From contig OU015567.1 in the NCBI GenBank assembly GCA_907165135.1, positions 13,640,001 to 13,704,000 of the forward strand: DNA of 64,000 nt. The letters are read 5' to 3'. Made by a program: the position numbers and the translations under genes. The DNA is from Oikopleura dioica (Eukaryota; Animalia; Chordata). Positions 1-64,000 of this stretch are shown here, piece after piece. Below the pieces are notes generated by a model that saw nothing but the letters and a program-made list of their open reading frames with translations, had not been told where the DNA came from and made no database searches. Within the stretch, counting starts at the first letter, position 1; each line of letters opens with the position of its first letter.

Positions 1-9
1 TCTGGTGTT

Positions 10-773
10 GTGAACGATTACGCGGGACATTATTATTTGTCAACGAGTTACTCCTTTAGCTCTGCTAGTGGCCACTACACGTACGAAAAGGGCGAGAAAT
101 GGTCAGCCAGATTTGTCCCAAGAGTCGAGTGGGAAGCGAGAAGCCCAGTCGGCGTTTCGAACTTTAACCTCCCTGCAAGCCATGGTCTGATCGGCCATCA
201 TACTGCTGGATCTCACTGTACTGACAAAGAATCATGTATTCGGGTTATGAAGGGCATTCAAAACTATCATATGGATTCTCGAGGTTGGTCTGATATTGGA
301 TACAACTTTTTGGTCGGAGAAGACGGCCGAATTTACGAGGTTAGAGTTAAACACCACCCACCCATCCTCAATTATCGCTCGCTCATCCCTTGCTTAGATA
401 AACAATTTGATAGGGACGCGGTCAATGGCGTCAAGGAGCGCACTGTAGCAACTGGAACTCGAACACTCTTGGATTCTCTATTATGGGAGACTACAGTAAC
501 CGTCTCCCAAATCAAAATGCTCTTGATGCTGTTGATGAGCTTATTGCTTGGTTAGAGCGAAGAAACTACCTAAACAGAAGCTGTTACGAATTTGCAGGCC
601 ATCGAGACCATGGAAATACCCTTTGTCCAGGAGATCCTCTCTATGGTAATTTACCACATTTTACAACACTGACGTATCATTTCAAGCTCTCTGGGGATCC
701 GGAAAATATCCACACTGGCACGAAAGCTGCTAAAGCATTCATTAGCAAAAACTGGAAAAATAAAACGCTATAA
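10..773 (+). CDS. PGRP: Peptidoglycan recognition protein (Amidase_2), probably catalytic; 5' end may lie before the window
   Basis: HHTAG...IQNYHMDSRGWSDIGYNFLVGEDGRIYE, then intron 340-413 (GT-AG), then GRGQWRQGAHC...GFSIMGDY...GHRDHGNTLCPG. The Zn-binding/catalytic His, Tyr, His and Cys are all present. Confidence 0.93.
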
Positions 774-945
774 TTATTTTTGAAGGAAGATTCTGTTCAA
801 GCCAATATGATATCTGTAACAATTTATTTATTGGTGGCAATAGAAAGGCGAATACTGCATATTTTAATTAGCTCAGCTTACGAATTGGAGAAGTTGACAA
901 TGTACAGTTGAAGATTTAAAAAATACTGATGAAAAGGGTCTTTCT

Positions 946-2668
946 TTACAAGATTAGGCAAACACCGAAGAGAACTGCCATGAGGGTTGAAACATGCGGC
1001 GTTATGGAACTATCGGGCATATTTCTTTGTTGCTCAACTCCTGAAATCAAGTTTGTTAGGCTTTGATCCAACTTTTTGACCTTACCTTTGAATGTGAGAA
1101 CATGGATGTAATTCGCTTCGGGAATGAAAATATCGACATTTCCGTCTCCATCCACATCCCGGACTGCAGGAACTCCGATGGTATTTTTTCTTTCAAGAAT
1201 AACTTCTGTTGTGTAGTGCCAGATGTACGCTGACCACGACTTTGGCCTCAAAATGTACACTTTTCCGTTTGATGCACCAGAGACGAGGATTGAAGGCTTT
1301 TCTGTAGGTGATTTTCCAGGGTAAAATGCATAGACTCCACCTTATATAAGCGCTTGAAATCAAGGAAGACCGACGTCTGAATTACCTGGCGTAAGTGCTC
1401 TATAATTGACGCTAGGCTCAAATGCTTGCGAGAGGATGTGTTTTCGCCAGATTCCCTTTTGGAATGAGCTTTGTTCTGGGACTTCGTAACAGATGACTTT
1501 TCCAGGTTGTCCTCTGATACCAGTGACGGACGTGAGAATATCAAGTCGACCGTCAGCATTGACATCGATAATTTCAATGTTAACATAAGATCCTTCTTCA
1601 CCAATGACTGTCTTTTGGATTCTATGAGTACAAGTAAGAAAATGATCGTTTGTCGGTTCTGATACCTGCTGATTCTTGTCCAATCGTTATCTGGATCATC
1701 AACCCAATAGAACACGAGCTGTGGCTCGGACGATCCTGCGCAAATGATCAGCAAACGCTTCACGTCACCATCCTTTATCCACATTGTTTTAAATTGAGTT
1801 CCTCCGACATTCTTATCAATAACAGACACCATCCATTTCGAGTTTCCTGGTGGCTGTTGCATCCAAACCAGCTCTTGCTGTCCTGTAGGATTTGTTCTAA
1901 AGATAAGATTAAAAGAGAAGAAATGGAAGATATATTTACCGGATAGCGATAGCATCAGCATTGCCATCCAAGTCCATATCAACCCATTCTACATGAGTGT
2001 AGCCATAACCCGGGGAGGTTACGATGGCAGTTGGATCTAAAGAATACCGTTGAAGGAAGTTTTCCTACTAGAAACCTAAGGTTCACGACAGCTTATTTTC
2101 AAAATTTCTTGCACACGTTTCAAAATAAACTAGCGAAGGGATAAGAACTTACTGTAGCTTTGTTTGGTCATGTCAAGGAAATACACAGCGCCAGTTTGAG
2201 CTTCCCTTGAGGAAAAGGAGTTTGTTGATATCGAGCTCATCGTTTGACCCGTCGCTATCCACCAAACATTTGGCGTCATTCCACCTATCGAGCCTTGTGG
2301 CATAACCCCAACGCTAGAATGGATCAGATAATTAACCGCAACATGGCATTGGAAACATACTCATTCGGCACTGCAATAGATTCCGCGACAATTCTAGTGG
2401 ACTGCTGCATTTCTTCTGGATTCGCCAATTTCAACGCAATGTCTTGAATTCGCCGGACTTGTGGCTGAGATTTCGTGAGATAGACCAAATCGTAAACTGG
2501 AATAGTTTTCGAAGAAAATTGCGGATCTTCGACTAGCTTGACGAACGAGCATGGCATGTCGAGTTCGAGCGAGTACCAATGCCGAGGCTTCAGGCCTTTT
2601 GAATTTTCAAATTCCGACATTGACGTAGTAGACCTAAAAAGCGGACTAATGACTTGAACATTTTGCAC
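946..2668 (-). CDS. Multi-exon FG-GAP/VCBS-like beta-propeller repeat protein with hydrophobic C-terminus; 5' end uncertain, may extend towards about 3.3 kb
   Basis: Repeated DxD/NxDGxxD motifs (DMDLDGNAD, DVNADGRLD, DVDGDGNVD). Exons can be joined by GT-AG introns, including a 47-nt GTATGT intron near 2318-2364. C-terminus is LMAVLFGVCLIL*. Confidence 0.7.
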
Positions 2669-4309
2669 TCAATTTGAAATCATTTACAAAATGATAACCG
2701 CTCGTTCATTAATGTGGTCAATTAATGTCGGTCGATTTTTTATTCTCAAGTTCTTACTGTGAATTTCCGGATGAAGAGCTCTTTCCGGACAAGCTAGAGA
2801 TATAATGTTATTTTGTCATGCTTAAATATTTCAATAAACAATCGAAAAAGTTATTTTCTAAAAAACAACAAAAATTTCGAAGAGAAATTTTAAAAAAGGT
2901 TTACCCTTGGCTCTTCTTTTTCCCAGATTTGGGAGAATCGGCAACTTGAGCAAGTGCGCTTGAAATTATGGTAATGTCGTTTCATTGTATTGGTATAAAT
3001 CAAGTTGTTCCATTAATTGTTTAGGGTAAATAAAGATGTCGTTCTTAGGCTTTAAATAGCCTGTTTATTAAAATAAGTAATTACCTCGCTCCTCCAGTAA
3101 CTGGTCGTCTTGATCCAAAAGCATCACTGCCGCTGTAGAGTGTCTTGTGGGTTTTTGAATGGATCATAAATTGGATTTTTACGGTGGTAATTAATAAGAA
3201 ATCGCACCTCGGCGATCGCTTTAATGATAGTTATCAGGTCAGTCCGAAATGCAATAAAACTCCATCTCCTTTCAAAAACCTTTCCCATAAGAAGAAACTC
3301 CCCAGCCTCATGCTTTTCTGTTTCTAGCGCGCTCTAAGTAAGCGGATTAGTTTGATTTTGGCTGCGTTGGCAGTTATCAGTCGGATCGGGGGATCTACTG
3401 GTTTATGTTCTGACTCAGAACTTCTGAGGATGCGTTTAATAGACTAAAGACTTTCAAAGCAAATACATATGCATTATAATGTATGCAATTTGCATGATAT
3501 GCTTTATTCTGTACAGACGGAATGTCTTTTAGGCCAAGCAAATTTTTTTGATCTGAGTAGAACATAATTTGGCCGATTTCGCAACTGATATTTTAATGAT
3601 ACGAACCTAGAATTTCTTAATTAAGAAGGATTTCTTCAACGTCTTCTTATAACTTCAAATCTCTTAGAATAAAATCGATCTTGTGAAATTGTAAAAGTAA
3701 AAAAAATGTAACGGTCGGTGTCGTATTTGGGACACTGTGGCTGTGGGGCTAATAACGCTCTGGCTGCGCGTCGGCGGTGGCGCTGACTCTGCTGCAGCCG
3801 ATTGGCCCTGCGCCACCACCAAAAAAATGCAATCCCGGACTACTATGGCGCACTTCAAAATGCGACGAGAATCTAAATACCCCCTCAACACCGCAAAAGT
3901 CAATATGAGAAGGAAAATTCTTAGAAGATTCTATCAGTGTCGAATCGGGGCTTGAAGGTCATCCTTTATTTTTAAAAGAGATAATTGCATAAAATAGTCT
4001 TCTTCCTGCTGCAGAAATTATGTATGGCAAAAAGGACTGAAAGACGGCTATTTTGACTGCCCTGCAATCAACAACGAGAATCTTTAGCATGTCATTTGAT
4101 AAAGCAAATGCTAGTGAAGTGTTTTTCTTTCAGAATAAGAGCTTATTTATTTGAAGAATCACTTTTGACAAGGTTATTAAAATATTGCTAACACGAATAA
4201 TAACCAATAAGTTGATCATGAACTTGAAGGTAAATAAAAATAAGAACGAAAAAGGAATCTGTAATAGTTTTTTTGTAATAAGAGGATAGGTCAGAGTTTG
4301 AAATTATCG

Positions 4310-4515
4310 TGACTCGCGAGCGGCTCACTTGAGAGCGAGCGAGCACGAGCATGATGCTCTTTGTGCTCCCGAGCACATTTATTTCAGCGTTCGCGCTCTT
4401 TGCGCTCGCGAGCGCATTTCATTTCGCGCTCTCGCTCTCTTGGCTCCCGAGCACTGGTCAAATTTTGCTCTCGCTCGATTGGCTCCCGAGCTGAAAAATC
4501 TGACTCGCGAGCAGC
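4310..4515. repeat. Array 1 of 39-nt-period repeat with GCTCNNGAGC palindromes
   Basis: GCTC(C/G)CGAGC at 4365, 4404, 4443 and 4482 (exact 39-nt spacing). Each is preceded by a GCTC-containing pyrimidine-rich segment and followed by a variable spacer. Confidence 0.9.
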
Positions 4516-4754
4516 TTTCAAAGGCCTAAAATGATTCCGTGGCCCCGTGACTAATTCCATACGAGTCCCTGTTACAGGAGTTAGCACCCCGCGGTGGGCA
4601 TGTTTTATCTGTTTACTCACGGCTTTTCGCATTCTGCTGCCGAGATGACGGGCCTAATGAAGCTTACACAAAACCGAAATACCAATAATTGATCCTCAAA
4701 GAAATTTATTATTGAAAGAGAATAATTATGCGAAAAAATTAATCTTTTAATTTT

Positions 4755-4990
4755 GCTCGCGAGCCGCTCGTGAGTCAATTCAATGGCGAGCACGAGAGCA
4801 GCCGCTCCCGCTCGTCTAGCTCCCGAGCATTGCCGACATATGCGCTCGTGCTCTTTGCGCTCGCGAGCGGGTTCAAATTTGGGCTCGTGCTCTTTTGGCT
4901 CTCGAGCCAACTTCATTTTCATGCTCCCGCTCCCCTGCTCTCAGAGCAATGATAAATTTTCGCTCTCGCTCTTTTCGCTCGCGAGCATTT
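4755..4990. repeat. Array 2 of the same 39-40-nt-period repeat
   Basis: Palindromic cores at 4819, 4859, 4898, 4937 and 4977. Segment 4759-4777 is an inverted copy (2 mismatches) of 4310-4328. Confidence 0.9.
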
Positions 4991-5016
4991 GCGAGCATTT
5001 CAAACTCTGGGATAGG

Positions 5017-8000
5017 TCAAAGTAGGATAGGGCAATTTGAAAAGTCTAGCAGGGGCTCAAATTGTTCTAACTCGGCTGCCTTGGCAAAGCATAAGAAAGC
5101 GTCTTCTTCCTTCGCCTCGAGCAGCAATCCGAGGTTTCTCCAAGCAATAGCAGACAGGGGTTTCAGGCCGATACAGTCTCGGAAGCATTTTTCAGCGGGG
5201 ACAAAGCGCCTTAGCTCCAGGTTGAGTAGGCCGAGTCTGAGGAGAGCGTCAAAGTAGGAAGGATCGATGCAAATCGCGTCTTGGAGTAGTGCAATCGCTT
5301 CGTCCGTATCGTCGGTTTTCTCCGCAACAAGGCCTTTTATGAAAAGAACTTGCTTTCGGTTTCTAAATATTTCATAATGAACCCTTCCTTCTTGGGCAAA
5401 GAATTTACCCTCTCATAAGTTTTTGCGCTTCTTCTACGCATTCGATCGCGCCGTCAATAACATTCATTTCCACAAACAATTCCGCGGTTTGATAAAGCGC
5501 CATCGATAGCGGGTAATGAGCATGTCCTGGATCGGAAGGTTTGAAAATGCTGCCCGAGAGCGTCGATTCAATATCATTGAGAACACTTTCCGTCGCCATT
5601 GCGCTCTTACCGGCGATCGACAATCCCTCATCTGGCTTGGTTGTCTTTTACATTTTTAGAAATGAGAAATTAATGAGAAAGAACCTGGGTTAGGGCAGTA
5701 ACAGACGTGTGTATCGATAGTCCGTCAGAATCTTCATCGATTTCTTTAAAGGGGTCTTGGTTCATTGCATATTCTAGTAGCGCCCGACAGAATTCAAGGG
5801 CTTGTGGCTGTCGGCCGCATTGTATTAACATTTTGGCACCAAGAGTGTAGAATCCCATAATGTGCGGCCATTTTGAAATTCCTAAAAGTTAAGAATGAAG
5901 TTAAATGACTTTAAAATGTCACGACACTTACCAATTTTACAACCGTCTATAACGAGTCGTTTTCTCCCTCCGATCGAATGCAACAACTGTAGAAGCAGAA
6001 ACGCCTCTCCATTTTCTGGGTCTAATCGCAACGCTGTCAGCACGTCGTTCATCCCCGTCGAGATCTGATTATTTTTCGCTCGGGCAAGAGCGAGTTGGTA
6101 GAACGAACGAGAGTAGCTGGGATTGAGGCGCGTTTCTTCAACGAAATGCGAAATCGCCAGCTCGATTAGGTCTGATCTCGACGCTAAGGACGTGCTGTTC
6201 AGGAGAATCGAAGAAATCGCCATTCCAGACAGAATATTCCATCTTTTATGCTTAAAATCAAAGTCTAAATTCAAACCGAGAAATCGAAATAACGAAAAAC
6301 CTCTTTTGAAGCAGGATTGGCCAAGTATTCAAGTGCTCGCTTGGGCTGGTGCAAGTGTCGGATCGAGACATCTGCCGCAAGAATAAGTGCCACTGGATCG
6401 TCTCTGATATCGATACATTCATCGAGAATCGTAATTGCTTCTCTGTATCTCTTCGCGTTGATAAGTGACAATGCGAGTTGAAAAGAAGTGTAGAAATCCT
6501 AGAAGTTATTTAAGAAATAAGCGAGAAGAAATAAGGTACCCGGAAAGCAAGTTTCATCGTTAGCTCCGACTTCTGAGAGAGCAGAACATACTGTCGAATT
6601 CTCGCCAAAGTCACAGTGACCAGATCGAAAATCACTTTTGCGGATTTCAAGCTCTCTTCTCTCACATCATCGAATTCTTAATGAAAATCTTGATGGATAG
6701 AAAGAAAGTGGTAACAATAAACCTGAAGATCTGTCGATGACATATTCCGTCTGCGACTTGAGATTATCCGCGATCGTCAAGAGTAGAAGAGCTTCTTGCT
6801 CGATCGTCTCTGGGACGAGGATCATTTGAGATTTGTCTGGAGGCGCTTTGGCATACTGGATGAGGCTGGATTTGGAAAGGAGCAGTGTGGCACAATTTAG
6901 CGTTAGTTTGGACTTGATTTGAGGAGCTAATCGGGAGTTGACTGCCTTTAGATATTTTCTGAACGTAACTTTGTTAAAAGTTATTAAAAGCATCCTTATT
7001 TACCTAAAACAGTCGACGGCACTCTGAGTCGACTCATTTTCGTATAAAGCCGGCAACTTCTCAAAGACAATTTGAATTGGATGAGGAATGAAATTGACAT
7101 CTTGAAAGAACTGGTTGTTTGATCGGCTTATCGTCGAGTTCGGCGATGCGCCCCTGGCAGCGTTGTCTTCGCAAAGACGAAGGAAATTCACCGCCTGGTC
7201 GGCGGCAGCTTCGTACATTTGCCTCAGACTCGTGCTTTGCTTCGCGCTCGGCAGTTTCGAAAACGAGTCCGATTTCCCCTGAAAAACAAGAAAGTAACAA
7301 CTGCGCATTGATTTTCTCTTAGACTTACGTCTTCGGTTAAAACCGCTTTGATTGCTAGCGCAACCGCGGTCAATCTGGCCAAGTACGGCTGCGTCGGAAT
7401 CGATGGCGTAATATTCAGTCTTTGAAGAACTTCCGCTGCTTCTTCCAATTTCTCCTGGTGGAAATAGTACCAGGCGAGAACGAGCTTCGATTCGAGCTGA
7501 ATCTCAAACTTGGAGTCATTCGCGAAATTCGCCGATTTCAACGTCGCCTCGAAATCGTATTTGACTTTCTTGTTCTCGCGAAGGATCGTCAGTTCAAAGT
7601 CCAGCTGGCACTGTAGAAGCACAACTGCTCCGTCTTCTTTCCCCACTCGCTGGGCAAGCACCCTCGCATTTTCTTTCACCAGATCCCAATTTCCATTATT
7701 TCGGTTTTTCTCGATCTCGGTCTCGATTTTCTGGCGCTAGAAAGTAATATTTATCAACTGTTAATTCTCAAGTAATAAAATAATTTTCTTAAAAGTAATT
7801 ATCGAATCATCTATTTTTTTATTCGTAATAATTTTTAACATACAGTATCTAAAATTAACGATAACTTCTCTTCAAAAACTCCGAAATTGCTCCTTGGAGT
7901 TCTTTGACCTGGGCTAGGCAAACTGTGTAGAAAATCTGAGTCAGGTTTTGAAGAGCTTCACTGCAAATATTGGGAAGCCGCTTCGCGGCTTCGTTCTAAA

Positions 8001-8087
8001 GAAGCCGCTACGCAGCTTTTCAAAAACCTGACTCAGGTTTACTTCACAGATTCCCGAGCCCAGCCTTGGACTATCACGGTTAGACAT
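5017..8087 (-). CDS. TTC7: Tetratricopeptide repeat protein 7 (TTC7/Ypp1, PI4KIIIalpha scaffold), multi-exon
   Basis: N-terminal KIETEIEKNRNNGNWDLVKE, internal ETIEQEALLLLTIADN, TPR YQLALARA...LTALRLDP and C-terminal AWRNLGLLLEAK...CFAKAAELEQFEPLLDF all resemble vertebrate TTC7A/B. Stop at 5017-5019; the start at 8087 is inferred from an in-frame exon chain. Confidence 0.85.
7893..8064 (-). mobile_element. Foldback/MITE-like element forming a putative GC-AG first intron of TTC7
   Basis: Nested inverted repeats (7909-7915/8057-8063; 7936-7952/8019-8036), a central GAAGCCGC-TTC-GCGGCTTC hairpin, and a flanking direct repeat CCTTGG at 7892-7897 and 8064-8069. Confidence 0.7.
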
Positions 8088-8406
8088 TCTTCAACGATTA
8101 AAAACTTTCAATTTTATGCTCAAAACGGAATAAAATAGACTTCCTTGCATTTATAAAGGATCTAGAATTCTATATTGAAATTTACCTTTGCCATATTTTT
8201 CGATTTTTAAATTTCTCCCTGTTGGCAACAGAAAACTTCTTCTCAACTCCTCGTTGATTCTCTACAGCTCATTTTCGGGCACTGTAGCGATTTCTCTTCG
8301 CAATTCAGTAAAGTGGCGAAAGAGCAAGAGGCGGCCAATCACCGCGCAGAGGCTTTTCAACTCTCCTTCTCAAGAAAATTGCTTTTAGAAAAGAGCGAGA
8401 TCGAAA

Positions 8407-9159
8407 ATGTCAGAGGATGAAAGTTCAGACGACGATTATAATCCGACGCAGGCAGAAGAAAAGGAATTTGAACGAGAGACCATAAAACAAAAGGAAGAGG
8501 AAGAAACTAGCGATAAAATGACGAAGAAACAGTCCGAAGAAGCTGATGAAATTTTGAGGTTTGACACTTGGGGAGAATCCTGTATAAATCCGTGAATAGA
8601 ATCGTTCTAAAGAGTATTTTAATTAATATTTTGAAAAAGAATTGCCCGTCAAACTTATCGAATCATTCAGAAGTTTCAAAGAAAACAAGCCCATTCCTCG
8701 TCGATTCCTCGGCTCTCCAAAGAAACAAGAATCTTCGACACCAGAATCATCTTCAAATACCAAAACTGAAGATGTTCCTGTGACGAAAACTATCGTCGAA
8801 TTCGCTGGAGAAACCATCGCTGTAGAAACTAAAGCTGCACCTCCACCACCGAAAAAGTGAGAATCGACAAGATGTTTTCGACTTATTTTCATAAATTCAG
8901 ATCAGGCCCGAAGAGGAAGAAGTCACGACTGGACGAAATTCTTTTGAAAAAGAAGAAAATCACGACGATAGAAAAGACAAAGATCGATTGGGAGCGACAC
9001 AAGAAAGAAAATAATCTGGAAGGCGAAATCGAAAAGTTCTCAAGGTCGAAAGGAAGCTTGGTGGAAAAGAACGCGTTTCTCAACCGCGCGGATCAACGAA
9101 AATTCGAGCAAGAGCGCGAAGAAAGGCTACAGAGAATCAATAACAGAAAAATTAACTGA
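8407..9159 (+). CDS. CFDP1: Craniofacial development protein 1 / Swc5 (BCNT domain), 3 exons
   Basis: Acidic N-terminus MSEDESSDDDYNP and C-terminal BCNT motif KITTIEKTKIDWERHKKENNLEGEIEKFSRSKGSLVEKNAFLNRADQRKFEQER. Confidence 0.92.
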
Positions 9160-9724
9160 AAAGAACTTTTTTGGTCATCCTGCGTGTCGAGAAATAATAG
9201 ATTCAATTGCCCTGCCAAACAACAAAAAGAATCACTTTTCAACAGCATTTTTAAACTGTTGAAAAGAGTGGATTTATGAAAAAATACTCATGTATTACAA
9301 AAATGGAAATATGTGATGGGATTTGCATATCAGGCGATTCGAGCTGTAGAAAAATAGTTTTTGTTCGTTGAAATCATCAGACGCGTCGGGCGCCACATTC
9401 GCAACAGAACTAGAAAGAAGAGTAAACAAATGAGAACAACAAAAAAAGTATTTCAAGTCGGTTTTAAATAATTTTTTATTGACAAATTGTAATTGAAGTG
9501 GGTACAATTATTTAGATCGGCTGGAATATGATAATGCTACAGTTTATAAAATTGCTAACCCAAAAACGGTTTACATATGCAAAATGAATTTTCTCCTCTT
9601 TTATACCCTAAGAGGATCGAGATCTTTATGCATCCTCAATTCCGTTTTTCCGCCATGATAATTTTCATCTGATGAAAAATCCAGGTGTACTCGTGATTTG
9701 AATCAATTTTGTGGTGCGCTTACT

Positions 9725-10953
9725 TTTGCCCATTCGACGGGATAGCCAGTAGAACAGTTTCGGCAACTGGTCGGAAGGACCTTCGCAAGACGGCTTTTCT
9801 GGCTTGACGAAGCTCTGAAAGTTCGTATGCGGGGTGATTTCCTATTGAAGATTACTTTTTGTTGGAGGCGGCAAGAATGCTCGCTTTAGAAGGGACAGAT
9901 CTGCGTCCGGCAGAAGGCACTCGTGGATTTGCTGCGACAGAATCTTCAAGAAATTGATCATATTTGGTCTGGCCGTAGCCGTATCGATTTGATTCAGGCA
10001 TCGACGTCTTCTGGGTGACAGAGTATCCACCAGATGGACCGTACCCACTTGATCGAGCCATCTTGATATTGGGAGAGGATGCAGAAGTGGACTTGGGCTT
10101 TGGTGGCTTGTAACTTGTTCGGGCGAGTTGTTTTTGAGCCGCTGAAAATTTGCATTCAAATTTACTATTTCGCTTCGATTTTACAACTCATACCGAGATT
10201 TTTGTTCTTGTCTTTGAACGCTTTCTTCTTCGCTTGTTCAGCGCAGAATGGAATGTGGCGTTCTCCAGACTCTTCGGAGAAGTTTCTCTGGCATGTAGGG
10301 CACTTGAAATTCTCATGAAGGATGACTTTGGGGCAATTTTTCTACCTGAATTTGGCCTGCCTTTGGTGGTGGCCTTCCAGGAGCTCCAGTCGGTTGATGA
10401 GTTGCGTAGCTGTTTCCGTAAGCGTTGTCGTCGTAATCGTATTGGTCTGGCTGGTATCTGGACTTGGTTGACTGCCGTGCAGCTGGTTGTGTTCGGGAAT
10501 TTCGCGGCGGAGGTTGGTATCGCGATGATTGCCTCGGAGCGGGCTGATATCGGTCTTGCTGTGGCGCTGCATAAGAATTTCCACCATACGAACCGCCGCC
10601 GTAAGGATCCGCTGGAAGAGGATCCTCTCCTCGCGCTGCTCGGATGTTTGAAACAAGCTCGTTGTGCTTTTCTCTCCAGTTATTTTTCCTATTCGTAGCA
10701 CGAATCTCCTTCACTGTTGGCGCCTTTTTCTCATTCCGCTAAAGAGTGTTTTTAGTAAAAAGGGCTGGTGTGTATAAATGTTTACTTTGAGCTCGTTGTA
10801 GTTGATGTCCGTGCCTTCGACACGCTGCTTCTGAACATTGAAAGCTTTTCGTGGCGCTTTCTTTGCGTTCTTCTCGCAAATGTTCGAGTGCTTTGCGAGT
10901 CGTTCCTCGGCGAATTTCCGGCCACAAATTCCACAGGGGACTAGTCCGGACAT
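9725..10953 (-). CDS. ZC2HC1A: C2HC zinc-finger protein (ZC2HC1A/FAM164A-like); exact 5' and 3' ends uncertain
   Basis: LVPCGICGRKFAEERLAKHSNIC, WREKHNELVSNIRAAR, a second C2HC finger (CPTCQRNFSEESGERHIPFC) and CRNCSTGYPVEWAK near the C-terminus. Confidence 0.85.
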
Positions 10954-11024
10954 TCTAAATAGTAAGAATTGTAGGCGCTCACGATTACAGACATGTTGTT
11001 ATACTAGAATATGGCAAAAGTAGA

Positions 11025-13870
11025 CTAGAGGCTTTTTCGGATTGTTTCCACTCGTTTTGAGGTCCATTTCTGAAGAGATAACTTGGACAAGAAACATTTG
11101 AATGGATTACCTTATGTGCAATAAATAAAAATGTACAAAGGGCGACAAGAAGAAAGAGTTGTGCTTCAAATGCGATTCTAGGGGCGAAGACTCCCCAGAC
11201 CATCAAATGTCGCCGATGGAGAAAGCCGGAAATGAAACAGCCAAAAAGACGTATGCAGTGGATTGAAAGGATGTTTCCGAAGCTTTTCGTTTCTTCGGAT
11301 TCAGGCAATCTAATTATGAGAAACGAGAAATATAATTACAGAAAGATACCTAGTGAGGTAGGCAAGGATGAAGAGATAGGATCCAATATAATTAAATAAA
11401 ACTAAAAAGCCGGGAATGACCAAAGTCGGCCAGCTGATGAGCCCGATGCCGGCCACATTGAACGGGACTCCACTGAAAGTCGTAGTGTTGCCAGTGGCAA
11501 AAAAGTAGAAGTTTGCAAGGAGCCAAAGGCGCGTCGTTTCGAGTGAAGAGTGAGGAGTTTGAAGAGATTTGTGGCGATGTTCGGAAATTATTAGGTCAGT
11601 GAAAAAGAAGGTCCCGGCGATGCTCAGTCCAGGGCCTGAAAAAGTGGTTTGTATTTGGGATAAGTCGAGGTGTTACCTAGAAGTACGGTCCACAAAACGA
11701 ATAAAGATAGCATCAGAATATAACGTTGGCGCTCTTGCGCATCCAAGAGTCCATGAATCTCAAATCTACCAGCATCCACTCTCATAGTGATTCCACTTTG
11801 ATTTGAAGACATTCTGGTTCCGGTCTTTCGGATTATGACCGGTACGTCGAAGAGAGACCAGACGAGCCCAAGAAGACTGGCGAAGAGAGCGAATCTGGAA
11901 CAGGAGACTTGTAGCCAGTCTAGATCGGCTTTCTTGACTCCATCAAATTTGGCTAGATAATCTGATGGAAGGGCAGGTAGCAGCCAGCTGATCCACAAAG
12001 TGAGAAAGATAGGAATAAGCGCTGATTTGAAATAACGCTCGATATACGAATGCCCAATTTTAGACCAATACTAAGAATAGTTGTAATCTCAGGTAGAAAT
12101 ATTCTTCATTACCTTGATGATCAAAAAGGCAATCGGCAATGCAGCGATCAAAATCGAGGTGCTAACGACAGAGACTGACGTTACTTTTCTTCCTTCTTCG
12201 TAGCACCAGAACTGTTCGGGTCTACACCGCCGAAATTCAAAGGCTAATCTAGCCAGAATAATTTGAACGGCGTAAAGAAATTTGTCTCTCCCCTCAAGTG
12301 TCTGGAAACTTCTAGCGCATTGAAGAATGGTGACTAATTGAACAAAGAATAGACAAATTTGGTCTTCCATGATAATGAATGAGTTCGATGTCGATAAGGC
12401 GGCTGAATAAACTCTTGATTGATAAAAAGATGGGCATTTCCTTTACCTAATAGAGATGCGAGGAGGAACTGATGAACTGATAAATTCGATCCATAGAAAC
12501 TGGTAAAGAAGATAACTGTACATAATAAACAAGAAAAGAGCAAGCCCGTCGACATGAAAAATAGGTTGAACTTCGTCCATTGCTCGCGTAACACCCTTCT
12601 CATTCGATCTAAGTAAGCTCGTAGACTTTCGGAGGACTTAAAATCGTCTTCAGTGATTCCAAAGAGGGAGAGAAAATTCGACTGAATGTTCGAGTACTCA
12701 TTGAGATACTGAAGGGTTTGGTGGTAGGCTTTCTGGAGGATTAGGTATTCTTGGAATTCTGAGCCAGCGTTGAATAGCTCGGTGATTGGCGTTCCAAGAG
12801 ATCCAAAGGGGATGGGTGCATCAAGAAGGAGAGTGATCGTCGATGTGAGATCGATTTGGTTTATTCGTGGCTCGGTTCTGGACGGAAGGAATCCACGCTT
12901 GGAAAAAGCAAAGAGAGCTGCATCAGTTTCATCTGAGGATTCTCCTCCATGATCGCCAGTGACAGTCATTCCATGATCACCAAAGGCTAGTAACAACGTC
13001 TCTTCGTCGATTTTTTCTGTCATATTGTAAATAAACTCGTCGATTTCCGTGAGTTTATGTTTAATATGATCAGTATATGGACCGAAAGTATGCCCGCAAT
13101 GATCGACACCAAGAAGATGGCCGATCAACAAATCCCAGTCGTTCTTTTTGAGTTCCTCTGGGACTTTTTCGTAGACTCCGAAATCGACTGTATCCAAATC
13201 AGAAACGTCCAGGGAGGGATAAAAATAGCTTCTGAGAAATTTCTCTGGATAGAGCATTTTCCAGGTATCATCGCCAACAAAAACTGTCTCTCTTTTCGCC
13301 GTTTTCAAGCTCGATATAAGATTGTCTTCCATGATTTCATCGGCGCCAAAGTTTGACCATGCTATTTATAACTTCAAAAAGTGAGTTTTCTAATTTACAA
13401 TATACTGTTTTGATTCAAAACTTTTGAAGCCTTGCCTTCAACAAAGGTAGGAAACGAGCCAGTGGTGATTGCCTTTATGCGCTGCATTGTGGTAGTGGGT
13501 GGATCGGCATAAATTTTAAATAGGCGGGAATTGTCGGAATGTTGGAGCAGAGAATGAAGTTTGGGCATTCGGTTTTTGAATGGCGGAAGGGATGTTTCAT
13601 CGACATCCTCGTCGAACACAGCAAAGTCATAGCGGAAGGCGTCGACTAGCAGCACCAGAATGCGGGAATAAGAGCGGGGGAGAGTACAGACATCGGGGGA
13701 ATTGGGCAGACACTGAAATTGTGATAAGAAAATCATTAACAAACTTTAGCTCGTTGGCGTACCTCTGAACGGTTGGAGAGCTCGACTCGACGAAGCAAGA
13801 ACCCAGACAAGAAAAGATAGGCAGCAACCAACTGAAGGGCGCAAATGGATGCAAGAAGCCGCAAATTCAT
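11025..13870 (-). CDS. PIGO: GPI ethanolamine phosphate transferase 3, multi-exon
   Basis: N-terminal FLSGFLLRRVELSN, LLVDAFRYDF, ADPPTTTMQRIKAITTGSFPTFVE, HLLGVDHCGH, GDHGMTVTGDHGG and C-terminal RRHLMVWGVFAPR. Confidence 0.95.
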
Positions 13871-13980
13871 TTCCTCAACAACATTCTAGAATTTTACCTT
13901 GAAACTATACCGTAATAAAGTAATGATAATGTCTGTTTTATTGACTGTTAAGTGCAAAATAAAATTCATGTTTGGAACTG

Positions 13981-15241
13981 TCAGACTTCTTCAGAATCTT
14001 CACTTTCCCAGTCATCATCATTTGCAATTTCTGCTTTCAAGCCTTCTTGACTTCGAATAAAATCAGATTCTATATTCGAGCACCATCTTCGTATCACTTT
14101 CGAATTGTCGTAAGAAATCAAAGACCGGTCAGCTTTCTTTACTTCGAAGCCGTTTATCCATTCGCAGTGAAACGATAGCCCCTGTTTGATCAAGTTTGTG
14201 GTCGTGTCGTAGACGTAAATGTCATGGTGATCCGCAATCAGAAGATTTTGAAAATCGACGAATTTGAAGTTGACATAATGATTCTCCCCATTTGTTAATC
14301 CTGAGGAGTTTGCTAGGAGAAAATATGAAACAGCAACAATAATTAATTCCATACCGCTAACGATTGTATTCTCATGATAGTATTCAGTGATGGGAACGAG
14401 CTCGTTTTGTGATAAAACATAAACGGATGGAACTGGCACTTTCTCCCTCATCCCCTCCTTGTCGATATACTTGGTGATTCCAGCGAACAAGCAAGATCTT
14501 TGAGGCCCCCACTGAAGCTTCGAAATCCCCCCTTCTCCCGATTTCTGACTATTCCACGTGACAAGAGGTCGTTGGTCAAATCGAGTATCGTACGTGTGAA
14601 CAGAAACTGAATCAGAATACTCTCCCTCGCAGCCGACTGCGATTTGCCTCTTTGTAGCCCAGGCAAGGCATTTTGCGTTCTTCATTGCAGGATCAGCGAT
14701 TTCTTTCCGATCGCTTCCGATTCTCAAATCGTAAAGACGGACTTTTCCCTTTTTCGTCACCAGCGCAATTAATTTTCCATCGGGTCTGAAAGCGCTAGCA
14801 AGGTATCTTCTTTCTTTGCTTGCTCCAACGACTAAATTTGCAGTATCCCACACTCGCAATTTATCATTAGTCAGGGTCAAAAAGAGCGACTGGTCTTCAG
14901 GAAACCATTCTATTTCGTTAATGCATGGCATGTTTTTTATTCTCTTCGAAGCAATCGGTTTCGCTCCCTGATAACTCAGAAGATTCGTGTCAACTATGTC
15001 GATCTCTCCTTCATCAGAACCTAGAAGACATTTTTAATAAGTTAGAACTAAAGCAAGAAAACTCACCAAAGAGCATCAGCTTTTCCTCCATATCCAAACT
15101 TGAGCAAGTTGGTCGGCCAGATCTTTGGGGAAAGTCTTGGAAAGACTGATGGTCGAGCCGATACAATCCATCTGTGACAATTTTCTTCGGTCTTACTTTT
15201 CGACCTCTTACTTGTTCGAAAACTGACTGTCGCCTTTTCAT
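13981..15241 (-). CDS. ERCC8: Divergent WD40 protein most similar to CSA/ERCC8
   Basis: INEIEWFPEDQSLFLTLTNDKLRVWDTANL resembles CSA VQWYPHDTGMF...LKVWDTNTL, and KVRLYDLRIGS resembles KVQLCDLKSGS. Confidence 0.65.
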
Positions 15242-15371
15242 ATTCTGAACATTTTGATTTTACTAAAATAAGGGGGATAGTCGAATAAAGTTGAATAAAT
15301 TGAAATAATGCGCAAGTGTCCTTGGAAATGGGTTTGGAGGGCAGTCGAGAATACTTCTGAAGCTTGATGGG

Positions 15372-16593
15372 CTACTCTTCCAACGTCGGCAGCCAGAAAC
15401 AGTTTTGGTGACATGCGGTGGAGAGCATCATGTAACGGGGGTTGAATGCGATGGCAGTGATTGCTTGAGGATGACGACCGTCCATTTTCGAAAGCTAAAA
15501 ATCATGAGAAAGAGGAGGGAGAAAATTAAAAAGCATACTGTATGTCCCTTATTGTCGAAAAGGGTCACAGTGCCCATATCATCCCCCGCGACGATCATGG
15601 AGCCATCAGGAGTGTAGCACGCTCTCGTCATCGTTCCATTCGGACACCTCGCTTCTCCGATCAAGTCTCCTTTATATGCATCCACAATTTTCAGCGTCTC
15701 TCCACTAGTTGTTATGAGAATCTAAAAAAAACACAGCTGAAAACAATGAAGAAGGGGGGAAACAATACTTGAGTGCCGTCAGCAGAAAATTCCAAATTCG
15801 TCCAAACAGCGTCTGATGATTTTGGAATGTGCCAAGAACAGAAGGGGCCTTTATCGAAGGTACGAATGTCGAACAATTTGATTGTCGAGTTATCGATGCC
15901 AGCCGCTTTAGTTACAGGGTATAACAGGCTTTTTAAGGGTGTCTCTTACCGAAAATGAGGCCGGCCGGGTCGAATGCTCCGATGGGAGTGCCATTTGTTT
16001 TCATAAGTCCTTGACAGAGGGGAGAACGCAGATCCCACAGGCGTATTGTTCTATCGCGACTTCCAGATAAAAACATTTCTGAATAGAATAATTTTTAATG
16101 ATAAAAATTACTAGCGAAAAAGTACCTTCTTGGCCAGGGCACATTTCCAAGCAAACAACGCGGTCTTTATGCCCCGAAAAATATTTAATGTATTTAATTT
16201 GCTCTAATTCTTGATGCCGAATATCATCGTTGACTTTGTTCGAACTAGAATCAACATTAAATAAACCAAAGATCGGGTCGATCTAAAACCTATAGATGCA
16301 CTGATGTCTTCTTTTAGTAAATTTGACATTTTCGACGCCATATTTCTTCGAGTAGACTTTTCTGTCGACTGTTCCTTCGCGCACCTTGTAGATTGTGATT
16401 GAATCGTCATCTGAGGCAGCGAGACAGCAATCTCCATCTTGCGAGAACGTCAGCGAGTTAATCTAAATCGTTCTCATTGACGGAATATCCCACGAGCATC
16501 CTCTTCAATCTCAACTGCTCATACCTTCGCTGCGTTCTCTGTGAATGTCTTTGCCATTGCGAAGCTTTTCACGCTCTCAGAAACTAACTTCAT
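15372..16593 (-). CDS. WDR82: WD repeat protein 82 (Swd2), multi-exon
   Basis: Starts [20 protein letters not shown], contains [14 protein letters not shown], and ends [24 protein letters not shown]...FWLPTLEE*. Confidence 0.95.
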
Positions 16594-16714
16594 TCCGAAT
16601 CACTGAATCTATCGGAAGTATATAATTATCAAAATTATTGAAATAAACGCCTACAGATTCTTTATTTTGGAAGTGATAGACTTTTTATATTGAAGACGAT
16701 TTTATTATTAATAT

Positions 16715-17733
16715 TCAATTAGTTTCATCTTTATTCATTTTCAAAGCAATATTTGAAACGGGATCATTTGATTTGGAACAGTCAGAAGAAGGTTTGATTG
16801 AAGAGCTAGAACTTTGCAACTTGACGGGGAAGCTGCCGTTTTTGAGCATATTTTCGGAGATGTTCGACGGCAGGTAGCACATGATTTTTCTTTTCGTTTC
16901 TGTTTCGGGTTTCAAGCTTGAATCGACCGGTTTATTTAGCGGCGGTTTTCTGCGCTTGCTCCCTGCTCGCTTGGAATTGGCAGAAGGGGAGTCAGATCTT
17001 TTCTAAATACAGGTTTTTATCTATCCTTCATCATCATAGATCTTACTTGTGCACTTTTCTCCTCAGCATCTAAATTCGCCGTCAATCCTACGAGGAACTC
17101 GAGTTTTTGGCTTGCCGTATCGGAGCAATTCTCATCATCGATTTTCGCAAGTAGCACTTCCAACAAAGCCGCACTCAGATTAACATTATCCCCGACATTG
17201 CTAGCAAGCTGCTGGCAAGCCCCTTCTTCTTCAATACCAAGAGTTGGTTCTTCAGTTTCTTTGTTGGTACTTTCTTCCCAAAAGATGCTGCATTGCACGC
17301 CTGCTTTATTAATGAGGAAATTCCATTTAGGTGGCTGGCTTTGCTCCGTATCGATTTTATCAAAATGAGACTGAACATCGGCGTTATTACAGCTCAAGTT
17401 AAAACTCGAAAATTCATCATTTCGATTGAAATTCTATCAGTGTTTGATTAACTCATTTATTCTAACACATAATTTCTCATGAAATAAAATTATAAATAAA
17501 AAACTTACCCAAAAAGCCATCGGAAGTCTCTGAGCCAGTTCTAGCATTCTCATCAAATCAATTTGACTTTCCGCCATGCTTTCTTTCTTCAACAAGGTCC
17601 TGCTTATCTCTTCTGTTCCAAGGAAGAAAACGGACAGTAGGTTTTGTAAAACAGGCCGGCAGGAGAACAATTTTCCGTTGGAGGGCGCTCGCGGAGGCGA
17701 CCCTCTTTCTCTCTCTCTCTTCCCCAAAGGCAT
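16715..17733 (-). CDS. Uncharacterised multi-exon protein (start at 17733 or 17577)
   Basis: Three minus-strand ORF segments separated by GT-AG intron-like AT-rich gaps; co-oriented just upstream of WDR82. No family recognised. Confidence 0.6.
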
Positions 17734-18187
17734 GTCATTCCTTGCCAGTGGATTAGATTGACGTCCAATCGCCCCTCATGGGAACTTGCCGCAGGCGTTC
17801 ACATTATTTTTGCTCTAAAAAGAAAAATTATTTCAAAACGGTTATCACCTAAAATAAGAGTTTCTTACATTCAGGTACAGTTGGCTAAGATGTCATTGAC
17901 TAAAATAATTTTAGTCACTAAAATCTGTAGGGTAATTAATTTTTCTTCCCTATTTTGTATTTCATGTTTCTCTCACTAAACCCGCCAGATATATTCCCGG
18001 TTTTATCAAAAGTTATGTTTTCACAAATTTTTGAGAGGGGCAAATTTGAAAGCTCGATTTGTCGCTGCTGGTCAATAAATTTCGCATCGTCGCTTATTGG
18101 CGGAGCGAGGGAGGATTTCTTTCAATCTTTGAAGAACAAGAGAAACCAGCCTCGATGCTCCCCTTGAAGAAATAGGAGAAAGGAAAA

Positions 18188-21100
18188 TGGGGATTTTCGT
18201 CAAGTTCCAGCCATGTGAGGAATGCGTTTGTCATTTATATTTATTGATATGAGTACTAAAAAATTTATTTACATTCTTTGATAAACGGATAAACAGAAAA
18301 ACTACGCTGTAATCTTCAAGTACAGCCCACAAATCATCTCAGAAATCAAGAAATTCGGAGCAAAATGGGACGGAACTCACAAAGTCTGGATGATAAGCAA
18401 AGTTATGTGTGGCCGACTTGTCAACTGGCTTCGGCAGAACAATCATAGATTTGAATTCGATCAAAACGAAAAGGTCCTGACCGACAAGACCAACACTGCT
18501 GGAACATCCAAAGCTGCCGGTGACAAAGAAAATCCTGACCAAATTGTCGTTCAAATCATCTTTGTGAAGGGAGAAGAAGGGAGATTCGCTGTTACCTCGG
18601 AAAAGTGGCTCGATAGAGATGCGTACAAATTGTTGATCAACGAAATTTTCAATAAAGTTCGACTCCCGAACGGGCAGCCAGCCGGCTCATATTCAGAAAG
18701 ATGGAGATTCTGGACCTTTCCGTTAGAGGTTTACCACGATTTCATGAATACTTACAAATCAGCGAACATCGCGAAATTGACTGTGAATCCTTTTCCTCCC
18801 CAAGTCACTCGATACCTCCGTCCGAAAACGACAGAAGAAGCCCCTATTACTCCAAATGTTCCAGAAATGCTACTGAAAGCACTTTACCCATTCCAGCGAG
18901 AAGGACTCGAAGAAATAATTCGAAGAAAGGGAAAAGCCATTCTTGCTGATGAAATGGGCCTTGGAAAGACAATTCAAGCTCTGGCAGCAGCGGCTCATTA
19001 TCGAAAAGACTGGCCACTGTTGATCGTTTCCCCAAGCTCAGTTAAGTTCAACTGGCTCGTCGAAATGAACCACTGGATTGGCGAAATCGTCAACAAGGAC
19101 AACATTCAGGTTCTTTACACAGGCAAAGATGTAGAGAAGATTCGCAACAACTTGAAAGTAGTTATTACGAGTTACGAAATGACAACTAAGATCGTCGATA
19201 AAAACAAACACATGACCGACGTTTCAATCTTTTCAGAAGATCAAGTTAGAAGACCCCGGTTCGGGATGGTCATTTTGGACGAAAGTCACTACATCAAATC
19301 GGCAACGGCCAAACGAGCTCAATCCACTAAATGTAAGAGTTCAGTAAATAAAAGTGGTTTTTTAATCTTTTCCAGTACTTTGCAACGGAGCAGCTCGAGT
19401 TCTGTGCCTTTCTGGAACCCCAGCGCTTGCGAAACCGATCGAGCTTCATTCCCAAATCGAAGTTGTCAAAAAAGACCTCTTTCCCAATCGTCACTCATTT
19501 GGCGTGCGATACTGCGCTGCTATCAAAACTAGATATGGATGGAACTATTCTGGCTCCGACAATCTCCCGGAGCTCTCGTTGATTCTTTCAAAGACGATCA
19601 TGATCCGTCGATTGAAAAGCCAAGTGCTCAAAGATCTCCCGCCGAAATTGAGAAAGGTCATTTACATGAAAGTTCCAGAGTCGCGGGAGATGCAAAAGTG
19701 TTACAAAATCTTCGAAGGAATTCAAAAGATTCCCTCGGGCATCACCAAGGCAGATTTCAAACCTGGCGAGTTCGAAAAATTGTCCGACAAGTTCAAAGAA
19801 GCTGATGATTCTCCACTGACGATTTGGAATAAATGGTATTCTGCCACTGGAGACGCGAAGATCAAGTCAATCAGCGGTAAGTTCTTCCTTTTATTTCTCG
19901 ATAAAACAAGTTTCGTAGAATATCTGATTGAAAAGCTCGAAAATGAAAACGAAAAAATCCTCGTCTTTGCTCATCATCGCTCTGTAATCGACAGTTTAGA
20001 GCAGAATCTCTCCCCAAAGATAAAAGGAAATCTCATCAAAATCACTGGCTCGACTAGATCTGACGATAGAACGATGTTTGTTGAAAAATTCCAAAACGAT
20101 GAAAATGTAAAATGTGCCCTCCTGTCAATCACCGCTGTAAATATGGGTAAATCTTCAAGATGAAGTCGATTTGGTAAAAATTTTCTTGCAGGCGTGACTC
20201 TCACAAAAGCCTCGACAGTGGTCTTCGCCGAGCTTCATTACACACCTGGTGTGATGGTCCAGGCAGAGGATCGAGCGCACAGAATCGGGCGCGAGTCAGA
20301 TGTCAATATCGAATATTTGATTGCCAAGAACACGGCCGACGAGTGGATCTGGAGGAATGGGTGTTCATTTTGTTTTTTGAGAATTCTCTAGAATATCTCT
20401 AGAATAGGGCCAAATGTTTGCTGTCGTCAGTTCAGTTGTTCAGTAGTAGACTTCCGTCATGCGAGAACGAAGGAACCGCAGGTCGCGCCGGACTTCAGGT
20501 AAGATTAACCGACTTCCTTCTCAAAATTCTAGCAATTGTTTAGGCCGCGACAATCACTCGCGAAATCGACGTGAATCAAAAACATATTACACCGAAGCGT
20601 CCACAGATGAGACAGAGTACAGTTCAACAGAATATGACACAGAATACACTACTTACGAGTCATCCAGAGAAGTTCGCAGATCAAGCTCACGCCAGTCATT
20701 ACAAAGAACCCCTTCAAGCGCCCATCGAAACCGAAGAAGGTAGGAGCACAAGAAAAAATTGTATCTATCACCATTCAGGAGCGGTTATGGATCGGATAGA
20801 CCAACGCCAAAAGCGCGGAGAAGGCTGAGTTACTCCGACAAGCGTCGTCCTTATCCATCAGGAAATATTGACTATCAAGAATTTGACGAAAACGAGCCTT
20901 GTGTAAAGCGACCGATTTTGACAGAGAAAACACGAATGATTATTCGAAGAGTAGCTCTCGGTAAGCTAATCTTCATCATTTAACCTCCCTAACTCTCGCC
21001 CATCTTCAGCCGTTCTTACAGCTACAGTCGCCGTCTGCATCGTTTGCCTTCTATCTCAATGGAAACGCGCTTATGACAAGCGTCGGAACGCGACTTGGAT

Positions 21101-21773
21101 CGAAAAATCCGAATTCTGGACGGACTACTTCTACAATCAATTCTCTTGCTCTGGTATTGGTATCGCGTCTGTCATTGTTGCATTGATCTTTGTGTGAATA
21201 CTCATTAATAAACTATTTATTTTATTTTTAATAAAAAGTGACTTTTTTTCTTTAAAAAATTGGAAATGAACACCCTTGAAAGTTTGATCCAAAAGAAGTT
21301 AGAAACGCTCAAAGGAGCCGGCTTAGGAAACTCAGCGGTGGAGGAGAAGCATGAGAACCTCAAGCAGGAGGACGAAAATGATGAAGAAAATGACGGATTT
21401 GATGATGACGATGAATTCGATGATATTGTCGCAGAGCTTGATAATGAAGCTAGCTCTGTTCCAGCGCCGGCTCCATCGAACAAGGAATGATTTCAAATTT
21501 GCTTTATTGCGAGAATATAGCGCATCTGATCAGTTTTGAATCCTCTAAAAGCGAAAAAGTGACTCTTCGAACATTCCCGATGCAAAGAAAAAGCTAAGAC
21601 AAAACGAAGCCATTCCAAGTTCAGACACTTGTCAAAATAGTTCAACCGCAGACCAAGAAGTTACAGAGTCCCTGAGCCAGTGTCGAGTTGAAGAAAATTC
21701 CGATAACGAGTTTGAGATAACCGAACCGAAAGATGATACTTTCGATGAAGATCTGCCATCGGATTTTGAATAA
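18188..21773 (+). CDS. SMARCAL1: SMARCAL1/HARP annealing helicase; last two exons lie beyond a 928-nt GA-AG intron
   Basis: Two HARP-like repeats, LYPFQREG...[41 protein letters not shown]. Joining 20354 to 21283 gives [21 protein letters not shown], matching the family motif (human [21 protein letters not shown], from memory). An acidic tail follows intron 21485-21551. Confidence 0.93.
20355..21282 (+). other. Non-canonical GA-AG intron of SMARCAL1 (928 nt) hosting a nested gene
   Basis: Boundaries TGGAG|GAATGG...CCCTTGAAAG|TTTGATC. This junction restores the conserved helicase C-terminal helix in frame. Confidence 0.85.
20459..21197 (+). CDS. Nested 4-exon gene: Arg/Ser/Thr/Tyr-rich N-terminus and two C-terminal hydrophobic segments (about 200 aa)
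   Basis: Three GT-AG introns (20499-20543, 20740-20778, 20961-21009) preserve one reading frame from ATG 20459 to TGA 21195-21197; AATAAA at 21207. Confidence 0.8.
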
Positions 21774-21900
21774 TTTTTCATGGTTGCTAAACCGATTTTT
21801 TCCTGCCACATTACTGATAACAAACTTCACATTTTGATAATTGAAAAGTATTTAATAAAACATCAATTGATATCGATATTTTTCAGATGATAGTTTGTAA

Positions 21901-24900
21901 ATGGAAGATTTCAGTATACATTCAGTCGTAAAGAATTATAATCATGAAGAAATTTGTAGCAATATCACGCCTCTCTTGTCGCCCGCTAGAATTTCAGTAA
22001 TTGGGTACAATCCGCAGCTGAAATGCGCACTCTTATGCTCCAAATATCACTATCATGTGTTGAACCTTGCGAAGAGTGTTGGAGGAAACGAAGCCTACAA
22101 GTTTTCTGATAGGTACCACTAATTTTTACCTTCCTTTGACTCCGACTTGGGGCCTTATTTCTAAGCAATCTAAGTGTTGCTTCAGTGATGTTTGCCGTCG
22201 CGAAAGAACGACGAATTTCGAGCACAAGTTCGACCCTTCCGTTGTCAAATTCAGTAATGAAAAATACTCTGGTCTTTTTGCCACGCTGTGCAAAACTGAA
22301 ATGATTGAAGTCAATCAACTAGTGCCGACATTGAACGAGGAAACTCTGACTCAAAGTTATTCTGTTAGAAGGCTTCTGGCAGAAAATAATCGGCCGATTT
22401 CCCACTCGAGATATGTTAATGACATCGCTTGGTCCAATAAGGGGAATAAGTTGGCTTCAGTTTGCAAGGATTCAAATTTAAAAGTCTGGAGCGTTACTGA
22501 AGACTCGATCAAGCTAGTGAATCGATTCAATACTGTCAGTCAAGCTTCTTTTGTTAGATGGGATACAAAAGTAGGTACTTATGAAAGAAAGATATTTAAA
22601 ATTCTGTCTCTAGGAAAACAACAGACTCGCGACAACAATCGATCGTCAGCTTAAATTTTGGGATCTTCGACAACTGCGCCAAGCATGCGAGTGGTTTTAC
22701 ATGGATGATCAGCGAGCCAACAACATCGCCAAATCCATCGATATTAACGAAAACTATGTTCTATCTTTGATGACCCAAGGAGGCGCGGCGAACAAGCCCG
22801 TTCTCTGTGTCCATGATCGTAGACGCCCGTTGGAAGGTGACACGAGTAAGCGAACGAAAAAGATGAAGCTTTTCTCGACTACTGTTCCTGGCGCGCGGGA
22901 GGCAAGATTCTCTGCCGATGGAAAACATGTGTTGGTTTTGGTCGACGATGGTCGAGATTCCGAAACGACCTTTGCTCACGTGCCAATGGGTCGATCATCG
23001 GCAAACAGTCAATACAGAAGCAGCTCGATAAAAATATTCAGCATCGATGGCCCGCAGCAATCAGCAAATCATAATATTCCGAAACAACCGATTTCTTCCA
23101 TCTCCTCGCAAAGTATGATCATCAATTGGCAACAGATTGTGAATGGAGGTGATGATGGAGATTCTCGCATTATCGGATTCACCAAAGAACTCGATGCTGT
23201 TGATAGAGTCCACCAAATAAACTTCCATCGGTGGAAATACAAACTGACAGATGACGACGACGAAGATATGTTCAAAGATTTTCAAGCCACTTCTGATCTT
23301 GGCAATGAAACGCTTCACGAAAACTCTGAGAATCCTGACAAATCTACAGTTCTTGACGCGTTGCTGAGAGATCTGGAAGGAGAAGTGACATTGATAAGGA
23401 AAAACAATCAGTATGGAATTCAAATCTCCAAAGAAATTGGAGAGGGTGCTGTTGTTGTTAAATTCACAACGAACACGCACGTCAAAGTTTCCCTTCTTGT
23501 GCCAGAAGGTTATCCAAAAAGTGCGATGCCTTCTTTACTTTCTGCAGCGGTCCCCGCTTACACCGCTGATGAGCAAATTGAATTCAAAAAGGATCTCGAG
23601 CAGACGATCAGGATGAAAACTGGGAAATTTGTTTTGGAATCGATTTATATAAAACTATCGGAAGTGGTCCGATCGCTGAGGAACTCAAACTCGGAATCTG
23701 TTGTCTCTGTCAGAAGCGAAGCTCTGAAAGTACCAACAGCGTCTGTGCCTGTTCGACCTGGTCCAGGCCCGACTTTTTCAAAGCATGAAATGAAGAATGC
23801 TCCTTTCCCTGCTCGGTGTGGGACATGCTGGTGTTCAGATAAACTCGTAGTCTGGGCGAATAAGAAAGTTTCTTTTCCGTCCGAATTACCGATCATTCCA
23901 AGCCAGAGTTTCAACATAAAAAGGCATTCAGTCACAGCTGAACACGGCAGAGCCGCGCAAATGCAGGGATTTACGTATCAGTACTTCTTCAATCTCGCCC
24001 AACCGAAGCTTGGAGAATCTACTGATCATTCCCCGAGATCAAGAGTGCCGTATTTGAGAAACATCGGTCTCACACGACAAGGATCAATCGACGGAAGACA
24101 AGTTCAGAATCTTCAAAAATATCCTCCTCTTCGAGTTGAGCTCCACTCAATTGCCCCTCTCACGAATCTGTCCCGTGTTCTTGCGGAGAGATACTCGATT
24201 CCAACAATTTCTGAGAACATGGCGATTATTCAGCCGTCTGAAATCTACAGACTAGATGATGTGTTTCGAATAGAATTGGTCAAGCGCAATTTAGCCGTGG
24301 CTAAGGCCCATATCAAGAGCATCAGCGATGAGTCTTTTGGCTACAGCGTTATTGTCTGGTCGACACTGCGCACCATTCTCCAGTATTGGCAGAATTTCAT
24401 TGAGAAATCAGCTGCTTTGCAGGAAGAAAACTTGTTCAACTTCAAATTTCACTGGCTGCCAAATGCGAGAATGATTATTGAAAAAATAATTCTAACCGGC
24501 GACAAGAAAATTGAAACACAAACCTTGGCAATCCTTGCTTCTTATTTATCTTCCGTCCCGTATTTCGAAGATAACTGGACTCAAGAAATAAATCAAAAGT
24601 CGCTCATTTCGCTATTGAAGCTCTCTCCACCAACTGTGCAAATATTGCACACGCATGTCCAGCAGTACTCAAGAATTCTCGACAGCTGGAAGATGTTTTT
24701 CGAAAGAACAAAGCTTGTTAAGTCTATGTTTGCAGAAACCATGATCCAAAGCCATTTAACCGACAAAGTAAATTGAAATCCCAATGACTTTCTGATAATT
24801 AAAATGAATTTAGTCACGTTTGTCTCCCGCATCTAAAGAAATGAAGTCTTCCCGAAGCTTCCACGACCGAGAACGACAAAATAAAAAGATCACCAAGTAA

Positions 24901-25512
24901 GATATATTTCGATTCAGTATTGTCTGTGTTGTAAATAATCCAAAACAAGAAACAACTTCAATAGTTCACCATTGGTGTCAAAGCTTACCCGGCTTATTTC
25001 TTCGGGCAGCCCAGACTTGGGAAAAAGACGTCGAAGCAGGTTATTCGGTCTTGAGTAAATAGACGGTATTCGAACTAAAAACAGCATGCTCCATCCCATA
25101 ACAGCCGTTTTCCAGTCATATACCTGGTATTCCTCTGTATATGACTTTACCTGTCGCTAGACTAATGCTATCTCCACTGTTCGTGCCCTCTCTAGCATCA
25201 TTTTTCAGGCTGCTTGGTATGAATCCACCGATCGAAAACATAGAAGACTCACACTGCCAATGCGAAAGATGCAACAAGTGTAATTTACTCGCAAATATCA
25301 AATGCACAATTTGCAGGTAGTGTAAAGATAGTGTTCTCAGGGCTAATATGATTTCTAGGCAAGATATTCTTGGGCTAAGTTGGTGCTGCGTCAAATGCAA
25401 TCACAACAGTCACATTGCCTGTCAAGAACAGTGGTTCGATCAGCGCGAACGATGTCCAAACCAAGCCTGCTTTTGCGAATGTAAAACTATTCTCGACGAT
25501 GACAGCATCTAA
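21901..25512 (+). CDS. WDR59: GATOR2 subunit WDR59 (WD40 + RWD + C-terminal zinc finger)
   Basis: WD40 N-terminus, RWD-like region (VSLLVPEGYP), PFPARCGTCWCS, YSRILDSWKM and C-terminal CTICRQDILGLSWCCVKCNHNSHIACQEQWFDQRERCP. Confidence 0.88.
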
Positions 25513-25681
25513 TATCTTCATGTTCAAATTCTTCCTTCCTCCTCAGTTCAAATAAAAAAATTGAAAATCAAAAGCTTGTGTATTTTATTTTACAGAAACA
25601 CCGATCACAAGTTAGCAACGTTCGTCCGTCTTATCACATTTCTTTGCCCAAGTTCAATAGTATGCGAAAATTACGACAAGA

Positions 25682-26195
25682 TCAGACCTTGAGTAGATTT
25701 TGAACTTGCCTTTCGCCAGTGAGGAGGCCAGTCTCTTCATCCTCGTCTAAGGAGATTCGTCTAAAGCTCGCAATCGAGAGGAAATGTAAACCCATCACCG
25801 ATACTTACCGTGCGCGCGTTTTCCTCTTCTTCGGGCTGCATTTGCTTCGATTTCCTTCCTCGTCCTTTTCGAGAATAATTAATCACTCATTCCATCTATG
25901 AATACCTTGGTATCCTGCATTTGAAAAGACAGCATAGAGAGATGATAACCACGAGCACAGCTCCCATGATCATTCCCGCTACATGCCATACTCGCAAATT
26001 CCCAATGACAATTTGCTCCACAAACGGTCTCTCTTCCATGCTCTTTATTTCAACAAAGCTCTCTCCACTTCCATGCTCATTTTCGTCTGCCAACGAGTGT
26101 GTACTAATAATCGAGGATCCGCCTAAGTGATGGACCATTTTTCGATAATTTGATTGCCTCGTTCTACTTGAACCCGGATCAAGTAAAAAGGACAC
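25682..26195 (-). CDS. TMIE: Transmembrane inner ear protein homolog; N-terminus uncertain
   Basis: [47 protein letters not shown], compared with vertebrate TMIE [45 protein letters not shown] (from memory). Confidence 0.9.
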
Positions 26196-26647
26196 TTCAG
26201 ATTAAATTAAAAAGTAGAGTGGTCTTTCCTGTTCAGAACTTGCTTCGTCTAGCATGATTAGGAGATTCCCTTGCCAGTAAAATTCAGACTTGCAAGAAGG
26301 ACTACATTGATTGACAAAAGTCAATATCCATTTATCGATATCCCTCTATTAAACCTTAGTTGTAATCATCTGGCTTATCTATCATGAAATACCGATTATT
26401 ATGTTGACCTTGACATTCAGTTTAAACTAGAAAATTTCTAGTAGAAATAGAGATTTGGGCACAAAATGACAGTAGCCAAACATCTCCCCGGGGCCATTGG
26501 CTCCGAACGTTCGCGAATATCGCGCCAGAGTTTTGACTAATCTTGTGGCTGTTACGTAACGCAGTCAGCGAGCGCATAAAATTATTCTGAGAAAGTGGCA
26601 GGATTTTTTTCAGAAGAAGGTAGTTATCGTTTGGGCGCGTTAAAAAT

Positions 26648-28658
26648 ATGGATAGTGGATCTGATGATAGAGAAGATGATCGAATGGAAGATGATTATCA
26701 AACTGACAGCGAATGGACGACTGAATCAGATTCTAGCAACGAAGACGGTGTGATTGAGGCAGGAGAAGACGAAGAAGTCAGGGAAAGATATGAAAGAGAG
26801 AATAGAAGACTCGCTCGCTCGGAGTCCAGTAATTCTGGAGCCAGTAGCGCCAGTGCTCAGGAGGTAATGATTTTGAGAATAAATTGGTACACGTTGTCAG
26901 ATTATTGATTTTCTTCAAAGTAAAAAAATCAAATCAGTGAAGCTTAAAAACGGCTATCGTTAAACTACCGACGAATAAGATTTCGGAATAAACAAGATCC
27001 CCGTCCATTCAACCGCCCCGAAGCCAATAAATTCCGCTTTTAGGAATCCCAGCTTTCCGCTCTACAACTCGCACGGATTCTTTACAGACGGCAACATATT
27101 TTCAACGAAGGATTGCCGCGAGAAGGCGAAATGGAAGACATCGTTAATCCAACAATATCAACAGCTAAAGCAATGATTCTCCGAAATCGATTTAAATCCA
27201 GAGCTCCGAAAGCCCACAACCGCTCTTGGATCCGTTCTCACCTCGACTCTCGAAATTATAATTCGAAGAAGCTTCGAGCAAGCCATTGTGCATCCATCAT
27301 TCCAAATTTCTGCAAAACAGAGCCAGTTCAACACAGATACCGAGTCTTCTCCGGGTCTTGGACGCCAAGTGGCAAATTTTTCGTCACCGCCAGTCAGAAA
27401 GAACAAAACCAAGTGGACATTTACGATGCGAATCGCCTGACAAACGAGGAGTCCGACGAGGACGCCGATCCTAAAGCCGCTATTATCAAAAAGATCAACA
27501 TAGAAGACGTCGGCTGGGCGATTATCGATCTAGCAATTTCCTCTGATTCGAAATACGGCGCCGTCACAAGTTGGTGTAACAATATCTCCGTCTTTCGCAT
27601 CGACAACGATAGAACAGACAGAAGCGTGCACAACATTCCCCTGCCCGTCAACAACCACAGCTTCTATTCCGGCCACAGATCGGCCGTTTTCAGCTTGCGC
27701 TACAATTTTAACAGCTCAAAAATGTTCGGAGGTTCCAACAACGGAAGACTGCTGCTGGTTGATATTGGAACGCAAAAAGTAACGAGCGACATGGATCAGA
27801 AGAACGACTATGATATGAATGCCGTGTGCTTTGAAAAGTTCAGCGATAATTTGGCATTCGCTGGAGGTGATAGTGGAATCGTTTCCTGCTGGGACATGCG
27901 TTTGTTTGGAAATAAACGAGAGAAGGGCGTTGTTGGATACTTTGCTGGGCATGCTAATGGAATCGCGTACATCGATACGGCGCATGATGGAAGAACTTTA
28001 CTCACATCAGCAAAAGATCAAGCAATCAAACTCTGGGATATTCGAATGTTTACGAGGTAAAATTTCTCTAGGGTTTTCTCAAGGAGTAAACGCGTATTTT
28101 TAGACCAGAGGCGACGGAGAAATTCACCTCTCAAATCGCAGACGACTACTGGGACTACCGACACGATTATGTTCCCACGAGGCATCAGAATACAGTTGTT
28201 GAAGTGGATGAAGAAGATACTAGTGTGCTCACTTTGAAAGGGCATATTTTGCTGCAGACTTTGATCCGAGCGAAGTTTTCACCTCAATACACGAACAACA
28301 GGTATTTTGGAGCTTTGAGAGACTTCGCTCACAAGAAATCTTTAGATACATCTACTCTGGCGATTACAGAGGCGGATATAATCTGTGGGATCTGCATTCA
28401 AAAGAACTCAATGTCCAAAAATTCACATCTGATTATTTCAACTGTCACAATAAATGCAACTTGGTGAGAGACGTCGATTGGCATCCACATCTTCCCGTTT
28501 TAGCGGCTTCTAGGTACTTTTTTCTACTTTTCTTTCTCGACAATTTTTGTTTTAGCTGGAATGGAAGTGTTACATTCTGGACGCGAAAGCCGTCAAATTA
28601 CGAAGCCTTATTTTGCGAAGCTCTTAATAATGATTCCCAGGATTTGCTAACTCTTTAA
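26648..28658 (+). CDS. DCAF11: DDB1-CUL4-associated factor 11 (WDR23)
   Basis: EDVGWAIIDLAIS, FAGHANGIAYIDT...SAKDQAIKLWDIRMF, DYWDYR, LKGHILLQTLIRAKFSP, VRDVDWHP. Confidence 0.92.
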
Positions 28659-28841
28659 CCCACTTCTTTGTATTCCTACTTTTGAAAACATCATCCGTTA
28701 CTTTCGAAAATAGCCACTGGCTAATCGCTTTTTTCGATTTCTGATCGACAGCACGAAATAAAACCCAGTGTCCCGTTGCGCCACAATTCACAATATTCGC
28801 CACAAATCCGTTTTCATTTTCTTTTATTCTTCCAGAAAAAA

Positions 28842-30703
28842 ATGGCGAGTAAGAGTTCGAGGTCGGTTTCATTGAAAGACTTTCCGAAAAAGAGAGGAGC
28901 CTCGTCAAAAGACTACAGAAAGCTTGACAGGTCCGACCAGGAGAAAATCAAGAAGCTTATTCGAGAGTCGAAAGGTGCAACAACACTTGGTACGTTTATT
29001 CTTTTCTTGTTTGAAATTTGGCTTACCGCTCGTTTTAGATCTATCTGATCAGAATAATCATTCAATGAGTGCGACGATATCTGAGCTGTCAAAGACGCTG
29101 CAGAATTTGTACGTGCAGAAAAACAAAATCCACACGCTTCCGCGCGAAATCGGTTGCTTGCGAGAGATGCAAATCTTTGCAGCCAGCGAAAACCAGATCT
29201 CCTCGCTGCCAGATTCACTTGCGAATCTAACGGTAACTCTTTCTTTACCAAGATTTGTTATCAAAGCCGTTTCCTAGAGCTTAAAGCGGCTTGATCTGAG
29301 ACACAACAAATTCGAGGGAGATGTTCCACTGGTTATTTATCAGCTATCGTCTCTGATGGAGCTGTATTTGACGCACAACAAGCTGACGAGATTAAAATCC
29401 GGGCTTGGCAACTTGCGGAATCTTGTGCATCTCGACTTTAGTCAGAATAAACTCACAGAACTTCCAAGCGAATTGGGCGAACTGAAATCCTTGCAAAAAC
29501 TGATGCTCAAGAGTAATCACCTGCAGAGTATTCCTGAGACGATTTCTGAGTGTGTATCGTTGTCTATTTTAGATTTGAGGTAATTTCACTTGAAAAAAAT
29601 CGTCGTTTCAATGACTTTTTCTAGTCATAACCAGCTTGAAGCGCTACCAGAAAAGATTGGTAACTGCACGAGTCTGACGAGTCTTTCTCTAAAATACAAC
29701 AGACTGCAAGTGATACCAGAGTCGATAGAACAGTGTAAGAATCTCGTCCATTTTAATATCGAAAGCAATCAGATATCTTCTTTTCCTCCCTCCTTCCTCG
29801 CAAACTGCACAAAGGTAAAAATAACCCATAAGATTTCCTTTTCTTATCATAATTTTGCAGCTTCAAGTCCTCACAATCGCACGAAACACCTTCACCGACA
29901 TACCCAACCTATCAAAACTCGAAAATCTCACTTCCTTCGACGGCTCGTACAACAAAATCAGTTCACTCCGACCCAAAGTATTCACGCTGCCAAAGATCCT
30001 GAAAGTGTTGCTTCACAATAATCTTATCAAAAACATTCCTGCTGAAATTGCGACTTGGAAGACTGTCACGGAGCTCGATTTATCCAGCAATTTATTGGAA
30101 ACTGTTTCTGTCGGAATCGGAAATCTCGATCAACTACAAGGTAACTCATGTAACAAAAGACAACTTCACAAGTATTCTCTCAAAGACCTGAAAGTGTCGA
30201 ACAATCGTCTCGAGTTCCTCCCCGACACAATTGGCAACATGAAGTCATTGCGAATTCTCGAGCTAGATGAAAACAAGATCGAATACATTCCATCCGACAT
30301 CGGCTACTGCACGAATCTGGAGACACTTGTCCTCACGTCAAACAAAATTCAGCAGCTTCCAACTGATATCGGCTCGTTAAAGAGATTACGAAAGCTGCTG
30401 CTTGGTGAAAATGATCTTATTCTGATACCGCCGCATATTGGAATGCTCGAGTCTCTTCAAGAGGTAGATTTTATCTTTTTCTTTCCAAAATAACGTTTTT
30501 CAAAGCTGTTCATAAATTCAAATCTGAATCTTCACAATCTCCCCGAAAACCTCGCGGACTGTCGCTCCCTTCAGATCCTCTCTATCGACAAATGCCCACT
30601 CTCAGAAATCCCGGACGAGTACCGTCTGCGCGGACCTTCTTTCGTCGTCCAGTATTTAAAAATGCGCGCCAATTCAATGCGAAATCATGTTCACGACTTT
30701 TAA
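28842..30703 (+). CDS. SHOC2: Leucine-rich repeat protein SHOC2/Sur-8
   Basis: About 20 LRRs, including LPREIGCL, SENQISSLPDSLANL and HNQLEALPEKIGNCT, plus the diagnostic C-terminus CPLSEIP...GPSFVVQYLKM. Confidence 0.9.
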
Positions 30704-30818
30704 CTTCTGCTTCCAACTATTTTCTTCAATCGAGCACTAACACCTGTTCAAAGTCAATTCTTAAATAAAATATTTCCTTTCATTCCAAATAATTTTTAAA
30801 ATTGTTCTTTTTTGCAGC

Positions 30819-33800
30819 ATGGGCTTTGACGAGGATTCGGCCGAGATTCTCAAGGCCCCTGAGCCGAGTAAGGGAGGTCTCGTGGTTAAAAAGAAGAAAG
30901 AGGAAAATGGAACATTCAAAAAACCTTCTGCCTTTGGCCTTGAAGCTCTAGCAGAGAAGAAACGGAAAGAGAGGGAGCGCGAAGAGCGAGAAAAAGACCG
31001 CGATGGAGACAGAAATTACCGACGAAAGCGAATTGAAACTCCTTCAAATACTGGCGGTGTCAGTGACAAGTACTACGAGCGAAGACGCGATCGAGAACGA
31101 AGAGACAAGGATAGAAAAGACTACCAGTCAAGTAGAAATAAAGGATCTCGATACGAAGACTGGGAAGATGACGACAGACGAGATCGAGACCGAAACAGGG
31201 ATCGAGACCGACGGGGAGGCCGATCTGATAGATCAGAACGCGGAAATCGATCGTGGGAAACTCCGACGCCAGGCCGAACACCAAGGGAATCCCCATCACC
31301 TTATATACGGTACTTATTACGAATAAACTGGAAGGTTTGATTGTTATGCTCACTCAGATATTTAGGTCGGACAGGCGCTCTGAGCGGGGCGAAAAAGGAA
31401 CCCCACTTCCAACACCATCGTATAAATACAATGACTGGATGGGGGATAAGAAATTAAACGATCGAGGCAGCGAATCTACCAGGACAACTGAATGGTCAGC
31501 TTCCGAGCTCCGTGAATACGAAGAAGACCAGAAACAAGCAGATCGAGATTGGTACACAATGGATGAAGGAAACGATCCGCACAGAATGGACCCTGACCAG
31601 GAATATGTTGACAAGAAGGAAGATCAACTGAAGAAAAAACGAGAGCCGTTGAGAATGTCGGCAAAGCATCAACAGTACAACATCGACAACGAAAAATGGG
31701 AGGCCGAACTTCTTCTAAGATCCGGTGTTGTTACTCAAACCAATTACGATGAAGATTTTGACGAAACAACTGGTTCAAGGTATGGTCACTTATTTACGCT
31801 ACTTTGTGACGCAGCGATTCCAATTTAGAGTGCATATTTTGGTGCACAATATCATGCCACCGTTTCTCGACGGTCGAACGATCTTCACTAAACAACCGGA
31901 GCCGGTCGTGCCTGTCAAAGGAAAAGGTTCAAAGTTTCGCGCTTGAGCTTCTTTTGGATTTATTTTCTGTATATTCGGGTATTTACAAAAGACACATAAT
32001 TTTGTACAGACGAGTTTGGTTTGGCTTTTTACAGAACGAGGAGAAATTCACGAGTATGGAAGTGTCGTTTTGCTTGGTGGATTCTCATCGATGCTTTTCG
32101 GGCGAATTTCTTGTTGCAAACGGAGCAGGTGTGTTGCTTCTCAATTGCCTGAAAGGAGAGCTCCAAGTTGACTTTTCTGAAGGGACTCTTGAGGATGATC
32201 GGCTTCTCTGGCGCTTTTGGAAGGGCCTCCTCAAGGTTCATCTGGGCAAATTGCTTGTTGAGGCACCGTCGCTTGAGATTTTCGCGTGGTCTGGGGAGCA
32301 TTTTCTTTCGGGGTAAGGTCGAAGTGTGGAGGAGTTCATGAGCAACCTTGGCGGACTCGTGGAAGAATTTCTTCGAGCAGATTTTGCAGTTGTAGATGGG
32401 CTCGTCGGACTTGCACTCATCCTCGAAAGATGGGACGTTTGTAATTTCATTTGGGACTGGATCAGTCGATCTGAGCACTCCAATTGCAATCGTCATTCTC
32501 TGGCTAGCGAAGGATCGGATTTTCTGAGTCTTCTGTCGGTGTCGTCTCTTGACTGGCTGAGCAACGGCGGCTGTCACAGAGTCAGTTTCATTGCCAGAGC
32601 TGTAAATGTTCTTGAGAGATCTTGCAGTGGACTTTGTTCGGTGAAGCTTCTTAGGCATGACTGGCATGTTGATTCTGCTGCTAGATCTCTTTGGAGTCGA
32701 TGACATGAAGCCAGAGAATCCGTTGCCGCAAGAGCCATCGGAAAAAGAGTCGGAATATTCGGAAGAAGTGTTCATCTCTCAGTTTTTAGTTTTGAGTTTT
32801 TAGATTTGATTTTCTTATTGGAAGTCGATGTTTGTCTGAGTTAATCTGCTTCGGGTTCCTATTTATGCCGCCGAAACATTGCGACAACGGCGCCACCAGC
32901 TGAGCGCTAGTCGCAAGGCCGCGTGTGTTCCGATTTTCCGCCGCGCTCAACTGAGCCACCTGCCCGGAGCCGAATCCGGCAGGTGAATCCAATTAGGACC
33001 TGCCGATAGCGACTTCCGATAACCACGTACTCATCCTAACAAGAGTCTTGTTTATAGTAACGCCAAATGACAACGGGGATTGTGATTTCCGGCTCTGACT
33101 GCAAGGAATGTAGTCTTGTTGTCCAACAAAGAGTTGTTTAGACGAAAGTGAATTGAGGGGATTTTGTAATCCCTTTTCAAAAATTAAGTTGCTTGACAAT
33201 AGTGAGATTTACTAAGTGCGTGTCGTTTTTTCGACCTGACAAAAGTGATTTAAGGATCAGAGCAAGTCGTTAAAAGACTTTTTTCATCCCCTTTTGGAAG
33301 GTGAGTGTTTGACTAAGGAGTGGGAAGGATTATCCCTTCAGTTTTTTCTTTGGTGGTAGAATCTTTGATCATCAACGTCTCGTAAAATAGCCAATGCTCA
33401 ATGATATTGATTCCAGTGCACGGATAATCTTCTCATCGAGTTTTAGAGATTCCGAAACCTCCTGTCCAGAAGGCGTAAGCTAAATTTGATCGACTAGGAT
33501 TTACCTCCATTATCCCAAATCAGATTCGTTACGGCCTAGTTTTTGAAACTCTGGCGTGTGAATTCCTGCACCCATCCGTAACCCTTATCAATCGCTCAGC
33601 ACATAATCGTCAGAACAGCGGCACGGATCTTTTTGATTTTGAATTCGCCCGGTGGCGGCATCGTTGAAAAGGTCAATCTTGCGACATTTGCGGTGGCCGT
33701 ACACATTTCCCAAACTAGTTACGCTAGAATCAAAATTGAGCGACAAATTATTCATGCTTCGGCGAGAGCTTGAGAAAGACGAGTTCAATGAGGCAAACTT

Positions 33801-36687
33801 TAACCTTGAAAAGATGCAACGTCGGATATGGCGGTCGTTGCGCGAGAGGGTTCTCACTTGATCAAAAAGCACAGGGAACAAAAAGAGCGCAAAAAGGCGA
33901 TGCACAAAGACTGGGAACTCGCCGGATCAAAGATGGGTCAAGTGCTCGGTGTAAAGAACGCTGAAGATGAAGAGGAACGGGAAGATGACGATACTAACTT
34001 CAAGGTAACCGAGACATTGTGATAAATCTTTTGAATATTATTCGTTAGGCAAACTCGCAATTCAAAGCTCACTTGGACAAGCAGAATCAGAGCGAAGGAG
34101 CGAGTAACTTCTCAAGGACCAAGACCATTCGTGAACAACGAGAGTTCTTACCCATTTACGCCTCACGCGCTGAGCTGATGAAGGACAGGATTGATTTGTT
34201 CTGCGTTATTAGTAATTCCCTCGGTGCACGCACTCGAGCATGCCCGGATTTTATTTATCACAGAAGCTGTCAAAAATATCCTAAACAAAGTTGATCCGAG
34301 AGAACTCGGTTGTCGTCATTGTTGGAGAGACGGGATCGGGAAAAACCACTCAACTCGTGCAATATTTGATGGAAGAGGGATACGGAGGTATATTTAGCCC
34401 ATCTTTATTAAAGTAATCATCCTTTTTTCAAGAAAGGGGAATGATTGGGTGTACTCAGCCTCGTCGAGTCGCTGCCATGTCCGTTGCGAAGCGAGTTTCA
34501 GATGAAATCGGTGTGGAGCTTGGCCAAGAAGTCGGTTACGCCATCCGTTTCGAAGATTGTACCTCCAAAAAGACCGTGATCAAGTACATGACTGATGGTA
34601 TCCTCCTTCGAGAGACTTTGCGCGAGTCTGACATTGATCACTACTCCTGCATCGTCATGGACGAGGCTCACGAGAGATCCCTGAACACAGACGTCCTCTT
34701 TGGTATTTTACGAGATGTTGTCGCTAGAAGAAATGACTTGAAACTGATTGTTACATCCGCTACCATGGACGCCGGAAAATTCTCCGACTTCTTCGGCGGT
34801 GTTCCAATCTACAAAATTCCTGGAAGAACTTTCCCCGTAGATGTACTCTGGGCGAAATCGACAGTGGAGGATTACGTCGAATCCACTGTGAAACAGGCAC
34901 TTCAGGTGCACCTGTCCATGGACGAAGGCGATATCTTGATCTTCATGCCGGGTCAAGAGGCTATCGAAGTGACCTGTGACGAAATCCGCACGCGACTGGA
35001 TGAGGTAGACGAGTCACCTGCGCTCGCCATCTTGCCGATTTACTCTCAATTGCCGTCGGATCTTCAGTCCAAGATCTTCGAAAAAGCCCCTGAGGGTTGC
35101 CGAAAATGTGTCGTCGCCACTAATATTGCTGAAACATCCCTTACTCTTGACGGTATCAAATATGTGATCGACGCTGGATATTGCAAACTCAAAGTGTTCA
35201 ACCCAAAAATTGGTATGGACTCGTTGCAAGTCTACCCGATCTCGCAGGCTAATGCCAATCAGAGGTCAGGTCGAGCAGGTCGAACTGGCGCCGGCACTGC
35301 CTTTAGATTATACACGCTCTCCCAGTACAAGTCCGAAATGTTGCTCACAACTGTCCCTGAAATTCAGCGAACCAACTTGTCGAACGTTGTTTTGCTTCTA
35401 AAATCTTTGAATGTTGATGATCTCCTCAAATTTCACTTCATGGATCCTCCTCCACAGGTTTTGAGAATTTCAATTCTTACTGATTACCATTATTTTTAAG
35501 GATAACATGTTGAACTCAATGTACTCGTTATGGATCCTTAACGCTCTTGATAACACTGGCAAACTCACGGATAAAGGACGACTGATGGTCGAGTTCCCCA
35601 TGGATCCAGCCATGTCGAAAATGTTGATTACTTCTTGTGACATGGGCTGTTCTGAAGAAATGCTGACAATTGTCTCCATGCTTTCTGTGCCAACGATTTT
35701 CTTCAGACCAAGAGGTCGAGAAGAGGATGCAGGTAATTTAGAGTTGGTGTATTCTCGTGATTATTTTTTCGAATAGACACGATGCGGGAGAAGTTCAACG
35801 TCCCTGAATCCGACCACATGACATACTTGAATGTCTACTCACAATGGAAGAAGCATGGGTACAAAGATACATGGTGTACGAAGCATTTTATTCACGCGAA
35901 GGCGATGCGCAAAGTCCGTGAGGTTCGAAGCCAGCTCAAGGAAATCATGGACTCGCAAAAACTCACGCTTACCTCCTGCGGCGCGGCGTGGGATATCGTC
36001 CGGAAGTGCATCTGTGCAGCCTATTTTCACGCCGCGGCGAAGCTGAAAGGTATTCGCGGTATTTTTGCATTTTACAACGCGCTATTTAGGTCTCTCTGAA
36101 TATGTGAACATTCGGACTGGTATGCCGTGTCATCTTCATCCCACTTCCGCTCTCTATGGAATGGGATATGCTTCCGACTATGTCGTCTACCACGAGCTGA
36201 TTATGACATCAAAGGAATTCATGCATGTCGCTACGGCTGTTGAGGGAGAATGGCTTGCTGAACTTGGCCCTATGTTTTACTCAATCAAGAAGAGCTCGAA
36301 GGTAAGAAAAACTTATTTAATTTTGAAGACTTTATATCGTATTCAAGAGTCGCCGTGAAGCTGCATCAAAGACAATGTCCAACCTCGAAGCTATGGATGC
36401 TCAGTTCCACAAAGACAAGGAACTAATGGACAAACGAAAAGCCGCTGAAGAAGCATTCAAAAAGGTCAATAAACAAATCAGTTCTAAATTGTTTATAATC
36501 GGTTTAGCCTTCGTTGACATCAGTGCGGATCGCGATGCCAGGTGCGCCGACTCCAAAGAGAGAGCGCGCGCTCACTGAGCCCGTGAAGCGTCCAGCCTCG
36601 CCCATGTCAAGAATAGAAGAATTCCGCCGGAAGAAGGAGGCACGAACGCCTCTTGGCCGGCCACGAACCCCAAGAATGGGACTATAA
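30819..36687 (+). CDS. DHX38: Pre-mRNA splicing DEAH helicase PRP16, multi-exon, with a 1.9-kb intron
   Basis: [23 protein letters not shown]|[52 protein letters not shown]; ends RTPRMGL*. Confidence 0.96.
31921..33813 (+). other. Non-canonical GA-AG intron of DHX38 (1893 nt) containing an antisense gene
   Basis: GTCAAAG|GAAAAG...ACCTTGAAAAG|ATGCAACG restores PVKDATSD, which is conserved in PRP16 orthologs. Confidence 0.88.
32029..32775 (-). CDS. Intronless C2H2 zinc-finger protein (2 fingers, 248 aa) nested antisense in the DHX38 intron
   Basis: [21 protein letters not shown] and [22 protein letters not shown] in one ORF. Confidence 0.85.
   Translation of the reverse strand: MNTSSEYSDSFSDGSCGNGFSGFMSSTPKRSSSRINMPVMPKKLHRTKSTARSLKNIYSSGNETDSVTAAVAQPVKRRHRQKTQKIRSFASQRMTIAIGVLRSTDPVPNEITNVPSFEDECKSDEPIYNCKICSKKFFHESAKVAHELLHTSTLPRKKMLPRPRENLKRRCLNKQFAQMNLEEALPKAPEKPIILKSPFRKVNLELSFQAIEKQHTCSVCNKKFARKASMRIHQAKRHFHTREFLLVL
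34184..34290 (+). other. Second GA-AG intron in DHX38 (107 nt)
   Basis: ATGAAG|GACAGG...AAACAAAG|TTGATC gives [23 protein letters not shown]. Confidence 0.85.
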
Positions 36688-36819
36688 AACTTTCTGCTTT
36701 TATCTCCTTTTTTCCAATAAGGTTCCTTCATATCTAGGTTATTTACTGTATCTGTTTATGGATTGAACGTCCACTGCCGTGCAAAATGAATTACTTTCTC
36801 ACATTCTGATGAATTAAGA

Positions 36820-38131
36820 ATGCTTATTGGTCTCCTTTTTCAAGGAGTATCTGCTGGCTCTGATGAGAAAATACCCCAAAAAGTCGTAGATCAAGTGCGA
36901 ATGGGCATCTTCAATCAGAAGTTTTACGAACTAACAAGCACTTACTACTCAAATCTGCCGGTTTTTTCTTCCATCCCCGCTGTAACATCACATGATGACC
37001 TCGACAATTCTCTTCCAGTTTCTACCCTTGAAGAAGTCTACGAGAAAACTCGAATAAAACATCTTTCTGGGATTTCCTTTTGGAGCACTTTGGAAAAATA
37101 TGAAACTTGTAAAATTCTGAGGGAAATGGAGTCAAGAAAAGTGGAAGACATTTACTTTGCATCTATGGCCACTACGTTTTTACCAACGTAAGGGATCGAG
37201 ACAATATTCCATGCTTAATTTATTTAGATCATTTCTGGTTTTGGGGAAATGCGCATTCATCGCTTCGGAAGAACAGAAATTGTCTGTCAAATTCGCCATT
37301 CGTCAAAAGAACTCACCTGAAAACCTTGCCAGAATTATGTCCCTCCTTGATCTTTGGGAAGACAAAACTCTCAATTTCCCAACAGGCCCTACTCTAGAAG
37401 ACGATGTCAAAGCCAATCTGCACATTTTGCAGGCCTTCTTCCGCCACCGAGATGCTGATATGTTTAAATACACACGAATCTTCGGCGAGCCGGCTTTTGC
37501 AACTCTTATGAAAACTTTGACGAGGCGAAGAGGGGAGGCGTTTTACAAAGATGTTCACACGACCTTGTTAGCATTAGAAGGAGTGCAAATAATAAAGAAG
37601 AGGACGGGAGAAAATCTTTTTGACCAAGAACTTCTCAAGTAACATACACTCATTCTGATCGTAATCTATCATGATCTGTTTTTTAGAGAATTCGGACGAA
37701 ATCTGATGACAAAGTTTTCCCTTCTAAACAGCGAAATCGAAGATGAAAAAGAAACAAATAAAGATCTGAAGTCGAAAATCTTCAGCACCCTTGCTTCAAT
37801 GTCCATTCTAGCGCAACTCAAGCCCGACGCAATGAAGAACTCACTATCGGGAGATGAAATTAACCTTCCGATGGACTTCTTCAGGTTCAAATCATTATTA
37901 CTACTGGTGTTTGTCTTCTTTTACTTCTGCGAATTCCAGTAGTATTAGTTCTGGTGAATCTTGCAAAAAACGCATTTGCTCAATTGAAATTGCAGCGTAA
38001 AACACTACGACCTGCCAAAATCTCTCCATGAAGTTGTTGGGAAAGAATATAAAGACGCCGAAGAAATCGAGAAGGAGATGACTGCAAAACTAGATGCTAT
38101 GATTCGTAATAAACAACATGACGAGCTTTGA
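36820..38131 (+). CDS. Uncharacterised multi-exon protein, possibly with a signal peptide
   Basis: ORF segments 36820-37191, 37230-37640, 37690-37886 and about 37945-38131 are linked by GT-AG-like gaps. No family recognised. Confidence 0.6.
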
Positions 38132-38683
38132 TTTACTGTTTTTCATAAATTTTGTCTTCATATGTGTCGGCATCGACCCACTCTTAACTTCTTGGAATTA
38201 AATACTATTCATTTAAAGTTTCATACATCCACTTTTCATATAATTTTTACTTTGACATTTTGTCGTACGTTCCATTTGGAATTGCTTGCGGTGGCGCCAC
38301 TCAACCCCCGAGCACCATTCAAAAAGCAGGACATCGCGTCTGGGCCCAATCGCCTCCCTATCACTTTTGCTGTGTCATGCTCCGTGACGCGTCTTTCTCC
38401 GACAAAATAACACTCATAATTACGCGAAATTGTCTATTTCTTTACGATCGAGAAATTCTCCTTTCTGTTAGCTCTCATTTGATACCTTATTTAAATCTAT
38501 TTATTCACTGCCATTCTCATCCCTTTTTGTGACCGCCGACGACCAGAGATTCTGGTTGGCCGGAACAATTGCTGCGCTGGACGCGGTTCTGACGCTAGAA
38601 TAGCCTAAACATCTTTATTTAAACAAAGAGAGGAAAAATATTGTGGAAGAACTCTTTGACTTATTGGTAGAAATCGATTTAGA

Positions 38684-40875
38684 ATGAAATTGCTGGGCTG
38701 GGTCTTCTTAGCCTCGGCCACTGCGTCGCTGGCTGGCGTTGTAACGAAAGATATCTTGAAGACCCTGTATTTCCAAAGCGAGCAGAATGCCAAAAGCATT
38801 AAGGACCTTTACTACATTTCACTTATGAACCGTAAGTTGTTTCTTCTATTAAGAGATATTAATAACATGTCTAGCTGAGCACGAAGGAATCGATACAGCC
38901 CGAACATGTCCCATGATCACTGCCGAAGCAGACCGCACCATCGAGCAATTGTACCACACGATGTTCATCACGAAAATGATGAAAGATCTCGCCGGCAAGA
39001 AAGAGTGCAAGTACTCCGTTACATCCAAGGACGAAGACTTGATTTCTGCCAACATGGAGAATCCAGCAAATGTCAAGGATTTCTTCAACGCTATCAACCT
39101 TGAAATTCTCCTCCAAAACGGTTTCGATGGTCAAGTTGTTGTCGACACTTTCGGAAAATTGTTGGAAAAAGATGATTCCGTCCTTGCTGTTACTCTTGTC
39201 ATGCGAGCTGTCATTCAACTCTGGTCTCAGAACAATCAATTGAACTTGGATTCAGTAGCCAAGCATGTCGATATTGCGGATCTTGTCGCTCAGGTAGGAA
39301 CCCATAAAATGCCTCCTTTACACCAATTTTTCCTTTTAGGCCGATGCTTTCGATAACGAGCTCTCCTTCAACAACGAATTTGCAGCTACTTCCAACTTCC
39401 TCTCCGCCGCGTTCAGCTGGGCCGAGTACACAGGCAGATTCGAGCTCAGTGATGACCAACTCCTTGGTTTCTCCAATTTCTTCGTCAACAACTTCCCCGA
39501 AGACAACACCGCTCGATTCTACGCCTTTGAAGCTTTCTCCTTTCTGATCAAAAACAAGTACAAAACTCCTTGCCACGTCGCATGGATTTCTCGAAAGCCG
39601 TTTGTCTCCGCTAACATGCCACTTGTCGCTCAAATTATGACGATCAACGGAGAAGCAGCCGAAGTGCAGGTCTCGGTCAAATCGATGACGCATGTTGAAA
39701 GCAACGAAGTCTACCTCAGCAATTCTAAATTCTCACTTCACGCGCCTAATGAAGAGGGTTGGATGGAAAAGGACTTTAGGTTTGAAATCTCTTCTGTAAT
39801 TAGACATTAATCTACTCATTAGCGATAATACCATGTTCCCTGTCGTCTTTGAGCACCAGTTGCCCACTAACTTGATCCCTGGATACTACGATGTCGAACT
39901 TGAGGTTACAGGAGGCAACTACATTACCGGAAACAACTCTATTCGCCAACGAATCAAGGTCCCACACAGCATTGCGCTCAAAAACGCCCGCATTGCATAC
40001 GCTTCCAAGAGCTCTGTCGAGAAGAAATGGCATACAAGTAATCTAGGGACAATTTCTTCTTGATCTTACGTTTTTAGCTATCCCCAACGACGGTGCCATC
40101 GGAAGCGACGGTAAAATTACAGTCGAATTCGAAGTCGTCAATGAACAAACCTCCGAAAGCCTCACTGCCCACCAGGCTTTTGTCGTTTTCTACAATACGC
40201 ACAATGATGTAGAAACAACCTTTATCGCCGAGAAAAAGAAATCGAAATACGTCGCAAGCGGTAACTGACGTTGTGAATCTCAAGATTTAACATTTTTGTA
40301 GTTGACGTCTCCGGCAACCTTGAATTCGGTGGCAAGAATCAAGTGAAACTTATTGTTGGTGATGCTCTTTTCCACCCAGCAATCAAGACCCACGATTTCG
40401 GAACCCTTTTGGTTAATGGCATCCCTGAGCCAGATGCTGGTAATTTCAACGACCGATATCTTGACAAGGTAATAAGTCGTCATTTCCCTTTTCTAACGCA
40501 TTTTAGTACGACCCGCCAGCTGAGATCCACCATACTTTCCGAGAGCCTGAAGCTCGACCGCCAGTTATGATCTCATTCGTCTTCACTGGCCTCTGCGCTC
40601 TTCCTCTTGTCGGACTTGTTGTTGTCTGGTCTCGACTTGGTGTCAATCTGAGAAGAATGGAAAGCGCCTTCTTGCCCTTCCACATTGCCATTGCTTCGAT
40701 CTTCGGTCTTTACTTCCTTTACTGGCTGAGGGTAAACGTAAATGATAGTAACTCATAATAACCTGATCCCTAGCTGGATATGTTTACAACTCTCAAATAT
40801 CTCGCTCTCCTCGGTTCGGCAACGTTCATTCTCGGCAACCGAGTGCTTTCAACTCTCGCTGGAAAGCCGAAGTAA
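38684..40875 (+). CDS. RPN2: Ribophorin II (OST subunit), multi-exon
   Basis: Signal peptide; C-terminal HHTFREPEARPPVMISFVFTGL...LDMFTTLKYLALLGSATFILGNRVLS matches the RPN2 transmembrane region. Confidence 0.93.
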
Positions 40876-41530
40876 ATCTGGTCTTCAACTCTCCCAGCCG
40901 GATCAACTGGAAATTCTTCATCTTATCCAGTTATTCAAAGTACATAAAGCGACACAACTAAACATGCCCTACTGTCCTGCATAAGTTCCTGTAAAAATTC
41001 TCCTTCTTTCCGGGTCCTTTATTCTTTTAGTTCACGAAACCCAGACCACCTGGTCGATGCAATAAACAAAAATACAGACCTTGTGTGCCAAATTAGTGTC
41101 TTCATTTACGGAATCGGAAAAATCAAAATTTATCGAATTTAATCAATTTCAACACTTCTCTTCCAACGCGAGATTATGCTCAAACATCAAACCTGTGTGC
41201 ATTACATTAGATTCAATTTGTACTTTACTACTGTAAGGAAGTGTCCCCTTCCTGACGCCGTTATCATAGGCAATCTGTCTAGATTTAGACTAGTGCAATA
41301 TTATTGACAATAAATGATCAAAAATATTCAAATCAAAAACGTCTTTTTATCTGCTAGCCGCGATAAATAGCCGTGTTTCTCCTTGGCAGGCATCTATCCA
41401 GTGCATTCGCAGATCGGTTGACAGTTGAAAACGTGTACTCTCCCCACAACTTTTCCCTAATCCCGTTGACATTTCGAAAAACGTCTCGTAAAGCGCACTC
41501 ATTAGTTCTGGTAGCATAGAGATAGATAAA

Positions 41531-43177
41531 ATGAAAGTTTTCTCGTTTTTGGCTACAGGAATTTTAGCGAGATATAACAACTGCCCGCCAGAATGGACAT
41601 TTGATCGCAAGAATACTTGCTGGAGATCTTCTTATGAACCTATTGCGGCGAAAAATGCATATGCCGCTTGCATGGATATGGGCGGGACTTTGTTAGATCC
41701 AAAGGACATGCACTGGAATGAAGGATTGTTTGATAAAAATATAGAAAAAATTTTAACAACTTTGGAAACAACAAACAGTGGCAATGCGGGGTGATCGCCG
41801 ATATTGGGCAGCCTTTAAAAAGACGAATGTTGCGCGAGGAAACATAACAGATTATATCCAGTACGGAAAGTTCGAAACCAACTTTTTCTGGTACACGCAT
41901 ATGGAGCACGGTCATCTTTTACCGGGAAATTTGACGGAGTTCCTTCTTAGCGAGCCTTTCGACGGGTTGTCTTTGAATGATTGTTTAGTCAAGGTTTCAA
42001 AATTTTTGAACACAAGAGAAACTCAAGACTCTTGAAAGTTTCTTCTGCTATTCACTCTTTTGAAGTTTTAAAACCTTGTAAATAGAAGTTTACAATGCGG
42101 CGTACCGGAATAAAATGATCATGCGAGGTGGAACCCGATATGCTCCTGTCTGGGGTGCTACAGACTGTTTTCAGAAAGACGTTTACGCTCTTTGTGGCAG
42201 AGGTAATAATTTTACATTATTTGTCTTGGGCAATCAAGGGACCATAATTGCGTTAGAAATTCTAACGCTCGGTCATTCTTGATCCCCTGTCCGATTGCGC
42301 CGCTGATGTTCAATTATTTTTCGTCAACCGAGTATTTCATGCGGATACAATTGACAAGCATATGTCTGAGGCCAATTGACTAGCCAAGATAATTCTGGCT
42401 CGTCGGTACTCCCAAACAAGGAGACTCATAACCCTGAACTAAGAATGTGTGGACTGCACGAACGAACACCCTGACTGTCCCGACGGGTGGGAACTCGACC
42501 ACGAAGGTTGGTGTTACAGAATGTCTCCAGACAGAAAGAATTGGAAGGACGCAGTGAAAGATTGTGCCTCTCGAGGAGGGGAACTTGCTCATGCAGGAAC
42601 GAGTCCATCATATTCAGAATAAAAGAAAAGATTCTATTTGATAGAATATCAGGCAGTGAAACTCATCAAAAGATTCATTTACTTACGATCATCTGATCCG
42701 CGATGTCCAAGCTCACAATTACATAGATCGTTGGGGAGCTACAAAAGCCCCAGGTTTGTGAACTTATTAGACCATAATTTTTCTATTTCTAAAGGCTTAT
42801 GGATCGGCGTTGGCTGGGATATCAAGTATGGAAATGGGTGGCTCTACACAAACGGAACAAAAATCAAGTGGCATAACTTTCTTCGTGATTTACCTGATAA
42901 TCTCTATGCGTAAGTCAAACATTTCCTTGCAATTTAATCGTGAAAATATAGAAACGGCGAGTTCTGCGTCGAGCTTAGAGGTGAACGACCGCTTTATGAG
43001 GTTCCTCTGGCCGAGCATGCGAAGGTTTGAAAAGCTTCTATCAGCCGAATCTAATTTTCTAAGCTAAAATATTACCCGCACTGGAATGACGCGATCTGCT
43101 CGGATGAAAAGCACTATGTCTGTCGAAAACGAAAAGACGCACCAGACGATCCTCTTCCTGAACCTGATCTTCAGTAA
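41531..43177 (+). CDS. Secreted multi-domain C-type lectin protein
   Basis: Signal peptide; CPPEWTF...CW...C...GGTL and CPDGWEL...CY...WKDAVKDCASRGGELA; LWIGV; WNDAIC...YVC. Confidence 0.8.
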
Positions 43178-43553
43178 GCTTTTTATGATATGCTACTTTC
43201 CAGGATTTGCTTTTTAGCATGTTTTCCAGCTTCAAGATGACAAGCGTCAACATGTTTCTTCTTCTTCCTGCTCTATATACTGTTTTAGGCCAATAAATCT
43301 CAGTCTTTTCTTTACTCTAATTTTTTGCTTATTCTTTGATACGAATCAATTAACAAAAAATTCGAATCTAAAAGCGAAAAATCGTTTGGTCCAACACGTT
43401 CAGCGAATTAGACCACGGCAACCACGACATTTGTTCCAGCAAGGGGCGCGTAATTCAGCACGACGAATTAGCTAGTATATAATCTCGCCACTTTGATATC
43501 GAAATCATCAAATCTTGAATATACAAGAAAAAGAAAAAAGTAAAACTTCCAGT

Positions 43554-44349
43554 ATGAAATTTTCCGCTGCATCTTTGACTGCTTTCGTCTCAGGTAAGAA
43601 ATGAAAACAACAACGAAGAGAATTCAAGACAAGATAAATTTGAAAAGATATTTACCGATTTCTTCAGCTCAACGAGGATTCGATCCTACTGAAAGTGAAA
43701 GAGTCGACAACTCGGTTCGTCGATACTTTCAGCTTACCACCATGATGGAGCACGTCAACCCCGAATTCGACGAGAAAAAATACTGGACTTACGGATGCAA
43801 CTGTCTTGTTCTCGGTAAAAAATCAACAACGACAATTCAATTTTCTAATATAAATTTAAGGTGACCGACCCATGTCTGACCCCGGCAAAGGACAACCAGT
43901 TGATGAGCTCGACTCTGTTTGCAAAGCCTACAAGGATTGCATCAAGTGTGCCAAAAAGACTCACGGAGAAATGTGTCTTCCTGAGTTTGTCGAGTACAAG
44001 TTCCGAATCGCAAAGTCCGATGAAATCATCTGCCGAGATGACAAGGGCTCTTGTGGACGAGACTTGTGCATGTGCGACAAGATGTTTGCCCAAAGTAAGA
44101 TTTGAGCATATACGACAGCTACTCAAATCAATTTTAGAGCACGCATCTGTCAAGGACGTCTTTGACGAACAATACCACATGTTCTGGGCGCCAAACGGCT
44201 GGGAACCCGCTGAACAATGCTTCAGAAAAGGCAACCAGTACTCCGATCCTCAGTGCTGTGGAGGTTCAACATCGCCATTTGTTCAGTTCAACGGAAACAG
44301 AAAAGAATGCTGCGCGGATGGTTCAGTCGCGATGATCGGATCATGCTAG
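43554..44349 (+). CDS. Secreted phospholipase-A2-fold protein, likely non-catalytic (4 exons)
   Basis: Signal peptide MKFSAASLTAFVS; YWTYGCNC, PVDELDSVCKAYKDC, LCMCDKMFA, Cys-rich tail; TATATAA about 75 nt upstream. Confidence 0.8.
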
Positions 44350-44717
44350 TTCTTTTGTATTTTTCTGTTTTATCTGACGAGGTTCCTTTCTTTAGGAATT
44401 TATTTGAATAAAAATGCAAAATCTCTTAACAACTTTGTCTTTCTTGATATTAGAAACATTATCGCTTGTTGAGCTTGAAATTTTTTTCTACTAGAATTTC
44501 ACTCGTTTAAATTTGCTTGAAAATGTTTATGTTGAGATATTCTTATGAAAATCAATTTAACCTAAGCGGTCAGCGGGAATATTTTTGAACCCCGACCGCG
44601 GGGCATGTTGAAGTTTGTAACCCCGCTAGAATCATTGCGTTCCTTTTTCTGTAAAAGAAATTTCAACGAGAACAGATGTAAACAAGGGAGAGATCTGACA
44701 CTTATTGAAAGAGAAAG

Positions 44718-47700
44718 ATGGTTTCCAAGAGTAGAAACCGATCGAAGGTTCACTATTCCGCCATAGACGATGACCTGGATTACGAAGATATAGAAGACGA
44801 GAATGGAATAAATCTTTCGGATCTTCCTCGTCTTACCGAGGAACAGGTCTACCTGCCCCATCGTCGACGAGATTCAAAGTTTCACAAATCATCTGGGCTC
44901 GGCCAACTTGAAAACTTTCTCGGTCGATTTGAGCTTCCGAGAAAGAAATTCCAAGCCGCAGTTCTATCGATTCTGTCTTTCGGATTTTTGATCCTGATTA
45001 TTTTGAAAATAGGCCTTGCCGGAAAACAATGCCAAAGCATCGATCAACTGAGAGATCAGAAGGCTATTCATGATGCTCTCAAAAATGAGACCGAGTGTAA
45101 ATCATCAACTGGAGATCCTTTTCCTTGGCAGAAATACCGTCTTCCAGGCGAGAGTATTCCAAGTGCGTATTATCTTTTCTTCTATCCGGATCCGGAAACC
45201 AACACGTTCTCTGGAAGTGTCGACATCATCTTTGAGCAAAGTGCAAAAGGAAAGTACATCGCCCTTCACGCTCGCAATCTGAACATCAGATACTTATCCA
45301 TCTTCGAATGCAACGAGTACGATGTTGACTGCTACGGTGATAATGACTCTCGAAGAAGTCAAGAAGATGTCGAAGATTTTTTCGTCAGCTGCGAAGAACT
45401 AGGAATGCTTGTTATAAAAATGAGGAAAGATCTTTTGCCAGGAAGAAAATACAACATCAACATTCGTTACTCTTCAACTCTTCCTGTTCCTGGACTGATT
45501 CTTCAAAAATACCAAACCGGACCTTCTCAATTCGAGCAATATCTTGCGAGCGATTTTATGCCCAACAAAGCTCGCAATGTTTTCCCTTGCTTTGACGAGC
45601 CCGAGTACCAAGCGAAATTCACACTCGAAGTCGTGAGAAGAAAGGACGAAAAGGTCTTTTTCAACTCTGGCTTCTCAAGAAAATATCCATACGCCAAAAA
45701 CTCTGGACAAACTGGCAAATTTGGCCTGTCTCAAGCTGTGCAATCACATGAAGTCGATACTTTCGAAACAACCGAGCCTGTTCCTTTGTATTCCCTTGGC
45801 TTCGTTATTGGTAAATTTGAAACAACCACTATCAGCGATGGTAATTTTTTGATGTCTACTGTCAGCGGAATCTCTTCAAATCACGCACTAGCATTTTCAC
45901 AACGAGTGGCGAAACTTGCTGAACGGCTTCAAGTCTGGTCTGGCAAAGAATTCACGTCTCAGATGAGATTTGTTCTTCTCCCGAATTATGTCAAGAATAG
46001 TATTTTTCAACCTAAAGGACTCGCTCTTCTTCCGCTGTCTACATTTACAAAGGCCAATTATGAAATCGACTATCAAATTGCTTTAGGTTTGAGTAATAGT
46101 AACCTGACATAACTGTAAACATAATTTTAGAACTTACTCAGTTGATGTTTCACTCTGGTACAATCAAATGGTGGGATCATCTTTGGCAAGATGCAGGAAT
46201 TTTCCAGTCGATTGCATCGAGCCTTCTGAATGACTTCGATAAAAATATCATCCTTTCGGAAAAACGCCATGAAGTGTTTTCGCATCAATCATTCTTTACT
46301 CTCGCGAATCTGACGATCGATTCTGAAGGTAAAAAGAAGCCATGATTTGTCAAATAATATTAAATTCTAGCGCTAATGTCTGATGCATTTTCAACGTTTT
46401 CCTCTTACCGATGGGGCCTCGTGTTAAATCTATTCTCGGACTTTTTTCAAATGAAGTTTGGAAGTGATCTCTTGCAGACAACAGTTGCTGACGATACTTT
46501 TGAAAATACAGTTTTCGAAAATGAAGGGTTGATTAAGAAAGTGAAATCTTCTCTTGGCATTGATTTGATTTCAATGGCGACTGAGTGGAACTTGAAGGAT
46601 ATTCCGGTTTTGGGAATTGATACTATTGGCGGAAAAATCGAATTTACAAAATCTGGTACTTATTTACATAACTTCTTATCAATAATAGCTATTAAGATAA
46701 CTCGTTACTACTACCTGTCAGATATCAAGTAGACGAGACTTGCTGCCATGAAGCTCTGATCAAGGAAAAATCGCAAGCATTCGATACGGGAATTCTACCA
46801 TCTTTTGTTGCTAGCAAAGGAACTCTTCAGCTGGGTTACCGGATTCAATATTCCACGCAGGTCTTTGATATCATCGAGAAATCTTTGGAAACAGCAGAAG
46901 ACAAGAATACCATTTTGACCGAGATCGAACGAGCGATGTTTTTCCAGGACGCCTTTTATTTTGCAAAAATAGGAATGGATTATATAATCTGAAAACTGCA
47001 TAATCTGATGATGATTTATTTTAATTCTCATAAAGGCCAGCTAAACTACAAAAACTCATTCGTCTCATGTCAACTTTGCATAGTGAGCGCTCAGAAATAG
47101 TCTGGAGAACTGCACTCGAATGCATGCGCTGGATCGACATTCAAATTTCATCTTCGTTCGATGTTAGAGAACAGTTCTGGTTTTCCAAATTCATGGTGGA
47201 AAAACTGAGACATGCGCTTCAAATAGGCGAGACTGAGGATTTCAAAGTTACTCTCTGGTTCTTTATCACGTTTTACTTTCGTTCTAGCTTTACATCCAAC
47301 GATGGCTATACTATTATGGCGCAGAAACGAGTCTTACGGCGAATATTGACACAGTAGATGAGCTTTTCGAAGATGGGGCTGATCTCAAGCTCCTTTGCAA
47401 CGTATTATTCCTCGATTCTGATCTTTACCAGGAAGTTTTCAATCATTTCAACTCTACAGCTGATCCCTTGAAATCCGAACTATTACTGAACAGTCTTTTC
47501 TGGAACGGGTCTATCTACCACATGTATAATTTTTAATACCGCAAAAAATTGTGCTGATTTCGACCCTCATAAAGCGTGCAAGACCTTCACAAAATGGAAG
47601 AAATCCTTTCTCGGTCTCTCAAGGATGGCCAACTCATCGGGCCTCATGTCTGCTCATTCCTCGAGCAGCTTAGTGCTCACCGATATGGTCATTCCATCGC

Positions 47701-48049
47701 TGAAGACTATCTTGATGCATTTTGGGACGATTTCGTTCGACGATGCCCAATTATGAGCGATAGTTTCAGAAAGATTTTGCTGAACTTGGGCGAGTACAAT
47801 CTTGATCACAGATCATCGGTAAGGAGTTTTAATATCCCTCTTGATTGAAGTTAATCTTAGGTATCCGACTGGATCAGCGAGAAGATAGGCGAAAAGAGGA
47901 TCTCCCCGATCCTGAGAAACTTCTTTTCCGAGCTTGAAAAGAAGACAGATGAGCGGCTTCTTTGGCAAAAGAACACCCAGCAGTATTTCGTGTGTTGGCT
48001 GCGTCAGTATTATCACTCGAACTCAAATGCTCACAAGTGTGAAACATAG
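44718..48049 (+). CDS. Type II membrane M1-family aminopeptidase-like protein with a degenerate active site
   Basis: N-terminal TM helix, YRLPGESIPSAYYL, ARNVFPCFDEPEYQAKF, KWWDHLW. The HEXXH position reads LELTQ. Confidence 0.88.
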
Positions 48050-48606
48050 CTGACTTTACTATGATACTATATTTATTTACGATTCATTTGTATATTGCAC
48101 TGCCAAAATAAATTGTATTCAATGAAAGGAGAGTAAAGAGGATAAAGGTTTATTTTTTCTAGTAATTAAAGGCTTTCGCTTTCTTCATGATTCAGTTTAA
48201 AAACCCAAGAAAATTTGGAGGCATGGCGATAATAAACCACGATGAAGTTTTTGTTTCATTTTGTAAAAGAGGGCGCTTCACTGGACTTCTCACAGCGGGG
48301 AGCGACATCCGATGCAGGATCGAACTAGTCGACTCGTTCATTTAATATAACTTCTACCGTAGGGCGTTAGGAAAAAAAGCGGCCAGCGATAAACTCTGGG
48401 ACTGTCACTAAACTAATGGGGAAAGTTACAATCCTGTAATAAAATCATGAAATGAATTGCGAAAGACTTGCAAATAAAAGGAAGCATTTTACTGCGATAG
48501 ACGCGCGTCTTCGGCAGTATGGTCGTTAAATTCAAGCCCAAGAATGTATTGAATCAGTGAAATTACAGAGAAAACACAGTCAGGCTCTTTTCTGGGGTTC
48601 CAACAT

Positions 48607-49367
<761 letters not shown>

Positions 49368-49461
49368 AACGTCCTATCCGATCTGAACAAAGAAGGTGAT
49401 TAGAAACAAAGTCCCTGAAGGATCGTGGTGTTTTGAAGCAAAAACAGCGACACAGAGCGAT

Positions 49462-50254
<793 letters not shown>

Positions 50255-50414
50255 GGTTATATTTTAAGATCCGAGTTCTATAATGAAAGACGATTAGCCA
50301 CTAGTTCACGAAGATGCCTTCATGATTAGGGTGAATAACCGTCAATTTTTTGATGTGCAACATCAAAGCACGGATTATTTCCCTTGCACAGAAAGGATTT
50401 ATTCTTTGTGCAGT

Positions 50415-50962
50415 TTATGCGACAAGTGCGGAGGCGGTGGCAGACTCGTACTTGAAGTTTGGTGGGACAACACCCTTCTCTCGGTAGTATCGAGCAAGTC
50501 GGTGGATTCGAGACTCGATAAGAATCAATCGGAATTTACCGTCCTTGTCCTAGAAGATAAGTTAGTGACCCATATAGGAAAAAGGGGAAGTTTACCTTTC
50601 GGTTTCGCTCGAGATGCTTTCGCATACCGACGGCCTTTCGGATCATGAAGTAGAGATCCTCTGGGAGTTCAGGAGCAGCGCCCATGGACTTGAGGACTCG
50701 GAGGATCTTGGATCCGGTGAGGTAGTGGGACTTGCCAACACCGTGGGTGTCTCGGAGGTGGACACCGATGAGAGAAGGCTTGTAACCTTGAAGTAACTTT
50801 GTAAGCATGAAAATTTTGGAATCGAAATTTACCCTTCTTGGCGAGCTTGGCAATGATGTCCTTGACTTCCTCGGCGGAGGTCTTCTGCCAGGATGGGACA
50901 GATCGTCGGTAAGGGAGGGCGGATCCGGAGATACCCTTTCCTGGTGCGTGCATTCGGCCCAT
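50415..50962 (-). CDS. RPS13: 40S ribosomal protein S13 (uS15), 3 exons
   Basis: [25 protein letters not shown]...[14 protein letters not shown]|[15 protein letters not shown]. Confidence 0.98.
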
Positions 50963-51070
50963 GGCGAAGTAGTTTTAAATCCGGCTTCTAAAAGTGTCGA
51001 AAGTTAGCAAAACAGTTGTAACCGGAGCTCTCAATTGATCGCACAGGGTCAGATTCAGGACAGAAGACGT

Positions 51071-51794
51071 TTATTTCTTGCCGGGGAGGATGATACCGTC
51101 GTACTTCTTCTGGAACCAGACCATGGAGTCCTTGGCGGTGAGTCGGTGCTGCTTGCCGATCTTGGCCTTGCATCGTCGTCGCTTGGAGATACCGTAGCCG
51201 GCTCGCTTCATGACGACGTAGAAGTCCATACCGTAGATACCTAAACGAAGGAAAAGGGGTTGTTTAGGACCGACTTTGGCCTCCCCAGCCTCAAGATTCA
51301 ATGAAGAAAAGAGGTAAATAAATTATCTTTCAATCACGGAGCGATTTCAAAATAACGGGGAGGCCCTCAACCAACTCACCGATGCCGGGATCGTATTTGA
51401 TTCCAAGATCGATGTGTTCCTGGACACCGAAGCCGAAGGCACCAGTGGTGGAGAAGTTGCCCATCTTGAGTTCGTATTCCTTGACCTTGAGTCCCTTGTC
51501 AAGGATCTCTTCGGCCTTGGAGCCTCGGACGGTGCAGTGGCACGAGATCTTTTCGTTACGTCGGATACCGAAGGTTCGGACGGTGTATCGGGCCTAAGAA
51601 GGACATTAAAATTGGAATGATTATGAAAAGATCACCTTGGAGAAGACAGGGGTCTGGCCAGTAAGCTGTTCCAAGACCTTGGCAGCTCGAGTAAGTCTAT
51701 CACCAGACTCACCGACACAGATGTTCAAGCAGAGCTTGTCGATGACCATATCCCGCATGGGGTTGGCATTCTTGTCCTTCTTGGCTTCGGTCAT
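51071..51794 (-). CDS. RPL11: 60S ribosomal protein L11 (uL5), 3 exons
   Basis: [43 protein letters not shown]|ARYT...IG|IYGMDFYVV...WFQKKYDG. Confidence 0.98.
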
Positions 51795-51893
51795 TTTTTA
51801 CTGTCCGTTCGGTCTAAAAAGATAATTTCGTTAGATTCTAATGTGACTTTTTTATCACGGGTTTATCAAAATGAACAGGCAGGAACGGTAAAA

Positions 51894-52485
51894 TTACTGC
51901 TGCATCTTGACAGACTCTTCGGTGTGCTTGTCAGCAGCCTGTCGAGCGGCTCGGCTGGCGGCGCGGGACTCGAGCATGGCCTTTCGGTCCTTGTCGAGCT
52001 TCAGCTTGGTGATGACACAGTTGGATGGGTGGATGCCAACGTTGACGGTGGTGCCGTTGATCTTCTCTCGCTGGGTTCGCTCGATGTGGACGACGAACTT
52101 CTTTCGGTAGACAGAGGTGACTCGGCCGGTCGACTGTCCCTTGTAGTGGCCTCGGACAACCATGACCTGAAGAAGTCTTTAGTTTCTGAAAAGCGGAAAA
52201 ATATCTTACCTCGTCATCCTTTCGGATTGGGAGAGATCGGACGTTGTACTTGGATCGGAGTTCCTTGGAAAGAGGAGCGGACATGATCTACCGGCAAGTT
52301 AGAGAATCGAGAGAGTTAGAAATCGCCCCGCAATCAAAAATGAATGCAAGACCCTAGCACCGAGCAAGAATGATTCGAGCTGGTGGGATTTTCTAACTTC
52401 CCTTGCGTCGGAGATGGGAAGGAGCGTTGAAGTGTCGGCATCGCTGCTTTCTTCGGGATCCGGAGACGGCTGTGTTAAGCTTCAT
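51894..52485 (-). CDS. RPL26: 60S ribosomal protein L26 (uL24), 3 exons; first intron is GG-AG
   Basis: [28 protein letters not shown]|[26 protein letters not shown]|[10 protein letters not shown]...GIHPSN. Confidence 0.98.
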
Positions 52486-52657
52486 TTTTGGTTAAGCCGA
52501 TTAATTATCTGAAAAGGAAGGAAGTTAGGCTAAAAATCCGCTTGAGACAAGTTAAATTTCAGAAAGAGCAAAAGTTTTGCCAAAACTCAGGAAAAATAAA
52601 CTTGCACAAGGTCCGTTCGTGCTGTAACACAAGCAGAGCAAGACGAAAAAAAGGGAT

Positions 52658-53064
52658 TTAGTCGCAGATGGTGACTTCGACGTCGATGCCGGGGTCGATG
52701 GACATCTGGGTGATCTGTCGGACCTTCTCGGTGGAGGAGACCAAGTCGATCACACGCTTGTGGATTCGCATCTGGTATCGATCCCAGGTCTTGGAACCTT
52801 CACCATTGGGAGTCTTTCGAGTGGTGATTCGAAGAGTCTTGGTGGGCTGTCGGATGGGTCCCTAAAATTATTCGATCATCTTTCCGGTCGTGGGAAATAT
52901 AGAAGACTTACCTTGACCTTGAGGCCCTTGTCCTTGCCGGATCGGACGATCTCGTTGGAGATGCGCTCGATCGCCTTGCAGTTCTTGGAGGAAATGGTGA
53001 TTCGGATTCTGTGATTAGGATCCTCCTCCTGTTGGATGTCCTCCTTCTTAGGTTCGTACGACAT
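52658..53064 (-). CDS. RPS20: 40S ribosomal protein S20 (uS10), 2 exons
   Basis: [11 protein letters not shown]...KVK|[40 protein letters not shown]. Confidence 0.98.
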
Positions 53065-53159
53065 TTTTTCCGTCTCTCCTGACCGACTTTATGCCGCTGC
53101 AAAAGAGGTGAGTCAGACGCTTGTCTAAAAACAAACGATTTAGCATTCAATTTATCTAT

Positions 53160-54130
53160 CCGTGGCTCCAGACAGAAGGAAAGGTGTTCTCTTGATACAA
53201 AAAATCTCTTGAAAAAGCATTATTTTGAAGAAAATCGGCGGAAAACGCTGAAAATAAAAGTCTGTCCGTAATTCGCGGCGCAGCTACTCCGCGCACGTGG
53301 GAGAAATTTGCCGAGATGCGCAGCGGCGCGCCCTCATTGGCTGAATAGAAAATGACTGGGGACGCGGAGGATAGCACGCGCCGCGGAGGACCTTCTCATG
53401 CGCCCTTCGTGCTGGAAGAATATCAGTTTGACTGAAAACATTTTGAAGACGAATAAAAAAACTGATTTTTCTATTATAATAGTCAAAAATTTTTGGTAAA
53501 ACGGCCGAAATATAATATAAAATACATTTTTTAATAAAAAAATACAAGGAAAGATTTGAAAATTGATTTTGAAGGCTATGAGTAAATGATTCATTATTAT
53601 TACATTTGAGTCAGAATTATGATCTTATTTGCATAACATAGTTTTGATTTCAACTTAGTCGATCGTCGATCGCACTTGTTCTGATTACTTGAAGGTTTTC
53701 AAAGGTTGGATGCACGCAAATTTTCCGCGTTTCTTGAAACAATTGGCTTCAGTTACCGTTGTGAGTTTCTAGACTTTTCCAAATTTTATTTTTGAGATTG
53801 AGATTTATTTTCAGCGCCTCGAGGAGACCAAGCGCGCGTAAAAGTCAAAAATAAGAGATTTTTACGTTGGAGAAAATTCGAATCTCCTTATTTGGACGTG
53901 AACTTGGGGAATCGGCAGCAAAAGGTTTTTAGGTTCATTGGTTTTGGTTCATTCTATGAGATAATTTTTTTCAGTTGGAAAAGAGAGACCCAATCAGAAG
54001 AACCATCGCGGTCGGTATAAATAGAGAAAGCGCGCGGAAAATCGCATCATTCGATTTTTTCTTCAAACGAGGGAAAACCGAACAGTTTTCTTCTGACTTT
54101 TTCGTCGAGTAATTATTTCAACGCAACTTT
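53160..54130. promoter_or_regulatory. Divergent promoter region between the ribosomal-protein cluster and PLK1, with TATA-like and E2F-like motifs
   Basis: Head-to-head genes; GC-rich patch at about 53260-53410; TATAAA at 54016; GCGCGCGGAAAA at 54030-54041 (reverse TTTTCCGCGC) and TTTTCCGCG near 53722. Confidence 0.4.
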
Positions 54131-54138
54131 GACGCATC

Positions 54139-56352
<2,214 letters not shown>

Positions 56353-56670
56353 GAGCAGTTCTGAAAAAGTTCCTTCCAGTTCACTGCCATTCACTGTCAC
56401 TTTCACTGTACATTTTTAATATTTTTTATATCGTAAATAAAAAAACAACCTCAATCAATATTAGAATCAACGAATGCGTCTCTTTTTCTTCAGCCAATTA
56501 TCTCGTAGGTGCAGAAAAATTTAGGCTTTGATCAAAAATTTAATTTAGAATTTTATTACACACAAAATACAGCAGAAAGTCAAGATAAAATTTTTGAATC
56601 GCCAAAGATAATGGCGTCAAGTCGAGATTACAGCAAATAAAGGAATAAAATATTTAAGATTTTCATCAAA

Positions 56671-57786
56671 TTAGAAGATGCTGGCAACTTCAGTTGTGTA
56701 CCAGGGAGCATTGGCTTGCTCGGCTGCCCAAGCTGCGAGCCGGGTTTCCATGTTGTCACTGGAAGATTCCTGTCCGGTGAAGAGCGATTCGGCTTTTGTT
56801 GTCGTTTCTTGACCGTAGATGGTAGCGGAGTTGTCATATCCCATCTTGTGGCAGAAGCTGCATTTGATTGATCTACTGAATCTTCCTCGTACAGCGCTTT
56901 CAAGAGTTGTTGTTGAAGCACATTGATGTCGGAGCTTGACTGATCCGACGAAGTTCTGCTTTTCTTGAGCTTGGCAGGCAGATTTTAAAGCGCAGCCTGA
57001 CCAGAATTTCAAGCTGCCGCCGATTTCTGAATCAGTTATCATTTCTGTTGAATATTTTTGTATTTTACCTTTCTCCCATCGCATTTGGCAGACCATGAGA
57101 TCGTCAATGCCGCTGTTAGAAGTATCATCACAAGTGGCAATTGTTGTGGAGGATCTGCAAGTTGCGTAATCAACGCCATCGCATACTTTGCATTTGTTGT
57201 AGTCGTTTCCTCCGGAGAGAAACCCTCTGGTTTGATCATTGGCAGCAGATGCAGCAGCGACGGCGAGGTTTTGAAGTGGTCGTCGAGATTCGTCTTCAGA
57301 GGGACCAAAGAAGAGATCGTCCATTGGTGGCTCTGTAGGCATCTCTGTTGTAGTTGGTGGTTCGGTAGTTGTTGTTGTAGTTGTTGTTGTGGTTGTTGTC
57401 GTGGTCGTTGTGGTGGAAGTTGTGGAAGTAGTTGTTGTCTTGGCGGCATTTTGAGCGGCAATGGCTGCTCGAAGGGCCTGTCGGAAAGCAGCAGTTTGGA
57501 AAACCCCGTTGACAAAGTAATCGGAGACCTTGATTCCTGGAGGAAGTTTCTTCAGTCTACCTTCGGCACCGACACCGCCGAGCGATCGGCCACCGATGAG
57601 ATCAGCTCCGTCAGTGGCAGAGTAGTCATTGAGAAGATCGAGATCTTCGGTGGAAAAGATGTCGTTTTCATCTAATCCGTAGTCGGCAAAGTCGATGGAA
57701 TTTGACTCGTCATAGTAGTCGTATCCTTCAGAGTAGTCGTACTGACCAAGGGCGACTGCAAAGATTGTGGAAGCAAAAAGTTTCAT
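56671..57786 (-). CDS. Secreted Thr-rich mucin-like protein with Cys-rich C-terminal domain (oikosin/house-protein-like)
   Basis: Signal peptide MKLFASTIFAVALG, Tyr/Asp-rich N-terminus, poly-Thr tract, CKVC...C...CSFC domain; probable 42-nt in-frame intron at 57027-57068. Confidence 0.8.
   Translation of the reverse strand: MKLFASTIFAVALGQYDYSEGYDYYDESNSIDFADYGLDENDIFSTEDLDLLNDYSATDGADLIGGRSLGGVGAEGRLKKLPPGIKVSDYFVNGVFQTAAFRQALRAAIAAQNAAKTTTTSTTSTTTTTTTTTTTTTTTTTEPPTTTEMPTEPPMDDLFFGPSEDESRRPLQNLAVAAASAANDQTRGFLSGGNDYNKCKVCDGVDYATCRSSTTIATCDDTSNSGIDDLMVCQMRWEKGKIQKYSTEMITDSEIGGSLKFWSGCALKSACQAQEKQNFVGSVKLRHQCASTTTLESAVRGRFSRSIKCSFCHKMGYDNSATIYGQETTTKAESLFTGQESSSDNMETRLAAWAAEQANAPWYTTEVASIF
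57340..57432 (-). repeat. ACN trinucleotide tract encoding poly-Thr
   Basis: Runs of gttgtt/ggttgt on the plus strand read as (ACA/ACC/ACT)n in the coding frame. Confidence 0.9.
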
Positions 57787-60184
57787 TATTTGAATTCCTT
57801 TCAGTTCACTTTAAAAAGTTGATTGTTTTATTTTATCGGTTATCGATATTCGATAAGGAAATGAATCTCAGGTACCAGTTTTATAGCACCAGGGAATAGT
57901 GCTGAGTGGTGGCGGTTGGTGGCGCTCGTTGTGGTGTTCCACCAATTTTCTCGAGAAGGTTGCGGCGACAGGACATCACGTTGAGCGAGATGAAATGACT
58001 AAGCTAAGGATTCTGGTGTTTTCCAATGAACTTTGGAACTTATCTTTTACCAAAGCTGTGCGATTCCCGATGGGACTCCAATTCTTTGGCCTTATTTTTA
58101 AAATTGAGTTTGTGTAAGAGTTAAAAGCTAATGAGTTTGGAATAAGTTAATAAAAGAAGAATCCATTTAAATTTAAAGCCGAAGCTTCAAAAATGGGCTT
58201 ACGAATGTATTTTAATCAATTTACCATGCATGAATTCTCAGCGAGTCTTTTTGTCTGAATGCACTCAATTAGCCTAAAAGAGGCTCTATAAAGCTTTAAA
58301 ACTGATTAAACCGACGGTGTTCTACTAGAATCTGAGCTAGGAGAAAACACTGTATACGTGCGGATGTTGGAAATTATTCATTTGAACAAATGGATTTCGC
58401 CTTGTGCTCTATGCACTTTTTTCTACAGAGAAGTATCTTTAAAACATAGCAGCTAACCTGTGCACTTGACTTTATCAAATTATTTATTTTGCTAAAGTTC
58501 AATTAGTTTTAATGCTTGTGAGTTGTTGACTTGACAAAAGTTACCAAGCAGCTTCATTCTGCAGCTTTATTTCATCAAAAAAATTTTGCCAATAATGCTT
58601 ATTTTCAGAATATAACAAAGTTCAGTTCACTCAAAACTATCAAATTAGCGAACAACTTGAAAGGGCTGAGAAGATGCGGTCGATTTGCAACGTGAAGCCT
58701 AATTGAATTATCATACTCTTGAGAGTGTTCATTCGAATTCAAAATGTCACTGCAAAAAGCCACGTCTGCGGGAGCCCCTAAAAAGGGCCTAACAGTCATG
58801 GTGGTTTCTTAGTTAATTATAAATCTAGATTCTTCTTATACCGTTTCTTCTTTAGCTTACAATCTTGTTCATTCGAAAATAAAGATCTTATGATATAATA
58901 TCTTCTTATCTCTATCTTTTTTTCCAAAGACATCCCGCAAATAGCCCTCAAAGTGATTGGATTATAGTTTCAGCCAAACCGTCTTGCTGAAACTTGTTGA
59001 CCAGGCGACTTTGTTGATCCAATTTTTTAAATCTATTACTAAGCTATCCTACTTAGAACCTATCATTTCTTTGAAAACCGACCCTGAAGAGAATTCCATG
59101 TCGATCCACAGCCAATTTTAGATGCATATGCATCCTTTTATGATGCTCCATAATGCGATGGAAATTGAACCGCGTGATGTCTGTAATAAATACTGAATGT
59201 AGAATGCTTGTTGAGGATCTTTTTCAAAAAAAAAATGTCGATTTTTCATCGATAGAGATTGACTCGAATAGAAATAAACTCAATGTCTTCTGTGCTGACT
59301 ATTTGTGTCAACCTTCTTTTCAATTACTGTGTCGTTACTGTGCCCGTACCGATTTTTAGAAGATAATTGAACCGCGGGGAAAAACTGGCGCACTGGTCGA
59401 TTCTTCAGAGCACTTTTATGCAGAGGAGGGAATAGACTCTATTCAATAGAGAATTCGAACGAATTTCGGTAATGGTAAGCGTACTACGGTTACTGTCACA
59501 GAGGGGATTAAAAGGTTTTAAGCTGTTTATCGAATTGTTGTGACACAGCCACATTCGATTATAAGTTCATCAATAGAATGAACATTCTAAACAGATGTCA
59601 GTTAAGCTCTTTTATATACAGTAGATATTCAATTCATAACCGAAGCAGTAGTACCTTAACAGTAGACGCCCGCAGAGAATCTGCTCTTTTTTTTCGTCTG
59701 CTAGATGATTAAACGGATGTACCTGTCGTTTACAATATGTATTCTGAGATATCATTGATTAATTATTGAGAAAAATGACATTTTGCGTGTGATAATCGCA
59801 TATTTTCTGTACTCAATCGAATTAAACTCTGCGCTGCCAGCCACACGCTCGCGAGCGAAAAAAGCAATAAAGCTTCTTTTCTAATATTAAGTCGACACTT
59901 ATTCCTTTTACTCCTACCTTCATCGCGCAAACAGACATACACAAATAGTATAAATACATAAACCCTTATCCTTGCCTTAATATTCGCATCAGAGAGCACG
60001 AGAGCAAACTCGAAAATTTATTAATTCAAGGCTTCGACAGCCTAGAAAAATTTACTGAACCAATTCAATTTTTTGGAAACGAAGAGAGAACGAGAAACGC
60101 AATTAGACTAAACAATTGCTTAGTTGAGAGGAGATGGATAAAGGCAGATGAACGTCGCAGGAAAAGAAGAGAACAGAGTTTAGA

Positions 60185-62448
60185 ATGAATGGAACCGAGG
60201 TATGTTAATTAGCGCGCTTATACTGTAGGTTAAATAGAAAATGCAAGAAAATAGAACTCTTAGAAGGTCAGAGTCTTGAGGCAACCTTGATTGTCATTCG
60301 AGTTTATTCTAACTTCTGGATCGATCTTTTTTCGACTGATAAACTCAACTGGCTCTTAGAATTCCTCGCCGCGAAGTTATCAAACGAATTCTTCCACAAA
60401 CTCCAGCCCAGAATGTCAAAACCAACAGATTCCTATTTACAGCGTTTGGGAAATCGTCGGCATCGTTTCTGCTTCCACTTTGACCAGGTTTCATATTTCT
60501 CTTTTTCATAACTGAGACATGCTGTTTAGCTTATTAACTGTCGGTGCGAATACACTCGTCATCATTGCCTTTATTACAAACAAACAGTTGAGGACGATCA
60601 ACAACTACTTAATTATCAACTTGGCAGTCGCTGATTTTATTGTCGGTCTTGTTTCCATGAACTTCTATACTGCCTACATCGGTAAATTTGTTCTTTTCCA
60701 ATTTTATGTTTAATTTTTTTTTTAGTAATGCAAGGTTGGTCATTTGGGCCTCACGTTTGTGATGCTTGGTTAACGCTTGATTATGTTGCTTCCAATACTT
60801 CAGGAACTGTTCCGACTTTGATTTTCTCTATTGAGAAAGGAAAATATAAATTGAACTTTGCGCCAAGTGATGAATTTGCTGATCATCTGCATCGACCGCT
60901 ACCTGTCGGTCACGTTTCCAGTTAAATACCGCAATAAAAGAAAGGTCCTCCATGCTAAACTGGCGATGCTCTTCGCGTGGGTGGTCAGCTTCATACTCTG
61001 GGCACCATGGATTATTGGCTGGCAATACATTGTAAAGGCGAGGGATCATCAAAATTATCGGATGAGTTTATTTCGTAAATTGCGACTGTATTGATAACCC
61101 AACTTTTTTTTTCTGTTGATCCCCGGGAAGAAACGAACAGTGCCCCCGAATGACTGCTATATACAATTCATACAAGATGGCCATGGCTTACACATGTCTT
61201 AATTTCACCTAAGCCTACCCAAATTAAAACTGCATAATCCTCTGTTTTTAAGACTAAGGTTAATCAATTCTTGGTACAAGCGTAGTTCCCCTACAAAGTG
61301 TCTTTGCAGCAACTTACAATATAAAGCCATATAAAGACAATTCATGAGCGTTATCACAACACTCGCCGCATTCTATCTCCCTGCTTTTATCATGGTAATA
61401 CTTTATTACAAAGTTTACGTTGGCTTGCAAAAGAGAGCAAAGTAAGTCTCAACATTTTTATCCATAAAATTTTCATTGATAGAATGCTTGGAAACGTAAC
61501 GGATGACGAGACAAAGTTTACAATCGCCAGAAGAAGCGTAGAAGCTGTCATTAGGACGATGAGGAAAATTGTGAATGGGGAGCGCGATGGCTCGCAAGTT
61601 GTTGTTGCGAGTATCTCACATGAGGGATTGGAATCAGCGTATGTCATATTTTTTTTTTCTTTTTCAGGAAGTGGAATCGTGAAATTTTTAGAAACAACGC
61701 TAATTTGACGCAGACTGAAGACTTTTCGGGATCGAATACTCCGACTCCCGAGCAGATTCGAAGGCATTTGACCATTCAGTCTTTCAACGGGTCTGACATT
61801 TCTGAAGAGCTAATGGAAAGGCAACCGGAATCGAACGGCCATCTACTTGCGCAAAGTGCTCACAATGGGTAATTACTCCATTAGAACCGATATTCAGAAA
61901 GGGACTTCAGAATAAGATACTCCCAGTGCTCTGCTCAATTCTCCCCGAAAGCAAAATCAATTCCGAAAGCGAAGAAGCTCCATCTCAGTCTGAACAAAGA
62001 ACAAAGTTACGGTCTAAAACAACTAATTATTCCATTTCGGCCTATAAAACCAATCAGCAGCTGACCTAAAACCCGAACGACAGAATACCAAATTAACTCT
62101 GTATAAGGGCGGCGAGATTGTTATTTGCGATCATTACAGTCTTCATATTGCTGTGGTCGCCGTATAATATAATGGCATTGTATGCCTCTAAATATGGTTT
62201 TGAATCGATTCCGAACTGGGCCTGGGCTTTAGGATACTGGCTCTGCTATTTGAATTCAACATTGAATCCAGCCTGTTATGCTGCTTGTAACAAGGTGAAA
62301 GGCAGAATTGATAGAATCTTAGATAAAAAATGATTTTTAGACGTTCAAGAAAACCTTCAAGAATATCCTCACTGGACGGGGGTTTAGATCGCAAGCCCAG
62401 ATATATACGCAAAAGCCGGACAAAAGCCGCAAGAAAAACTGCTTATAG
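60185..62448 (+). CDS. CHRM: Muscarinic acetylcholine receptor, multi-exon
   Basis: [25 protein letters not shown]|[50 protein letters not shown]; N-terminus MNGTE|NSS with sequons. Subtype not assignable. Confidence 0.95.
60804..60867 (+). other. GA-AG intron in the muscarinic receptor gene (64 nt)
   Basis: TTCAG|GAACTG...GCGCCAAG|TGATGAAT restores the family motif NxSVMNLL. Confidence 0.9.
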
Positions 62449-62580
62449 TCTATTTATGAATAAATATAATTAGTCAATTGTGAAAACTGTAAAATATGTC
62501 TTTTGAAAACCTAACTCCTAGCTCAAGAACAACAGTAAAAAATAATTTTATTCAAAAATTTACAAAACGTGCGGCATTAT

Positions 62581-63752
62581 TCAAAGATCGTCTTCTTCAA
62601 AAACCGATATTTCGAGGTCGTCTTCTTCTTCGACGGCCGGTTTTCGATCTTCATTAAGATCTTGTCTTGCCCCAATTGACTGTGCTCTATGAAAATTATC
62701 AACCTTTACTTTGGATGGAAAAAAATACCTGTGCTTTGCAGCAGCAGCTCTATCCCGTTGTCTTCTATTTTTGAACCAGTTACCCACCTGAGTTGGAGTC
62801 AACGCGGTGGCTTCCGCGAGCTCTCGTTTTCTCGAAGGATTTGGGTATGGATCCTTGAGGTAGGACTCTCGCAAGATTGTTCGAGTTCGCTCTTTGAAGC
62901 AATGAGATTTTTGTTCACCATCCCAGATTGTTGATGGAAACGGGTGTTTCTTGCGCACGCGGTATTTGTCGACTGAAATCAAGGATGAGAATTTCTGCAA
63001 AAAAAATTTTTTTGGAAGATTCGAGGTTTTCATTTTTCAGAACAAAGCTATTTTTACCTGGACCAAGAGGTCTTCCTCTCGCTGCCTCAGCTTCCCCGTA
63101 ATGTGCCTCAAGCCAAAGAGCTTGCAACTTGGCATGATGAATGTTTGAAAATCTTCTTGATTCTATAAGCGCGTAGAGCTCCCGATAGTTTCCCTAGAGA
63201 AGAAAAATCAAAAAAGTATACACAGATCTGATGCCAGAAGCAAAGCTCTAATGGAATATTTAGAGGTATCTTAGAGGTATTATTGACCTGCTTGAAGGCG
63301 ACCACAGCTCGAGCGCGGATTAGGAATTCATTCTTTGAAAGAGCGTCCAGTACGGCCGGCAAAGCCGGTAAACTCCAAAGATACTGTCCGAGTCGGTCAA
63401 TGTCCCCGCAATCTTCTAATGTCGAACAGATGTTGATCACGTGCTGGACGGCAAACTGAGAAGAACTGTTCATAACTTGTGGAATCTATGAAACTTACAT
63501 TTGGCTGAGCAGGAAAAGTAACTAAAGGGATTTGAATTCCCCTTGAAGCTGCAATAAGTGAACCAAGATTTCGAATCCGCTCGAGGTTTTGTCTCTGTAT
63601 TAATAAGTTGTTCAAGGCGATATTCGAACTCGACCTAAATTAAAAATTTCAAGCGTTGTTGATCTCTTTTAACGATAGCTTTACCCAGAGCTCTCTGAAA
63701 TCGGCGAAATAGGAATCACAGGTTGTTGTGGCAAATCTTTGAGCTGCTCCAT
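62581..63752 (-). CDS. SIX3/6: SIX3/6 (optix-class) homeobox protein, multi-exon
   Basis: Six domain ([25 protein letters not shown]|VDKYRVRKK) and homeodomain [17 protein letters not shown]...[18 protein letters not shown]. Confidence 0.95.
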
Positions 63753-64000
63753 ACTTAAAAAATTTCTAGGACCTTATTTGGCTCGTCGAAGGTGTTCTGA
63801 AAGTGAGACTCTATCAGATTGGCTCAGTGATAGATGAGACGAGCAAAAACAGCGCCATCGAACGGCGCCGCGTGACATATCTCCGCGAAAATCTTTCCAA
63901 TTCTTTCAGTTCTTTCAAGAATCGATTTGGGGATTTGCATTAATCCGTGTTTCCGACAGTGTGCCAAGCTTATAATTTTCTCTTTGGATTTGATTCGAAT

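Follow-up and report, generated by a model that had tools for sequence, protein, structure and literature searches.

A complete gene nested in a GA-AG intron of the Oikopleura dioica SMARCAL1 orthologue, with complementary intron ends

Host and nested gene at the locus

The window is the whole analysed stretch of DNA, 64 kb of the Oikopleura dioica assembly OKI2018_I69, which is the source of the SMARCAL1 orthologue studied here. The features of the locus are collected in Table 1. Homology searches were run exon by exon, with each exon as its own query, and the best named homologues of the host exons were SMARCAL1. Pfam places PF00176 (SNF2-rel_dom) on exons 2 and 3 and PF00271 (Helicase_C) on exons 4 and 5, and both lobes of an SNF2-type ATPase are therefore present, namely the SNF2-related N lobe and Helicase_C. 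Pfam HARP (PF07443) has no match to exon 2 at E ≤ 0.1; the best homologues carry HARP, and the closest relatives also align across this stretch. The C-terminal motif W-x-L(I/L)xxKLxxLxxxGL, located after helicase motif VI, is present in the host, as found by a tblastn search of the window with P0013 and P0014. A sub-threshold Rfam match to snoZ247 across an acidic coding repeat was taken as spurious.

The host gene has three GA-AG introns, and introns 1 and 6 are also conserved between lineages. At intron 1, the phase of the GT at 18215 does not fit the sole usable acceptor. SMARCAL1 continues beyond 21490, the conserved GA-AG intron 6 leading into a seventh exon. The interpretation of exon 6 as an independent open reading frame was rejected, as the sister lineage L095 lacks the in-frame ATG at 21266.

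Table 1. Features of the SMARCAL1 locus and of the gene nested in its fifth intron (positions in the window; a slash in a sequence motif marks the splice site)
Feature	Position	Strand	Remarks
SMARCAL1 exon 1	18187–18219	+	11 codons; ATG and reading kept in L008 and L095
Host intron 1, GA-AG, 77 nt	18220–18296	+	(G or A)AG/GA in three lineages
Host exon 2	18297–19332	+	HARP-like region and first part of SNF2 ATPase; Pfam, homologues
Host exon 3	19376–19876	+	Pfam, homologues
Host exon 4	19919–20146	+	Helicase_C
Host exon 5	20192–20354	+	end of Helicase_C; terminates ...EWIW + AG
Host intron 5, 928 nt	20355–21282	+	GA donor (AG/GAATGG), AAAG acceptor; contains the nested gene
Helix 5' arm	20359–20383	+	perfect core 20359–20370; includes rival GT donor 20361–62
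Two TCTAGA elements	20387–20403 (20387–92, 20398–403)	+	T-rich surroundings; candidate core promoter for the nested gene, male-germline type
Nested gene, coding exon 1	20459–20498	+	start codon 20459
Nested gene, exon 2	20544–20739	+	conserved coding
Nested gene, exon 3	20779–20960	+	conserved coding
Nested gene, exon 4	21010–21197	+	two hydrophobic segments; stop 21195–97
Nested gene, two AATAAA signals	21207–21235	+	at 21207–12 and 21230–35; both kept in L095
Helix 3' arm	21248–21275	+	perfect core 21264–21275; stops 7 nt before acceptor
Host exon 6	21283–21484	+	15-residue C-terminal SMARCAL1 motif and acidic tail
Host intron 6, GA-AG, 67 nt	21485–21551	+	AAG/GAATGA; conserved
Host exon 7	21552–21773	+	73 codons and stop; conserved in L095; no own ATG
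AATAAA candidate for host mRNA	21854–21859	+	motif

Intron 5 holds a second gene on the same strand as its host, with four exons encoding 201 aa, three GT-AG introns (45, 39 and 49 nt) and two AATAAA signals. The host donor and the nested ATG are 104 nt apart, and the nested stop codon and the host acceptor 85 nt. The initial annotation had placed a complete multi-exon gene, co-oriented with its host, within a GA-AG intron of SMARCAL1, and every coordinate holds. Its claim that host transcripts must traverse the nested gene's splice sites and poly(A) signals follows from the confirmed nesting.

Between lineages, the DNA identity of the nested exons is 83–85%, compared with 36–56% for the nested introns. 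The exons are under strong purifying selection, with a dN/dS of about 0.05 (pN 0.051 versus pS 0.557). The product is a small membrane protein with two C-terminal hydrophobic segments. Its relatives show 57–62% identity and the same C-terminus, and some of them occur in poly(A)+ transcripts. Matches to the protein family come from appendicularian-like sequences only, and neither Pfam nor the ESM Atlas assigned a family to the protein.

The initial annotation had proposed a comparison of synteny in other lineages and had raised the matter of misassembly. The comparison was run, and the nesting is present in three O. dioica-like lineages. The order of host exon 5, nested exons 1 to 4 and host exon 6 recurs in two lineages besides the present one on independent ENA, JGI and Logan contigs, which argues against a misassembly. 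Judged from these contigs, the pair of genes is kept in at least three diverged O. dioica lineages. Because the same order is found in independent assemblies and exons and introns contrast in their conservation, the nesting is neither an assembly error nor chance. In more distant appendicularians, homologues of the nested gene are located elsewhere, as free-standing genes. A scan of JGI metagenomes with host exon 6 gave no match, and the same scan with host exon 5 gave distant SNF2 genes only (best identity 68%). Intron-nested genes have been listed as a trait of compact genomes such as that of O. dioica (bioRxiv 10.64898/2025.12.04.692336).

In the public annotation, the locus appears as CAG5113731.1, an 881-aa fusion of host and nested gene that misses the three GA-AG introns. 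The existence of this model is what speaks for a single gene at the locus, either the fusion itself or a SMARCAL1 truncated at 20391 with exon 6 as a relic. Such a reading is scarcely credible. The fusion model reads nested exon 1 out of frame and omits both the invariant C-terminal segment of the nested gene's family and the conserved 11-residue SMARCAL1 motif. The read-through tail past 20354 differs among lineages, and exons 6 and 7 remain open with in-frame indels only, exon 6 being without an ATG of its own in L095. The truncated SMARCAL1 and the fusion protein were both rejected on these grounds of frame, lost conserved motifs, divergent tail and open exons. Any gene count, orthology table or SMARCAL1 comparison derived from the public model is affected by its chimeric nature and by the lack of the three introns.

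Borders and complementary ends of intron 5

Exon 5 ends with ...TGG AG at 20354, GA occupies positions 20355–56, and the first base of exon 6 is 21283. Across the intron, the split codon AG/T gives Ser, followed by the 15 residues of the SMARCAL1 C-terminal motif, and upstream of 21283 no alternative AG leaves the frame open. In the homologues, the alignment runs as far as the W at 20352 and restarts at the L at 21284, which leaves exactly one intervening residue. An orthologue from an outgroup is interrupted by an intron at this position as well, there with the canonical donor TGGAG/GT, and two other O. dioica lineages have the GA donor here. GA-AG introns of O. dioica were reportedly described by Denoeud et al. 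in 2010. The published donor consensus of these introns is AG/GAA (Frey and Pucker 2020, PMC7072748). On the evidence of sequence, intron 5 is a genuine spliceosomal intron of the SMARCAL1 orthologue with a GA donor of the known AG/GAA class.

The intron could instead be canonical, with a GT donor at 20361 and the AG at 21282, or it could use GA and GT as alternative donors 6 nt apart. This GT is in phase 2, lies 6 nt downstream of the GA and is conserved in all lineages; the public gene model also takes it, but pairs it with another acceptor. Its use would give W-RNG-L, two residues beyond the W-S-L of the GA reading, whereas the homologues leave room for one. The outgroup donor is at the GA position, with no GT 6 nt downstream. 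Furthermore, GG/GTGTTC at 20361 is a poor donor while AG/GAATGG fits the published GA class, and the GT sits within the 5' arm of the helix described below. Use of the GT is consequently regarded as quite improbable, and homology spacing, the outgroup AG/GT position and the AG/GAA consensus favour GA. The initial annotation had stated that SMARCAL1 can be completed only through a GA donor. Its GA-AG reading is borne out by homology, outgroup and consensus, but the word "only" has to be given up in view of the in-frame GT.

The two ends of intron 5 are complementary and could pair into a helix of about 25 bp, whose 12-bp core, a 12-nt inverted repeat, is perfect; this feature is described here as new. 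Its arms flank the candidate promoter and the poly(A) signals of the nested gene from outside. The end-to-end duplex has an energy of −26.1 kcal/mol, to which A-run/U-run pairing contributes a part; this value was reached by 0 of 2000 shuffles and places the intron within the top 0.9% of genomic pairs at equal spacing. Folding of the entire intron places the helix in the MFE structure and in the centroid structure alike. The complementarity of the intron ends thus exceeds the chance level. The same layout of end pairing occurs in the gene-bearing GA-AG introns of PRP16 (−25 kcal/mol, top 1.4%) and MANBA/ALG8 (perfect 12 bp). The arm sequences of these three gene-bearing introns differ and their layout is common. 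The end pairing of the short GA-AG introns of SMARCAL1 is not unusual, and a simple ungapped repeat search of ribosomal-protein introns gave no clear terminal helix.

The inverted repeat may have no role in RNA. It could be due to chance or be left over from the DNA event by which the nested gene was inserted, such as mobile-element ends, with the host intron being spliced unaided. This explanation is considered unlikely, although it draws on the comparison with L095, in which the helix is weaker (−14.4 kcal/mol, z −1.8) with a 7-bp core kept and one mismatch. No compensatory changes were found in L095, the sole lineage in which both arms are comparable; in the third lineage, the 3' arm of the intron is absent from the contigs examined. 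The first 15 nt of the intron are conserved, possibly on account of the donor or the promoter context and not of the helix. On the other side, neither arm sequence recurs in the 64-Mb genome or belongs to a repeat family, the outgroup intron at the same site indicates that there the intron is older than the nested gene, and the three gene-bearing GA-AG introns share their layout despite unlike arms. Transposon ends were rejected as the origin of the arms on account of this uniqueness. Near-matches to the 5' pattern in the genome are about twice as frequent as in the control and consist of unrelated small repeats, and those to the 3' pattern are at control level.

Expression of the two genes

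Same-strand nesting poses a problem, since the nested gene needs splice sites and poly(A) signals which the host has to ignore. Of the 9 occurrences of TCTAGA in the window, 2 are found within the 104 nt before the nested ATG. The TCTAGA-to-ATG distance of 59–61 nt is kept in other lineages, and homologues of the nested gene in three other species have TCTAGA 68–99 nt before the ATG. TCTAGA is the male-specific (male-germline) core promoter of O. dioica, T-rich and with a sharp transcription start site (TSS) 40–50 nt downstream (Danks et al. 2018, PMC6389100). The nested gene shows the motif, the T-rich context and a conserved spacing to the ATG that is compatible with this promoter class. The motif by itself is no proof of a promoter, and the element is regarded as a candidate.

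In the proposed mechanism, the nested gene would be transcribed from its own intronic promoter, the conserved TCTAGA element. The predicted TSS lies at about 20438–20448, 40–50 nt past TCTAGA, which would produce a short leader, and the transcript would terminate at the gene's own AATAAA signals. Host transcripts would start upstream and carry both arms of the helix. The helix would start 4 nt past the GA donor and stop 7 nt short of the acceptor. It would juxtapose the weak GA donor and the proper acceptor, sequester the in-frame decoy GT at 20361, and place the nested gene, including its splice sites and poly(A) signals, in a loop. Transcripts from the nested promoter would be devoid of the 5' arm and would undergo ordinary splicing and polyadenylation. 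The arrangement would then act as a switch, in which only transcripts from the host promoter hold both arms and yield host mRNA, while those from the nested promoter yield nested mRNA. We infer the intron 5 junction, the TSS of the nested gene and its male-specific expression from the DNA itself; the searches gave no transcript from this lineage or a near one.

Alternatively, the two mRNAs may be alternative products of one precursor, with SL trans-splicing just upstream of 20459 and cleavage at 21207/21230 freeing the nested mRNA, and GA...AG cis-splicing giving that of the host. A conserved AG/A (GTAG/A, 20447–20450) is located 9 nt before the nested ATG. It matches the published form of a trans-splice acceptor, in which A usually comes after the AG, and such an acceptor can also be provided by the AGA within TCTAGA (PMC6389100). 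In another appendicularian, moreover, a poly(A)+ polycistronic contig has a homologue of the nested gene as its final cistron. However, with a donor 95 nt upstream, the AG/A before the nested ATG does not count as "unpaired", and the TCTAGA promoter with its conserved spacing is a documented alternative to SL trans-splicing. The searches yielded no SL-bearing sequence. The SL model is possibly valid only outside the male germ line. A shared precursor is distinctly unlikely as the explanation for both mRNAs, and the nested gene's own TCTAGA promoter seems better supported, although the two could coexist, as has been published for internal operon genes. Since TCTAGA with fitting conserved spacing points to a separate promoter, the host and nested mRNAs would for the most part not be competing outputs of one transcript.

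As a whole explanation, a GA-AG intron containing a complete nested gene, a TCTAGA promoter belonging to that gene, and helix-assisted splicing of the host is assigned a probability of about 0.6. The broader proposal that O. dioica has a class of long gene-bearing GA-AG introns, with ends clamped by a helix as a promoter-dependent switch, is tentative and rather doubtful. If the switch is true, the weak GA donor would be selected precisely because its splicing needs the help of the helix. The locus, which is shorter than 1 kb and conserved between cryptic species, offers a testable answer based on RNA structure to the problem of same-strand nesting. It may also help to explain the retention of many GA donors in O. 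dioica.

Comparison with known systems

SL-resolved operons of O. dioica are said to have been described by Ganot et al. in 2004. These operons likewise contain co-oriented genes tens of bases apart (PMC6883708), and the homologue of the nested gene found elsewhere is a terminal cistron. At the present locus, exons of a single host gene lie on either side of the nested gene, and consequently operon-style resolution would destroy the host mRNA. Host/nested gene pairs of animals, as in a mammalian survey (bioRxiv 10.1101/2023.05.02.539096), resemble this locus in having a complete gene with its own signals in a host intron. The present pair differs from them in its same-strand orientation, the intron of less than 1 kb, the GA donor, the gaps of 104 nt and 85 nt, and the complementary intron ends.

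With the GA-AG introns of O. dioica (PMC7072748), intron 5 has in common the AG/GAA donor context and the AG acceptor. However, most introns of this species are about 50 nt long, whereas intron 5 has 928 nt, a gene inside it and a terminal helix. The features in common with TCTAGA promoters (PMC6389100) are the motif, the T-rich context, the short-leader spacing and the internal position in a longer transcription unit. The published cases include cryptic internal operon promoters between cistrons, while here the element is located inside an intron of another gene and its use is suggested by sequence.

Long-range pairing, including that of intron ends, aids splicing or suppresses intronic polyadenylation (PMC8052449; PMC12621601). 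In human conserved complementary regions (PMC8052449) and in euglenozoan non-canonical introns with paired ends (PMC12621601), a helix likewise joins the 5' and 3' ends, and the enclosure of poly(A) sites by the helix is a further likeness. In contrast to these systems, intron 5 of SMARCAL1 has spliceosome-like GA-AG borders, carries a gene in the loop, and has its arms placed outside the candidate promoter and the poly(A) signals of that gene.

Anatomy of the host and nested genes

The host gene carries SNF2-related and Helicase_C domains (Pfam) on four collinear exons of the + strand, and SMARCAL1 proteins are the best named homologues of its exons in a homologue search. Its exon model was drawn by reading the sequence, and each exon of the host and of the lodger, the gene nested in host intron 5 (20355-21282), was searched singly.

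Coding features of the SMARCAL1 host and of the lodger
Feature	Position	Strand	Remark
Host e1	18187-18219	+	
Host e2	18297-19332	+	
Host e3	19376-19876	+	
Host e4	19919-20146	+	
Host e5	20192-20354	+	
Host e6	21283-21484	+	
Host e7	21552-21773	+	absent from public annotation
Lodger exon 1	20459-20498	+	
Lodger exon 2	20544-20739	+	
Lodger exon 3	20779-20960	+	
Lodger exon 4	21010-21197	+	

Host introns 2-4 are GT-AG introns of 42-45 nt, and introns 1, 5 and 6 open with GA after AG. Intron 1 (18220-18296) reads (G/A)AG/GA in three lineages (the last slash marks the junction), its neighbouring GT being out of phase. Intron 6 (21485-21551), like intron 1 conserved between lineages, has the donor AAG/GAATGA and is required because e7 would otherwise be out of reach; this segment shows protein-level conservation in the sister lineage, with indels solely in multiples of three, and has no ATG of its own. 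The SMARCAL1 model of the initial annotation was consequently one exon short at its 3' end. A sub-threshold match to the plant C/D snoRNA snoZ247 (Rfam, 21395-21541, 36.5 bits against a cut-off of 38) takes in both intron 6 and the acidic, GATGA-rich coding repeat, and is probably spurious. About 130 nt past e7 begins a co-oriented WD40 and RWD-like gene (WDR59-like, 21901-24776), an order kept in contigs L095 and L096 of the sister lineage.

The lodger proved to be, as first described, an intact co-oriented gene with three GT-AG introns (45, 39 and 49 nt) and its own AATAAA (21207 and 21230), its coordinates giving 201 codons. It is single-copy in the 64,281,565-bp assembly (19 pieces). Exon-by-exon searches of Pfam and Atlas returned no relative of the protein. 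Exon 4 alone matched four protein clusters among 1.84 billion representatives at 57-61% identity, each match extending to the C-terminus. Marine transcript catalogues or poly(A)+ contigs yielded two full-length relatives (203-207 aa). Members of the family share a PYP(A/S)G motif and a basic juxtamembrane stretch, together with two hydrophobic segments and a C-terminus that hardly varies. Host e5 (AG at 20353-54) and lodger exon 2 share a phase-2 end in AG, so a hypothetical splice from host e5 to lodger exon 3 (starting at 20779) would be in frame and would yield a membrane-anchored SMARCAL1 fusion.

Conservation, age and the public gene model

A query with the exon-5 ORF retrieved contigs L095-L099 (ENA, JGI, Logan) of a diverged O. 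dioica-like lineage, with host identity of 70% in e2 and 98% in e5. The order there is host e5, lodger exons 1-4 and host e6, and the downstream WD40 gene is syntenic too; contigs L109 and L110 of a third, closer lineage have the same arrangement as far as their ends. The synteny check proposed in the initial annotation thus places the nesting in two further O. dioica-like lineages. Between the window and L095, DNA identity is 83-85% in lodger exons and 36-56% in lodger introns. The lodger has pN 0.051 and pS 0.557 (180 codons), and host synonymous sites are saturated (0.77). Both genes are under selection, and the nested anatomy and its conservation are established. pS is lower in host e5 and the nested exons (0.52-0.62) than in other host exons (0.76-0.87), a difference that RNA-level constraint or codon bias could explain.

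More distant relatives have the lodger homologue at another location, with no SMARCAL1 exon nearby. One such homologue, from another appendicularian, is the final ORF on a polycistronic poly(A)+ contig from a metatranscriptome (L003, 1-5455); ribophorin II, a short ORF and a WD40 protein come before it, and TCTAGA lies within the last intercistronic gap. The outgroup SMARCAL1 intron holds no lodger within its first kilobase, and therefore the intron predates the tenancy.

The public model, NCBI CAG5113731.1 (Oidioi.mRNA.OKI2018_I69.chr2.g7821, 881 aa), matches window exons at 100% (18390-21490) and is built solely from canonical splice sites. It begins within host exon 2, lacks host exons 1 and 7, joins the GT at 20361 to a TCTAG acceptor at 20402, translates lodger exon 1 in a wrong frame, continues through lodger exons 2-4 up to 21155, and then leaps to 21317 in host exon 6. 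It loses conserved segments of SMARCAL1 and of the lodger protein; therefore, it is rejected as a real single gene and is a SMARCAL1/lodger chimera.

Probable lodger promoter and host splice donor

Two TCTAGA copies (20387, 20398) lie in a T-rich context within the 104 nt from the host donor to the lodger ATG; the whole 64-kb window holds only 9, against 18 expected. In O. dioica this motif is the core promoter element of >70% of male-specific transcription, precedes a sharp start site by 40-50 nt, and also powers cryptic internal operon promoters, often excluding the trans-splice site (PMC6389100). It stands 59-61 nt upstream of the lodger ATG in all three lineages, and 68, 70 and 99 nt upstream of the putative ATG in homologues from three other species. 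Because of this conservation and the published properties of TCTAGA, the lodger appears to have its own male-germline promoter, with a predicted start near 20438-20448. Given a conserved AG/A nine bases upstream of the ATG, release of the lodger mRNA from the host precursor by SL trans-splicing, as initially proposed, might also occur, with cells other than the male germ line the most plausible setting.

At the host junction, insect SMARCAL1 alignments reach W at 20352 and restart at L 21284 with exactly one residue between, which the split codon AG/T provides; 21281-82 is the sole AG opening the exon-6 frame. The earlier claim that SMARCAL1 can be completed only by a GA donor was overstated, since the GT at 20361 shares phase 2 and its use would lengthen the protein by two residues. 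The GA donor is nevertheless favoured on four grounds. It fits gapless SMARCAL1 homology and the GA class published for O. dioica, in which GA follows a conserved AG and precedes an A (PMC7072748); the outgroup intron (L100-L102, exon 5 79% identical) starts TGGAG/GT exactly at the GA position, with no GT six bases on; and the same gene has two other GA-AG introns.

Of five GA donors inspected, three have an in-frame GT exactly 6 nt past GA (AG/GAnnnnGT; at 18226, 20361 and 31927). This GT is kept in three lineages at host intron 1 and absent from host intron 6 and MANBA; its recurrence may be due to chance (a rough binomial gives ~0.002) or reflect a shifted U1 register.

A predicted helix between the intron ends

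At opposite ends of intron 5, GGGTGTTCATTT (20359-70) pairs perfectly with AAATGAACACCC (21264-75), and the helix extends to ~25 bp (20359-20383 with 21248-21275). Pairing of the 40 nt at one end with the 40 nt at the other has an energy of -26.1 kcal/mol, a value reached by 0/2000 shuffles and by just 0.9% of genomic pairs at equal spacing. This helix closes the intron in the MFE fold as well as in the centroid fold, and its arms are unique in the genome. The rival GT donor sits within the 5' arm. That arm precedes the TCTAGA elements, and the 3' arm follows both AATAAA signals. In L095 the helix is reduced to a 7-bp core (-14.4 kcal/mol, z -1.8), and comparison of its arms with those of the window revealed no compensatory change. 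This poor retention is where the helix hypothesis is weakest. A 6-bp exon-exon complement (TGGATC at 20344-20349, GATCCA at 21286-21291) flanks both splice sites and is present in the MFE fold; one change breaks it in L095.

As an independent test of the helix, two further gene-bearing introns were compared. The ends of the PRP16/DHX38 GA-AG intron (31921-33813) are complementary over ~30 bp interrupted by bulges; the energy, -25 kcal/mol, ranks within the top 1.4% of genomic pairs. The junction of this intron, PVK/DATSD, is presumably consistent with human DHX38. The acceptor contexts are alike, CCTTGAAAAG in PRP16 and CCCTTGAAAG in SMARCAL1. In the MANBA intron holding ALG8 (L107 2956-4925; G000:C1:1249455-1251424), an inverted repeat of 12 bp without mismatch, GGCTCATGATTT and AAATCATGAGCC, lies a few bases inside the AG/GA and AG sites flanking ALG8.

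From these features, host and lodger would use separate promoters, and the helix would assist host splicing across the lodger. It may also mask the decoy GT, and perhaps sequence 3' of the second poly(A) signal as well. The proposed helix resembles a published hypothesis in which long-range pairing saves introns from premature polyadenylation (PMC8052449), and host intron 5 is similar in its paired ends to the non-canonical introns of euglenozoans (PMC12621601).
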